A stretch of DNA of 64,000 nucleotides, taken from Octopus vulgaris. Lineage: Eukaryota. Below are positions 1 to 64,000 of the stretch, in pieces. Within the stretch, counting starts at the first letter, position 1. Each line of letters begins with the position of its first letter. Below the pieces are notes generated by a model, which searched no databases, was not told where the DNA came from, and was given only the letters and a program-made list of their open reading frames with translations. The stretch is taken from positions 75,206,001 to 75,270,000 of the forward strand of contig OX597824.1 in assembly GCA_951406725.2 (NCBI GenBank). The letters are read 5' to 3'. The position numbers and the translations under genes are program-made.

Positions 1-24
1 AAAATTGAATTGAATTGAATAGTA

Positions 25-620
25 GGATCCTTAGAGGTAGTAGACAGTTTCTGTTACTTAGGTAACCTAAATAACAGTAGAGGAGGATGATCTGAAAGCA
101 TAGTTGCTAGAAAAAGAGCTGGCTTGGGTAAGATCAGAGAGCTATTACCTTTGTTGGTAAAGAGTGAAAGGCAGATTATATGATGTTTGTGTCAAATGCA
201 GATTGCATGATGTGAATGCATGATGCTTGTGTACATGGTAGTGAAACATGGGAAGTGAATATAGAAGGCATGCAAAAACTTGAAAAAAATAAAGCTAGCA
301 TGCTTTGCTGTATGTGCAATGCCAGTGTGAATGTATGACAGCGTGTTGAGAGAAAAGCTGGGTATATATAAGAGGACTATACGTATTGTGCAAGTGAGAA
401 CGCTGCACAGGTATGATCGAGTGATGTGTCTGGATGAGGATAGCTGCATGACAAGTACCAGTCACTAAATTCTGATGGAATCTGTGGAAGAAGAAACCCA
501 GGAAGATGTGGGGCAAAGTGGTGAAAAATGATCCTCAGATGTTGGGTCACAGAGATGACAAAGAACAAAGTTGACCGGCCGGCAATTTGCTGTGCTTGAG
601 AAGACCTGTCCATCTAAATA
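25..620 (+). mobile_element. Decayed RTE-clade LINE, 3' ORF fragment
   Basis: Broken translation EVVDSFCYLG...LLPLL...KGRLYD, homologous to the better-preserved fragment at 37790-38785. Confidence 0.7.
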
Positions 621-1362
621 AAACTAAGGTCCCATGTCATTTATGTCTCTGCCCCTGATAAATCTCCCCCTCCCCCACAACACATCTTCCTAACACCCCT
701 CCCTCCATCTGTGTTCACTCATTATACTCTCTCTGTCCTTCTTTCACTTTCCTTTCTCACTCTAACGAACTTACCTGCCCACTCAATGTCTTCAATTCTC
801 TGTACCAATTCACGTATATACATTTCCCCTGCAACCTGAGAATATGCCCTAACACATCATCTTCACCATCTTCTATCTCTCTTCTCCCTCTCAACAAGGG
901 CAGCCATGTATCACCACTACAGCAAGATACCTGGTTCTGTCCCTCTGTCATTCACTAATCTCTCATCCCCTGGCACAAACTACTTCCCTCAATACTACTC
1001 TCTACCCCCGCTCAGTTGAGGGGTCTTGTTTTGCAAGTAACTGGGTGACCTGACTAGAGCTGGTGCCACAAAGTAAAAAAAAAAAGCACCCAGTACACTC
1101 TGTAAATTGGCTGGTGTTAGTTAGGGCACCCAAACATAGAAGCCATGCCAAGACAGCCTATAGAGCTTGGTGCAGTCTTCTGGCCTGCTAGCCCTTGTCA
1201 AACCATACAACCCTCCCCAGTATGGAAAGCAGATATTAAATGCCGATGATGATGATGATGATGATGATGATGTGTGCATATGTGTAAGGTGTTATTTGAA
1301 GGAGATGTCGCTGCTGTTTCTAGCAGGCCCAGTGACCATGTAGAATCTCTCTTTCTCTGCCA

Positions 1363-1596
1363 GGCGGCGAGCTGGCAGAAACGTTAGCAAGCCGGGCGAA
1401 ATGCGTAGCCGTATTTCGTCTGCCGTTACGTTCTGAGTTCAAATTCCGCCGAGGTCGACTTTGCCTTTCATCCTTTCGGGGTCGATAAATTAAGTACCAG
1501 TTACACATTGGGGTCAATGTAATCGACTTAATCCCTTTGTCTGTCCTTGTTTGTCACCTCTATGTTTAGCCCCTTGTGGGTAGTAAAGAAATAAGA
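1363..1596 (+). mobile_element. SINE family C (GGCGGCGAGCTGGCAGAAACG head). Other copies at about 12168-12585(-), 17657-17889(+), 27941-28170(+), 35345-35618(+), 41570-42128(-), 43970-44310(-), 44668-44900(-), 53369-53600(+), 54510-54742(+), 57175-57780(+)
   Basis: Near-identical dispersed copies with Pol III box-like motifs (AGCTGGCAGAA; GAGTTCAAATTC). TSDs are visible, e.g. GAATGCAGGTTGTCTT at the 17657 copy and AGAAACTGAAACAAGCCTA at the 27941 copy. Confidence 0.9.
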
Positions 1597-1932
1597 ATCT
1601 CTCTCTCTCTCTCTGTCTAATACTAAATGTCGTTATTGATGTTGTTCCCTGTTGTTGAAGTGGGAGGGTTGGTTTTGAAACCAGAACACTTAGTGCTTCC
1701 CTCCAGAAACCACAATGAACAAGTTTAACCAAAAATCATTTTTTTTCAAAAAAGCCCCAGGAGGGCTATGGTAATGCTTCTACTCACACATCCAGATTGC
1801 CATTCATCACTGAGGTCAGATGTCTAATGTTGTTGATTATGATGATGATGATAATGATGATGATGATGATGAGGAGGTGGAGGAGGGTGGATTAGCAGAA
1901 TCGCTAAGGTTTTGGACAAAACGTCTAGTGAT

Positions 1933-2335
1933 ACTCTTTTATTCTTTTGCTTGTTTCAGTCGTTTGACTGCGGCCATGCTGGGGCACCGCCTTTAGTCCA
2001 ACAAATCGACCCCAGGACTTATTCTTTGTAAGCCTAGTACTTATTCTATTGGTCTCTATTGTTGAACCACTAAGTTACAGGGATTGTAAACACACCAGCA
2101 TTGGTTATCAAGCGATCTTGGGAGGACAGACACAGACACGCAAACACACACACATATATATACATATACACGATAGGCTTCTTTCAGTTTCCGTCTACCA
2201 AATCCACTCACAAGGCTTTGGTTGGCCCGAGGCTATACTAGAAGACACTTGCCCAAGGTGCCACGCAGTGGGACTGAACCCGGAACCATGTGGTTGGTAA
2301 GCAAGCTACTTACCACACAGCCATTCCTGTGCCTA
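1933..2335 (-). mobile_element. SINE family B (tRNA-like head, CORE-like CCTTGGGCAAGT, internal TA/TG tract). Other copies at about 7085-7445(-), 9630-9978(-), 22140-22548(-), 25405-25810(+), 26580-26985(-), 32245-32655(-), 39610-39988(-), 47600-48040(-), 55305-55728(+), 56305-56703(-), 60088-60475(+), 63680-63840(+)
   Basis: More than 12 similar copies of about 400 bp, with A-box TGGCTGTGTGG, B-box GGTTCAGTCCC and a (GTAAAAGA)n tail. Confidence 0.9.
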
Positions 2336-2972
2336 TAATATTTATATCACATATGTTCTAGTCATTAGACTACGGCTAGGCTGGGGCATCACCTTGAAGA
2401 CCTTTAGTTGAACGAATTGACTCTTGTAGTTATTTTTTTTTCAACCTTGATACTTATTGTATCAGTTGTCGAGTGGTGGTGTGAGACAAACACAGACACA
2501 AAGACACACACGGTGGGCTTCTTTCAGTTTCCATGTACCAAATCCACTCACAAGGCCTTGGTTGGCCCAAGGCTATGATAAAAGAAACTTGCCTCAGGAA
2601 GGTACAACATGCAGTGGGACTGAACCCAGAACCATGTGGGTGGGAAACAAACTTAATCACACAGCCACACTGGGATCTTTAACCTTTACATTCTGAGTTC
2701 AAATCCCACTGAGGCCAATTTTGTCTTTCATCCTTTTGGCATAAATAAAATAAAGTACTAGTTTAAAGTACAGGGGCTGATTTAATCAGCTAACTCCCTC
2801 CTCTCAAAACTGTGACTCTTGTTCCCAAGTAAGAAACTATGATGATGATGATGATGATGATGATGATGGTGACGATAATAATGTTGATTACAAAGATGAT
2901 TAATAATGTTGATAGTAATAGTTATTTTGAAGATAATTAACAACAAGGATGACAAGAGTGATGATAATTAAC

Positions 2973-3014
<42 letters not shown>

Positions 3015-3465
3015 CAATGGTGATAACGATGTTGACAACAGCTGTGATATCCCAAGCTTTTCCAATTAGAGTCGTTAACAATAACAACAATGACAACAAC
3101 CACAACAACAACAACGATGGAGTTGGATGTTATTGTAGGTGTTGGTTTGCCCCCTCGCCTCCGAGATCCAGAAGATCGTGCTGGAAAGTGGTGAGGGCAG
3201 AGTGGAGGGTAACAGGAGGCGATGAGGTTAACAGCAGTAATTAATTAATCAAAGTAGTTGCTATCTTTAGATATTTTCGTTAGTTTAGCTGCTCCAACAT
3301 AAGATATTTGGTGGGGGGGATTAACGTCTCTTCCACCCCTTCAACATACCCACTTTCCAGATCTCTCCTTGTTGCTAACAACCTCTCTTAACAACCTCAC
3401 ACCAAACTGACATCCCTCTACATCCGCTACACATATATATATATATATATATTTATCTATATGTA

Positions 3466-3888
3466 AGTGCTAAGAGTACCATACGAGTGAGATTGTTGCC
3501 AGAGCAACAAGCTGGCCTCCATGCCAGTGGCATGTAAAAAGCACCATTCGAGCGTGATCATTACCTGCTACCTGCGTCGCCTTACTGGCACTTGTGCTGG
3601 TGGCACGTGAAAAAACATTTGAGCGAGGTCATTGCCAGTGCCACTGGACTGGCTCCTGTGCAGGTGGCACATAAAAAGCACCACTTGAGCATGGCCCATT
3701 GCCAGTGCTGCCTGACTGGCCCTCTACACTCTGGGAGTGGTTGGCGTTAGGAAGGGCATCCAGCTGTAGAAACTCTGCCAGATCAGATTGGAGTCTGGTG
3801 CAGCCATCTGGTTCACCAGACCTCAATCAAATCGTCCAACCCATGCTAGCATGGAAAGCAGACATTAAACGATGATGATGATGATGAT
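3466..3888 (+). mobile_element. SINE-like family A ending in (GAT)n with variable 5' monomers. Other copies at about 1020-1272, 6527-6853, 14940-15231, 15325-15640, 16287-16486, 19590-20082, 31085-31452(-), 37290-37740(-), 42480-42730, 46151-46333(-), 53055-53348, 59300-59740, 62623-62950(-), 63170-63676
   Basis: Shared core GGTTGGCGTTAGGAAGGGCATCCAGCTGTAGAAAC and 3' end CCATGCTAGCATGGAAAGCGGACGTTAAAC(GAT)n. RTE-derived ends are inferred from recall. Confidence 0.9.
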
Positions 3889-4103
3889 ATATATATATAT
3901 ATACACACACACGTATTCTTTACTCTTTCACTCAGTTTCAGTCATTTGACTGTGGCCATGGTGCATGAAGAAATTATTATTATCATTTGATGAAAACTCT
4001 CAGCTTACTTTTGCTCAGTATGATGGAAAATGTCAGCTGCCCACAGCCTGCAGACTAGGGTGACACTTGTTTACTGATCATGTTTAAGAATCTGGCGAAA
4101 AAC

Positions 4104-4143
<40 letters not shown>

Positions 4144-4664
4144 GTGTGAAAGAGCAATGCAAGCCATCAAAGTGACACTGGGGTAAAATATACGAAGCCC
4201 AGTATACCCATCATGATTACCTGTCTGATAAGGGTACACCAGGCAGATGCATCACAACCATAAGTGCGTGACATGGTGATCTCATATCAAGATAAACAGC
4301 ACATGACCTTGCAGTTAAAATTTTCTTCTGGTCGAGCAACCCTTCCCGTTCAAAAGGTCCCTGAATAAGGGTTGTTTAAGGATGTTCAACGAAACACCCA
4401 TGTTTCCAGACATGAATTATTCAAACCCCAAAGAATCCCTCTCAACACATGGCTATGATGCTCCCCCACTACTTCTGCTTGTGATCAGAGATGGACATAT
4501 TGTCAGCCACTAAGGGACATGGTCAACTGGTTACGGTCAAACAACTGACAAGCAAATCTGTGGTATTGAGCAGAATATTTGCTGTAGCCCATCTTTTATA
4601 CCAAGCAATGTACATGATGACACTTCCAATCAGTTAAGATCAGAAGCCATGAGAGCCACTGCCT
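4144..4664 (-). mobile_element. Non-coding retroposon family D inserted in (TAA)n; second copy at 61318-61885
   Basis: Two similar copies of about 520-570 bp, both bounded on each side by (ATT)n. Confidence 0.8.
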
Positions 4665-4675
4665 GTATTATTATT

Positions 4676-5372
4676 ATTATCCTGCATGTGTAAGTGAAAG
4701 CAGGGTATTGTAATCACACGCCTTTGTCTGTTTGTCTGTGTGTTTGCAAAATTACTGGAAAATGGCTGAACAGATTTTCACCAAATTTGGCAGAAGTACT
4801 CACTAGGTGAGTGGTTCGAAATGATGAAAATTTGGTTTGATTATCTTTAAAAAAAAACACAAAAAAAGAAAGAAAAAAAACGAACTTATAAAATTTCTCG
4901 ATAAGCAAGTGGTCATATCATTTTGTTCACTTTGTTTTCATTACAAACAACCCTTGTCTGCATGAGTATAGATCATGGTGTACCTATGCGTGAAGACGTG
5001 TGTGGGAAGATACATACATAGATATGTGGCTCTGTGTGTGTGTGTGTACACTGATGGCTTCAAGGGTTTCGTTTATTTAAGAGTTGATTTCATATATACC
5101 TATAATAGTGATACTTAAAAAAAAATAATAATTCAGTTCAATTAAAAAGCACAGGTAAGCAACACATTGTAAGCCACACTATATCATCATCATCGTTTAA
5201 CGTCCGCTTTCCATGCTAGCATGGGTTGGACGATTTGACTGAGGACTGGCGAACCAGATGGCTGCACCAGGCTCCAATCTGATCTGGCAGAGTTTCTACA
5301 GAGTTTCTACTATAATTTGCAATAAAATTTATCTGTGTGCAGGGTATGCATTGCCCCCCTGATGTCTATTTT
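4676..5372 (+). mobile_element. Helentron/DINE-1-like non-autonomous element with a nested family A fragment (5181-5305)
   Basis: Subterminal inverted motif ATCCTGCA...TGCAGGGT, a 5' hairpin, a (TGTC/TGTT)n tract, a TTCACCAAATTTGG core and T-rich ends. Confidence 0.55.
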
Positions 5373-5631
5373 TTTTCATTATTCTTCTTCTTATTTTAAA
5401 GGTGGCAAGCTGGCAGAATTGTTTGTGTGCCAAGCAAAATGCTTAGCGGCATTTTATCTGTCTTTACATTCTGAGTTCAAATTCACTGAGGTTGACTTTG
5501 CCTTTCATCCTTTCAGGATTGATAAAATAAGTACCAGTTATGCACTGAGGTCAATGTAATCGACTAGTTCCCACCCACAAATTTCAAGCCTTGTGCCTTT
5601 ATTAGAAAGAATTATTATTATCATTATTGAT

Positions 5632-6150
5632 TTGACACAGGTTTGATCATATTCCTGACAGGATCTATGTGGGTAGCCAATACCTAACTGTAACTTTAGG
5701 TGTCCACAAGCCCTCAATAGTTTTTCAAGTACTTAGAACTCTCCTAATAATCTTTCCAGTTCCTAATTATTATGCTGCATTTTTGTAAATTTCAGACACT
5801 TAGACGTGGAATGGTCTGGACAATTTCAGTTAGGGAGCAGTCAATACCAAGATGGCAAAATTCCTTTACTCTTTCCTCTCTTGTGCCTTACACAGACATG
5901 ACTTTCCTTGAGATCCTTGCTGTACCAAAAAGTGCTTGTCTTCTGCATGTCCAGTAACCTTGCACCAATTCCAGTTTATTCACTCAGTCCTTGAAGCTAT
6001 CCAATATGGATGGATCCCAATTCTCCACTTGCACCAAAAACTTTCTTCATACCTGACAACTTTCCAGCCTCCTCTTTCAGTGGCTTATAGTTCTCCAGCT
6101 TTTCATACTCTTTATCTTTCACTCCACTGGCTCCTGGGAGGGAGATAGCA
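5632..6150 (-). mobile_element. 3' fragment of an R4/Dong-type (RLE) non-LTR retrotransposon
   Basis: Minus translation AISLPGASGVKDKEYEKLENYKPLKEEAGKLSGMKKV, then frameshifted ALFGTARI. Typical of the RLE C-terminus; ends next to a (TAA)n-like tract. Confidence 0.7.
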
Positions 6151-8171
6151 ATAATTTAGGCCTAACTATTATTATTTGTCTGTCCTTACGTTCTGAGTTC
6201 AAATGCTGCCGGGCCCGACTTTGCCTTTTATCCTTTTGGAGTCAGTAAAATAAGTACCGGTGAAACACTGGGGTCGATGTAATCAACTACTCCTCTCCCC
6301 CAAAATTTCAGGCCTTGTGCCTAGAGTAGAATGAATTATTATTATTATTATTATTATTATTAAAGTGGTGAGCTGGTAGAGTTGTTAGCACGCTGGATGA
6401 ATACTTAGTGGTATTTCACCCATCATTACATTCTAAGTTCAAATTCATCTTCATGCTCTGAGTTCTGATTTCAAATATATATATATATATATATATATAA
6501 ATGCACCAAATATATATATATATATAAAATGCACCATCCGAATTGTGGCCGATGCCAGCGCCGCCTCGACTGGCTTCCGTGTCGGTGGCACGTAAAAAGC
6601 ACCATCCGAATCGTGGCCGAAGCCAGTGCCGCCTCGACTGGCTTCCATAAAATGCACCAATCCGACCGTGGCCAATGCCAGCTTCGCCTGGCACCAGTGC
6701 AGGTGGCACGTAAAAAGCACCCACTACACTCACGGAGTGGTTGGCGTTAGGAAGGGCATCCAGCTATAGAAACGTTGCCAGATAAGACTGGAGCCTGGTG
6801 CAGCCTTCTGGCTTCCCAGATCCCCGGTTGAACCGTCCAACCCATGCTAGCATATCGAATTAAATACACAGCCAAAAGAGCTACTAATAGTTTCATGCTA
6901 TTATGATACTTGAACAGGCATATTTATAAAATATACCATGTATTTTAAAGCAATCTCTCAGGCTCTGTTTATGTATGTATGTGTGTATATGTATGTATGT
7001 ATGTATATGCGTATTAGTGTCTTTTTGTTGTGACATCATGTCATAGATGTAAAATGAGTATCACCATCATGTAAGTGGAGTTCTTTTATTTGTTTACTTG
7101 TTTCAGTCATTTGACTGCAGCCATGCTGGAGCAACGCCTTTAGTCGAGCAAATTGACTCCAAGACTTATCGTATCAGTTACTTTTGCTGAACTGCTAAGT
7201 TGCGGGGGACGTAAATGCACCAGCATTGATTGTCAAACAATGTTGCAGGGGGAGCGAAACACAGACACACACATATATAATTGATGGGCTTCTTTCAGTT
7301 TCCATCCACGAAATCCACTCACAAGGCTTTGGTCAGCCTGAGGCTATAGTAGAAGACACTTGGACAAGGTGCCACACAGTGGGACTGAACCTAGTACCAT
7401 GTGGTTGGTAAGCAAGCTACTTACCACACAGCCATTCCTGTGCCTATTATTTGCTTCCAGTATTTGATGAAAACATGTGATCATGGGGAAAATATACTTT
7501 ACTTGAAAAACAAAAAAAAATTAGGGTTGGCAACAGGAAAGGCATCCAACTGTAGAAAATGTGCTTTAAAAAATGTCTTCTCTAACCCATGCAAGCATGG
7601 AAAAGTAGATGTCAACATGATGATGGTGGTAGTGATGATGTTTACAATGATTATGATGATGATGATATTTTATGATGATGATGATGATGATGGCAATGAT
7701 GTTGATAATAATGGTGGTGGTAATGATGATGATTATATATATGTAAAGGAAGGACATTGGCAGTGTTGTTAGAATTCTGGACAGAATACCTCACAGGATC
7801 TGTTTCAAATCTTGCTGAGGGCAACTTTGCCGTTCATCTTTACAAGACTGATTTTTAAAAAAATAGGAACCAGTCCAGGGGAACACTGAGTTGGTTGATA
7901 TGTTTGAGCATTGAACAAGATATCTTGCAGTATCTGTTCCACACCTCTGAGTATTTCAAGTTCAAATCCTGGCAAAAGTGCTGACACATCTGTCAGGTGT
8001 TGCAACTAATATGAGTATGAGTAGACTTAAAATCCAATGGAAGCATAGCTTCTAGAGTTTAACTGGTACGTCAATACCACCAATACCTCAATTTACGTCT
8101 GTCTGTCCATCTATGTATGTATGTATGTATATATGTATGTACCTATCTATGTATCTATCTATGTATCTATG

Positions 8172-8204
<33 letters not shown>

Positions 8205-8772
8205 CGAGGTTACTGTGTCTTTTCCATAGGCTTTTATTTCCATCGATAAACCTTATCTGCTTCCCCCTTTACACTTTGCATCATGACATTTCTGTGATAC
8301 ACAATCCCTTTTTTCCCTTTTACGATCCCTTTTGATCGAAAACCTACCACACTTTTTTTTTCCCCCCAAAAAGAAAAGCTCTACTTAATAATTTGTCCTG
8401 TTTGTGTTCAGCCCTGTGTGGCTAATAAAGAAACATATCTAATCTGTTTATCTAGCTATTTATCTATGTATGTATGTATGTATCTATCTATCTGTCTATC
8501 TATCTACCTATCCACACACACACACACACATGCTGTAAAAGCAATGTACCCGAGGAAGTGCTGTTGCACACAGCTGTGTTGTTGGATTATATTCATCAAT
8601 GTGATTATTTATAAAATGATTTTTATGTAATGGTAAGAAACTGAAAACCCAGCAACTTGCAGCTGTTACCACTGCACAGAAACAAATGTTGTAATTTGTA
8701 ATTAAAGCTTCTTTATTTCGTCTTCTTGTTGCATACATACATGCATACATAAACACATAATACATACATACA

Positions 8773-9335
8773 TAATGATGGCCGTCCACTCGTGACCGAG
8801 GAAGACCATTGCCGACCTTCAGGAACATTGTGAGCTCTAGGACCAACTTATATTTTGCATTTGCGGCTCCATTGGTGCTCTTGACAAGCATACACGACTG
8901 CAAACATTGCAGACCAAGCTTTCCCCATTCACTATACGAGCCGTGCACTTTCGCGCAGCTCGCTTAAGTTCTTCATGCTGGATATGGGCTCTCTCAAAAG
9001 TGTCGATCCCCTCCTTAACCTGCTTCCTCCATCTGTGGCGATGACAGGCATTGTTCTTCTCCCAGTCAGTGTCCTGAATATCAAAGGCCTTTAACGAGGA
9101 CTAGACACAGTCCTTAAATCGCAGCCTTGGTTTCTGCCGGAGTCTCCTTCCATTCACAAGTTCTCCATAGAGCATCTGCTTAGGAATCCTTCTATCCTTC
9201 ATTCTAATAAGGTGTCCAGTCCAACGCAACTGGTGCTTGTGTACCATCGCCTCAATACTCAAGATATCAGCTGTCCTCAGGATCTGAGTGTCTGGAATTT
9301 TTGAGGTCCAGCCAACATTGAGAATGTGTCTGAGA
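8773..9335 (-). mobile_element. 5'-truncated RTE/BovB-like LINE 3' end
   Basis: CLRHILNVGWTSKIPDTQIL...QLRWTGHLIRMKDRRIPKQMLYGEL...RFKDCV, inserted in (TACA)n. Confidence 0.85.
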
Positions 9336-9360
9336 CATACATACATACATACATACATAG

Positions 9361-9545
9361 ATCGCTAACCACTACACATTCTTTATTTTCTCTCCTTGTT
9401 TATTTCTGTGTTCCTTTCTGTGGAAGAGCATAGGCTCGAAACATTAAAGACTTTTTCACTTCCCGAGCATTAAACTAATACATCTGTTTGTTGTCTACAC
9501 CACCTGCCTTCGTCTTGTGTTTTTTTGTGAATTCTCTCCATATAT
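9361..9545 (+). mobile_element. Penelope-like pLTR-type fragment next to (TA)n; related copy at 52821-53025(-)
   Basis: Two related AT-rich elements adjoining (TA)n, both containing a minimal hammerhead-like motif. Confidence 0.6.
9414..9449 (+). ncRNA. Degenerate minimal hammerhead-ribozyme-like motif
   Basis: CTTT-CTGTGGA-A-GAGC(ATAG)GCTC-GAAA-C-ATT-AAAG: stems I and II intact, helix III and cleavage triplet degenerate. Confidence 0.45.
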
Positions 9546-10164
9546 ATAGATATATATATATATATCTTCACACACACAAACATGCACACACTTAGAAGCT
9601 CTTTGTATAAGCATGCATATATTCTTATTCTTTTACTCTTTTACTTGTTTCAGTCATTTTGACTGCGTCCATGCTGGGGTACCACTATTATTCTTTGTAA
9701 GCCTAGTACCTATTATATCAGTCTCTTTTGCTGAACCGCTAAGTTATGGGGACATAAACACACCAGCATCGGTTGTCAAGCAACGTTGGGGGGGACAAAC
9801 ACACACATACAAACATATACGCACACACACATATATATATATGTGACAGGTTTCTTTCAGTTTCCGTCTACCAAATCCACGAGGCTATAGTAGAAGACAC
9901 TTGCCCAAGGTGCCATGCAGTGAAACTGAACCTGGAACCATGTGGCTGGTAAGCAAGCTACTTACCACACAGCCACGCATCTGTATACAAAATTTTATCT
10001 TCATATTTAATTTTATTTTTATTTTTATCTTGACTCTTAATTTTATTGATAACTCCTTTATAAATTTTATCATATTTTTTATATACTTTATCTTTCTTTA
10101 TAATTTTTTACCTTATATTTAATTTTTCTTATCCCTATAATATTAAAGCTCTGCTATGTTTATA

Positions 10165-10730
10165 TCGGGTTGTCCAGAAAGTTTGTGCCGATTTATAGTA
10201 GCTTACCTTTCGACTTATTTTACAACATGGTTGAGTCCATAAAATAGGATTTGACTACACCTCCATTTAGACCACAGTTTAAGCTATCTTTTCGTGGAAG
10301 AAGGTTTATGTTCCTATAACCTGTGTTAATTCTGTAGCCCTTTAAAATGGAAGACAAGAAAGTTCATTTTCGGCACTTGATGCTTTGGGAACCAGACAGA
10401 AATTGCTGCAGCTCGGCTGGGATGTGTTACCCCACCCTCCATATTCACCAGATATTGCTCCTTCGGATTTCCACTTATTCAGGTCTTTGCAGAATAGTCT
10501 TAATGGTAAAAATTTCAATTCCTTGGATGACGTAAAAAGATACCTTGATGAATACTTTGCCATGAAACCACCTCAATTCTGGGAAGAGGGTATTTTCAAG
10601 TAAAAGGAAAGATGGAGATGCATTGTGCAACAAAATGGTTCATATTTGGTTGATTAAAAATGTAATGGCAAGTATTTATTGCCCTTTTTCTTTCCTTTAA
10701 AAATCGGCATGAACTTTCCGGACAACCCAA
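10165..10730 (+). mobile_element. Internally deleted mariner element (566 bp)
   Basis: TIRs of about 28 bp, TA TSD, N-terminal MEDKKVHFRHLMLWE joined to C-terminal GWDVLPHPPYSPDIAPSDFHLF. Confidence 0.95.
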
Positions 10731-11472
10731 TAGTAAGCCTCTAAACACTTTCAATGATTCCCAAAGTCCTGATTGAAATCTTTGCCCCCATAGCCTTTAA
10801 TTCGTTTATAGTTTACTTTTTCTCTCTTAGTACTGCGGTAATTAGTAAGGGTTGGGTGGGCTTTCTTCTTTGTTTATTTTACTTTATATGTTCTTATTTT
10901 ATCTTATCCTTTCCCTACTTCACTTCCCCCATCTTAAATAACCTTGATAACTTCATAGATACAGCTGACCACAAATCATTCCATAACCATTTACCAGTAA
11001 ACAATAAAAATTTTCTTTATAGATATCACAGATAAATGTAGTGGTGGGTCACTGGAGGTCACTCATTCCTTCACCTCATAAAAATACACTACTAACCTCA
11101 ATAAAATTCCTTTTGATAAATTCATTCTGTCAACTGAAATAGCAACAGAACGTAGGAAATATTGACTCGAGGATAAGAAAATTTTTAATCTATGTTAAAT
11201 TATTTGGAATGACCTTCATTGTAAAGTATCCATCTGAGGAAAACGGTTTCTTTGGAATTGATATAATGTACTCATTAATTAATTAAAGGAGTCATTAGAA
11301 ATGATTTAATGGATTGACACCTGTTCTTCATTTGTTATTTATATATATATATATAAGAAATAATTAAAATTCAGTTGAATTGGGTACTTAAGTTGAGGCA
11401 CCAAGTCAGTCTAGTATTGTCTGCACAGCTCAAAGTTAGGTGAAAAAAAAGCAAATAAGTAACAAGGATGCT

Positions 11473-11527
<55 letters not shown>

Positions 11528-13525
11528 TACACACTAAAGAAAGATCAAAAGTCTGTCAGTTGTGATCCATGACTCATAGGGCCGATTTCCCAGCATCAAT
11601 AATGCACACACACACATACACACACACACACACACACATGCACACGCATACACACACACACACATGCATACACACACACACACACACGCGATTTTATCTT
11701 TATCATTAAAAAAATGCAACAGTTATTTATGAGGTTGACCATGCAGCTTCTCTGACCAGAAGTCAGAGTATTTTACGTTTTTGTAAATGTCAAATTTCTA
11801 GCTATTGATAAGGTAGCTTCTGCAATTGTTTCGAAAAGAAAAGGCAGGGTCAGATGAGATGGTCTTCATTCCCTTCCAAGGTCCTTTTGCATTCAAAGCC
11901 TGCTCTAACAGCTGTGCCTAGTCCTTTCTTCAAAGAATATTAGAACTATTGGAAAATTCCTTGCAGAAGTTTAAATGGAATATTAATGCTATCAATCTCA
12001 CCAGTCTCAGAGTGGGTGCAAGGATCATGGGCTCTACCCCTGCCTACAGACTCAGCAAATGATAGAAAAGAGGTCTGATTGTTTGGTTTTAGGGGTGACT
12101 TAGGGGACAAATGTGGTAAGTGGGTGTGAAGCAAGTGAGCAGATATATGTAAGTGTCTATATATATTTGTTATTTCTTTATTGCCCATAATGGGCTAAAC
12201 ATAGAGGGGACAAACAAGGACAGACAAAGAGATTAAGTTGTTTACATCAACCCCAGTGCGTAACTGGTACTTATTTAATCGACCCCGAAAGGATGAAAGG
12301 CTACGTCAACCTCGGCGGAATTTGAACTCAGAACATAGTGGCGGACAAAATACCTATTTCTTTACTACCCACAGGGGTCTAAACACAGAGAGGACAAACA
12401 AGGACAGACAAACGGATTAAGTTGATTATATCGACCCCAGTGCATAACTGGTGCTTATTTAATCGACCCTGAAAGGATGAAAGGCAAAGTCGACCTTGGT
12501 GGAATTTGAACTCAGAACGTAATGGCAGACGAAATACCGCTAAGTATTTCGCTCGGCGTGCTAACGTTTCTGCCAGTTTGCTGCCTATATTTATTCGTGC
12601 TTCTGTGTAAGAGTGGGTGTATGCATCTGTATGTGTACATATGTGTAGATGTGTGTATGTGTGAAAATATATGAATTGTGCTGGTGTCATGCACTGCTCA
12701 AGGCCTTATAACAGACAAACTGTAGATAGGAACTTCACTGCAGGCTAGCTAGTGAGCTGGTCTGCAGTGAAGGGACTTCTGGTTAGCCAGACTTCTCTGT
12801 GGCACCATTCATCCGATCACTTTCACCCTCATGGTGTATAACCAAATGTAATGAAATAAATTCTATATCAACACACTCTTGATCTCCATTGATTTTTTTT
12901 TATTCTGGAAGGATTTCAATAAAGTGTATTTTAAGGATAGATGAAAGGGGCCTTTGGCAGATTTTACATGTAACTTCCTTCTATCTTCATGATGTCTAAA
13001 GGTTGCTCAGTCAACCAAGCCTGGTAAAGGTTCATGCCTCTGAACGGACATGAATACTACAAGCACTTAAAACACATTATTCAAACAATTATACGGCCCT
13101 CAATTTCATTAAATATTCAGTTGTTATGCTACCTATCAACAGCTAGGTCACTTGAACCAGTGAGAGACAAAAATCTATTTGCCCTTCACCTTACAAGCTA
13201 ACGAAATCATTAAAAAGATTTGAAAAAGAACAGTCGTCATATTTCTTTTACTTATATTTCTTCCCTTAAGAAATATAAATTCCCTTACGTCATATTTCTT
13301 CCCTTAAGCGAATAACTTGCACCTTACACCACACCCCATGGTACTTATTAATAACTAAGTCAAATGAGGCAGCAAATGTTGAAGACTCTAGGTTTAGGGC
13401 CCATGGAGATGAGTGCGAACTCTGTGATGAAATATTTATATGATATGAATCCTTGAACACTTCGTTTGGCAGCATGATAATCCCTTAGACAACTTGGTTG
13501 GCCTTCTTTGACCCCTTGCTTGAAA

Positions 13526-13531
13526 TTAAAC
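13526..13531 (-). CDS. Coding part of the putative last exon (GTT TAA = Val-stop), followed by 3' UTR of unknown length
   Basis: 110-nt GT-AG intron 13641-13532 with acceptor TTCTGTTATTTTTCACAG|G. About 800 bp of non-repetitive sequence follows on the minus strand. Confidence 0.6.
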   Translation of the reverse strand, partial: V

Positions 13532-13641
13532 CTGTGAAAAATAACAGAACAGACAAACAAAGCCCAACATACATTATAAATACATATATATATTCACACA
13601 TATAGAAATAGAATATAAAAATGTAAACATGCTTCACTCAC

Positions 13642-14238
13642 CATTGTATTTGTGTATAATGGAATCCTGGAAACTATGTATAGACACCCCTGGCCAGCCA
13701 ACCTAGCGACCTCTTGACCACCCCACTGGACGGAATCGGATGCTGAAGCTCTGACCAGTCGTTTACAGTTTGGCTTTGTACATAGATAGTCAAACGGAAG
13801 GATTTCGCCCTGTTGAAGTCCGTAGGGCTTACGAAACAGAGATGAGATTTCGGTTTTAATTTGTTCTTCTGTCCAATAGGTGGCGATACGTATCTTTTGG
13901 ACGAGACCCTTCTCAGCTAGAATGCGCCGGGTGTACCTTCTTGGGATTGGTATAGAAGTGATGCAGGTTGGCAGGAGGCAAACGATCTCCTTTGTACATA
14001 TCCGCATGCGTGTTCTGCTGTCTGTGAGCGGTGCAAGGGCATGTGTCTGGGCGGTAGCCGAGAGTGGGGCAGCAGAGTGGACTTGGGACAGAGAAGCCGT
14101 CTGGCCATCTACAGACAGTGAGATCCCTGTCGTCATGTTGGTTGTCGTGGTCAACGTGCTTACAATAGATGTTGCAGCGACGGCAGCAGCTGCAGCAGCT
14201 TGTCTCTGCACTTCCTGCACAATTGATTTCAGTGGAGC
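13642..14238 (-). CDS. Internal coding exon B (199 codons); Ala/Thr/Ser-rich linker plus domain copy 2
   Basis: Acceptor TTTGTTTCTTTCCAG|GCTCCA, donor ATG|GTGAGT, 597 nt, phase 0-0, in frame with exon A (APLKSIVQEVQRQAAAAAA...LAGQGCLYIVSRIPLYTNTM). Confidence 0.9.
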
Positions 14239-14299
14239 CTGGAAAGAAACAAATGAAGAATAAGATAAAGGTGAGATATATCTTTACTATTTATCACAA

Positions 14300-14863
14300 A
14301 GGCCACCACAGTGAGCTAACCCCAACGTGTAATCCCAATGTAGTAGGATTCATAGAAGAAGTTTCATGGGAATATTGAATTCACAAGTGGTCCCCAACAT
14401 CCCACATGCATATCCCGAGTGACGGGACGCCCTGTTTGCTGTGGAGTCTCCACAGACGCAGGGACAGAATGACCTCGAAGCTGCCGGTTACCAATCAGAC
14501 GCCTCTTGGAATTTTCACCAGAGCCCTGTTGGCCAGGCTGCGGCCCTAATACCGCTCAGTGCCAGACCAATCCGCCTTGGGTGGCCCTACCCGATGGCAT
14601 AGCTCTGACACTGCCCGTTTACACCACTCTACCGCTTTGAGGAGGGGATGGACATTAGAGTACGATAAAGGAGGACCTCTCCGAAGTCTCAGGTCCGCAG
14701 GTGGTCGGTCTGCGCAGATGGAACTGCGAATGGCTCGCTATCTCCAGTGACCTCGCACAGGACCGTCGACCATGGGCCGCCATGGTTCGTGATGCCATTA
14801 CAAACAGAGAAGAAGCCGGTTCAACTCACCATGGGTGAATGCCGTCACAAGTAGAAGTAAGTA
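14300..14863 (+). mobile_element. RTE-derived internally deleted (bipartite) element
   Basis: GC-rich island with a GGGTGGCCCTACC RTE 5'-type motif, C-terminal remnant DLAQDRRPWAAMVRDA and an (AAGT)n tail. Confidence 0.6.
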
Positions 14864-15849
14864 ACTCCAATATCATTTTTGAGCAAAACATTATAGTATT
14901 TTCTTCAATTATATTATTCCTTTATTGGTTTCAACCATGCTAGGTCATTGCCAGTGCCGCTGGACTGGTTCCTGTGCAGGTCGCATGTAAAAAACACCAT
15001 TTGAGCGTGACTGTTGCCAGAACTGCCTGACTGGCTCTCGTGCCGGTGGCATGTAAAAGCATCCACTACACTCTCAGAGTGGTTGGCGTTAGGAAGAGCA
15101 TCCAGCTGTAGAAACACTGCCAGATCAGATAGGAGCCTGGTGCAGCCACCTGGTTCACCACTCCTCAGTCAAATCATCCAATCCATGCTAGCATGGAAAG
15201 CGGATGTTAAACGATGATGATGATGATGATCAAAGGGCTGAGAGCTTTTGATAAGTGCCAACGCACAAAATTCTGAGCCCTTGAGTCACTCTGTTGCTTC
15301 TGCTACATATTAATATATTTGTATAAGCACCATCTGAATCGTGGCCGAAGACAGTGCTGCCTCGACTGGCTTCCGTGCAAGTGGCATGTAAAATGCACCA
15401 ATCTGACCATGGCCGATGCCAGCCTCGCCTGGTACCAGTGCAGGTGGCACGTAAAAAGCACCCACTACACTCTCGGAGTGGTTGGCATTAGGAAGGGCAT
15501 CCAGCTGTAGAAACTTTGCCAGATAAGACCGGAGCCTGGTGCAGCCTTCTGGCTTCCCAGATCCCCCGGTCGAAGCGTCCAACCCATGCTAGCATGGAGA
15601 ACGGACATTAAACGATGATGATGATGATGATGATGATGATGTATAGCCATGCCTACCTTAAGAAGATTGCTTTCTAACCACATGGCTTCAGGTTCAATCT
15701 CATTGCATGTCACCTTGGGCAAGTGGGTTTTGCCCCTGATCTGACCAAAACCTTGTGAGAGGATTTGGTAGGTGGAAACAGAACAGCTTGTTTATATTGA
15801 CTGGCAAACCTCTTAACCGCACAAACAAGTTTGTGCCAAGCATGAGAAA

Positions 15850-16272
15850 AATATGTAACAGAATCAGATCAGCTTTATGAGACAGAAGAGGTAACTGTAA
15901 CAGAATATTGTGACAAAATGTTGTATCAGTTTAAAGAGAAATAATTGAATCAAACATAACATTTCTCTGATTGCAGAAACAATTTTTAGATAAGATGTGA
16001 CAATAAGAAATCTATTGTATAATAGTATCCAGAATAGTAGGACATGTAACGGCAGAACATATTGTGACAGAAACAGATTAGTGTAACTGAGAGTAATGTG
16101 ACAAGATAATAGGGTGAAGTGTGACAGTAAAATTTGAGTGGCAGTCTACAGAGTTTCCCATTGGAATAGGATGAGTAACAGCAGGAATTAATGTGACTGA
16201 GTGAAATGTGACATGGTCAAATTTGTGTGACAGCAGAAGGGTATGTAACAGTAGGAATAACTGTGACAGAAA
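15850..16272. repeat. Eroded array of TGT(G/A)ACA(G) motifs
   Basis: More than a dozen TGTGAC/TGTAAC motifs at roughly 15-40 bp spacing. Confidence 0.5.
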
Positions 16273-16879
16273 TATATCTATTTAACAAGGTGGCACGTAA
16301 AAAGCACCCACTACACTCTCAGAGTGGTTGGCGTTAGGAAGGGCATCCAGCTGTAGAAACTCTGCCAGATCAAGATTGGAGCCGGGTGCAGCCATCTGGT
16401 TCGCCAGCCCTCAGTCAAAATCATCCAACCCGTGCTAGCATGGAAACCAGACGTTAAACGATGATGATGATGATGATGATGATGATGTTCTTTTCCATCC
16501 ATCCATCCATCAATTTTCGTTACTCACTATTTCTTGGAAAGTCACAGGGTGAGGCAGGAGTAGAGTCCTCATGCATTTGCTCCATAGGGTCCTGTCAGAA
16601 GCAACTGTCAATAATCTTTCCTGCTGGATTCCCATGCACAACCAAGACTATGGGTATTATTATTATATCAACCATTCCATTTATGGCCTACCAGTAGGTC
16701 TCCTGCTAGTTGGCTTAGTTGAAGAATCTGTTGTGTAATTCTTTCCTGCAGTATTCTGACAACAAAAATCCATAGTATCAGAACTGTAACCTGTCGATAT
16801 GGAGAAGCAGCAGCTTGAACTCGGAAAGACTCCAAGCTACACATCCTCTTGAGCAATGGTATTCCAGAGATCCTTCATT

Positions 16880-17600
16880 AAGTGAGGATTGGTTGGCTCA
16901 CATTTGCAGATGACTTGGTACTACTGAGTTGTCCGGAAAGTTCATGCCGATTTATAGTAGCTTACCTTTCGACTTATTTTAAAACATGGTCGAGTCCATA
17001 AAATAGGATTTTACTACACCTCCATTTAGAGCACAGTTTAAGCTATCTTTTAGCGGAAGAAGGTTTATGATCCTATATCCTGTGTTAATTCTGTAACCCT
17101 TTAAAATGAAAGATAAGAAAGTTCATTTTGGGCACTTGATGCTTTGGGAACCAGACAACAATTGCTGCAGCTTGGCTGGGATGTGTTATCCCAACCTCCA
17201 TATTCACCAGATATTGCTCCTTCAGATTTCCACTTATTCAGGTCCCTGCAGAATAGTCTTAATGGTAAAAATTTCAATTCCTTGGATGATGTAAAAAGAT
17301 ACGTTGATGAATTCTTTGCCACAAAACCACCTCTATTCTGGGAAGAGGGTATTTTCAAGTAAAAGGAAAGATGGAGACACATTGTGCAACAAAATGGTTC
17401 ATATTTGGTTGATTAAAAATGTAATGGCAAGTATTTATTGTCCTTTTTCTTTCCTTTAAAAGTCGGCACAAACTTTCCGGACAACTCAATATTCAGCTGA
17501 TCAGAAGGTGATCTCCAGCTTGTATTAAATGGCTTCACTGCCAAGTGTTGCAAGATAGAGATGAAAATAAATGCTGTGAAGACCAAGATATTTCTCCTCT
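16880..17600 (+). pseudogene. LINE reverse-transcriptase relic split by a mariner insertion
   Basis: Removing the mariner plus one TA restores FADDLVLFS*SEGDLQLVLNGFTAKCCKIEMKINAVKTKIF. Confidence 0.75.
16924..17489 (+). mobile_element. Internally deleted mariner element, second copy (566 bp)
   Basis: Same TIRs, TA TSD, deletion junction and premature TAA as 10165-10730. Confidence 0.95.
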
Positions 17601-18311
17601 AAAAAAAAAATCTTCTCATTGCACTCTGTGTGTTTGTGGAATGCAGGTTGTCTTAAGGCAGTGAGCTGGTAGAACCGTTAGCATGCCGGGCGAAATGCTT
17701 AGTGGTATTTCATCTGCTGTAACATTCTGAGTTCAAATTCCGCCGAGGTCGACTTTGCCTTTCATCCTTTCGGGGTCGATAAATTAAGTACCAGTAACGC
17801 ACTGGGGTTGATGTAATCGACTTAATCCGTTTGTCTGTCCTTGTTTGCCCCTTCTGTGTTTAGCCCTTTGTGGGCAATAAAGAAATAAGAATGCAGGTTG
17901 TCTTTATTTCAGTAATTAGATCTGGACAAAAGGAGCAATTGCTCATGGTTTTCACAAGTTCCCCAAGACTGGTGGAATTGATACGATGAATATCGTGCAG
18001 GTGAGAATTCTAGAGGACCAACATCATGAGGAAGAAGATGTAGAATAGTGATAAGTGCTGGGTAGGGGAGTTTGGACACGAGGGTAAAAATAAGAGGGAT
18101 AATGAGTTTAGTTGAGTGTGCACCAGTGAAGGTGGCACCAGACTAGATGGCTCTGAAGAACTGAGGCCAAAGAGTGAGTGACATGTGACAACAGACTGAA
18201 ATCTGGGTGATAATAAATTTTATTGTGATAGACCAAAAATTATCTTAGAACAGACAGAACTGTGCCATAAATGAGCATTTAGAATGTGATGCCTGTATCC
18301 TTATATGAGTG

Positions 18312-18635
18312 AAGGCACATGGCTTAGTGGTTAAGATATTTAGCTCGCAATCACAAGTTCATGAGTTCAATTCCTGGTGACATGTTGTGTCCTTGAGCAA
18401 AAACATTATATTTCATGTTGCTCCAGTCCACTCAGCTGGCAAAAATGAGTAGTACCCGTATTTCAAAGAACCGGCCTCGTCATACTCGTGTCATGCTGAA
18501 TCTCCCTGAGAACTGCATTAAGTGTACATGTGTCTGTGGAATACTCAGCCACATGCACGTTAGTTTCACAAGCAGACTATTCAGTTGATTGTATCAATTA
18601 GAATCCTCATTGTTCTAACCTATGGAGTGCCGTTC
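18312..18635 (+). mobile_element. tRNA-head CORE-type SINE group E. Related pieces at about 20715-20912(-), 23840-23962(-), 24140-24290(-), 34830-35090(-), 44420-44645, 46765-47030, 62213-62545
   Basis: TGGCTTAGTGG A-box, GAGTTCAATTCC B-box, CCTTGAGCAA core, GTTGCTCCAGTCCACTCAGCTG. Confidence 0.75.
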
Positions 18636-20051
18636 TTATGCAGTATAGAAAAAATGATGGCTAAAGCCAGGTTTTAAAATAAGATAATCAGATTTTATAA
18701 AAGCAACCACTAGGCCATGTGCCTCCACAACCAACACATGATGTCTAGACAAGGGTGCACACATGCACACACACAAACACACATGCACACTCATGAATAC
18801 AAACACAGTTTCCGTCTTCAAAATCCTTTCACAAGGCTTTATTCAGTCCAGGGCTACAATAGAAGACACTTGTCCAAGGTGCTGTGCAGTAGGACTGAAC
18901 CCAAACCCACATAGTTGGGAAGTATGCTTCTCAAAAATACAGCCACACTGGTGCCTATATAGCTGCATCTGTATCTATATATGTGTGTGTGCGTGTGTCC
19001 TTATAACAACATTGCATGAGGGTTGTAAATGAGCATCACCACCACACAAGCAGCATCAATCATTTCCAACATTTCATGAAAACATGGCTGGCCATGAGGA
19101 AACAGGGGATGCTGGTGAAAGAAGGGGTCTCCAGCCAGAAAATCTGTCCCAATAAATTGGACATTAAACCGATCATCATGACAATGATAAAGATGATGAT
19201 GATATCAAAACGAATATCTAAAGTGGGTGATTAGCTAAATGGATCTGTTATTAGCTAAACAGGATTTTAAAAGGCAAAAAAGAAATTGGTTCTGTGAATT
19301 CAATTTGCTGGTCAAGGACTTTGCGGTAAGAACGACAAAGAGGTAGGAATTATAAGCAAGACGAGATATTTACACCAATCATACCTACAGCTTCTTTAGT
19401 TCAATTTTCCATGATGTGTAATCATCCTTCATGGGAAGATATATGTATGTATTAGATCTGAACTGTTATATCTGGTGACAGGAGTTCAATCTGACAAGTC
19501 ACATGACCGGAATGATCTCTATGTGGGTCCTTTCATTTTTCCTACATCATAATTTGAGTGAATGCAGAATAACAATAATACTACTATCACTAAGAGAGCC
19601 ATCCGAACGTGGCCGTTGCCAGTGCCGCCCCAACTGGCCTCGTGCCGGTGGCATGTAAGAAGCACCATCCGATCGTGGCCATTGCCAGCTTCGCCTGGCC
19701 TCCATGTTGGTGGCACACGTAAAAAGCACCATCCAATCGTGGCCATTGCCAGCCTCGCCTGGCCTCCATGCTGGTGGCACACGTAAAAAGCACCATCCAA
19801 TCGTGGCCATTGCCAGCCTCGCCTGTCCTTCATGCTGGTGCACGTAAAAAGCACCATCCAACCATGGCCGTTTGCCAGCCTCATCTGGCACATAAAAAGC
19901 ACCCACTACACTCACGGAGTGGTTGGCGTTAGGCAGGGCATCCAGCCGTAGAAACATTGCCAGATCAGACTGGGCCTGGTGCAGCCTTCTGGCTTCCCAG
20001 ACCCCAGCTGAACCATCCAACCCATGCTAGCATGGAACGTGGATGTTAAAC

Positions 20052-20083
<32 letters not shown>

Positions 20084-20159
20084 CTAATATTATTTCTGAT
20101 TTCATTGGTATAATTACAATTATTATTAAAATCATCATCATTATTATTGCTATTAGTGT

Positions 20160-21880
20160 GTGATCCCTAATAAATCCGTCGACCCCTGTAATAACTTATC
20201 ATCTCACTGCTGTAATCCCAGTTTACATTTGGTCAGACTGGAGCCATCTACTTTTCCATTTTTTGCTGAAGGAATGCATTCCACTGGTCAGATGGTCCAC
20301 CTGTTGCCAGCAAATTTCTTGAAGACTGTCTTGACATGGCATGGCTACTACGCAGACACATGCTGAGGCCGTGCCACCTGCAGATTTTCCTGGACAATGA
20401 GTAGGTGTCATTTCTGTTTGTAACATATGTCTTTCTGCAGTTCATCTCTTTGAACAGCAGTTGTGTGACAAGAAAAGACCAACACTAGGTGCCTGGTCAT
20501 CAGGTGCTCACTGCTTACCACCAGTTGAGCTGTACAGTTGGTGGAATTCTTTGTTAGCAATATACAGAGATCTAGAGGTAGGTAGGAGCAATGACATTCT
20601 TGGGAAATGTAGGCATTGATGAGGATGAACTAGCTGGTCTGTTTGAGATGACTTTTAGACCAGGTAAAAGTAAAATTATTTTCTTGGGTCATTTTGATTC
20701 ATCAGGGCCATGGTGTATAAATTCTCCAATTCTCCACCTGGACAGGATGCTGGTCAGTTGCAGGATTACTCATTTTTGCCAGCTGAGTGGACTGGAGCAA
20801 TGTAAAATGAAGTGCTTCGCTCAAGAACACAACGCGTTGCCTGGTCCAGGAATCGAAACCACACTCTTATGATCATGAGTCCAACACCCTAATCACTAAG
20901 CCATGTGCCTCCACTTTTTAGACCAGGGACTACCATGGATAACTTCCAGAAATTCCTGGCTTGACAATGTTACTGAGGAGCACTGCTCATTTAAGATAAA
21001 CCATACAAGAACAGAAGTACTACCAGGTCGGACTACCGAAGATGTGTGCAAAGAGACAAAACTGTACTGCATGCACTCAGGCAGTGTTCAAGTATTGCTG
21101 ACTTGTGGAGTTAAATCAAACAGCTGTTTGTCCAAGACCATAGTGAAGATCATTCCACCACCTACTTTCAACAAGTTAAGGCAGACAGTGTTAGATCGTT
21201 CCACTACCTACTTTTAGTGGAGGCACATGACCTAGTGGTTAGAGCAGCGGACTCGTGGTCGAGGGATCATGGGTTTGAATCTCAGACTGGACGATATGTG
21301 TGTTTTTGAGCGAAACACCTAAGCTCCAAGCAGCTCCGGCTGAAGGGAATGGCAAACTTCTGCTGACTATTTCGCCACAACTTTCTCTCACTCATTCCTC
21401 CTGCATCTTACAGCTCACCTGTGACGGACCGGCGTCCCGTCCAGGTGGGGAACCTATATGCAAAGAAACCGGGAAACCGGCCCTTATGAGCCAGGGACGG
21501 CTCGAGAAGGATCAAACAACAACTACCTACTTTTAACAAGGTAAGGCAGACAGTGTTCCTTTGTCTAGTGGTCATGGAATAAAGGAGGTTGCATACATGG
21601 ATGAGGACAGACATCATTTTTGGTTAGGTCCACACTAACTTTTTCTAAATCCAACTGGAAAGGAAAGTGTGCGTGGTGAGGGAAATGCTCCCTCATTGGA
21701 AAGTCTTTCAAAACGTGGATGACTGTGACAAAAATGGTTAGGGTGAATGGACCTTCTCTACACATGTTCTTGCAGATTGAAGAACAACACTTGGGTGCGA
21801 AAGCTTGTGCCCTTGGTGGTCAGGGTCATCTTGGATCAGTGGGGTTCATTGATTGGCTCTAACTAGAGGTTCTCCTGTAT
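20160..21880 (-). mobile_element. Old LINE relic (possibly RTE-X-like) interrupted by SINEs
   Basis: GC-richer blocks with broken coding-like remnants. Family assignment is tentative. Confidence 0.35.
21217..21523 (+). mobile_element. tRNA-derived SINE family F with (AAC)n tail. Other copies at 28636-28945(+), 40183-40343(-), 51745-52006(-), 55905-56199(-)
   Basis: tRNA-like head CCTAGTGGTTAGAGCAGCGGACTC. TSDs ACTACCTACTTTTA (21217), CAAATATGATTCT (28636) and ATGAGAGATCC (55905). Confidence 0.9.
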
Positions 21881-22878
21881 CAGGAGGGCTGCGTCATAAA
21901 TGTATTCACATATTTTGCAAACAATGCATACGTTTATCTCATTTTCCCTCTTTTCTTGCCTCCATCTTTTATGTAAACCCCAACAGAAATTGTAAACTCT
22001 CCTTGTAATGTCCCCTTCATAATATGTCACTGTGGCAAAAAAAAAAAAAAAAAAAAAAGAAATCATTATGGTTATTATATTCAAAGCAGCAGAATTATTA
22101 GCATATTTGACAAAACACTTAGTGACATTTCTTCTGGTTACTCTTTACTCTTATACTTGTTTCAGTCATTTGACTGTGGCCATGCTGGAGCACCACTTTT
22201 AGTTGAGCAAATCAGCCCCAGGACTTTTTCTTTGCAAGCCTAGTACTTATTCTATCAGTCTCTTTTTGCCGAACTGCTAAGTTACAGCGAAGTAAACGCA
22301 CCAGCATTGGTTGTCAAGCAATGTCGGGGGGACAAACACAGACACACAAACACATATGTATATATATATATACATATACATATATATGATGGGCTTCTTT
22401 CAGTTTCCATCTACCAAATCCACTGATAAGGCTTTGGCCGGCCTGAGGCTATAGTAGAACACACTTGCCCAAAGTGCCACGCAGTGGAACTGAACCCAGG
22501 ACCATGTGGTTGGTAAGCAAGCTACTTACCACACAGCCACTCCTGCGCTTTTGGTTCTTTACATTGTGAGTTCGAATGCTGCCAAAGTCAACCTTACCTG
22601 TCATCTTTTCAGCTGTTGATAAAATAAGTACCAGCTGAGTACTGGGGTTGATGTCATCTACTTACCTGATCTCCCCAAAATTGCCAGTAGAATCGTTAGC
22701 GCATCAGGTAAAATGCTTAGTGACTTCTTTCTCTTTACATTCTGAGTTCAAATTCTGATACGGTCAATTTTGCCTTTCATCCTTACTAGCTAAAATACTA
22801 GCTAAGTATTGGAGCTGATGTAAGTGACCAGCCCTCTCTTTCAAATTACAGGCCTTGTGCCTACATTAGAAATAATAA

Positions 22879-23339
22879 TCTATCATATAAAATCCATTTT
22901 GCCTGTGCGTGTGTGTGTCTTCTAGGATCTTGGGTATCCTCGATCCGATTGCACTCAAATTTGATATATAGATACCAATGGTATCAGGGCGTGTATAAGT
23001 CTTGAAAAAATTACAAAAATCGATTCCAGGTGAGAATGCGATTGATAAAGCCGTGGGAACCTGCATTTGTACATGCAAGTACATCAGCTGTTGCGATGTA
23101 CTTACTGGTACTTTAAACTCTTCGGTTGCATATTTGTGTAAATAAAATCGTTTTTCTTTGGAATAGAAAAAAAGTCTATCTTTATTTCTTCTTTTACTGG
23201 TGTCTCAAATTTAGGTTAAATCAGTGTTTCTCAAAGGGGAGGCCAATGGGACGGTCGGACAAGTTGTTTTGAGAAAATTTGGTATAAAAAATGTTTGACA
23301 ACTCAGCACCGTCCATTGGATGGGGAGGCATTTTGCTTG
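22879..23339 (+). mobile_element. Non-autonomous Helitron-like element
   Basis: 5' TCTATCATATAAAA, 3' hairpin CCGTCCATTGGATGG followed by CTTG (near CTRR), inserted at A|T with no TSD. Confidence 0.65.
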
Positions 23340-23419
23340 TTATTATTATTGAGCCGACAGAATTGTTAGAGTGAGGGATGACAAAGTTGACCTTGGCAGT
23401 TGTTAAACTCAGAACTTAA

Positions 23420-23639
23420 CCCTTTTGTTACTGTATTTATTTTGAGATGCTCTGTGTTTCTTTCAATTATTTTAAATATAACAAAGAATTTAGTAAAATA
23501 ACTTAGTTATCATTAAGCTAGTGTTAGGAACATAAATTGTGACTAAGGTTTGGTGAAATATTTTAATTCAAAACTTATGAAAGCAGGACATTTTACCACA
23601 GAACCAGAGCCGGTTTTGGCCGGGTTAGTAACAAAGGAG
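23420..23639. mobile_element. piggyBac-type MITE (220 bp)
   Basis: TTAA|CCCTTTTGTTACT ... AGTAACAAAGGAG|TTAA. Confidence 0.75.
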
Positions 23640-24343
23640 TTAAGGGTAATTTGGGCAAATCTTTAATGATGGGTTCTCCTGTTGAGGATGGTGTATGAGA
23701 GTTCAGCTTTTAGCTGAATGACCTGCACAAATGATTTCTTTATAGTGATCAAATGTATGTGCTGTACATTAGCTCACCCACTCCATCAAATTGATGTTGT
23801 CTGAACAGGTGCACGGTGTACCACATGTCAGGTGTCTAAGTGATTGCAGAGCAATGTGAGATGAAGTGTTTTGGCTCAAGAACACAACGCACCACCTGGT
23901 CTAGAAATTGAAATCTCGATTGCTAGATCATGAGTGCAACACCGTAACCCACTAGGCCATGTGTTGGAATGCTGGCTGAATAATAATAATAACAATAATA
24001 ATAATAATAATAATAATAATGATAATAATAATAATAATGATAATAATAATAATGATAAAGATAGTCAAGATGAAGAGCACGATTTTATTTTGAGCAGGTA
24101 AAAGTAAAATTACTTTCTTGGGGGTCATGTTGACTCATAAGGGCCATGGTATATAAATTCCCCACTTGGACAGGACACTGGTCAGTTGCAGGATTACTAA
24201 TTTTTACTAGCTGAGTGGACTGGAAGTGTTTCGCTCAAGAACACAAAGCGTTGCCTGGTCCAGGAATCGAAACCAATATCTTATGATCATTTTAGAAAAA
24301 TAAAATGTAACCTTTGTGAAGGGTTACATCAATCCTTTTTAAA

Positions 24344-24344
<1 letters not shown>

Positions 24345-24436
<92 letters not shown>

Positions 24437-24484
24437 TAATAATAATAATGATAATAATAATAATGATGATAATAATAATAATAA

Positions 24485-24515
<31 letters not shown>

Positions 24516-24692
24516 AGTGTTCATTCGATAACGGTTGCACTCTTATTGTTCCTTTGTAACAACAATAATAATATTAATAATAATAATGATAATAATAATA
24601 ATAATAATAATGATGATAATGATGATGATGATGATGATGATGGTGGTGATGATGATGGTGATGATGAGGATGATAGTAATAACAACAGTAAT
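24345..24692. repeat. (AAT)n/(GAT)n microsatellite block just downstream of exon A; similar blocks at 23980-24058, 41200-41548, 42132-42375 and 54826-54935
   Basis: Direct reading of the sequence. Confidence 0.95.
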
Positions 24693-24737
24693 AAATTAAA
24701 AACATGAACAAGCAAGATTGGAACTGATTTGTCTTAC

Positions 24738-25181
24738 CTTTGAATCTAAAGACAATGGGATCTTGGAGACGATATACAAACAGCCTTGACCTGCCAGGTT
24801 AGCCACTTCACGTCCACCCCAGTGCCAGTCCTCTGTAACTTCCGGACGCACCAGACGCTTACAACTCGGTTGCGTTCGCAAGTAGTCGAAAGGAAGCAGC
24901 TCATCTTCAGCGAGGTTGAAGGACACGCTGAAGAGGTTCGAGATCATATGCTTCAGCTCGTCTTCCGTCGATGTTGACGTGATCTGTAGCTTCTTGATGA
25001 GCCCGCTATCGGCAAGCATCTTGCGAGTGTCACCTCTCGGTATAGGGATCCAGGTGCTGGTCGACGGAAGTAGACAGACAATGTCTAAGACACAGATTCG
25101 AGTGGCTACTGGGCTGTTGTCGGACAATATCCAACGGCTACGGCGGCGTGGCTTCACCAAATAGGGGTGGGAAGCAGATAC
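24738..25181 (-). CDS. Internal coding exon A (148 codons) of an uncharacterised gene; carries domain copy 1
   Basis: Acceptor TTTCTCTCTCTTCCCTCAG|GTATCT, donor AAG|GTAAGA, 444 nt, phase 0-0, stop-free (VSASHPYLVKPRRRSRW...LAGQGCLYIVSKIPLSLDSK). GC-richer than the flanks and homologous to exon B. Confidence 0.9.
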
Positions 25182-25295
25182 CTGAGGGAAGAGAGAGAAA
25201 GATATTTATATTAAAACAGAACTAAACCAAATTTTGGAACAGTAGGTTTATATTCTTGCTGATATCTGAGCTTGTCCCTCAATCATACTTTAAAC

Positions 25296-25555
25296 CAGTG
25301 GTTCTTAACCTTTTTAATATCCAAGTCAGATCCCAAATCCAGGGGCCACACCAAAAAAGTAACACACAAGTGAATTAAAGAAAAGTTTATTATATTTATA
25401 AATATGTGTGGTAAGTAGCTTGCTTACCAACCACATGGTTCCGGGTTCAGTCCCACTGTGTGGCACCTTGGGCAAGTGTCTTCTACTATAGCCTCGGGGC
25501 GACCAAAGCCTTGTGAGTGGATTTTGTTGACAGAAACTGAAAGAAGCCCGTCGTA

Positions 25556-25597
<42 letters not shown>

Positions 25598-26399
25598 TGT
25601 GTTGTGTATATGTTTGTGTCCCCAGCATCACTTGAAAACTGATGCTGGTGTGTTTACGTCCCTGTAACTTAGCGGTTCGGCAAAAGAGACCAATAGAATA
25701 AGTACTAGGCTTACAAAGAATAAGTCCTGGGGTCAATCTGCTCGACTAAAGGCGGTGCTCCAGCATGGCCACAGTCAAATGACTGAAACAAGTAAAAGAG
25801 TAAAGAGTAAAGAAAAGACTGTTGGGGGCTGATGGAAGCACTAGCATAGCTAGAGGAGGACAGTGGGGGGGGGGGAGTCCACCCTGGGTGGCACTTTTAT
25901 GGGGGCAGCACCACTTTTGGATCTGCTGTAGGTAATATGTATTTTCTGTGGTGACCTGGGGTCAGCAAACTGATGGGTTGCCCTGGGTAGCAAACACTCT
26001 AGCTACACTAGTGGCTGGAAGAATACTTGAGGGTAACCTGCAGGTGAGAGTCATTTTAAACCTGTAACTCTCGATTTGGACCATATCTAAAACCTGGGGC
26101 TGCACCAAAAAAAGTAAAACAAAGTGAATTAGAGAAAAATTTATCATATTTATAGAGAGGACTGTAGGGGACTGCTGGAAGGATGCTTGAGGGCCGCACA
26201 GACCCCTGGGAGCTGCAGATGAGAACCATCTTAAACCAGTAGCTCACAACCATTTTAATATCTGGGTAAGGTTAAAAAAATGTACAAGTCAATTAAAGAA
26301 AAAAAAAATTATATTTATAGAGAGAAGACTGTTTGGGGGCCACCAGAAGAATACTTGAAGGCTGTATGCATCACTAGGCACTGCAGTTGAGAACCAATG
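25296..26399 (+). mobile_element. Three head-to-tail hAT-type MITE units (starting 25296, 26062, 26237)
   Basis: CAGTGGTTCT...GAGAACCA ends, a shared interior, and TTAAAC-containing spacers. Confidence 0.65.
25839..26013. mobile_element. Small hAT-type MITE nested in the first unit of the trimer
   Basis: TIR CACTAGCATAGCTAGAG/CTCTAGCTACACTAGTG; 8-bp TSD GATGGAAG/GCTGGAAG. Confidence 0.75.
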
Positions 26400-27425
26400 C
26401 CTGAAACTCACCCAGTATAAGGCCACCTCCCACTCACAAGATGGTGGAATGTCAGAGATTGTAGAAAGATAGCCTAAATACTAAATTTCATCTTGTCTCA
26501 TTCTAATGTAGTGCTTTTCAGTCTCTTAAAGGGCTGAGATACATTTTTGCTTCACTGAAAATATATCATATTTATTCATACTCTTTTACACTTTTACTTG
26601 TTTCAGTCATTTGACTGCGGCCATGCTGGAGCACCGCCTTTAATCGAGCAACTCGACCCCGGGACTTATTCTTATTGTAAGCCCAGTACTTCTTCTATCG
26701 GTCTCTTTTGCCGAACCGCTAAGTAACGGGGACATAAACACACCAGCATCGGTTGCCAAGCAATGCTAGAGGAACAAACACAGACACACAAACAAACATA
26801 CATACATATATATATATATACATATATACGACAGGCTTCTTTCAGTTTCCGTCTACCAAATCCACTCACAAGGCATTGGTCGGCCCGGGGCTATAGCAGA
26901 AGACACTTGCCCAAGATGCCATGCAGTGGGACTGAACCCGGAACCATGTGGTTGGTAAGCAAGCTACTTACCACACAGCCATTCCTGGTGTAATAATAAT
27001 TGCTTTGTTATATTTGAGGATGGTCATTTTCATTTTTTCCCTTACTGCCCGCCCACCAGAATAAAAAAAAAGTCATTCCCAAAATATGTTTCATCACACA
27101 ATTTCACATCAGGAATCTTGGAAAACAAATTCATAAATGTAATATATGCTTTATTTCATTAAAATATATAATTATGTGACACCCAAAATGTTCATGTCAA
27201 AACAGCTTTACAATTATGGGGCTAAACCAGAAAAGATTTTAAAACTTTACTAGTTTCGACTGTAAGTGCAAAGTTGTTGTCACATTTGAATTTGATTCTT
27301 GTTTCATTTAAGAGATGTAAGCATTTACAATGTACAGTATTTGATGACTTATAAGACACTATTTTTTTTTCTGAAATAATGTCTTGAAAAAGCATCACCA
27401 GATCCTATATGTGAAGTTACTTTGA

Positions 27426-27645
27426 CCCTTTAGTGTTTAAACCGACCGTATCAGGCCCAGAAATTCCACATGTTTTATATTCAAACTGGCAATATCTAGC
27501 CTCTCACACCTACCCTACAATGTCATTCTAAAAATAAACAATCACATCATTGAAACCTCAAAGCTCTAAGATAATGCATGATTAATTCAAAACAATTTGA
27601 GTGAAAAAGTATTACATTTAACAGAGTAATCTGAACACTAAAGGG
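27426..27645. mobile_element. piggyBac-type MITE of a different family (220 bp)
   Basis: TTGA|CCCTTTAGTGTTTA ... TGAACACTAAAGGG|TTAA. Confidence 0.75.
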
Positions 27646-30600
27646 TTAAATATTATATGCTCTCATGCACTAAAAATATTTTAGCTGAATATGTACTGCT
27701 GATATAGAGATGCATCTAATATGCCCATGCATCTTTTATGCCATCGAATATAATATTTTATACAGCAATTATAATAAATCTGGCTAAACATTCTCTTGTG
27801 GTAAGACGTTTGCTACCCATCCACGTGGTTCCAGGTTTAGTCCTACTGTGCGATACCTTGGGCCAGTGTCTTCTACTATAGCCCTGGACTGACAAAGCTT
27901 TGTGAGTGGATCTGATTGACAGAAACTGAAACAAGCCTAAGGAGGTGAGCTGGCAGAAATGTTAGCACGCCAGGCGAAATGCTTTGTGGTATTTCGTCTG
28001 CCACTGTTCTGAGTTCAAATTCCGCCGCGGTTGACTTTGTCATCCTTTTGGGGTCGATAAATTAAGTACCAGTTGTGCACTGGGGACGATGTAATTGACT
28101 TAATCTGTTTATCTGTCCTTGTTTGTCCCCTCTATGTTTAGCCCCTGGTGAGCAATAAAGAAATAAGAAACTGAAACAAGCCTATTGTCAATATACATGA
28201 GCATATCCATGTGTGTGTGAATGTGTTCATGCGAGTATGTGTGTGCGTGCATGTATGTGTGTCCCCTTGCAAGTGATTGTGTTAGTGTTTGACCCCTGCC
28301 ATCACTTGACAACCAGTGGATGTTGGTTTACATTCCATAACTTAGTAGTTTACCTAAAAAGACTGATAAAATAAGTACCAAGGTTAAAAAAAATAGGTAC
28401 TGGGGTCAATTTGTTTGACTGAACCTCTCAAGATGGGGCTGCATTATAATTGCTGTATTTTACACAGCAATTATAATAAATCTGGCTAAACAGTCTAAAA
28501 CATAATAAAACTAAAGAAAAGTTACTACCTATTATATATGAAAAATATATTTTTGTTTCCAAGATTTTATTGCCCTTAATTATGGGTATACATTATACAT
28601 GAATTCATATCATATATAAGCAAATATGATTCTATGTGGAGGAACATGACCTAATGGTTAGAGTAGCAGATGCACGGTCGAGGGATCGTGGGTTTGAATC
28701 TCAGACAGGGTGATGTGTGTATTTATGAGCGACACACCTAAGCTCCATGCGGCTCCGGCAGAAGGTAATAGCGAACTTCTGCTGACTCTTTCACCACAAC
28801 TTTCTCTCACTCTTTCCTCCTGCATCTTGCAGCTCACCTGCGACGGACTGGCGTCCCGTCCAGGTGGGGCACCTATATGCCAAGGAAACTGGGAAAACCG
28901 GCCATTATGAGCCAGGCATGGCTCAAGAAGGAACAAACAACAAACAAATATGATTCTCACTTTTATCAAAATACAACATTGTACATCCACAAAACAGAGT
29001 ATATTCAGGTTTGCATACGATAAATGAATAATCAGTGTTTAATTTAGACCTAGATGTGTTTTAGAAACGACAACTAATCTCAGAGGTGTAAAGGACTAAA
29101 ATGAAAACACAAAAATACCCTTAAAAAAAGAAAATTTGAACTCTATCGTTTTTTTTTTTAATGAGAGGTGTTTAGATGAAAAGTGGTTCCTTATATACAC
29201 AAATTGAAATATTTCCTGTGTAGAGCTGCAGGAAATATCGCAATGCGTTCCGACTGATGGACTAATTATAGCCAGAAATGAATAAACACTTGAAAATAAA
29301 TACATCACATGTGTTTATATATATATATATATATAATATATATATGTCCTATTTCTTGATATATGTGACCTACATTTCCAAGTGCCTGTTTTCCTTTTTT
29401 GGCTCTCATTATATAACATGTATGTATGTATGTGTATGTATATATATGTACGTATGTATGTATGTATGAATGTATGTATATACATATATCCATATTTATC
29501 TACTCACACACACACACACACAAAAACACACATATGTAGTTTGTATGTCTGTGTAGGTATATGTACATATTCACACACATACATAGAGAGAATGAGAAAG
29601 AAAAAGAGAAAGAGGCAGAATGAAAACGAGACAGAGAGAAAGAGAGAGAGAGAAAGTGAGAGTCTTCATTGTATAAATATGATAAATACAATGCAAAATT
29701 CAAGAATCCAAGAATATGTATATTTTTCTTACTTGGTTTTAGAGCTAAATAAATAATTCACAGGCCAAAAGTTTTGAGGATTATAAATACACAAGCACAC
29801 ACACACACACATGTACGCACACACACACGTACTGAAGTGTCTCTAACATCATCATCATCATCATCGTTATTGTCGTCATCGCCATCATGACCATCATTTA
29901 ACATCTTGTTTTTCATGCTTGTCATTGGTGGGTGGCACAGACGGAGTTTTTTTGAGATTGAGTTTCTGCGGCTGAATGCCCTTCCTATCACCAACCCTCA
30001 CCTGTTTCCAAGCAAAGTAATATTTCTCCACAACCAGACACGTTTTCAAGATCAAAGATCATTGGAAATGAAGGACACTGTCTGCATGACAGAGACATTC
30101 GTTTTACAAAGCATCACATGAAGTCAAAGCAAGGAGACAGAACCATTTGTATATGGGTGACATGGTTGTGCGGGTAACAAGTTTGCTTCCCATCCACATG
30201 GTTTCAGGTTCACTCCTACTGTGCGAAACATTGGGCAAGTGCCTTCTGCTATAGTCTTGATTTGATCAAAGGCTTGTGAGTGGAATATGGTACGCAGAAA
30301 CGCTGGTACATATGAACTTGTGTGCTTATGCTTTCTTTGATAAATAGAATGAATACATACATACATATATATATATATATATGTATAACACAAATAAGAA
30401 AATGGTGGAGAACAATAGGTGGTTCATCAACTTTTGGACATTAAAAATGTTAACTTATTTATTTATTAAACTGATAATTATAATAACATACATACATATA
30501 GCACATGTACACACACATATGTACGTATGTATTTACACACACACATTTAACCTAACACCATTCTCACCATCATCATTTTATGCCGGTTTGTACTACTGGT

Positions 30601-32993
30601 ATGAGTTGAGCATTGTCTATGGACTGAGAGTTAGAGGAAAAAATCTCACTCTAATGTCTCTGTTTTGGCACAGTTTCCATGGTTGGTGACCCTTCCTTAA
30701 TGATGCTAGTTACTTTTCAAGGTGAACTGTATGCTTTTATCAAGGCACCAGCATTAGTGAGGTTGCCTTGTAACTCAAGAGCCACCTCAATAGAGAAGAA
30801 TACCATGAGAGAGAAGGCAGGAGGCTTTATGTGAGGTGTTGAGAGGTTCAAATACGATGGAAGGAAACATGAATAGGCTTATTGTTGTGGAGGGAATTCA
30901 GGACTACTCTGCATTATATATAGGTGAGTAGGGTAGGTGGGCTGTTGCTAGTGGGGCTGGCATGGAATCACCAGCAATGGGAAGCAGTGACAGACCTGGT
31001 TGGCTGTATGCATGATGATGCCCCTGGCACCACTAACTCAGGAAGACCTCTGCCTCCATTAAGCAAAAGCATGAAGCAAGCAAGATCATCATTGTTTAAC
31101 GTCCGTTTTCCATGCTAGCATGGGTTGGATGGTTAAACTGGGGTCTGGGAAGCCAGAAGGCTGTGCCAGGCCCAGTCTGATCTGGCAGTGTTTCTACAGC
31201 TGGATGCCCTTCCTAATGCCAACCACTCCATGAGTGTAGTGGGTGCTTTTTACGTGCCACCTGCACAGGTGCCAGACGAGGCTGGCAAGCGGCCACGATC
31301 GGATGGTGCTTTTTACGTGCCACCGGCACGATGCCAGACGAGGCTGGCAATGGCCACAATCGGATGGAGCATTTTACATGCCACCGGCACGGAGGCCAGT
31401 CGGGGCGGCGCTGGCAATGGCCACGTTCGGACGGTTCTCTTACGTGCCATCAGTATTATATATATATATATAAAGTTAGTTAGTTATTATAGATATTATA
31501 TATTCAATACTTGTGCAGAATGAGTGTATGTGTGTGCTATCTTTGTGTGTGGGTATGTGTGAGAGTGAGTTTGGTTTCATGAAATATAGAATAATTAAAA
31601 GCCTAAAGAATAAGATGAATGCCCATGATAATGGCTTGCTCTGTATCGCAGTATTGCTATGATGCAGTATCACAGCTTTGCTGTATTACTGCACCTGCAC
31701 AATTATTACACCGAGTTAATCAATGTCTTGGAGATTTTCTTTAGAAGTCTGGTTGGAAGAGAAAAGAAATGGTGTTACTTGGTACATTTGGGTGTGAGAA
31801 TGAGAGAGAGACGGGGGGAGAGAGAGAGCATGGCAGTATGTGAGAGATTGAGTGTAGGAGATGAAAGAGAGAGAGAGAGAGAGAGGGAGAGAGAAAGAGA
31901 GAGAGGGGGAGATAAGAGAGTGAGAGAGAAGTACCTATGAGAGAGATGCAAAGTTTGTAGAAAGTGAGCGAGTATGTGAGGTGAGGGTGGAGAGAAGAAT
32001 GTGTTGTCTATATTTAGTGAGTGAAAGAATGAGATAGCTAGATAGATAGAGATGGGGGGAGGGGGAGGAGAAGATTAAGAACCAATGCCATAGGAGTCTA
32101 GAAACAAACAGCCTCACTTGCATGACAGTGATGCTTGTTTACAACCATCATGTGATGTTAAAGATAAGAGTACACACACAGCGTGTACTAGGGGTTTGTT
32201 TCATGCCATGAGCCCTTATGGGGGTTCTTTTATTTTTTATTTTATCATTTACTTGTTTCGGTCATTTGATTGCTGCCATGCTGAGGCACCACCTTGAAGG
32301 GTTTTAGTCAAACAAATCAACCCCAGAACTTATTATTCCTTTTTTATTTTTTAAGTCCAGTACTTATTCCTACACTCATTTGCTTAACTGTTAAGCTATG
32401 AGGATGTAAACACATCAACACCGGTTGTCAAGTAGTGGTAGTGGTAGTGGGGACAAACACAGACACAAAGACACTCACTCACACACACATGAAGGGCTTC
32501 TTTCAGTTTCTGTCCATCAAATCCACTCATAAGGCTTTGGTTGGCCTGAGGCTATAGTAGAAGACATTTGCCCATGGTGTCATGCTGTAGGACTGAACTC
32601 GGAACAGTGCGGTTGGGAAGCAAGCTTCTTACCACATAGCCCACACCTGCACCTCTCTAAAATTTAAAGGAGGCTGCCATGACCAAGATTCAAACCTGGG
32701 TTACCACAGCCACAATGTGAGGTCCTAACCAGAAGATGACCCCAAGTAATTTCGTGTCTTTTCATGTTTCGCAAGATATTTGGCAACTCCCTAGCGCAAT
32801 GAGAAAAGTACCCACTACACACTGTGAAGTGGTTGGCATTAGAAAAGACATCCTGCCATACAAGCTATCTCAAAGCTGACATGAAGCACAAAGTAGTCTT
32901 GTGGCCTACCTGATCCTGTCAAACTGTCCAACCCCTGTCAGTATAGAAAACAGATGCTAAATGATAATGATGAGGACGATGATGATATATGTA

Positions 32994-33512
32994 CCGTAAA
33001 TCCTCGAGTATCATCTGCATTTTTTTCCCAAAATTTAAAGGTCAAAATCCTTAGTGCGTACAATACACGAGGTTAAAAATGAAAAATATTTTCTGAGCAA
33101 TGTCCGAGTCTCTATTTGCTGTCCGGCAATGTTTATTCAGACGCATTTTGTGATGTCGGGCGCGAAAATACCTTAAGCTAAGCTTGAAAGCAATGAAGTC
33201 ATAAAAGAATCATCCATAACTTGCAGTAAGCAACATTTATTAAAATAAAAGTATTCAGAACACAGAATAACATGTAACAAAAGCAATTTGCAAACATATT
33301 TACATTCCCATATAACAGTTAAGAACATCACCATTATTGTATTATGCATGCGCAGAAGTGTTTGTTCGACTAGGTGCTGCTGGCTTAATTACACACGACT
33401 CAAGTTTGAGGAGTGCGTATTATACACAAGGTTTAGGTTTTTCAGAGGTACAGGCCCCAAAAAATCCCCTGTGTATTATACTCAAGGGCAGACTATACTC
33501 GAAGATTTACAG
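32994..33512. mobile_element. Tc1/pogo-type MITE
   Basis: TA|CCGTAAATCCTCGAGTATCATCTGC ... GCAGACTATACTCGAAGATTTACAG|TA. Confidence 0.8.
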
Positions 33513-33528
33513 TATATATGGTTGATTA

Positions 33529-33743
33529 CAAGTGGGTGCTGAAAATTTCCTGGCTTTGGGTAAAAGAAAATACAGTCAGATCAGTTATAATTTAACTGAA
33601 CATATTCCTCTCTTAGATTTACACACTTATTGCAACAGTCCTTCAGTTTTTCTAAGCCCTGTAAAAGAACTTGGGTGGTTGGGCTTCCAATCAGACCTCT
33701 CGCAGCACCCTTAAAGCCAGTGACTTTTCAGCACTCCCTCACA
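33529..33743. mobile_element. Mariner-type MITE; inverted second copy at about 59928-60534 split by a family B SINE
   Basis: TIR GGGTGCTGAAAATTTCCTGGCTTT / AAAGCCAGTGACTTTTCAGCACTC with TA flanks. Confidence 0.75.
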
Positions 33744-33751
33744 TATGTAAA

Positions 33752-33972
33752 TTCAGTACATGACTCATACATAATTGCCTGTTATCCAGGAGCGTAAATG
33801 ATAATGTCTACTTAGGTGTGATTTGAACTCAGAACATAAAGGGATGTAAATTAAAAAAGCATTTCAGTACATGGCTCATACATAATTGCCTTTTATCCCG
33901 AAGGGTAAAAGACAGTGTCTACTTAGGTGGGATTTGAACTCAGAACATAAAGGGACATAACTTAAAAAGCAT
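33752..33972. repeat. Two-copy direct repeat of about 111 bp, SINE-derived
   Basis: TTCAGTACATG(A/G)CTCATACATAATTGCC...GATTTGAACTCAGAACATAAAGGGA occurs twice in tandem. Confidence 0.75.
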
Positions 33973-36608
33973 AAGGCAGTTTGTTCACCAATCCACTGAC
34001 CTGACAGTGCTTCGTATAATATCAATATTTTATTTATTTTCAGTTTACTGTTATGACATGTTCAGACTTTCTCAGAATACATCAGATGTGACTGTGGGCC
34101 ATCGTGACACACAGACAGACAGTCAGGAATTCCATTGTTATTGGAAGCAAGGCAGAACATCCATTATTGGAATAATAAGAGAAATGGAATGGGGGTGGGG
34201 GGTGGCGGCTAATTGTCCATTTTTGTCATGGAATAATACAAACATAGCACTCATTTCAGCTTATTGTTGTGACATGTCTATCTCCTCCATCTCCTGCCCT
34301 CTCTTTCTGTCTGTATGTATGTGTATGAGTGCATGCAAGTGTGTGTGTATGTATGTGAGTGTGTGTGTGTGTGTGTGTGCATGTGTATGTATGTATGTAT
34401 GTATGTATGTATGTATGTATGTATGTATGTATGTATGTATGTATGTATGTATGTATGTATGTATTTTATATATATATATATATATATACATAATGTATGT
34501 ATGTATTGTATCTATGTATGTATATATGTAGTGTATGTGTATGAATATATGCATTGGATGTATGTATTGGATATATCATCATCATCATCATCCTCGTTTA
34601 ACGTCCGCTTTCCATGCTGGAATGGTTTGGATGGTTTGACTGAGGGCTGGCGAGTCAGAAGGCTGCACCAGGCTCCAATCTGATCTGGCAAATATATATA
34701 TTTATATATGTAATATATGCATTGTATGTATGTATGTATGTGTGTGTACAAACACACATACACGTATAAAACATGTATATCTCTGTAGCACTGAATCAAT
34801 CACACTATTGGATAATGTTACACACCACTGGTCACAATGCACTTCATTGCATTGTTCTAGCTTTCAAATGATTCCACTGCACTGGGTAGGTGCACGGGCA
34901 GGCAGGCCAACCCTCCCCATGAACAAAACACCAGTCCATCACAGGGTTATTTCATATACAGCTGAGTGAACTGGAGCAGCGTGAAATGAAATGTTTTGCT
35001 CAAGAACACAACACACCATCCAGGCCGGGAATTGAAACCACAATCTAGTGATTCTGACTGCATCACCCTAACCACTCAATCACATGTCCACACACACACA
35101 CATATAAAACACCTATAGATGTATGATAGCTTCAATCAGATTTTAAGTAATGTTATTACTTGATTGTTCTCTTAACCTTTTAGCACTTCGATTACACTGT
35201 CAAATGGGTACAGAATAAAGACCCCCTTCAGTCATGAATGACCATGGGATTGCATCTAGAAAGTTCCTCTCCAAGGCACAAGTTCAGGCTAGGTTCTTTA
35301 TGGCAGACCAGCAGTCATCCATGCATACCAGCTACTCCTCTCCATGCCGAGTGAAATGCTTAGCAGTATTTCGTCTGCCATTAAGTTCTGAGTTCAAATT
35401 CCGCTGAGGTCAACTTTGCCTTTGATCCTTTCAGGGTTTCGTCTGCCGTTAAGTTCTGAGTTCAAATTCCGCTGAGGTCAACTTTGCCTTTCATCCTTTC
35501 AGGGTCGATAAATTAAGTACCAGTTGTGCACTGAGGTCGATGTAATCAACTTAATCAGTTTGTCTGTCCTTGTTTGTCCCCTCTATGTTTAGCCCCTTGT
35601 GGGCAATAAAGAAATAAACTTGGAAAGCCACATATCACCTCTTCAGCAAGATACCTGTTCCTGTCCCTCTATCATACTTTAGTCTCTCAACGGCAAGCAC
35701 AAAATCACCTCCCTCAATAATACACACTTGCTCGGTTGAGGAGATACTGTTTTGCGAATTACTTGGTGACCTCTTTAGTGTTGGTGCCATGGAAAAAGCA
35801 TCCAGCATACTCTGTATAGTTTTGGTATTAGAAAAGACATCCAGCTGTGGAAACTATGCCAAAGCCATTGGACTTTGAGTCAGTCATCTGACTCATCAGC
35901 TTCAGTCAAACTGTCCATCTGATCGCCAAAACAATGGTGATGGCCATGATTCTTATAGGTCGTTATTCGGGTCATTTTTGTCTCGTTAAGGAAGCCAATC
36001 TACTGCATGTAACATTTCCAGTTCCCAGACATATCAACAATTCTGGAAATCCTGAAATCTGAAGACCAATGATAAACCAATATTAATGAAGATGTCTTAG
36101 AGTGCAAACTAATTAAAAATTTAAAAGTTGGAAGGAAGACTGTGCGTGTATATACACAGTCGGTGGGTATGTGGTGGCAGGCGTGAAGTGCGTAGGAATA
36201 TAGCTGCAATCTAGTTTGCCCTGCTTAAGGCAAATGGTCTTCCTCTGTGAGACAAGACATGTCTATAATAATCTGTCCTCATATGAAGACGGAATTGGTT
36301 CTAATTACTGCAAAAGAAGAAGACAGAAAAGAAGAAAAAGACAACAAAACATACACACACAGACACACACACACACGATAAAAAAAAAAGAAGAAAAATC
36401 AATAACTGTCAGACTGGATATACTAATGTAACTGAGTAGTAGAATGTACCATAGTGGCAACTATTGTAGTCTACTAGTTCATTAGCACCACAACTATAAC
36501 TACAACAATAACAGACACATCAGGTAGTAATAGTAAAAGTAACAGCAGTAGTAATGGTATTACTATTACTATTATTATTATTATCATTATTATTATTATT
36601 ATTATTAT

Positions 36609-36644
<36 letters not shown>

Positions 36645-37233
36645 CAGCAGCAGCAGGGGTGGTATTAGTTATAATTTAGTCGTAGTAATTAGATATTAAT
36701 GAAAGTAAAGGTTTTCCTTCGTTTTCATTTTATTTCTAAAAAAATTATCTATTTATATAATGAATTAGATATACATATACATACAAGCATACGTACATAC
36801 ATACATACATACATACACATACATACATATATATATATATAATGAAAACAACAGCAAAAGCAATATGGGACGTACCATATGTTACAACAATGTCCTTATC
36901 ACCCTATCAAGAGCTCGGCCCCTGTCTGTACAAAGTTTACGCACACACACACACACATACATACATACATAAAAGTACATGCATACATACACATACATAC
37001 ATAAATACAATAATGATAATAATCCTTTCTACTATGAGCACAAGGCCTGAAATTTTTGGTGGGGAAATTTTTGATTACATCCACCCGGGTGTTCAACAGG
37101 TACTTATTTTATTGACGCTGAAAGGATGAAAGGCAGAGTTGACCTCGGTGGAATTTGATCTCAGATCATGCAGATGGAACAAAGTTGCTAAGCATTTTGC
37201 CCAGTATGCTAACAACTCTGCCAGCTTGCCGCC

Positions 37234-37289
<56 letters not shown>

Positions 37290-37789
37290 CATCATCATCA
37301 TCATCATCGTTTAACGTCCGTTTTCCATGCTGGCATTGGTTGGATGGTTTGGCTGGGGACTGGCAAGCCAGGAGGCGGCACCAGGCTCCAATCTGATCCA
37401 GCAATGTTTCTACAGCTGGATGCCCTTCCTAATGCCAACCACTCCGAGAGTGTAGTGGGTGCTTTTTGGGTGACACTGGCACAGGATCCAGTCAGGCAGC
37501 ACTGGCATCGGCCATGTTTGGACGGTGCTTTTTACACGGTACTGGCACAGGAGCCAGTCGGTGTGGGGTAGGGTGGGGGGGGTGGCAGGCATCGACCATG
37601 TTCAGATGGTGCTTTTTACATGCCACCAGCACGTGAGCCGATCGGGTGACACTGGCAAAGACCCACGCATGCATGTATTTATTGTGTGCCACCAGCACGG
37701 GAGCCAGTCAGGCGGCACTGGCTTTGGCCACAACGACAATTTCCCTTTGATTTGATTTGATTTCGATTTTACTTGACTCAATGGGTCCC

Positions 37790-38785
37790 CTCAAGCATCG
37801 CATGTCAGCTGACAATTCAAAAGAACTTTTTAAATGGGCTGGTTCTATGGCTGTGATCTCACTTTCCTTGCCAGGTCTTCTCAATCACAGCATATCTCCA
37901 GAGGTCGCAGTCTTCTGTCATTGCCTCTCGGAAGCCCAACGTTCACAGGTCATGCTTCACCACCTCATCCCATGTCTTCCTGGGTCTCCCTCTACCATGG
38001 GCTCCTTCCACTGTTAGTGAGTGACACTTCTTCACACAGCTCTCCTCATCCATACGCATTACATGATGATACCAGTGCAGTCAGCTCTGTTGCACACCAC
38101 ATCTGATGCTTCTTATGTCCAACATTTCTCTCAGGGCACTTACACTATGCAGTGTGTATACACTGGCATTACACATCCAACGGATCATACCAGGTTAATT
38201 TCTTTCAAGCCTATGCATGTCCACAGCAGTCACGGCCCATATTTCACTGCTGTGTAGCATGGCAGTTTGCACACGTGCATCATACAATCTACCTTTCACT
38301 CTGAGTGAAAGGCCCTTTGTCACCTGTAGAGGTAGGAGCTTTCTGAACTTTGCCCAGGCTATTCTTATTCTAGTGGCAATGCTCTCCGAGCATCCACCCC
38401 TACTACTGACTTGGTCACCTAGGTAGTGGAAGCTATCAACTATTTCTAGTTTCTCCTCTTGGCATGTGATGGAATCAGTTCTCTGAGCAGCTCTGGTGTT
38501 TATTGCCCCTGTGCACCTGTCGCACACAAGAGCTATCTTCCTGATTAACCTTTCTTTGATGCTGCTGCACCTCTTATGCATCCATAGCTTACACTGGGTA
38601 CATCTTATAGAGTTTCTACCAATACCTTTTCTACAGATCGAGCTGGGCCACCCACCTGAAGGAGTTTGTGATGTGTTCACCTTCCTGCTCACAAGGACTT
38701 TGGTTTTTGCAACATTGACTCTAAGGCCCTTCGACACCTAGTTCTAGTAATGATTCCATGATGAGAGCAATGTCATCAGCATTAA
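37790..38785 (-). mobile_element. RTE-clade LINE fragment (post-RT region with a Cys-rich PHD-like insert)
   Basis: SKGLRVNVAKTKVL...SIRCTQCKLWMHKRCS...VDSFHYLGD...RIRIAWAKFRKLLP...KGRLYDARVQTAMLHSSEIW, with ADDIAL just upstream and stops or frameshifts on either side. Confidence 0.9.
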
Positions 38786-39485
38786 TCATTATTCCTTGCA
38801 GCTGTTTCAATTAATACTCGCTGCGTATATGTGCATACATTTGTAGGCGCGGGCATGGCTGTGTGGTTAAGGAGCTTGCTTCCTAGTTACATGGTTTCGG
38901 GTTCAGTCCCACTGTGTGGCACTTTGAGTAGGTGTCTCCACTATAGCCCCGAGCTGACCGGAGCTTTGTGATTGAATTCGGTAGGTGGAAGTTACTGCCG
39001 TGTGTGTATGTGTGCGTATAGCTGCTCAGTGCCTCTCCGAAAGAGAGAGAGAGGAGCATAAAACATCCAAGGGTATATTTTTTCCCATCCAAAGATATTA
39101 TGCTCAGGTCACATAAATTTAATATTTACTTAATATTTACTGAGTATTAACTGAAACAGCTGTAAAGGCTGATGATTAATTTGCTCTTAATAATAAATGA
39201 TTATTATCTTCCCAATCTCCATTTTCTGTTTTCTTCTTTTATATGAATATAAACTATATGCTTTTATATATACACCTATTATTTTAAGGAAATTAATTCC
39301 CCCAAAATACTAGGTATTGAACTAGTATTTCCTTGGATGAAATCATCCCTTCATGAGGTTAACACAACCTCTAATCGAATTTTATGTATACACACACATA
39401 CACACACACACAAGTGTTTTTTATTGCATGGCAATTACATTACTGAATGTGATAAATGGGTGAAGGTAAAAAGATGCTTTACCTT

Positions 39486-40100
39486 AATTTATACGGCAAT
39501 AAGAAAAAGGAGGGGGATCAAGAGGTGGTATTCATCAACTTTTAGACATATTATGTCTATTTTTTGAAAAAATTATAACAATATACATGCATGTATGACA
39601 GATTATGCTTTACTCTTTTACTTGTTTCAGTCATTTGATTGTGGCCATGCTAGAGCACCGCCGTTAGTCGAAGAAATTAACCCCAGGACTTATTCTTTGT
39701 AAGCCTAGTACTTATTCTATCAGTATCTTTTGCTGAACTGCTAAGTTACGGGGAGGTAAACACACCACCATCGGTTGCCAAGTGATGTTGGGGGACAAAC
39801 ACAGACAACCAAACACATACATATATATATACATATATATGACGGGCTTCTTTCAGTTTCCGTCTACCAAATTCACTCACAAGGCTTTGGTCGGTCTGAG
39901 GCTATAGTAGAAGACACTTGCCCAAGGTGCCACGCAGTGGGACTGAACCCGGAACAATATGGCTGGTAAGCAAGCTACTTACCACACATGTATGCATATT
40001 GTTATAATTGTTTTTTTTTTAAATAACTAAACAGACATAATATAAAAATTTATGAATAGTACCTCTTGATCCCCTCCATTGTCTTATTGCTGTATTTAAA
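39486..40100. repeat. Diverged fold-back with arms of about 110 bp and a family B SINE in its centre
   Basis: GCAATAAGA...GGGGATCAAGAGGT...AATTATAACAATAT recurs as the reverse complement at 39987-40100. Confidence 0.8.
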
Positions 40101-40131
<31 letters not shown>

Positions 40132-40374
40132 TGTACTTGTTTCAGTCATTTGACTGCGGCCATGCTGGAGCACCGCCTTTAGAGTGGTGAAAGAGTACAG
40201 CAGGGATCACCACCATCCCCTGCCGGAGCCTCGTGGAGCTTTTAGGTGTTTTCGCTCAATAAACACACACAACGCCCGGTCTGGGAATCGAAACCGCGAT
40301 CCTCCGACCGCAAGTCCGCTGCCCTAACCACTGGGCCATTGCGCTATAAATATATATATATATATCTATCTATA

Positions 40375-40420
<46 letters not shown>

Positions 40421-40533
40421 TAGGTGCAAAGCAACGCAGTATAATATCACAAGTATCAGATGACCGGTCACATGAAACTCCAAGTAAAGATTTGTGAAGA
40501 TTTTTTAGCGTTAATAAAATAGTACAATATACT

Positions 40534-40579
<46 letters not shown>

Positions 40580-40585
<6 letters not shown>

Positions 40586-40968
40586 AATATAAGAGAGTGG
40601 TCACTATATTGCTCACTCTAGCACCAGTTAATCCAAAAGGTTTCAACCACGAAAATACATGTTTCCCATGAAAGTCAGTACGACTGTTAGCTCACACGGA
40701 CAGGGCAAATAAAAAATAACAAAAATACAGATTATTTTGGGACAATTGTTTCGCTATTAATGAATTAAATGTAATTCATTTAATTCATTAATAGCGAAAC
40801 AATTGTCCCAAAATAATCTGTATTTTTGTTATTTTTTATTTGCCCTGTCCGTGTGAGCTAACAGTCGTACTGACTTTCATGGGAAACATGTATTTTCGTG
40901 GTTGAAACCTTTTGGATTAACTGGTGCTAGAGTGAGCAATATAGTGACCACTCTCTTATATTTATTTT
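40580..40968. repeat. Perfect palindrome with 192-bp arms and a 5-nt spacer
   Basis: 40580-40771 is the reverse complement of 40777-40968, with no mismatch found by eye. Confidence 0.95.
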
Positions 40969-43099
40969 GTAAAAATATTATAATATGTTATAAAATATTA
41001 TAATAATCCAGGTTTCTCGTAGCACTAGGCCACTTGGTGTTGAATAAATATACTATTAAATTAGTATCTAGATAGATAGATAGATAGATAGATGATAGAT
41101 AGATAGATATAAATATATATATATATGGGGAGAAAGAGAGACAGAGAAAGAAAGAGAAAGACAGTGAAAGGGGATGAAGAAATGTCAACTACACAATCAA
41201 AATGGTGATTGAAATGATGATGTTGATGATGGTGGTGATGATGATGATGATGATAATAAGAATTAAACTATTGATGATGATGTTAATCATGACAAAGTTA
41301 ATGACATCACTGATTGCGATGGTGAAGGCAATGATAACGATAAGTATGACGACAATAATTACATCACTGACTGTTATGATGAAGGTAACGATGACAACAA
41401 GGACACCAACGATGACGATGATGATGAAAATGATGATCATGATGATGATAATAAAGATGATGATAATGATAATGGTTACAATGATGGGAGTTCTGATGAT
41501 GATGATGATGATGAGAATGGCGATGACAATAATCATGATAATAATAACCCTTTCTACTAAAAGCACAAGGCTTGAAGTTTGTGGGGAGAGGTACTAACCG
41601 ATTACAGTGACCCCAGTGTTTCACTGGTACTTAATTTATCGACCCCAAAAAGATAAAAGGCAAAGTTGACCTCAGCAGAATTTGAACTCAGAACGTAGTG
41701 ATGAACGAAATACCTATTTCTTTACTACCCACAAGGGGCTAAACACAGAGAGGACTAACAAGGACAGACAAACGGATTAAGTCGATTACATCAACCCTAG
41801 TGCGTAACTGGTACTTAATTTATCGACCCCGAAAGGATGAAAGGCAAAGTTGACTTCAGCAGAATTTGAACTCAGAACGTAGTGATGAACGAAATACCTA
41901 TTTCCTTACTACCCACAAGGGGCTAAACACAGAGAGGACAAACAAGGACAGACAAACGGATTAAGTCGATTACATCAACCCTAGTGCGTAACTGGTACTT
42001 AATTTATCGACCCCGAAAGGATGAAAGGCAAAGTCGACCTTGGTGGAATTTGAACTCAGAACGTAATGGCAGATGAAATGCCGCTAAGCATTTTGCCTGG
42101 CATCCTAACATTTCTGCCAGCTCACCACTTTAATGATGAGAATGATGATGATGATGATGACAATGATGATGATGATGATAATCACTGTGATAATGATAAT
42201 GATTACGATGATGAAAGTGATGAGGATAATGATGGTGATGAGAACGGTGATGAGGATAATCATGATAATGATAATGATGATAATGATTATGATGATGATG
42301 ATGCTGACGATGATGTCAGTGATGACAACAACCATAATGATGATGACAATTATGATCCAATGATGATGATGGTTATGACAACCAGTTCCTTTCGAGCGCT
42401 GGGCCTCACGGAGGCAATGACTGAGACCTCTGGCATTATGTTGTGCTTGAGAAGAAGACCCATCAAGTTGAGTAAAATCACAGTTGTGGCACATACCAGT
42501 GTCACACAATTGGCACCCATGCCGGTGACATGTAAAAGCACCCATTACACCCTCGGAGTGGTTGGCGTTAGGAAGGGCATCCAGCCGTAGAAAACCATGC
42601 CAAATCAGACTGGAGCCTGATGCAGCCTTTCCAGTGTGCCAGCCCAGTCAAACAGACCCAATCCATGCCAGCGTGGACAATGGACATTAAATGATGATGA
42701 TGATGATGATGATGATGGTGATGGTGATGATGACAGTAAGCACCATCACCTTAAAAAAAAAAAACAAATACATCCAGTGTTTCATTTCCAGCCTCAGAAT
42801 GCGTCACCGAAATATGAAGTGCTAGGCAGATTCTTTTATTTTCTTTTTCTTGCTTCTGCTTTGTTTTGTTGTTTTTTTATTCTTTGTTATGTGTACTCTT
42901 AAAAGAATAAGTTAGATGTCAGTCAGTGGAGCAAACTTGGTTAAAAGCAGAAAATAATGATTAGTGTTGTAATTAGAGACATCAATTATAAAATCTGTCT
43001 AGCACTGATTATAGTGTCGAGAGTCTGGTTATCTTTAATAACTTGGAGGAGGAGGGGGGGAGACAGGAGCCGAATGAAATTGAGTACTTTTCTGCATAT

Positions 43100-43145
43100 A
43101 TTTGTGTATATATGTATAAAAATATACATATGTATGTATGTGTAT

Positions 43146-43202
<57 letters not shown>

Positions 43203-43212
43203 GATGTGTATG

Positions 43213-43247
<35 letters not shown>

Positions 43248-43314
43248 ATATATATATATATACATATATGTATGTATGTATGTATATATATATATACAAG
43301 TATATATCAATATT

Positions 43315-43382
<68 letters not shown>

Positions 43383-43435
43383 CACATGCATATGTATGTA
43401 TACATATATATACAGACAGACATATATATATATAT
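43100..43435. repeat. Compound (TA)n/(CA)n/(TATG)n microsatellite; similar tracts at 34310-34570, 46632-46748 and 52065-52143 (AACC)n
   Basis: Direct reading of the sequence. Confidence 0.95.
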
Positions 43436-43711
43436 CTTCAGGGATTGAAAAGTAGACATTTAAACAATGATGATGAAGATGATGTAGATGTGTGAGTGTG
43501 CGTGTGTGTGTAGACCTTGTCATCTTGAGATTACTTGATGGTTGCAAACGACCATAACTGTCTACAAGTGGTGTGATTTATTTCCAGACTAGTGTGACAA
43601 CTGTCTAGTCAAAAGGATATATGACTTAGCTTCGAAACAAATGATGGATGGTTACATGATGGGATTTAAGCCACAGATAATCCACCACCATCACTTGATG
43701 TCTAGACATAG

Positions 43712-43745
<34 letters not shown>

Positions 43746-45410
43746 GTACATATATTTCTTTTGTGAAACCACTAAGTTATAGGGATGCAAATACACCAAC
43801 ACCAGTTAATCAAGCATTTGTAGCAGACAAATACACACGCAACAGGCTTTTTTCAGTTTCTGTCGACCAAATCCATTCAAAAGTCTTTGATATACCCAGG
43901 AAGACACCTGCCCAAGGTGCCATGCAGTGGGACTGAACTGAAAATCATGTGGCTGGGAAGCAAACTTCTTATTTCTTTATTGCTCACAAGGGGCTAAACA
44001 AGGACAGACAAACGGATTAAGTTGATTATATCAACCCCAGTGCATAACTGGTACTTATTTAATCGACCCCGAAAGGATGAAAGGCAAAGTCGACTTCGGC
44101 GGAATTTGAACTCAGAATGTAGCGGCAGATGAAATACCTATTTCTTTACTACCCACAAGGGGCTGAACACAGAGAAGACAAACAAGGACAGACAAACGGA
44201 TTAAGTCGATTATATCAACCCCAGTGCATAACTGGTACTTAATTTCTTGACCCCGAAAGGATGAAAGGCAAAGTCGACCAGCATGCTAATGCTTCTGCCT
44301 GCTCACCGCCTTAAGCAAACTTCTTACCACACAGCTACACCTGAAAACACTTGCCCAATGTGCTATGCGGTGGGACAGAATCCAAGGTTACACAGTTGTT
44401 ACGAGTTTTTTCTTTCCTATTGCTCCAGTTCACTTAGCTTTAGAAATGAGTTGCGATGTCACTGGTGTCAAGCTATATCGGACTTTGCCTTTCTCTTGGA
44501 ATACGTCTGTGGTGTGAAGACGAGAGGTTTGTATGCATGGGCAACTGCTGGGCTTCCATAAACAACCTTGCCCAGACTTGTGTCTTGGAAGGGAACTTTC
44601 TAGGTGCAATCCCATGACCATTCATGACCGAATGGGGTTTTACCCTTTTATATGAATAAATTATATATATTTCTTTATTGCCCACAAGGGGCTAAACATA
44701 GAGGGGACAAACAAGGACAGACAAACGAATTAAGTCGATTACATTGACCCCAGTGCGTAACTGGTACTTAATTTATCGACCCCAGAAGGATGACAGGCAA
44801 AGTCGACCTCGGCGGAATTTGAACTCGGAACGTAATGGTAGACAAAATACAGCAACGCATTTCACCCGGCGTGCTAAGGTTTCTACCAGCTCGCCGCCTT
44901 CATATATATATATATATAGAGAGAGAGGGTGGCACACTTGTTTCTGTCTTCATTCCTGATCCGTCTCTCTCCAGATGGATAACCTTTACTTCCTCTATCT
45001 GTCTCACTATAATCTTTTTCTTATCACCTCCTTCCCACTTAAAAGTTTTTGTCTTGCATGTACTTGGTGACTCTGTCAGTGCAGGTGTCACTTAACAGCA
45101 CCCAATCCACACTGTAAAGTGGTTGGGGTTCAGAAGGGAAACCAGATGTAAAAACCTTGCCTGTCCTTGTTTCACATAAAAAGCACTACACACATTGCCT
45201 GTGCTTGTGCCTCATAAAAACCACTAAATCCACTCTGCTGAGTGGTTAGTGTTAGGAGGGGCATCCAGCTGTAAAAATCCTACCATAACCTGTCACAGAA
45301 GTCTGGTGCAGACTTCGGCCTGGCTGGCTCTTGTGGTACTGTCCCACCCATGCTAGCATGGAACATGGATGTTAAATGATGATGATGATGATGATGATGG
45401 TGGTGATGAT

Positions 45411-46148
45411 GGTGTGGTGAATATAGTGTCATTTAAATTATGCAAAACTGAAAATAACTCTGACATCTCACTTTGACAGATATATTTACCAAAATTACAT
45501 AAAAATATCTTGAAATACTTATGAGTAAATTTATTCAATAGAAACGTCATTGGCTTCAAAAATAGCCTCCAGACGACTTTGTAATCTTCTGCAACTCTTC
45601 TGGACGGTCTCCTTGTTTAAGTTGATGAATGCTGCAATAATCCTTGCCTTCAGTCCATCTTTGGTGTTACAAGGAGTTTTGCTGGTCTCTCACTCAACTG
45701 TGCCCCACACATAATAATCAAGGGAGTTGCAATCTGGGGAGTCAGGTGGCCAGATGTTAGGGGTGATGTGGTCAAAGAAATTGTCTGACAGCCATGACTG
45801 GGTTCTCTTGCTTGTGTAACATGGTGCAGAGTCCTGGACAACCTCATCCAGGCACTCGATGTAGGCCTCTGTGTTGAGTGTGAGAAGATGAATGGAGACA
45901 TAACGTCGCCATCACTAGTGATCTCTCAACACTCTGAAATGTTTGTATTGGAGCTTCTGGCATGAATGTCGTTTCCAGCATGTCGTTTCCAAATTTCTGG
46001 CGATTGAATCGTATCATCGTGCTGTTTTTCTTACAGATAGTGCCCAACTGATCCTACTATACTGTGTAGTCAACAAAATCAAAAACAAACAATGCGCATG
46101 CGCGAAATTAGTAATGTAAAATGGTAACAATTTACCCATTGCCCCCTG
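45411..46148 (-). mobile_element. Deleted maT-type (DD37D) Tc1/mariner element
   Basis: QDSAPCYTSKRTQSWLSDNFFDHITPNIWPPDSPDCNSLDYYVWG has 37 residues between the last two Asp; TA|CAGGGGGCAATGGG terminus. Confidence 0.8.
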
Positions 46149-46517
46149 TATCATCATCATCATCATCATTTAGCGTCTGCTTTCCATGCTAGCATGGGTT
46201 GGACGGTTCAACTGGGGTCTGTGAAGCCAGAAGGCTGCATCAGGCCCAGTCTGATCTGGCAGTGTTTCTACGGCTGGATGCCCTTCCTAACGCCAACCAC
46301 TCCGTGAGGGTAGTGGGTGCTTTTTACGTGCCACCCTGTATGTGAATATATATATATATATCGATGGGTGAATGAATTATCCTATGTTTACCGTCAACAG
46401 GGAAAATTCGATGAACCGATACCAGGGTAGCAAATTCACGTCAGAAACACGGTTGAAGCAACCTATCCAAAGGTAGAAACTCCGGGTTCATGTGCAGAAA
46501 TTTGTGTGTTACATATG

Positions 46518-46753
<236 letters not shown>

Positions 46754-47815
46754 GACACACACTGGGCTGTGTGTTGTGTTTTTGAGCAAAACACTCTATT
46801 TTATGCTGCTCCAGTTAACTCAGCTGTAGAAATGTGTTGCGAAATCACTGGTTCCAAGCTGCACCAACCTTTTCTTTTTCCTTGGCTAACATCAGTGGCA
46901 TGGAGAGTGGGGGTGCATAGGTGTTTGCTTGTCTTCCATAAACAACTCTGCCCAGACTTGTGCCTTTGAGGGGAACTTTTTAGGTGCAATCCCATGGTCA
47001 TTCATGACCGAAGCAGGGATTTTTACTCTTTACCCATCTCAAAATTAACTGAAATAAAATCATGTCGCATCAGTAGAAATATGGTAACAAAGAGGTTAAT
47101 CACAGGCCTGCTTGACTGAGGCTGACCAAGGGCTAAACAACAACAAAAAATCTTTTATTTTCTACATGCATATCTGGGACTACATTATCTAAAGTGTCCC
47201 CATTCCTTTGTGTGACATGATGGAAATTTGACTGCTGCTTCTAGTAAGCTGAGCAAACCATGTACAAGTTCTCTCCTTCTTCCCTTGCATGTATTTTAAT
47301 TAATCAGCAGCTAATGAACAAGTTAAAAAATATAACTATTGATGTGTAACTGATAATCAGTGAGTATATAATTAATTATATGCAAAAGCCAAATAATCAA
47401 TTTAGTTTAAGACATAATATATTTCTATGTTTAATTAAGCTTATTTATTCTATGGGTTATAATTGTTCTACATTCCTATATTTTCACGCATGAATGGCTA
47501 CAAGCGTTTCCTTAGATGGAACAATTTTTTAATGGTATTTATTTATATTTATTGCAGCTGAAAGCCTTCCCTAACTGCAAACCCACTTGACCATGTTACT
47601 CTTTTATTTGTTTCAGTCATTTGACTATGGCCATGCTGGAGCACCGCCTTTTAGTCGAGCAAATCAACCCCAGGACTTACTCTTTGTAAGCCTAGTACTT
47701 ATTCTATCAGTCGCTTTTGCCGAACTGCTAAGTTTCAGGGACGTAAACACACCAGCATCGGTTGTCAAGCGATGTTGGGGGGGGGGAGGGGACAAACACA
47801 GACACACAAACATAT

Positions 47816-47876
<61 letters not shown>

Positions 47877-48561
47877 TACGACGGGCTTCTTTCAGTTTCC
47901 GTCTACCAAATCCACTCACAAGGCTTTGGTCGGCCCGAGGCTATAGTAGAAGACACTTGCTCAAGGTGCCACACAGTGGGACTGAACCCATGACCATGTG
48001 GTTGGTAAGCAAGCTACTCACCACACAGCCACTCCTGCGCCTTGATGAATCTCCCAGAAATATAATGGGGTCTTAATTTTACTCTTTTCTATCACTTGCA
48101 TATTAAATTCATGAGCAAGCTGTTCCACTGATCAGATCAACTGGAAACTCTTGTTGTCATAACTGATGGAGTGGCATATCAGAGACAACAAATCCTTGTC
48201 CAAGCATGTGACTGCTTACAGTATGTGCCACTGAAAAAGCCTAAGAATGCTGAAATGCATCTGGTGCTTGCACAGGCTGCCGCTGGGCCAGATTTTCACC
48301 CTTATGATATTTATGGAGTTTTTAAAAAAGCAAGTCCACAAGAGATGTTATTTCAGGAAAAATACTGCAGTAACTGGCCTAAGGACAGTGTGTATACATT
48401 AGACATGATGTATAAATGGCTGTTTTAATTAAAAACTGCCTCAGTTGCATATAATGGATTTTCGATTTTTGATAACAATCAGTTTTGATTTCATATTTTA
48501 GTCATCATCATCATTATAATGTCCACTTTCTCACATTTGCATAGGTCGGACAGAATTTGTT

Positions 48562-50577
48562 GAGGCAGGTTTTGCTTAACCAGATGCCTTTCCTGTCACT
48601 AACTCTCACATATTTCCGAGGCAGGTTTTGCTTAACCAGATGCCTTTCCTGTAGCTAACCCTCACATATTTCCGGGGCAGGTTTTGCTCAACCAGATGCT
48701 TTTCCTGTCACTAACCCTCAAATATTTCCGAGGCAGGTTTTGCTCAACCGGATGCCTTCCCTGTTGCTAACCCTCACATATTTCCGAGGCAGGTTTTGCT
48801 CAACCAGATGCCTTTCCTGTTGCTAACCCTCACATGTTTCCGAGGCAGGTTTCGCTCAACCAGATGCCTTTCCTGTTGCTAACCCTCACATATTTCCGAG
48901 GCAGGTTTTGCTTAACCAGATGCCTTTCCTGTCGCTAACCCTCACATATTTCCGAGGCAGGTTTTGCTCAACCAGATGCCTTTCCTGTCACTAACCCTCA
49001 CATATTTCCGAGGCAGGTTTTGCTCAACCAGATGCCTTTCCTGTCGCTAACCCTCACATTTTTCCGAGGCAGGTTTTGCTCAACCAGATGCCTTTCCTGT
49101 TGCTAACCCTCAAATATTTCCGAGGCAGGTTTTGCTCAACCAGATGCCTTTCCTGTCGTTAACCCTCACATATTTCCGAGGCAGGTTTTGCTTAACCAGA
49201 TGCCTTTCCTGTCGCTAACCCTTACATATTTCCGAGGCAGGTTTTGCTTAACCAGATGCCTTTCCTGTCGCTAACCCTCACATATTTCCGAGGCAGGTTT
49301 TGCTCAACCAGATGCCTTTCCTGTCGCTAACCCTCACATATTTCCGAGGCAGGTTTTGCTCAACCAGATGCCTTTCCTGTTGCTAACCCTCACATATTTC
49401 CGAGGCAGGTTTTGCTCAACCAGATGCCTTTCCTGTTGCTAACCCTCACATATTTCCGAGGCAGGTTTCGCTCAACCAGATGCCTTTCCTGTTGCTAACC
49501 CTCACATATTTCCGAGGCAGGTTTTGCTTAACCAGATGCCTTTCCTGTCGCTAACCCTCACATATTTCCGAGGCAGGTTTTGCTCAACCAGATGCCTTTC
49601 CTGTCACTAACCCTCACATATTTCCGAGGCAGGTTTTGCTCAACCAGATGCCTTTCCTGTAGCTAACCCTCACATTTTTCCGAGGCAGGTTTTGCTCAAC
49701 CAGATGCCTTTCCTGTTGCTAACCCTCAAATATTTCCGAGGCAGGTTTTGCTCAACCAGATGCCTTTCCTGTCGTTAACCCTCACATATTTCCGAGGCAG
49801 GTTTTGCTTAACCAGATGCCTTTCCTGTCGCTAACCCTCACATATTTCCGAGGCAGGTTTTGCTCAACCAGATGCCTTTCCTGTCGCTAACCCTCACATA
49901 TTTCCGAGGCAGGTTTTGCTCAACCAGATGCCTTTCCTGTTGCTAACCCTCACATATTTCCGAGGCAGGTTTTGCTCAACCAGATGCCTTTCCTGTTGCT
50001 AACCCTCACATATTTCCGAGGCAGGTTTTGCTTAACCAGATGCCTTTCCTGTTGCTAACCCTCACATATTTCCGAGGCAGGTTTTGCTTAACCAGATGCC
50101 TTTCCTGTTGCAAACCCTCACATATTTCCGAGGCAGGTTTTGCTCAACCAGATGCCTTTCCTGTTGCTAACCCTCACATATTTCCGAGGCAGGTTTCGCT
50201 CAACCAGATGCCTTTCCTGTTGCTAACCCTCACATATTTCCGAGGCAGGTTTTGCTCAACCAGATGCCTTTCCTGTTGCTAACCCTCACATATTTCCGAG
50301 GCAGGTTTCGCTCAACCAGATGCCTTTCCTGTTGCTAACCCTCACATATTTCCGAGGCAGGTTTTGCTCAACCAGATGCCTTTCCTGTTGCTAACCCTCA
50401 CATATTTCCGAGGCAGGTTTCACTCAACCAGATGCCTTTCCTGTCACTAACCCTCACATATTTCCGAGGCAGGTTTTGCTCAACCAGATGCCTTTCCTGT
50501 TGCTAACCCTCACATATTTCCGAGGCAGGTTTCGCTCAACCAGATGCCTTTCCTGTTGCTAACCCTCACATGTTTCC
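48562..50577. repeat. Minisatellite, 36 x 56 bp
   Basis: Unit GAGGCAGGTTTTGCTCAACCAGATGCCTTTCCTGTTGCTAACCCTCACATATTTCC; first and last unit starts are 1960 = 35 x 56 apart. Confidence 0.97.
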
Positions 50578-51482
50578 AAGTAAGATGTTATTTCCCAACG
50601 GGCAAAAAAGGATTCCATGGAAATCTGGAAATAAATGACATCGCTAGCACAATGGTGATGCTTGTTGACAACCATCACAATTTCAAGACAAGACACACAC
50701 ACACACACACACCCACACACATACACACACACCCACACACGCAAAAGGCTTCTTTCAGTTTCTGTCAACCAAATCCACTCACAAAGTTTTAGCTGGCCTA
50801 AGGTACAATTAAAATACATTTGACCAAGGTGCCATGTGATGGGACTGAACCCAAAACCACATGGTTGATCAGCAGCTAGCTTCTTAATCACACAGCCATG
50901 CCTGCTCTTGAGTTGGTCTTCGTAATAAATCATATGGCCATTCACATTTTACTTATAAAGATGAATCATAATTGTTATAAATCGCTCCAATCTTTCATAA
51001 TAAATAATGCTTCATTGTAATAAATCACTCGTATCTCTCTGTAATAAATCATTCAGAGTTTAATCATTATACAAATAAATCAAGTAACATTCAGTTCATG
51101 TAATTGATGATTATTAACGATATGGTTTCACTTAAACTTTCTGATCTTCAAATAAACGATCGCCATTAAACGATATATATTGCATCATAACTGGGAAAAT
51201 ATTTTTTTTAATATTATATAAATCTTTTATCCTTTTACCTATTATTTCTTTCAGCGATGCACACACACACACACACACTCATACACACACACACACAATG
51301 GTCTTTTTTTTTAGTTCCTGTCTACCAAGTCCACTCACAAAGCTTTGGTAAAACAGAAGCTATAGTAGGAGACACTTGCACAAGGTGCCATGCTGTGGGA
51401 CTGAAGCTGGAACCATGTGCTTGGGAAGTAAACTTCTTACCACACAGCCACGCCTGTGCCTCTATATATATATATATATATA

Positions 51483-51741
51483 TATATTTCGGAATGGTCA
51501 TTTTGCCAGTTTAGCCAATAAAAACACACGCACTATATATTTGGTGTTATTTTGCTTCAGAGTTATTTATTTTTTACATTAATCTTAATCTTATTTTGGC
51601 CAGAGTGTGACGAAAGAACTCTGGCCAAAATAAGATTAAGATTAATGTAAAAAATAAATAACTCTGAAGCAAAATAACACCAAATATATAGTGCGTGTGT
51701 TTTTATTGGCTAAACTGGCAAAATGACCATTCCGAAATATA
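51483..51741. repeat. Perfect palindrome with 124-bp arms and an 11-nt spacer (GTGACGAAAGA)
   Basis: 51483-51606 is the reverse complement of 51618-51741. Confidence 0.95.
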
Positions 51742-52771
51742 ACGGTTTCTGTGGCGTATGTGTTCCCCCCCAGCTGGACGGGACGCCAGTCCATCGCAGC
51801 ATTACCCAAGAAACAGGAAGAGAGAGTGAGAGAAAATTGGGGCGAAAGAGTACAGCAGGGGTTGCCACCACCACCTGCCGGAGCCTCATGGAGCTTTTAG
51901 GTGTTTTCGCTCAATAAACACACACAATGCCTGGCCTGGGAATCGAAACCACGATCCTCCGACTGTGAGTCCGCTGCCCTAACCACTGGGCCATTGCGCC
52001 TCCACATGCATGCATATATAAAAACAATAATATCATAACACCCAGCCCAATAATCTCTTCTTCCACCAACCAACCAACCAATCAACCAACCAACCAACCA
52101 ACCAACCAATCAACCAATCAACCAACCAACTAACCAACCAACCAGTTAGCCAGACAGCCAGACATGAAATAATCTCGCCTAGTGAAAAGATGATCTTATC
52201 TTCAATGTGTGTTCCACTGACGAGGCTAATTTGTGTCTTCTATTGATTAATTGCCAGACCACATTGGAATGCTGTTAACGAACTGAGCTAGTCTTTCCTC
52301 GTCTAATGAACTTAATTGGAAATTTCAGCCAATCACGTCTGGACTGAAAACACACTGTGATTGCTTTTGGTGTGTTTTTTTTCTTCTTTTTTTGCTGTGA
52401 CTTATTTGCTTGTTGGTTCAAGTATCTGTTTTTTTATTTCAAATTTTTATGTTTACTGATTTGTTTATTTATAAATAATCATGCTGTTGTTGTTTTACTA
52501 TTTTGTTTATTAATATTCTTTTTTCATAATTAATCTTTGTAGTACCTGTTGCTTTTTTTTTTTATATTTTTGAATTCACAGGTATATTCACAGGTGAAGG
52601 CATGGCTGTATGGTTAAAAAGTTTGCTTCCCTAGCATGTTATTTCGAGTTCAATCCCTCCACACAGAACCTTGGACAAGTGTCTTCTACAATAGCCCTGG
52701 GCCGACTAAACACTTGAGAATGGAGTTCAAAAAGGGAAACTAAAAAAACCCAGTTATATGTATGCATATAC

Positions 52772-52821
<50 letters not shown>

Positions 52822-52917
52822 CGGGAGGCTTTATGAAAATAAACAAAAGACGAAGGCAGGTGGAATACAAACAAACAATTGTATTAGTATGGCGCTCAGG
52901 AATATAAATAAAACAAG

Positions 52918-52955
52918 TCTTTTACGTTTCGAGCCTACGCTCTTCAACAGAAAGA
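52918..52955 (-). ncRNA. Minimal type I hammerhead-ribozyme-like motif with variant core CUGUUGA
   Basis: TCTTT-CTGTTGA-A-GAGC(GTAG)GCTC-GAAA-C-GTA-AAAGA: 5-bp stem I, 4-bp stem II, palindromic ACGU helix III, GUA triplet. Confidence 0.65.
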
Positions 52956-53597
52956 TACACAGAAAAGAAACACGGAAAGAAACAAGGAGAGAAAAAAATG
53001 CGTGCAGAAGCTAGTGAATCAACATGATATATATATATATATACACGCACACACATTTGAACGATGTCATTGTCAGTGCCACTGGATTGGCTCCTGTGCA
53101 GGTGGCACATAAAAAACACCATTTGAGCGTGGCCGTTGCCAGCACCGCCTGATTGGCCCTTGTACCGGTGGCACGTAAAAGCACCAACTACACTCTTGGA
53201 GTGGTTGGCGTTAGGAAGGGTATCCAGCTGTAGAAACTCTGTCAGATCAGATTGGAGCTTGGTGCAGCCTTCTGGTTCGCCAGTCCTCAATCAAGTCGTC
53301 CAACCCATGCTAGTATGGAAAGCGAACGTTAAACGATGATGATGATGATATATATATATATATATATAAGGCAGTGAGCTGGCAGAAACGTTAGCACACC
53401 GGGCGAAATGCGTAGCCGTATTTCGTCTGCCGTTACATTCTGAGTTCAAATTCCGCCGAGGTCGACTTTGCCTTTCATCCTTTCGGGGTCGATAAATTAA
53501 GTACCAGTTACGCACTGGGGTCGATGTAATCGACTTAATCCGTTTGTCTGTCCTTGTTTATCCCCTCTGTGTTTAGCCCCTTGTGGGTAATAAAGAA

Positions 53598-53658
<61 letters not shown>

Positions 53659-53679
53659 CTGCAGTCATGCTGGGGCAAC

Positions 53680-54010
53680 CACCGTTGGCTGTGCTACACC
53701 ATTACATGAAACCTCCCCTGATATGTGGCATTTGGTGAATGAGGAAGTTTGATGCTGCTGCTTTCATCTGTGTTTCCTGCCATGAGGCAGGCTCATCTGG
53801 AACCCTTGACAAGAGGAGATCCAGTTTTGTTTGCGCCACACAAGAGTACCTCCATCAATCACATCATGGGTAAATAATTGGAATTGAGAATTACCCAACA
53901 GCAGTATCCAGTCTGTATAATTGATTCTCTATGATGATGGACTACTTCACCGTCTGCTTTGTGTAATTCAATCAAGCCAATTGCTGGCATCCTATATGTT
54001 AATATGCCCT
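53680..54010 (-). mobile_element. Old CR1-group LINE 3' fragment
   Basis: Minus translation KLDLLLSRVPDEPASWQETQMKAAASNFLIHQ. Confidence 0.55.
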
Positions 54011-55831
54011 GATTCTTAATGAATTCTTTCAACAGAAATATATATATGGAACCTTAATCGCTTTTTCATTTGATATATATTTCAATCAAATGAAAACAGA
54101 TTAAGGACCCAGGTGAAATACTCTCTGAAAACCAGCACAATTTAACTCCAAATAATATAAATGAAAAAATTTTCTTCTCTTCTTTATTCACTTGAGTGAT
54201 TACAAGATCAATTAAAAATTGCATTTCCTGTACTAGAGAACTACGTATTCTCCCTCCAAAGTTATCAAAAACATCTGTTAGCCAGCTGGAATAAAATGTA
54301 TAATTATCCATTAAGATTGTCCCTTTTTCTATTAATACTTTGTAACGGCAAAATAATTTTACTCGGTGACTAAACTTTGGATTTACAAAACAGTTACAGA
54401 AGTCTTGTGCAGGCTTTTGCCTGACCAGCTCCTGTTGAACCATCCCACCCATGCCAGCATGGAAGGTGGATGTCAAACGATGATGATGATGTTTATACAC
54501 ACACACATAAGGCAGCGAGCGGGCAGAAACGTTAGCACGCTGGGCGAAATGCGTAGCCGTATTTCGTCTGCCGTTACGTTCTGAGTTCAAATTCCGCCGA
54601 GGTCGACTTTGCCTTTCATCCTTTCAGGGTCGATAAATTAAGTACCAGTTATGCACTGGTGTCAATGTGATCGACTTAATCTGTTTGTCTGTCCTTGTTT
54701 GTCCCCTCTGTGTTTAGCTCGTTGTGGGTAGTAATGAAATAGATGTTGATACACACACACATCTTTTAGCATTTACTTATTTCTTATTTCAGCCATTGGA
54801 CTGTGGCCATGCTGGGACACTGCCCTGATGATGATGATGATGATACTGATGATGACAATGACAATGATGATAATGATGATGATGATGATAATGATGATGA
54901 CAATGATGATGGTGGTGGTGGTGATGCTGATGATAAGTATAACTGACAAAAAAAAAAAAAAAAGGAGCTGTTTTCTATACCTTTTCTAAATGGTTAACTT
55001 CTAAAGTGCCTAGTGTGACCTGTACTGTTTTTATTTCATTTCCAACAGTCTACGAAGACATTAAAACTGAGAAAACACTGTTATACACAATAATCTCGCA
55101 ATATTAAATCAGAAATCAAAAATCCCAACACTATAATACAACACACACACAAACACACGTTCTATACACTCATCTCCCAGTCCTATAATACAAGTCATAC
55201 ATTTTTTATTCTATACAATATCCTCTATAACACAATTTATACAAGCCATATTCTACATAATTACCTCCCAAAAGTACACAAACTATATATATATATATAC
55301 GTATTGGCATAGAAGTGGCTGTGTGGTAAGTAGCTTGCTTACGAACCACATGGTTCCAGGTTCATTCCCACTGCGTGGCACCTTGGGCAAGTGTCTTCTA
55401 CTATAGCCTCGGGCTGACCAAAGCCTTGTGAGTGGATTTGGTAGACAGAAACTGAAAGAAGCCCGTCATATATATATATGTATATATATGTATGTATGTG
55501 TGTGTGTGTGTGTGTATATGTTTGTGTGTCTGTGTTTGTCCCCCCAACATTGCTTGACAACCGATGCTGGTGTGTTTACATCTCTGTAACTTAGCAGTTC
55601 AGCAAAAAGAGACTGACAGAATAAGTACTAGGCTTACAAAGAATAAGTCCTGGGGTCGATTTGCTCGACTAAAAGGCGGTACTCCAGCATGGCCACAGTC
55701 AAATGACTGAAACAAGTAAAAGAGTAAACTATAGAGAAACATCTCAATAATACGGCATTTCACGCAATACATATTCAACAGAATTGTCTCACAATACTTT
55801 GATAATGAAACTCACACAACACCTACTACAC

Positions 55832-56290
55832 CAGTGGTTCTCAACTGGGGTCCATGTAAGATTTTTGGTGGGGTCCACACAAGGAAAATAGCAGATGAGA
55901 GATCCTTCTCGCGCCATGCCTGGCTCATAAGGACCGGTTTCCCGGTTTCCTTGGCGTATAGGTTCCCCACCTGGATGGGACGCCGGTCCGTCACAGGTGA
56001 GCTGCAAGATGCAGGAGGAAAGAGTGAGAGAAAGTTGTGGCGAAAAAGTCAGCAGAAGTTCGCCACAACCTTCTGCCGGAGCCGCGTGGAGCGTAGGTGT
56101 TTTGCTCATAAACACACACATCGCCCGGTCTGAGATTCGAACCTGCGATCCCTCGACCACGAGTCTGCTGCTGTAACCACTAGGCCATGTGCCTCCACAC
56201 AAATGAGAGATCCACAGTAGTACATTAAGGGTTCATAAAAAAAATTTGCTTTAAATGTGCTTATGGCAAGAAACAGCTTGATTTCTTTCT
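55832..56290 (+). mobile_element. hAT-type MITE fragment with a nested family F SINE
   Basis: CAGTGGTTCTCAAC terminus; the SINE is flanked by ATGAGAGATCC duplicates. Confidence 0.55.
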
Positions 56291-58026
56291 CTTTTTCTCC
56301 TCTCTCTTTTACTTGTTTCAGTCATTTGACTGTGGCCATGCTGCAGCACCGCCTTTAGTCACGCCAATCGACTCCAGGACTTATTCTTTGGAAGCCTAGT
56401 ACTTATTCTATCAATCTCTTTTGCCAAACCACTAAGTTACTGGGACGTAAACACACCACCATTGGTTGTCAAGTGATGTTGGCGGGGGACAAACACAAAC
56501 ACATAAACACACACATGCATATATATACATACATATATATGATGGGCTTCTTTCAGTTTCCGTCCACGAAATCCACTCACAAGGCTTTGGTCGGCCCGAG
56601 GTTATAGTAGAAGACACTTGCCCAAAGTGCCATGCAGTGGGAATGAACCTGGAACCATGTGGTTGTTAAGCAAGCTACTTACCACACAGCCACTCCTGTG
56701 CCTATATATATATACACACACGCATACACACACACTAACACACACAAACACACAGAGGCACATACACACATTGCTTACAACTATATCCGACAATGAAATA
56801 CTGTGATCCCTCACCATATCGTGGTTCACCTTTTGTGGTTTATTATTGAAGCTTGTGTCAATTCCTCCGTGGGGTTGTTTTGCATTTATAATAAAATAGA
56901 TATATACAAATTATAAAAATGATTAAAAAAATATATATATTCAGTGTAGTACTGTTTCTATTTCAGGGATTTTCACCTGTCGCGTTTGGTTTTGGAACAT
57001 AACACCTGCGATATTTTAGAGATTACTGTAATCTGTAAACAACCACGACATGTTGTATACAACCACATCCTACATAACAAATATCCTGCTGAATAACATC
57101 ATAGAAGACACTCGACACAATCACATTGCAAACAGCACATATTTGCACAATCACACAATACACATATCTTACAAGGCGGCGAGCTAGCAGAAACGTTAGT
57201 ACGCCGGGCGATATGCTTAGCGTCTGCCGCTACGTTCTGAGTTCAAATTCCGCTGAGGTCGACTTTGCCTTTCATCCTTTTGGGGTCGATGAATTAAGTA
57301 CCAGTTACGCACTGGGGTCGATGTAATCGACTTAAGCCGTTTGTCTGTCCTTGTTTATCCTCTCTGTGTTTAGCCCCTTGTGGGTAGTAAAGAAATAGGT
57401 ATTTCGTCTGCCGCTATGTTCTGAGTTCAAATTCTGCTGAGGTCGACTTTGCCTTTCATCCTTTCGGGGTTGATAAATTAAGTACCAGTTACGCACTGGG
57501 GTCGTTGTAATCGACTTAATCCCTTTGTCTGTCCTTGTTTGTCCCCTCTATGTTTAGCCCCTTATGGGCAATAAAGAAATAAAAAATGTTAGCACGTCAG
57601 GCAAAATGCTTAGTGGTATTCATTTGTCTTTACATTCTGTGTTCAAATTCAATCGAGGTTGACTTTGCCTTTCAGCCTTTTGGGGTTGATAAATTAAGTA
57701 TCAGTTGTGTACTGGGGTCGATCTAATTGACTGCGCCCCCCTCCCCCAAAATTTTGAGCCTTGTACCTAGAGTAGAAAAGGATATGTTCTTATAGTTCTA
57801 CCAACTTTAGATTTTGGGCCTTGTGCCTAGAGTAGAAAAGAATACACATATCCTACACAACAACCCCCTCAATGCTACACAAGATTTCACAAATAAAGAA
57901 AACAAACAAAAACAACACAATAAGAAGCAACAAACTACCCACACCAACTGTCAATTGTTAGGACACCGTATCCTTCAAAATTTCCACACTTCACAAAATT
58001 TGCCAATGCACCTATACCTTTTTTAT

Positions 58027-58384
58027 CAAGGCTGTGGAGTCTGAATCAGAGTCGTGGAGTCGGAGTTCTAGAGTCAGAGTTGGGATCGTGGAGTCGGAGT
58101 CATCGAGTCGAAGTCAGAAACAATTAAGGGGTAGTTGGAGTTGGAGTCAGAGTCAGTAAAGCTAAACCGAATTTGATTCCAATTCACAATGTCTTTATTC
58201 TTTAATATAAACCAATTATAACATATAGGCCAACTAAAAGTACAAGTGTATGCATATGCTTTATGAGATAAGTAGACCATAATCACTTGATTACATAAAG
58301 AGAAATCGGAGTCGGAATCGGAGTTAAGGGTGCCAATAGTACAGGAGTTGGAGTTGAAGTTTTTGTTTCAACTCCACAGCCTTG
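58027..58384. mobile_element. hAT-type MITE with internal GGAGTC/GGAGTT repeats
   Basis: TIR CAAGGCTGTGGAGT / ACTCCACAGCCTTG; near-matching 8-bp flanks TTTTTTAT/CTTTTTAT. Confidence 0.8.
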
Positions 58385-61239
58385 CTTTTTATGGCTTATT
58401 TTCTGTTCACTTCCTCGTGTTCTTGTGTTTCATTCTGTCTGCCGTGCGTGTAATTTTGGCTACAATTGCTCTTTCTTTACTTGACTTACTACTACTTTCT
58501 GTCCGCTCTTTTACCCTCTTCTGCTGGGTTGTAGTGCACTTGAGCACAATATACAATAACAATGTAAGTCAAGTGGGGAGACTCTGCATAAACAGCCAGA
58601 GAAAATAAAAAACAGCAAAAATCTCCTCTCAAATAAAACTCTATCATCTTGAAAAAAAAAGAAAAAAGAGGCACACATTGGATAATGTACTCCTAGATAG
58701 ACTATGCTTGGGAAAAAAAAAACAAAAACAAAAAATAAAAACAAGTGGTCACAGCTGGAATGTCTTTGATCATAAGTCTGTGCTGTAGGGAAATTATCAG
58801 TCATGCACACACACACACACACACACACAGCTGTTCAAGAATTTGGTCCTGGAGATCTCCATTTCCAGTGACTTTGAGGGCTACCTCCCAGTGGTGTCAG
58901 GTGTCAACGAAGAGCCCTCGACTACAACAAGACGAGCAAAGTTTTTTTTTTTTTTCCAAGGTCTAGAGTCTCCCGCCCCTAAGCCCTAGATCATCACCTA
59001 ATCACCCTTACCCGTCTTGTTGCTTAACAACAACAACAACAACACACACACTGTCACATGCACACACATATGCATTTGCATATACACACATGCATATATT
59101 ATAGAGCCTATACTTACATTTTGTTCATCCATTACACTCCATTCTGAGTGAAGATCCTGAAATTAACAGAGTATAAAGAAATTATGTTAGATTTGAGTTA
59201 AACATCAAATGTTTTGAAAAAAAGACAGAAGTGAAATATAGACAAGCAACAACTGATAAGTGTGTTTATAGACTTTATCAATTATAACAATAATAAAGAA
59301 CAGTGGCACTTAGAAGGTACCAATCGGGTGTGATCGTTACCAGTGTAGCCTTACTGGCACTCGAGCCCCATGCTAATAGGGTATTAAGAGCACCATCCGA
59401 GCATGATCGTTGCCAGAGCGGCTATCTGGCCTCCATGCTGGTGGCACGTAAAAGACACCATTCAAGTGTGATCGTTACCAGCATTGCCTTACTGGCACCT
59501 GTACCGGTGGCATGTGTAAAAGATTCGAGCGTGGTTGTTGGCAGTACCACCTGACTGGCATGTAAAATCACCCACAACACTCTCGGAGTGGTTGGCATTA
59601 GGAAGGGCATCCAGCTGTAGAAACTCTGCCAGATCAAGATTGAAGCCTGGTGCAGCCATCTGGTTCGCCAGCCCTCAGTCATTCGTCTAACCCATGCTAA
59701 CATGGAAGGCGGATGTTAAACGAGGATGATGAATGATGATGAAAGCTTTTGGAATGTATCTCTCAGATCAATTTTATATTCCATTATAAGGTATCATACA
59801 TAGATAGTCATGTATCAGTCTTGAGAGACCATGAATCTGTACTTGGTGAATTTTCTCTCAGCTGCTGATGGAGGTATAGCATTTGCTGTGGCCTTACAGG
59901 CCCACATGGGAGATGCAGTCTTACATACAAGGGGGTGCTGAAAAGTTCCTGACTTTAGGGGTATTGGGAAAGACCTACATGGAGGTCCAACATTCGGTGT
60001 TCTTTCACAGGGCTTAGAAAAAATTGAGGGATCACTGCAATATGTGTGTGAATCTGAGAGGGGAATACATTGATTAAAATCATAATTAAGGAGTGGCTGT
60101 GTGGTAAGTAGCTTACTTACCAACCACATGGTTCCGGGTTCAGTCCCACAGCGTGGCACCTCGGGCAGGTGTCTTCTACCATAGCCTCAGGCTGACCAAA
60201 GCCTTGTGAGTGGATTTAATAGACGGAAACTGAAAGAAGCCTGTTATATCTATGTATATGGATATATATGTGTTTGTGTGTCTGTGTTTGTCCCCACAAC
60301 ATTGCCTGACAACTGATGCTGGTGTGTTTACGTCCCCGTAACTTAGCGGTTCAGCAAAAGAGACCAGTAGAATAAGTACTAGGCTTACAAAGAATAAGTC
60401 CTGGGGTCGATTTGCTCGACTAAAGGCAGTGCTCCAGTATGGCCGCAATCAAATGACTGAAACAAGTAAAAGAGTAACTGATCCCTTTGTATTTTCTTTT
60501 ACCCAAAATCATAAACTTTTCACCAGCCCCTCATATGTGGAATGCCTTTAAAGAAGAGCCACCAAATTGTACGACACCCTTGATATCTGTATGAAACGAA
60601 TGGATAATCCTGGAAGGTCTTGGAAGGTATCATACACGAACATTTCAAAATTCATAGAATGACTGTCATTACACATACTTTTGACAGGGGTCACGAAGTA
60701 AAGGCCAGAGCTGGCTTCGCAGTCACAGTTGGAAGCAATTATTGGGTGAATGGGGTTGAAGCTAGTAAAAATTTATTGACTCTGAAACCAACCAAATCAC
60801 CACCATTACCATCACAAACCCATAGACATTCCACAATTAGTTGTAATGTGTCTGTGTTCACAAATAGTGCTGACATTCTAACGTATCACATCAAAGCTAT
60901 TCTCTAATGTAAAGACACCATTGACAATGTGACGTAGAGCATTAATAATAAAACAAGGAACCTGAGAGGATAGGTTCAAAGATATTAAATTAGAATGTAT
61001 TTCTTTACGATATTTGACCATTTTAAGGCAGCGAGCTTGGCAGAATCGTTAGCATGCTGAGCAATATGTTAAGTGGTATTTCTTCCACTGTCTTCATATT
61101 TCGAGTTCAAATTCTGCTGAAGTTACTTTGTCTTTCATCCTTTCTGGGTTGATAAAATAAGTACCAGCTGAAAGCTGGGGTCAATGTAATTGACTTACCC
61201 TGTCATCAGAATTTTTTGGCCATGTGCCAAAAGTTGAAA

Positions 61240-61276
<37 letters not shown>

Positions 61277-64000
61277 CATCATTATTCTTATTATTATTAT
61301 CATCATTGTTATTATTGAGTGAGAGAGCAGTGCATGCCATCAAAGTGACACTGGGGTAAAATATATGGAGCCCAGTATACCCATCATGACTACCTGTCTG
61401 ATAAGGGTACACTAGGTACATGCATCACAACCATATGTGCATGACATAGTGATCTCATATCAAGATAAACAGCGCATGACCTTGCAAGTGGGGCCCAGTT
61501 AGAATTTTCTTCTGGTCGAGTAACCCATCCCGCTCAAAAGGTCCCCGAATAAGGTTCCTGAATAAAGATTGTTTAAGGATGTTGAACGAAACACCCATGT
61601 TTCCAGGCGTGAATTATCCAAACCTCTAAGAATTTCTTTCAACACACAGCTATGCTGCTCCCCAACTACTTCTGCTCATGATCAGAGATGCTCATATCGT
61701 CAGCCACTGAGGGACACGCTCAACTGGTTATGGTCAAACAACTGACAAGCAAATCTGTGGTATTGAGCAGAATATTTGCTGTAGCCCATCTTTTATACCA
61801 AGACAAAACAATGTACATGATAACACTTCTGATCAGTTAAGATCAGAAGCCATGAGAGCCACTGTCTGGTACTGCATCAGGGCATTTATTATTATTATTA
61901 TTAATGCATCAGGGCATCATCATCATTATTATTAAGGTGGTGAGCTGGCAAAATCATTAGAACTTTGGACAAAATGCATTGTGGTATTTCTTCTACCTTT
62001 TCATGGTCTAAGTTAACTTTGTTTTTCATCCTCATCTTTGAGCTCAACAAACATTTCTTTAGAAAAAGCTGATGAAAATACTCAACAGATTTTGCTTCTA
62101 AGTTCAAAGATTTTGCAGGTCCCACGTTACTAATGAAAGCCTTCATGCAATGATCAACAATATGATCGCTCTACGCCTGCTCAGCACCCATAAATGACTT
62201 TGTTTCCTGATTTGCATAGCTCAGTAGTTAGAGCATCGGACTCACACTCATGAGGTAGCAAGTTTGATTCCTGGATCAGGCGGTGTGCGTAGTGTTCTCG
62301 AGCAAGACACTTTATTTCATGTTACTCCAGTTCATTCAGCTGTAGAAATGAGTTGCAACATCACTGGTGCCAAGCTGTATCAGCCTTGGCCTTTCCCTTG
62401 GATAACATTGGTGACATAGAGAGGGAAGGCTGGTATGCATGGGTGACTGCTGGTCTTCCACAAACAACTTTGCTCGGATTTGTGCCTCAGAGGGAAACTT
62501 TCTAGGTACAATCTCATGATCATTTATGACTGAAGGGGTTCTTTTACAGATGACAATGAAATATCACCAATCATTCACTCAAAGTTCAAGACATATTTAT
62601 CTAATTTAATCGCGATTACATTCATCATCATCATCATCATCGTTTAACGTCCACTTTCCATGCTAGCATGGGTTGGATGATTTGACTGAGGACTGGTGAA
62701 CCAGATGGCTGCACCAGACTCCAATCTGATATGGCAGAGTTTCCACAGCTGGATGCCATTCCTAATGCCAACCACTCAGAGAGTATAGTGGGTGCTTTTA
62801 CATTCCACCGGCATGAGGGCCAGTCAGGTGGTACTGGCAATGGCCACACACAAATGGTGCTTTTTATGTGCCACATGCACAGGGGCCAGTCCAGATGCAC
62901 TGGCAACGACCTCGCTCGAATGCTTTTTTCACGTGCCAGTAAGGCGACACAGGTATTGTTAATAAATGCATTTTGTCTGATGTGCCCACAATTCTTTTAC
63001 CTTGCTGTCTTATTTGCAAGTCCAGCAAATTTAGGAGGAGTGGGTAAATCAATTGCATCAACTCCAGTGTTCAAATGGTATGCAGAAGAAATGTTGTTGA
63101 GCATCTTGTCCAACAAGCTGATGATTCAGCCAGATCAGCATGTTCAACTGTAAGATTGTTAATAATTATTAATATCAAAATCGAATCAAATTTCATGACT
63201 GGCACCCATGCCAACCTCCCTTCATTGGACACTAAACTCTGCTTGCGAAGACCTGTTGGGGCTAGTGAAATCCAACTTGAACCAAACTCGATGACTGACA
63301 CCCGTGCCAGTGGAGTGCTAACAGCTCCATCCGAGCGGGATCACTGCCAGGCTTCCGTGCCAGTGACATGTAAAAAGCACCATTTGAGCATGATCATTAC
63401 CAGCGTTGCCTTACTAGCACTTATGCCGGTGGTATGTGAACAATACATTCGAGTGAGGTCATTGCCAGTGCCGCTGGCCTGACTTCTGTGCCGGTGGCAC
63501 ATGAAAGCACCCACTACATTCTCGGAGTGGTTAGCGTTAGGAAGGGCATCCAGCTGTAGAAACTCTGCCAGATCAGATTGGAGCCTGGCGCAGCCATCTG
63601 GTTCGCCAGTCCTCAGTCAAATTATCCAACCAATGCTAGCATGGAAAGCGGACGTTAAATGATGATGATGATGATGAGTGCAGAAGTGGTTCTGTTGTAA
63701 GTAGCTTGCTTACCAACCACATGGTTCTGGGTTCTGTCCCACTGCATGGCACCTCGGGCAAGTGTCTTCTACTGTAGCCTCAGGCCAACCAAAGCCTTGT
63801 GAGTGGATATGGTAGATGGAAACTGAAAGAAGCCTGTTGTATGGCATTAATCCATCATTCTTGTGTTTGGCCCCAAGGCTATATTTATTTATTGTCATCC
63901 ATCATTTCAAATTAGTGTCATTTACTTTTGTACGTCCACCCTGTATTATTTTGTTTGCCCAAGCCCTAATTCTCTGCAAATTTTGTGGTTGCGGCTGATA

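Follow-up and report, generated by a model that had tools for sequence, protein, structure and literature searches.

The 389-bp palindrome at positions 40580-40968 of the window (the whole 64,000-nucleotide stretch of Octopus vulgaris DNA analysed) is probably the centre of a core-less retrozyme insertion, made by a Penelope-type reverse transcriptase (RT) and endonuclease acting in trans, with both target strands serving as primers. A perfect palindrome had been claimed in an earlier note on this DNA, and the arms, 40580-40771 and 40777-40968, indeed pair over 192 bp each with zero mismatches, which is far beyond chance. They surround a 5-nt centre, TAATT, in which 40772 and 40776 form a T.T mismatch and the middle base is unpaired; the total of 389 bp is therefore correct, and the word perfect is true of the arms only. 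That note had also read the central sequence correctly, including a 9-nt duplication whose copies lie at 40772-40780 and 40781-40789, as well as the start of the palindrome at a (TA)n tract, which its left end adjoins. The extent was right for the mirror, which reaches 40968, but not for the element, which runs on to 41070. No second copy of the palindrome arm was found elsewhere within the 64-kb window.

The whole insertion (40580-41070) is 491 bp long and asymmetric, and it is a piece of a 534-bp non-coding tandem repeat, whose positions are numbered here so that u1 is the first base 3' of the predicted cleavage site. Its parts and flanks are as follows.

40548..40579, no strand: (TA)n tract, left side of the target
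40580..40775, minus strand: left arm, an inverted piece of the unit from the fixed short end, u161, back to u500
40768..40789, no strand: apex, AATG followed by two copies of the 9-nt TAATTCATT
40777..41070, plus strand: right arm, a sense piece of the unit from u504 across the unit boundary to u263
40792..40811, plus strand: 3' half only of the hammerhead (3' strand of stem II TAGC, GAAA, helix III, GTC, CCAA)
40799..40806, plus strand: palindromic helix III, with predicted cleavage after 40807
within 40792..40811, plus strand: CCAA, the 3' strand of stem I
40969..41070, plus strand: element sequence past the mirror, 102 bp
41071..41109, no strand: (GATA)n tract, right side of the target

The 102 bp past the mirror are 102 of the 130 nt that separate the short end, u161, from the usual long end, u291. 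Since the right arm holds these 102 bp (u162-263) and the left arm lacks them, the right arm is no fold-back copy of the left; the short arm lies entirely within the long arm, so that DNA copying of the right arm could have taken place at this locus. The right end at u263 departs from the end rule of the family described below and is unique genome-wide. Regular use of u263 at (GATA)n targets was considered and rejected, as the only match is this locus itself, and the joint of u263 to (TA)n also has just one match in the genome. No target-site duplication is readable between the flanking (TA)n and (GATA)n. The CTGANGA sequence is absent from both strands of 40580-41070, and the earlier note had taken the CUGANGA half to be replaced by an inverted copy. 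An active retrozyme is recognised by a complete hammerhead, which this copy does not have; judged from its sequence it would not cleave itself in cis, and it is a dead, truncated fragment without the hammerhead core. Elsewhere in the window, an Ala/Thr/Ser-rich stop-free frame of 229 codons at 13597-14283 on the minus strand may be a host exon, and if it is, the insertion may be intronic.

The 534-bp repeat family is young and abundant. A search of the 2.8-Gb genome with the arm gave 1460 first-look candidates, and the 40 that were scored were mostly 100% identical with a spacing of 534 bp. At one locus (L014), five consecutive 534-bp units show 0-1 differences among them and carry the hammerhead motif in each, and runs of motif matches spaced by 534 bp occur genome-wide. 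Whole units read TTGG-CTGACGA-GCTA, a 42-nt insert, and TAGC-GAAA-CAATTG-TC-CCAA, so the layout that had been predicted for intact copies (TTGG-CTGANGA-GCTA...TAGC-GAAA-CAATTG-TC-CCAA) exists, and the 5' half of the hammerhead has 798 exact matches in the genome. Among 195 motif hits in 140 loci, where tandem units are not independent, at least 174 retain CTGANGA; a CCGAAGA variant accounts for 8 of the matches listed, with the same dependence between tandem units, and all four bases are found at the free core position 7 among the motif matches listed. The hammerhead region is predicted to fold with extended stems I and II (z = -4.3), and the whole unit also has a predicted fold (z = -8.2). 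Variation that falls mostly at the free core position, together with the predicted fold, would fit a self-cleaving RNA. The palindromic nature of helix III, proposed from the single locus, is borne out in the family, where helix III consists of two base pairs with a palindromic loop, a form thought to act as a dimer (PMC4209133). Stem II had been misread: the proposed GCTATTAATG differs from stem II of whole copies, and the supposed 5' strand of stem II in the left arm is merely an inverted copy, the real one being GCTA plus a different 42-nt insert that is absent here. In Rfam searches, the whole unit gave no hammerhead match at E <= 1 and nothing else relevant, and the 64-kb window gave hairpin matches only, below threshold.

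The longest stop-free frame in a doubled unit is about 70 aa, and the unit has no protein-coding capacity. Absence of coding capacity and at least two tandem units with a complete type I hammerhead motif, the latter seen at L014, are among the marks of non-LTR retrozymes, beside self-cleavage of the RNA and expression as linear and circular monomers, and the family fits a non-LTR retrozyme with a predicted minimal type I hammerhead. Metazoan non-LTR retrozymes have been described as non-coding tandem units of low GC content with one type I hammerhead each, dispersed as monomers to multimers, for which Penelope-like mobilisation was proposed (PMC7229834; bioRxiv 10.64898/2026.07.22.740005). The 534-bp family resembles these descriptions in being non-coding, tandem, low in GC and dispersed, with one type I hammerhead per unit; its unit length lies above the 150-450 bp given by Cervera and de la Pena 2020 (PMC7229834) and inside the 51-972 bp given by Li, Clavereau and Pollet 2026 (bioRxiv 10.64898/2026.07.22.740005). 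It differs from them in its minimal-type hammerhead with a 42-nt insert in stem II, in being known here from DNA (none of the listed public runs whose contigs hold the element is on record as RNA), and in forming inverted two-armed insertions in microsatellites; in the main text of PMC7229834 the words "inverted" and "microsatellite" have 0 occurrences.

The insertions of this family follow a strict rule at their ends. The joint of the short end, u161, to (TA)n has 329 exact matches in the genome, and that of the long end, u291, has 834; 90 of the former and 50 of the latter were parsed, in genome order within the listed places. Four loci were dropped for a mis-parsed second arm (L033, L171, L107 and L113), two of which, L107 and L113, end by eye at the expected partner site. 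Three long-end loci (L092, L096 and L114) duplicate short-end loci and were kept in the end counts and removed from the junction tests. The short-end set comprises 64 inverted, 24 simple and 2 unresolved insertions, and the far end lies at u278-296 in 56 of 58 (the exceptions being u136 and u272) and at the short end in 0. In the long-end set, with 30 inverted, 13 simple and 7 unresolved insertions, the far end lies at u156-171 in 21 of 23 (exceptions u179 and u131) and at the long end in 0. Inverted insertions thus pair two fixed ends 130 nt apart, and the same end is never used twice in the sample. As for the simple, non-inverted truncations, they recur at AT-rich spots of the unit, namely u280-288 (L036, L038, L039 and L164) and u132 (L037, L041 and L043); their likeness to the (TA)n target is a hint that the first cDNA, too, can offer a pairing site to the second target end.

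Three marks of Penelope-type insertion are present. The head-to-head inverted, 5'-truncated copy, a type that the earlier note had named, occurs at this locus as well as in the inverted majorities of both sets (64/90 and 30/50 picked loci). The tail is one-sided, as the far-end counts show, and 130 nt long in general and 102 nt at 40580-41070. The targets are AT-rich or microsatellite sequence, (TA)n and (GATA)n at this locus, and those far ends that were not selected by the search mostly abut (TA)n. In published accounts, endonuclease-bearing (EN+) Penelope-like elements carry a head-to-head inverted 5' copy with junction palindromes, together with a 30-40-nt tail at one end only and targeting of (TA)n (Arkhipova et al. 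2013, PMC3846280; Craig et al. 2021, PMC8557442), and a Penelope-like hammerhead with a palindromic helix III has been described (PMC4209133). The 534-bp family shares the head-to-head copy, junction palindrome, one-sided tail, (TA)n target and palindromic helix III, and it differs in having no ORF and a tail of 130 nt rather than 30-40; the pairing of short and long ends is near-obligate in our sample, whereas those accounts call it "often" or "optional". For the Poseidon element of Anolis (PAc), the purified protein was reported to cut and extend both target strands at AT-rich targets, with two adjacent internal RT start sites that define the tail and no strand difference in vitro, and its insertion was independent of hammerhead cleavage (Frangieh et al. 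2024, PMC11167929). In contrast to PAc, the two sites of the 534-bp family are 130 nt apart, and one of each is used per insertion.

In L1 twin priming, a single RNA is reverse-transcribed from primers on either target strand, and microhomology links the resulting cDNAs into an inversion; the second primer anneals at an internal position that varies. The 534-bp family, by comparison, has a fixed position for each of its priming sites, and its arms may overlap in the stretch of RNA that they represent. The inverted two-armed insertion of Penelope type is already known; the present family departs from published descriptions in the length of its tail (130 nt), in pairing its ends almost obligately, and in the signal of a single template. 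No statement of a short/long end rule that is obligate, or of twin priming in Penelope-like elements, turned up in the openly accessible main texts searched, and one may exist elsewhere.

The arms themselves indicate what they were copied from. For 35 of 78 insertions, each arm contains unit sequence that the other lacks, so that the arms in general were copied from a template and not from each other. Over 14,667 sites present in both arms of an insertion, 62 differences were counted (0.4%), compared with a divergence of 3.1% between insertions, and in 58 loci 306 variants were common to the two arms while 61 occurred in a single arm. Private variants common to both arms mean one template molecule or one donor locus; they demonstrate a common template or donor, not a circular template. 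Moreover, 91 of the 140 arms picked read straight through a cleavage site, which makes the template an uncut multimer or a circle. Arms stop inside the hammerhead at 15/87 and 12/87, where 14 in 100 are expected, and 5 of 17 coincident apexes fall there; the apex position at this locus is therefore not special in the sample. Nor do the junctions cluster at the cleavage site, with stops within 5 nt of it in 2/87 and 2/87, and in 0/37 simple truncations. The stops of the two arms are no more than 15 nt apart in 17 of 87 insertions compared with 5.1 in shuffles, only 1 of 20,000 of which reached 17, and two fully independent stops do not explain this excess. By eye, short inverted repeats that occur naturally in the unit underlie many of the coincident apexes, and a few apexes are blunt (for example L056 and L173). 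At L153, a slippage-type insert is found at u499-502, which matches the unit position of the apex at 40580-41070.

At the apex of the present insertion, the left cDNA end could form a 4-bp fold-back over a 4-nt loop, which is barely stable (-0.1 kcal/mol); with 5 added bases it would become a 9-bp hairpin (-5.6 kcal/mol), and the extended end matches the right cDNA end via a CATT repeat, 9 nt out of register. The 9-nt duplication might thus reflect a 4-bp fold-back that grew by 5 nt and was then joined with a 9-nt shift in register, and the fold-back to which the duplication had been attributed in the earlier note is a fair account as far as such a short one is meant. Alternatively, an extra untemplated T at 40776 may have joined the arms, which would explain the sequence equally well.

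On the reading preferred here, a Penelope-type RT/endonuclease supplied in trans would cut a TA-rich microsatellite, and both cut strands would act as primers. One target strand would prime cDNA at u161, while the other would prime downstream, usually at about u291 and here at u263, either because priming was irregular or because a small deletion followed. On a single template, probably a circle or multimer, the two cDNAs would extend toward the 5' end of the RNA, stop near u500-504 and be joined head to head; the left cDNA end would fold on 4 bp, add 5 nt and anneal to the right end via the CATT repeat. A more specific version is quite possible and is proposed tentatively: the enzyme, perhaps a dimer, might grip one circular RNA at two sites 130 nt apart, one for each cut strand, and copy round it, after which a fold-back seed finds the other cDNA and gives rise to perfect palindromes.

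Copying of one arm from the other has to be weighed against priming from both strands. The earlier note had proposed a snap-back of the whole arm on stem II, which does not agree with the 102-bp excess of the right arm, the 35/78 non-nested insertions, or the expected rate of stops in the hammerhead. With the arms swapped, the right and longer cDNA would have folded and copied itself, and the copy would have ended at u161 and joined the target; we consider this unlikely here, and a minority of insertions in the 534-bp family may have formed in this way. The arms at 40580-41070 are identical and nested as it predicts, the enrichment of coincident stops (the blunt apexes included) is in its favour, and so is the slippage-type insert at L153, at the same unit position as here. 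On the other hand, snap-back is unable to yield the non-nested insertions and requires an extra step that ends the copy exactly at u161, the left arm is excluded as a template by its want of u162-263, and many of the coincident apexes lie, by eye, on short natural inverted repeats in the unit, at which annealing of two cDNAs would be enough. Self-priming on an antisense template, which was argued for the head-to-head junction palindromes of rotifer Penelope elements (PMC3846280), would yield the layout and orientation seen here. It predicts neither outer ends that are always paired and fixed nor non-nested arms, and a Penelope protein assayed in vitro uses the sense RNA as template, starting at two internal positions and extending each target strand (PMC11167929). 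This route appears less probable still.

That the palindrome is a fold-back artefact of assembly or library preparation could be suspected from its perfect arms and from the contigs of four public runs, which cover the element with none spanning the apex or having an empty site; the contigs decide neither way. The left mirror stops at the fixed end of the family and the element continues on the right, and 94 of 140 picked loci are inverted with scattered junctions and rule-bound ends. In view of the asymmetry, the stop at a fixed end and the many kindred insertions, an artefact is very improbable. A MITE or other DNA transposon with long terminal inverted repeats (TIRs), or a miRNA-type hairpin gene, is suggested by a long inverted repeat at a TA site and by the Rfam miRNA models that score the hairpin, and has the least to recommend it of all: the ends are unequal, the junctions variable, the units form tandem arrays with a hammerhead motif, and every Rfam score is below the gathering cut-off. 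The TIR transposon was rejected outright, given that equal, fixed TIRs are not found in all copies and the anatomy of the family contradicts it.

No autonomous partner that would supply the enzyme for the preferred two-primer route was identified among the families compared, which speaks against that route. None of 170 loci has an RT/EN ORF joined to the unit, the five tblastn-positive loci being separate adjacent fragments, so the family lacks the RT and GIY-YIG ORF between pLTRs that marks an autonomous EN+ Penelope-like element, and the predicted linkage to such an ORF comes down to unjoined neighbouring pieces. Of 6136 GIY-YIG candidates, 150 were scored and 30 read, and the genome has two young Penelope-type families bearing ORFs, with frames of 781 aa and 708 aa. 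The unit has no DNA match at E <= 1 to the 708-aa family among 29 loci, and only short AT-rich matches without clear likeness to the 781-aa family and other GIY-YIG loci; with no clear DNA likeness to either family, we infer Penelope-type mobilisation from the footprint. The 708-aa family (L244:502-2628) is very abundant and young, its frame has no Pfam hit, and the motifs reported for the Hydra clade (PMC8557442), RWK, DKT and CxCx5C, are present in it. Its short and long ends are about 66 nt apart, one per side, in 11 of 11 loci showing both ends (30 loci read), a pairing like that of the 534-bp unit, which favours the preferred reading. As separate observations, the terminal repeat of this family contains a variant hammerhead-like core, and the young 781-aa family (L123:2626-5990) has an RT and GIY-YIG frame, an upstream frame of 479 aa and, in its 3' region, what seems by eye to be a hammerhead variant with a U3-A8 core.

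Other repeats in the window and genome were also observed. A second perfect palindrome at 51483-51741 (arms 51483-51606 and 51618-51741, 11-nt spacer) adjoins (TA)n and belongs to another young family with 354 candidates; its apex lies within the 3' half of a hammerhead-like motif, and 2 of 6 other loci of that family have a CTGATG-type core and stem upstream of the same GAAA. A palindromic insertion at L069:120-570 represents a third hammerhead family, with the TTGG/CCAA stem I of the 534-bp unit, a long stem II and a palindromic helix III, and it ends about 35 nt past the cleavage site at (TA)n. In addition, the window contains a young tandem array at 48562-50577 (36 copies of a 56-bp unit, 96% matches), as well as 184-bp tandem units of an abundant dispersed repeat at 41623-42065, 12171-12538 and 57221-57581.

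If the insertion is transcribed, its 192-bp perfect hairpin could be a source of double-stranded RNA. The formation of inverted ends and tails in Penelope-type elements has been called undefined (PMC8557442, PMC11167929). From hundreds of young insertions, the 534-bp family yields rules that can be counted, namely two fixed priming sites with one at each end, a single template, junctions independent of the ribozyme, and an excess of apexes at which the stops of both arms coincide. If the model of one circular RNA held at two sites is true, the end rule and the coincident apexes would be a genomic record of the second-strand step of Penelope insertion.
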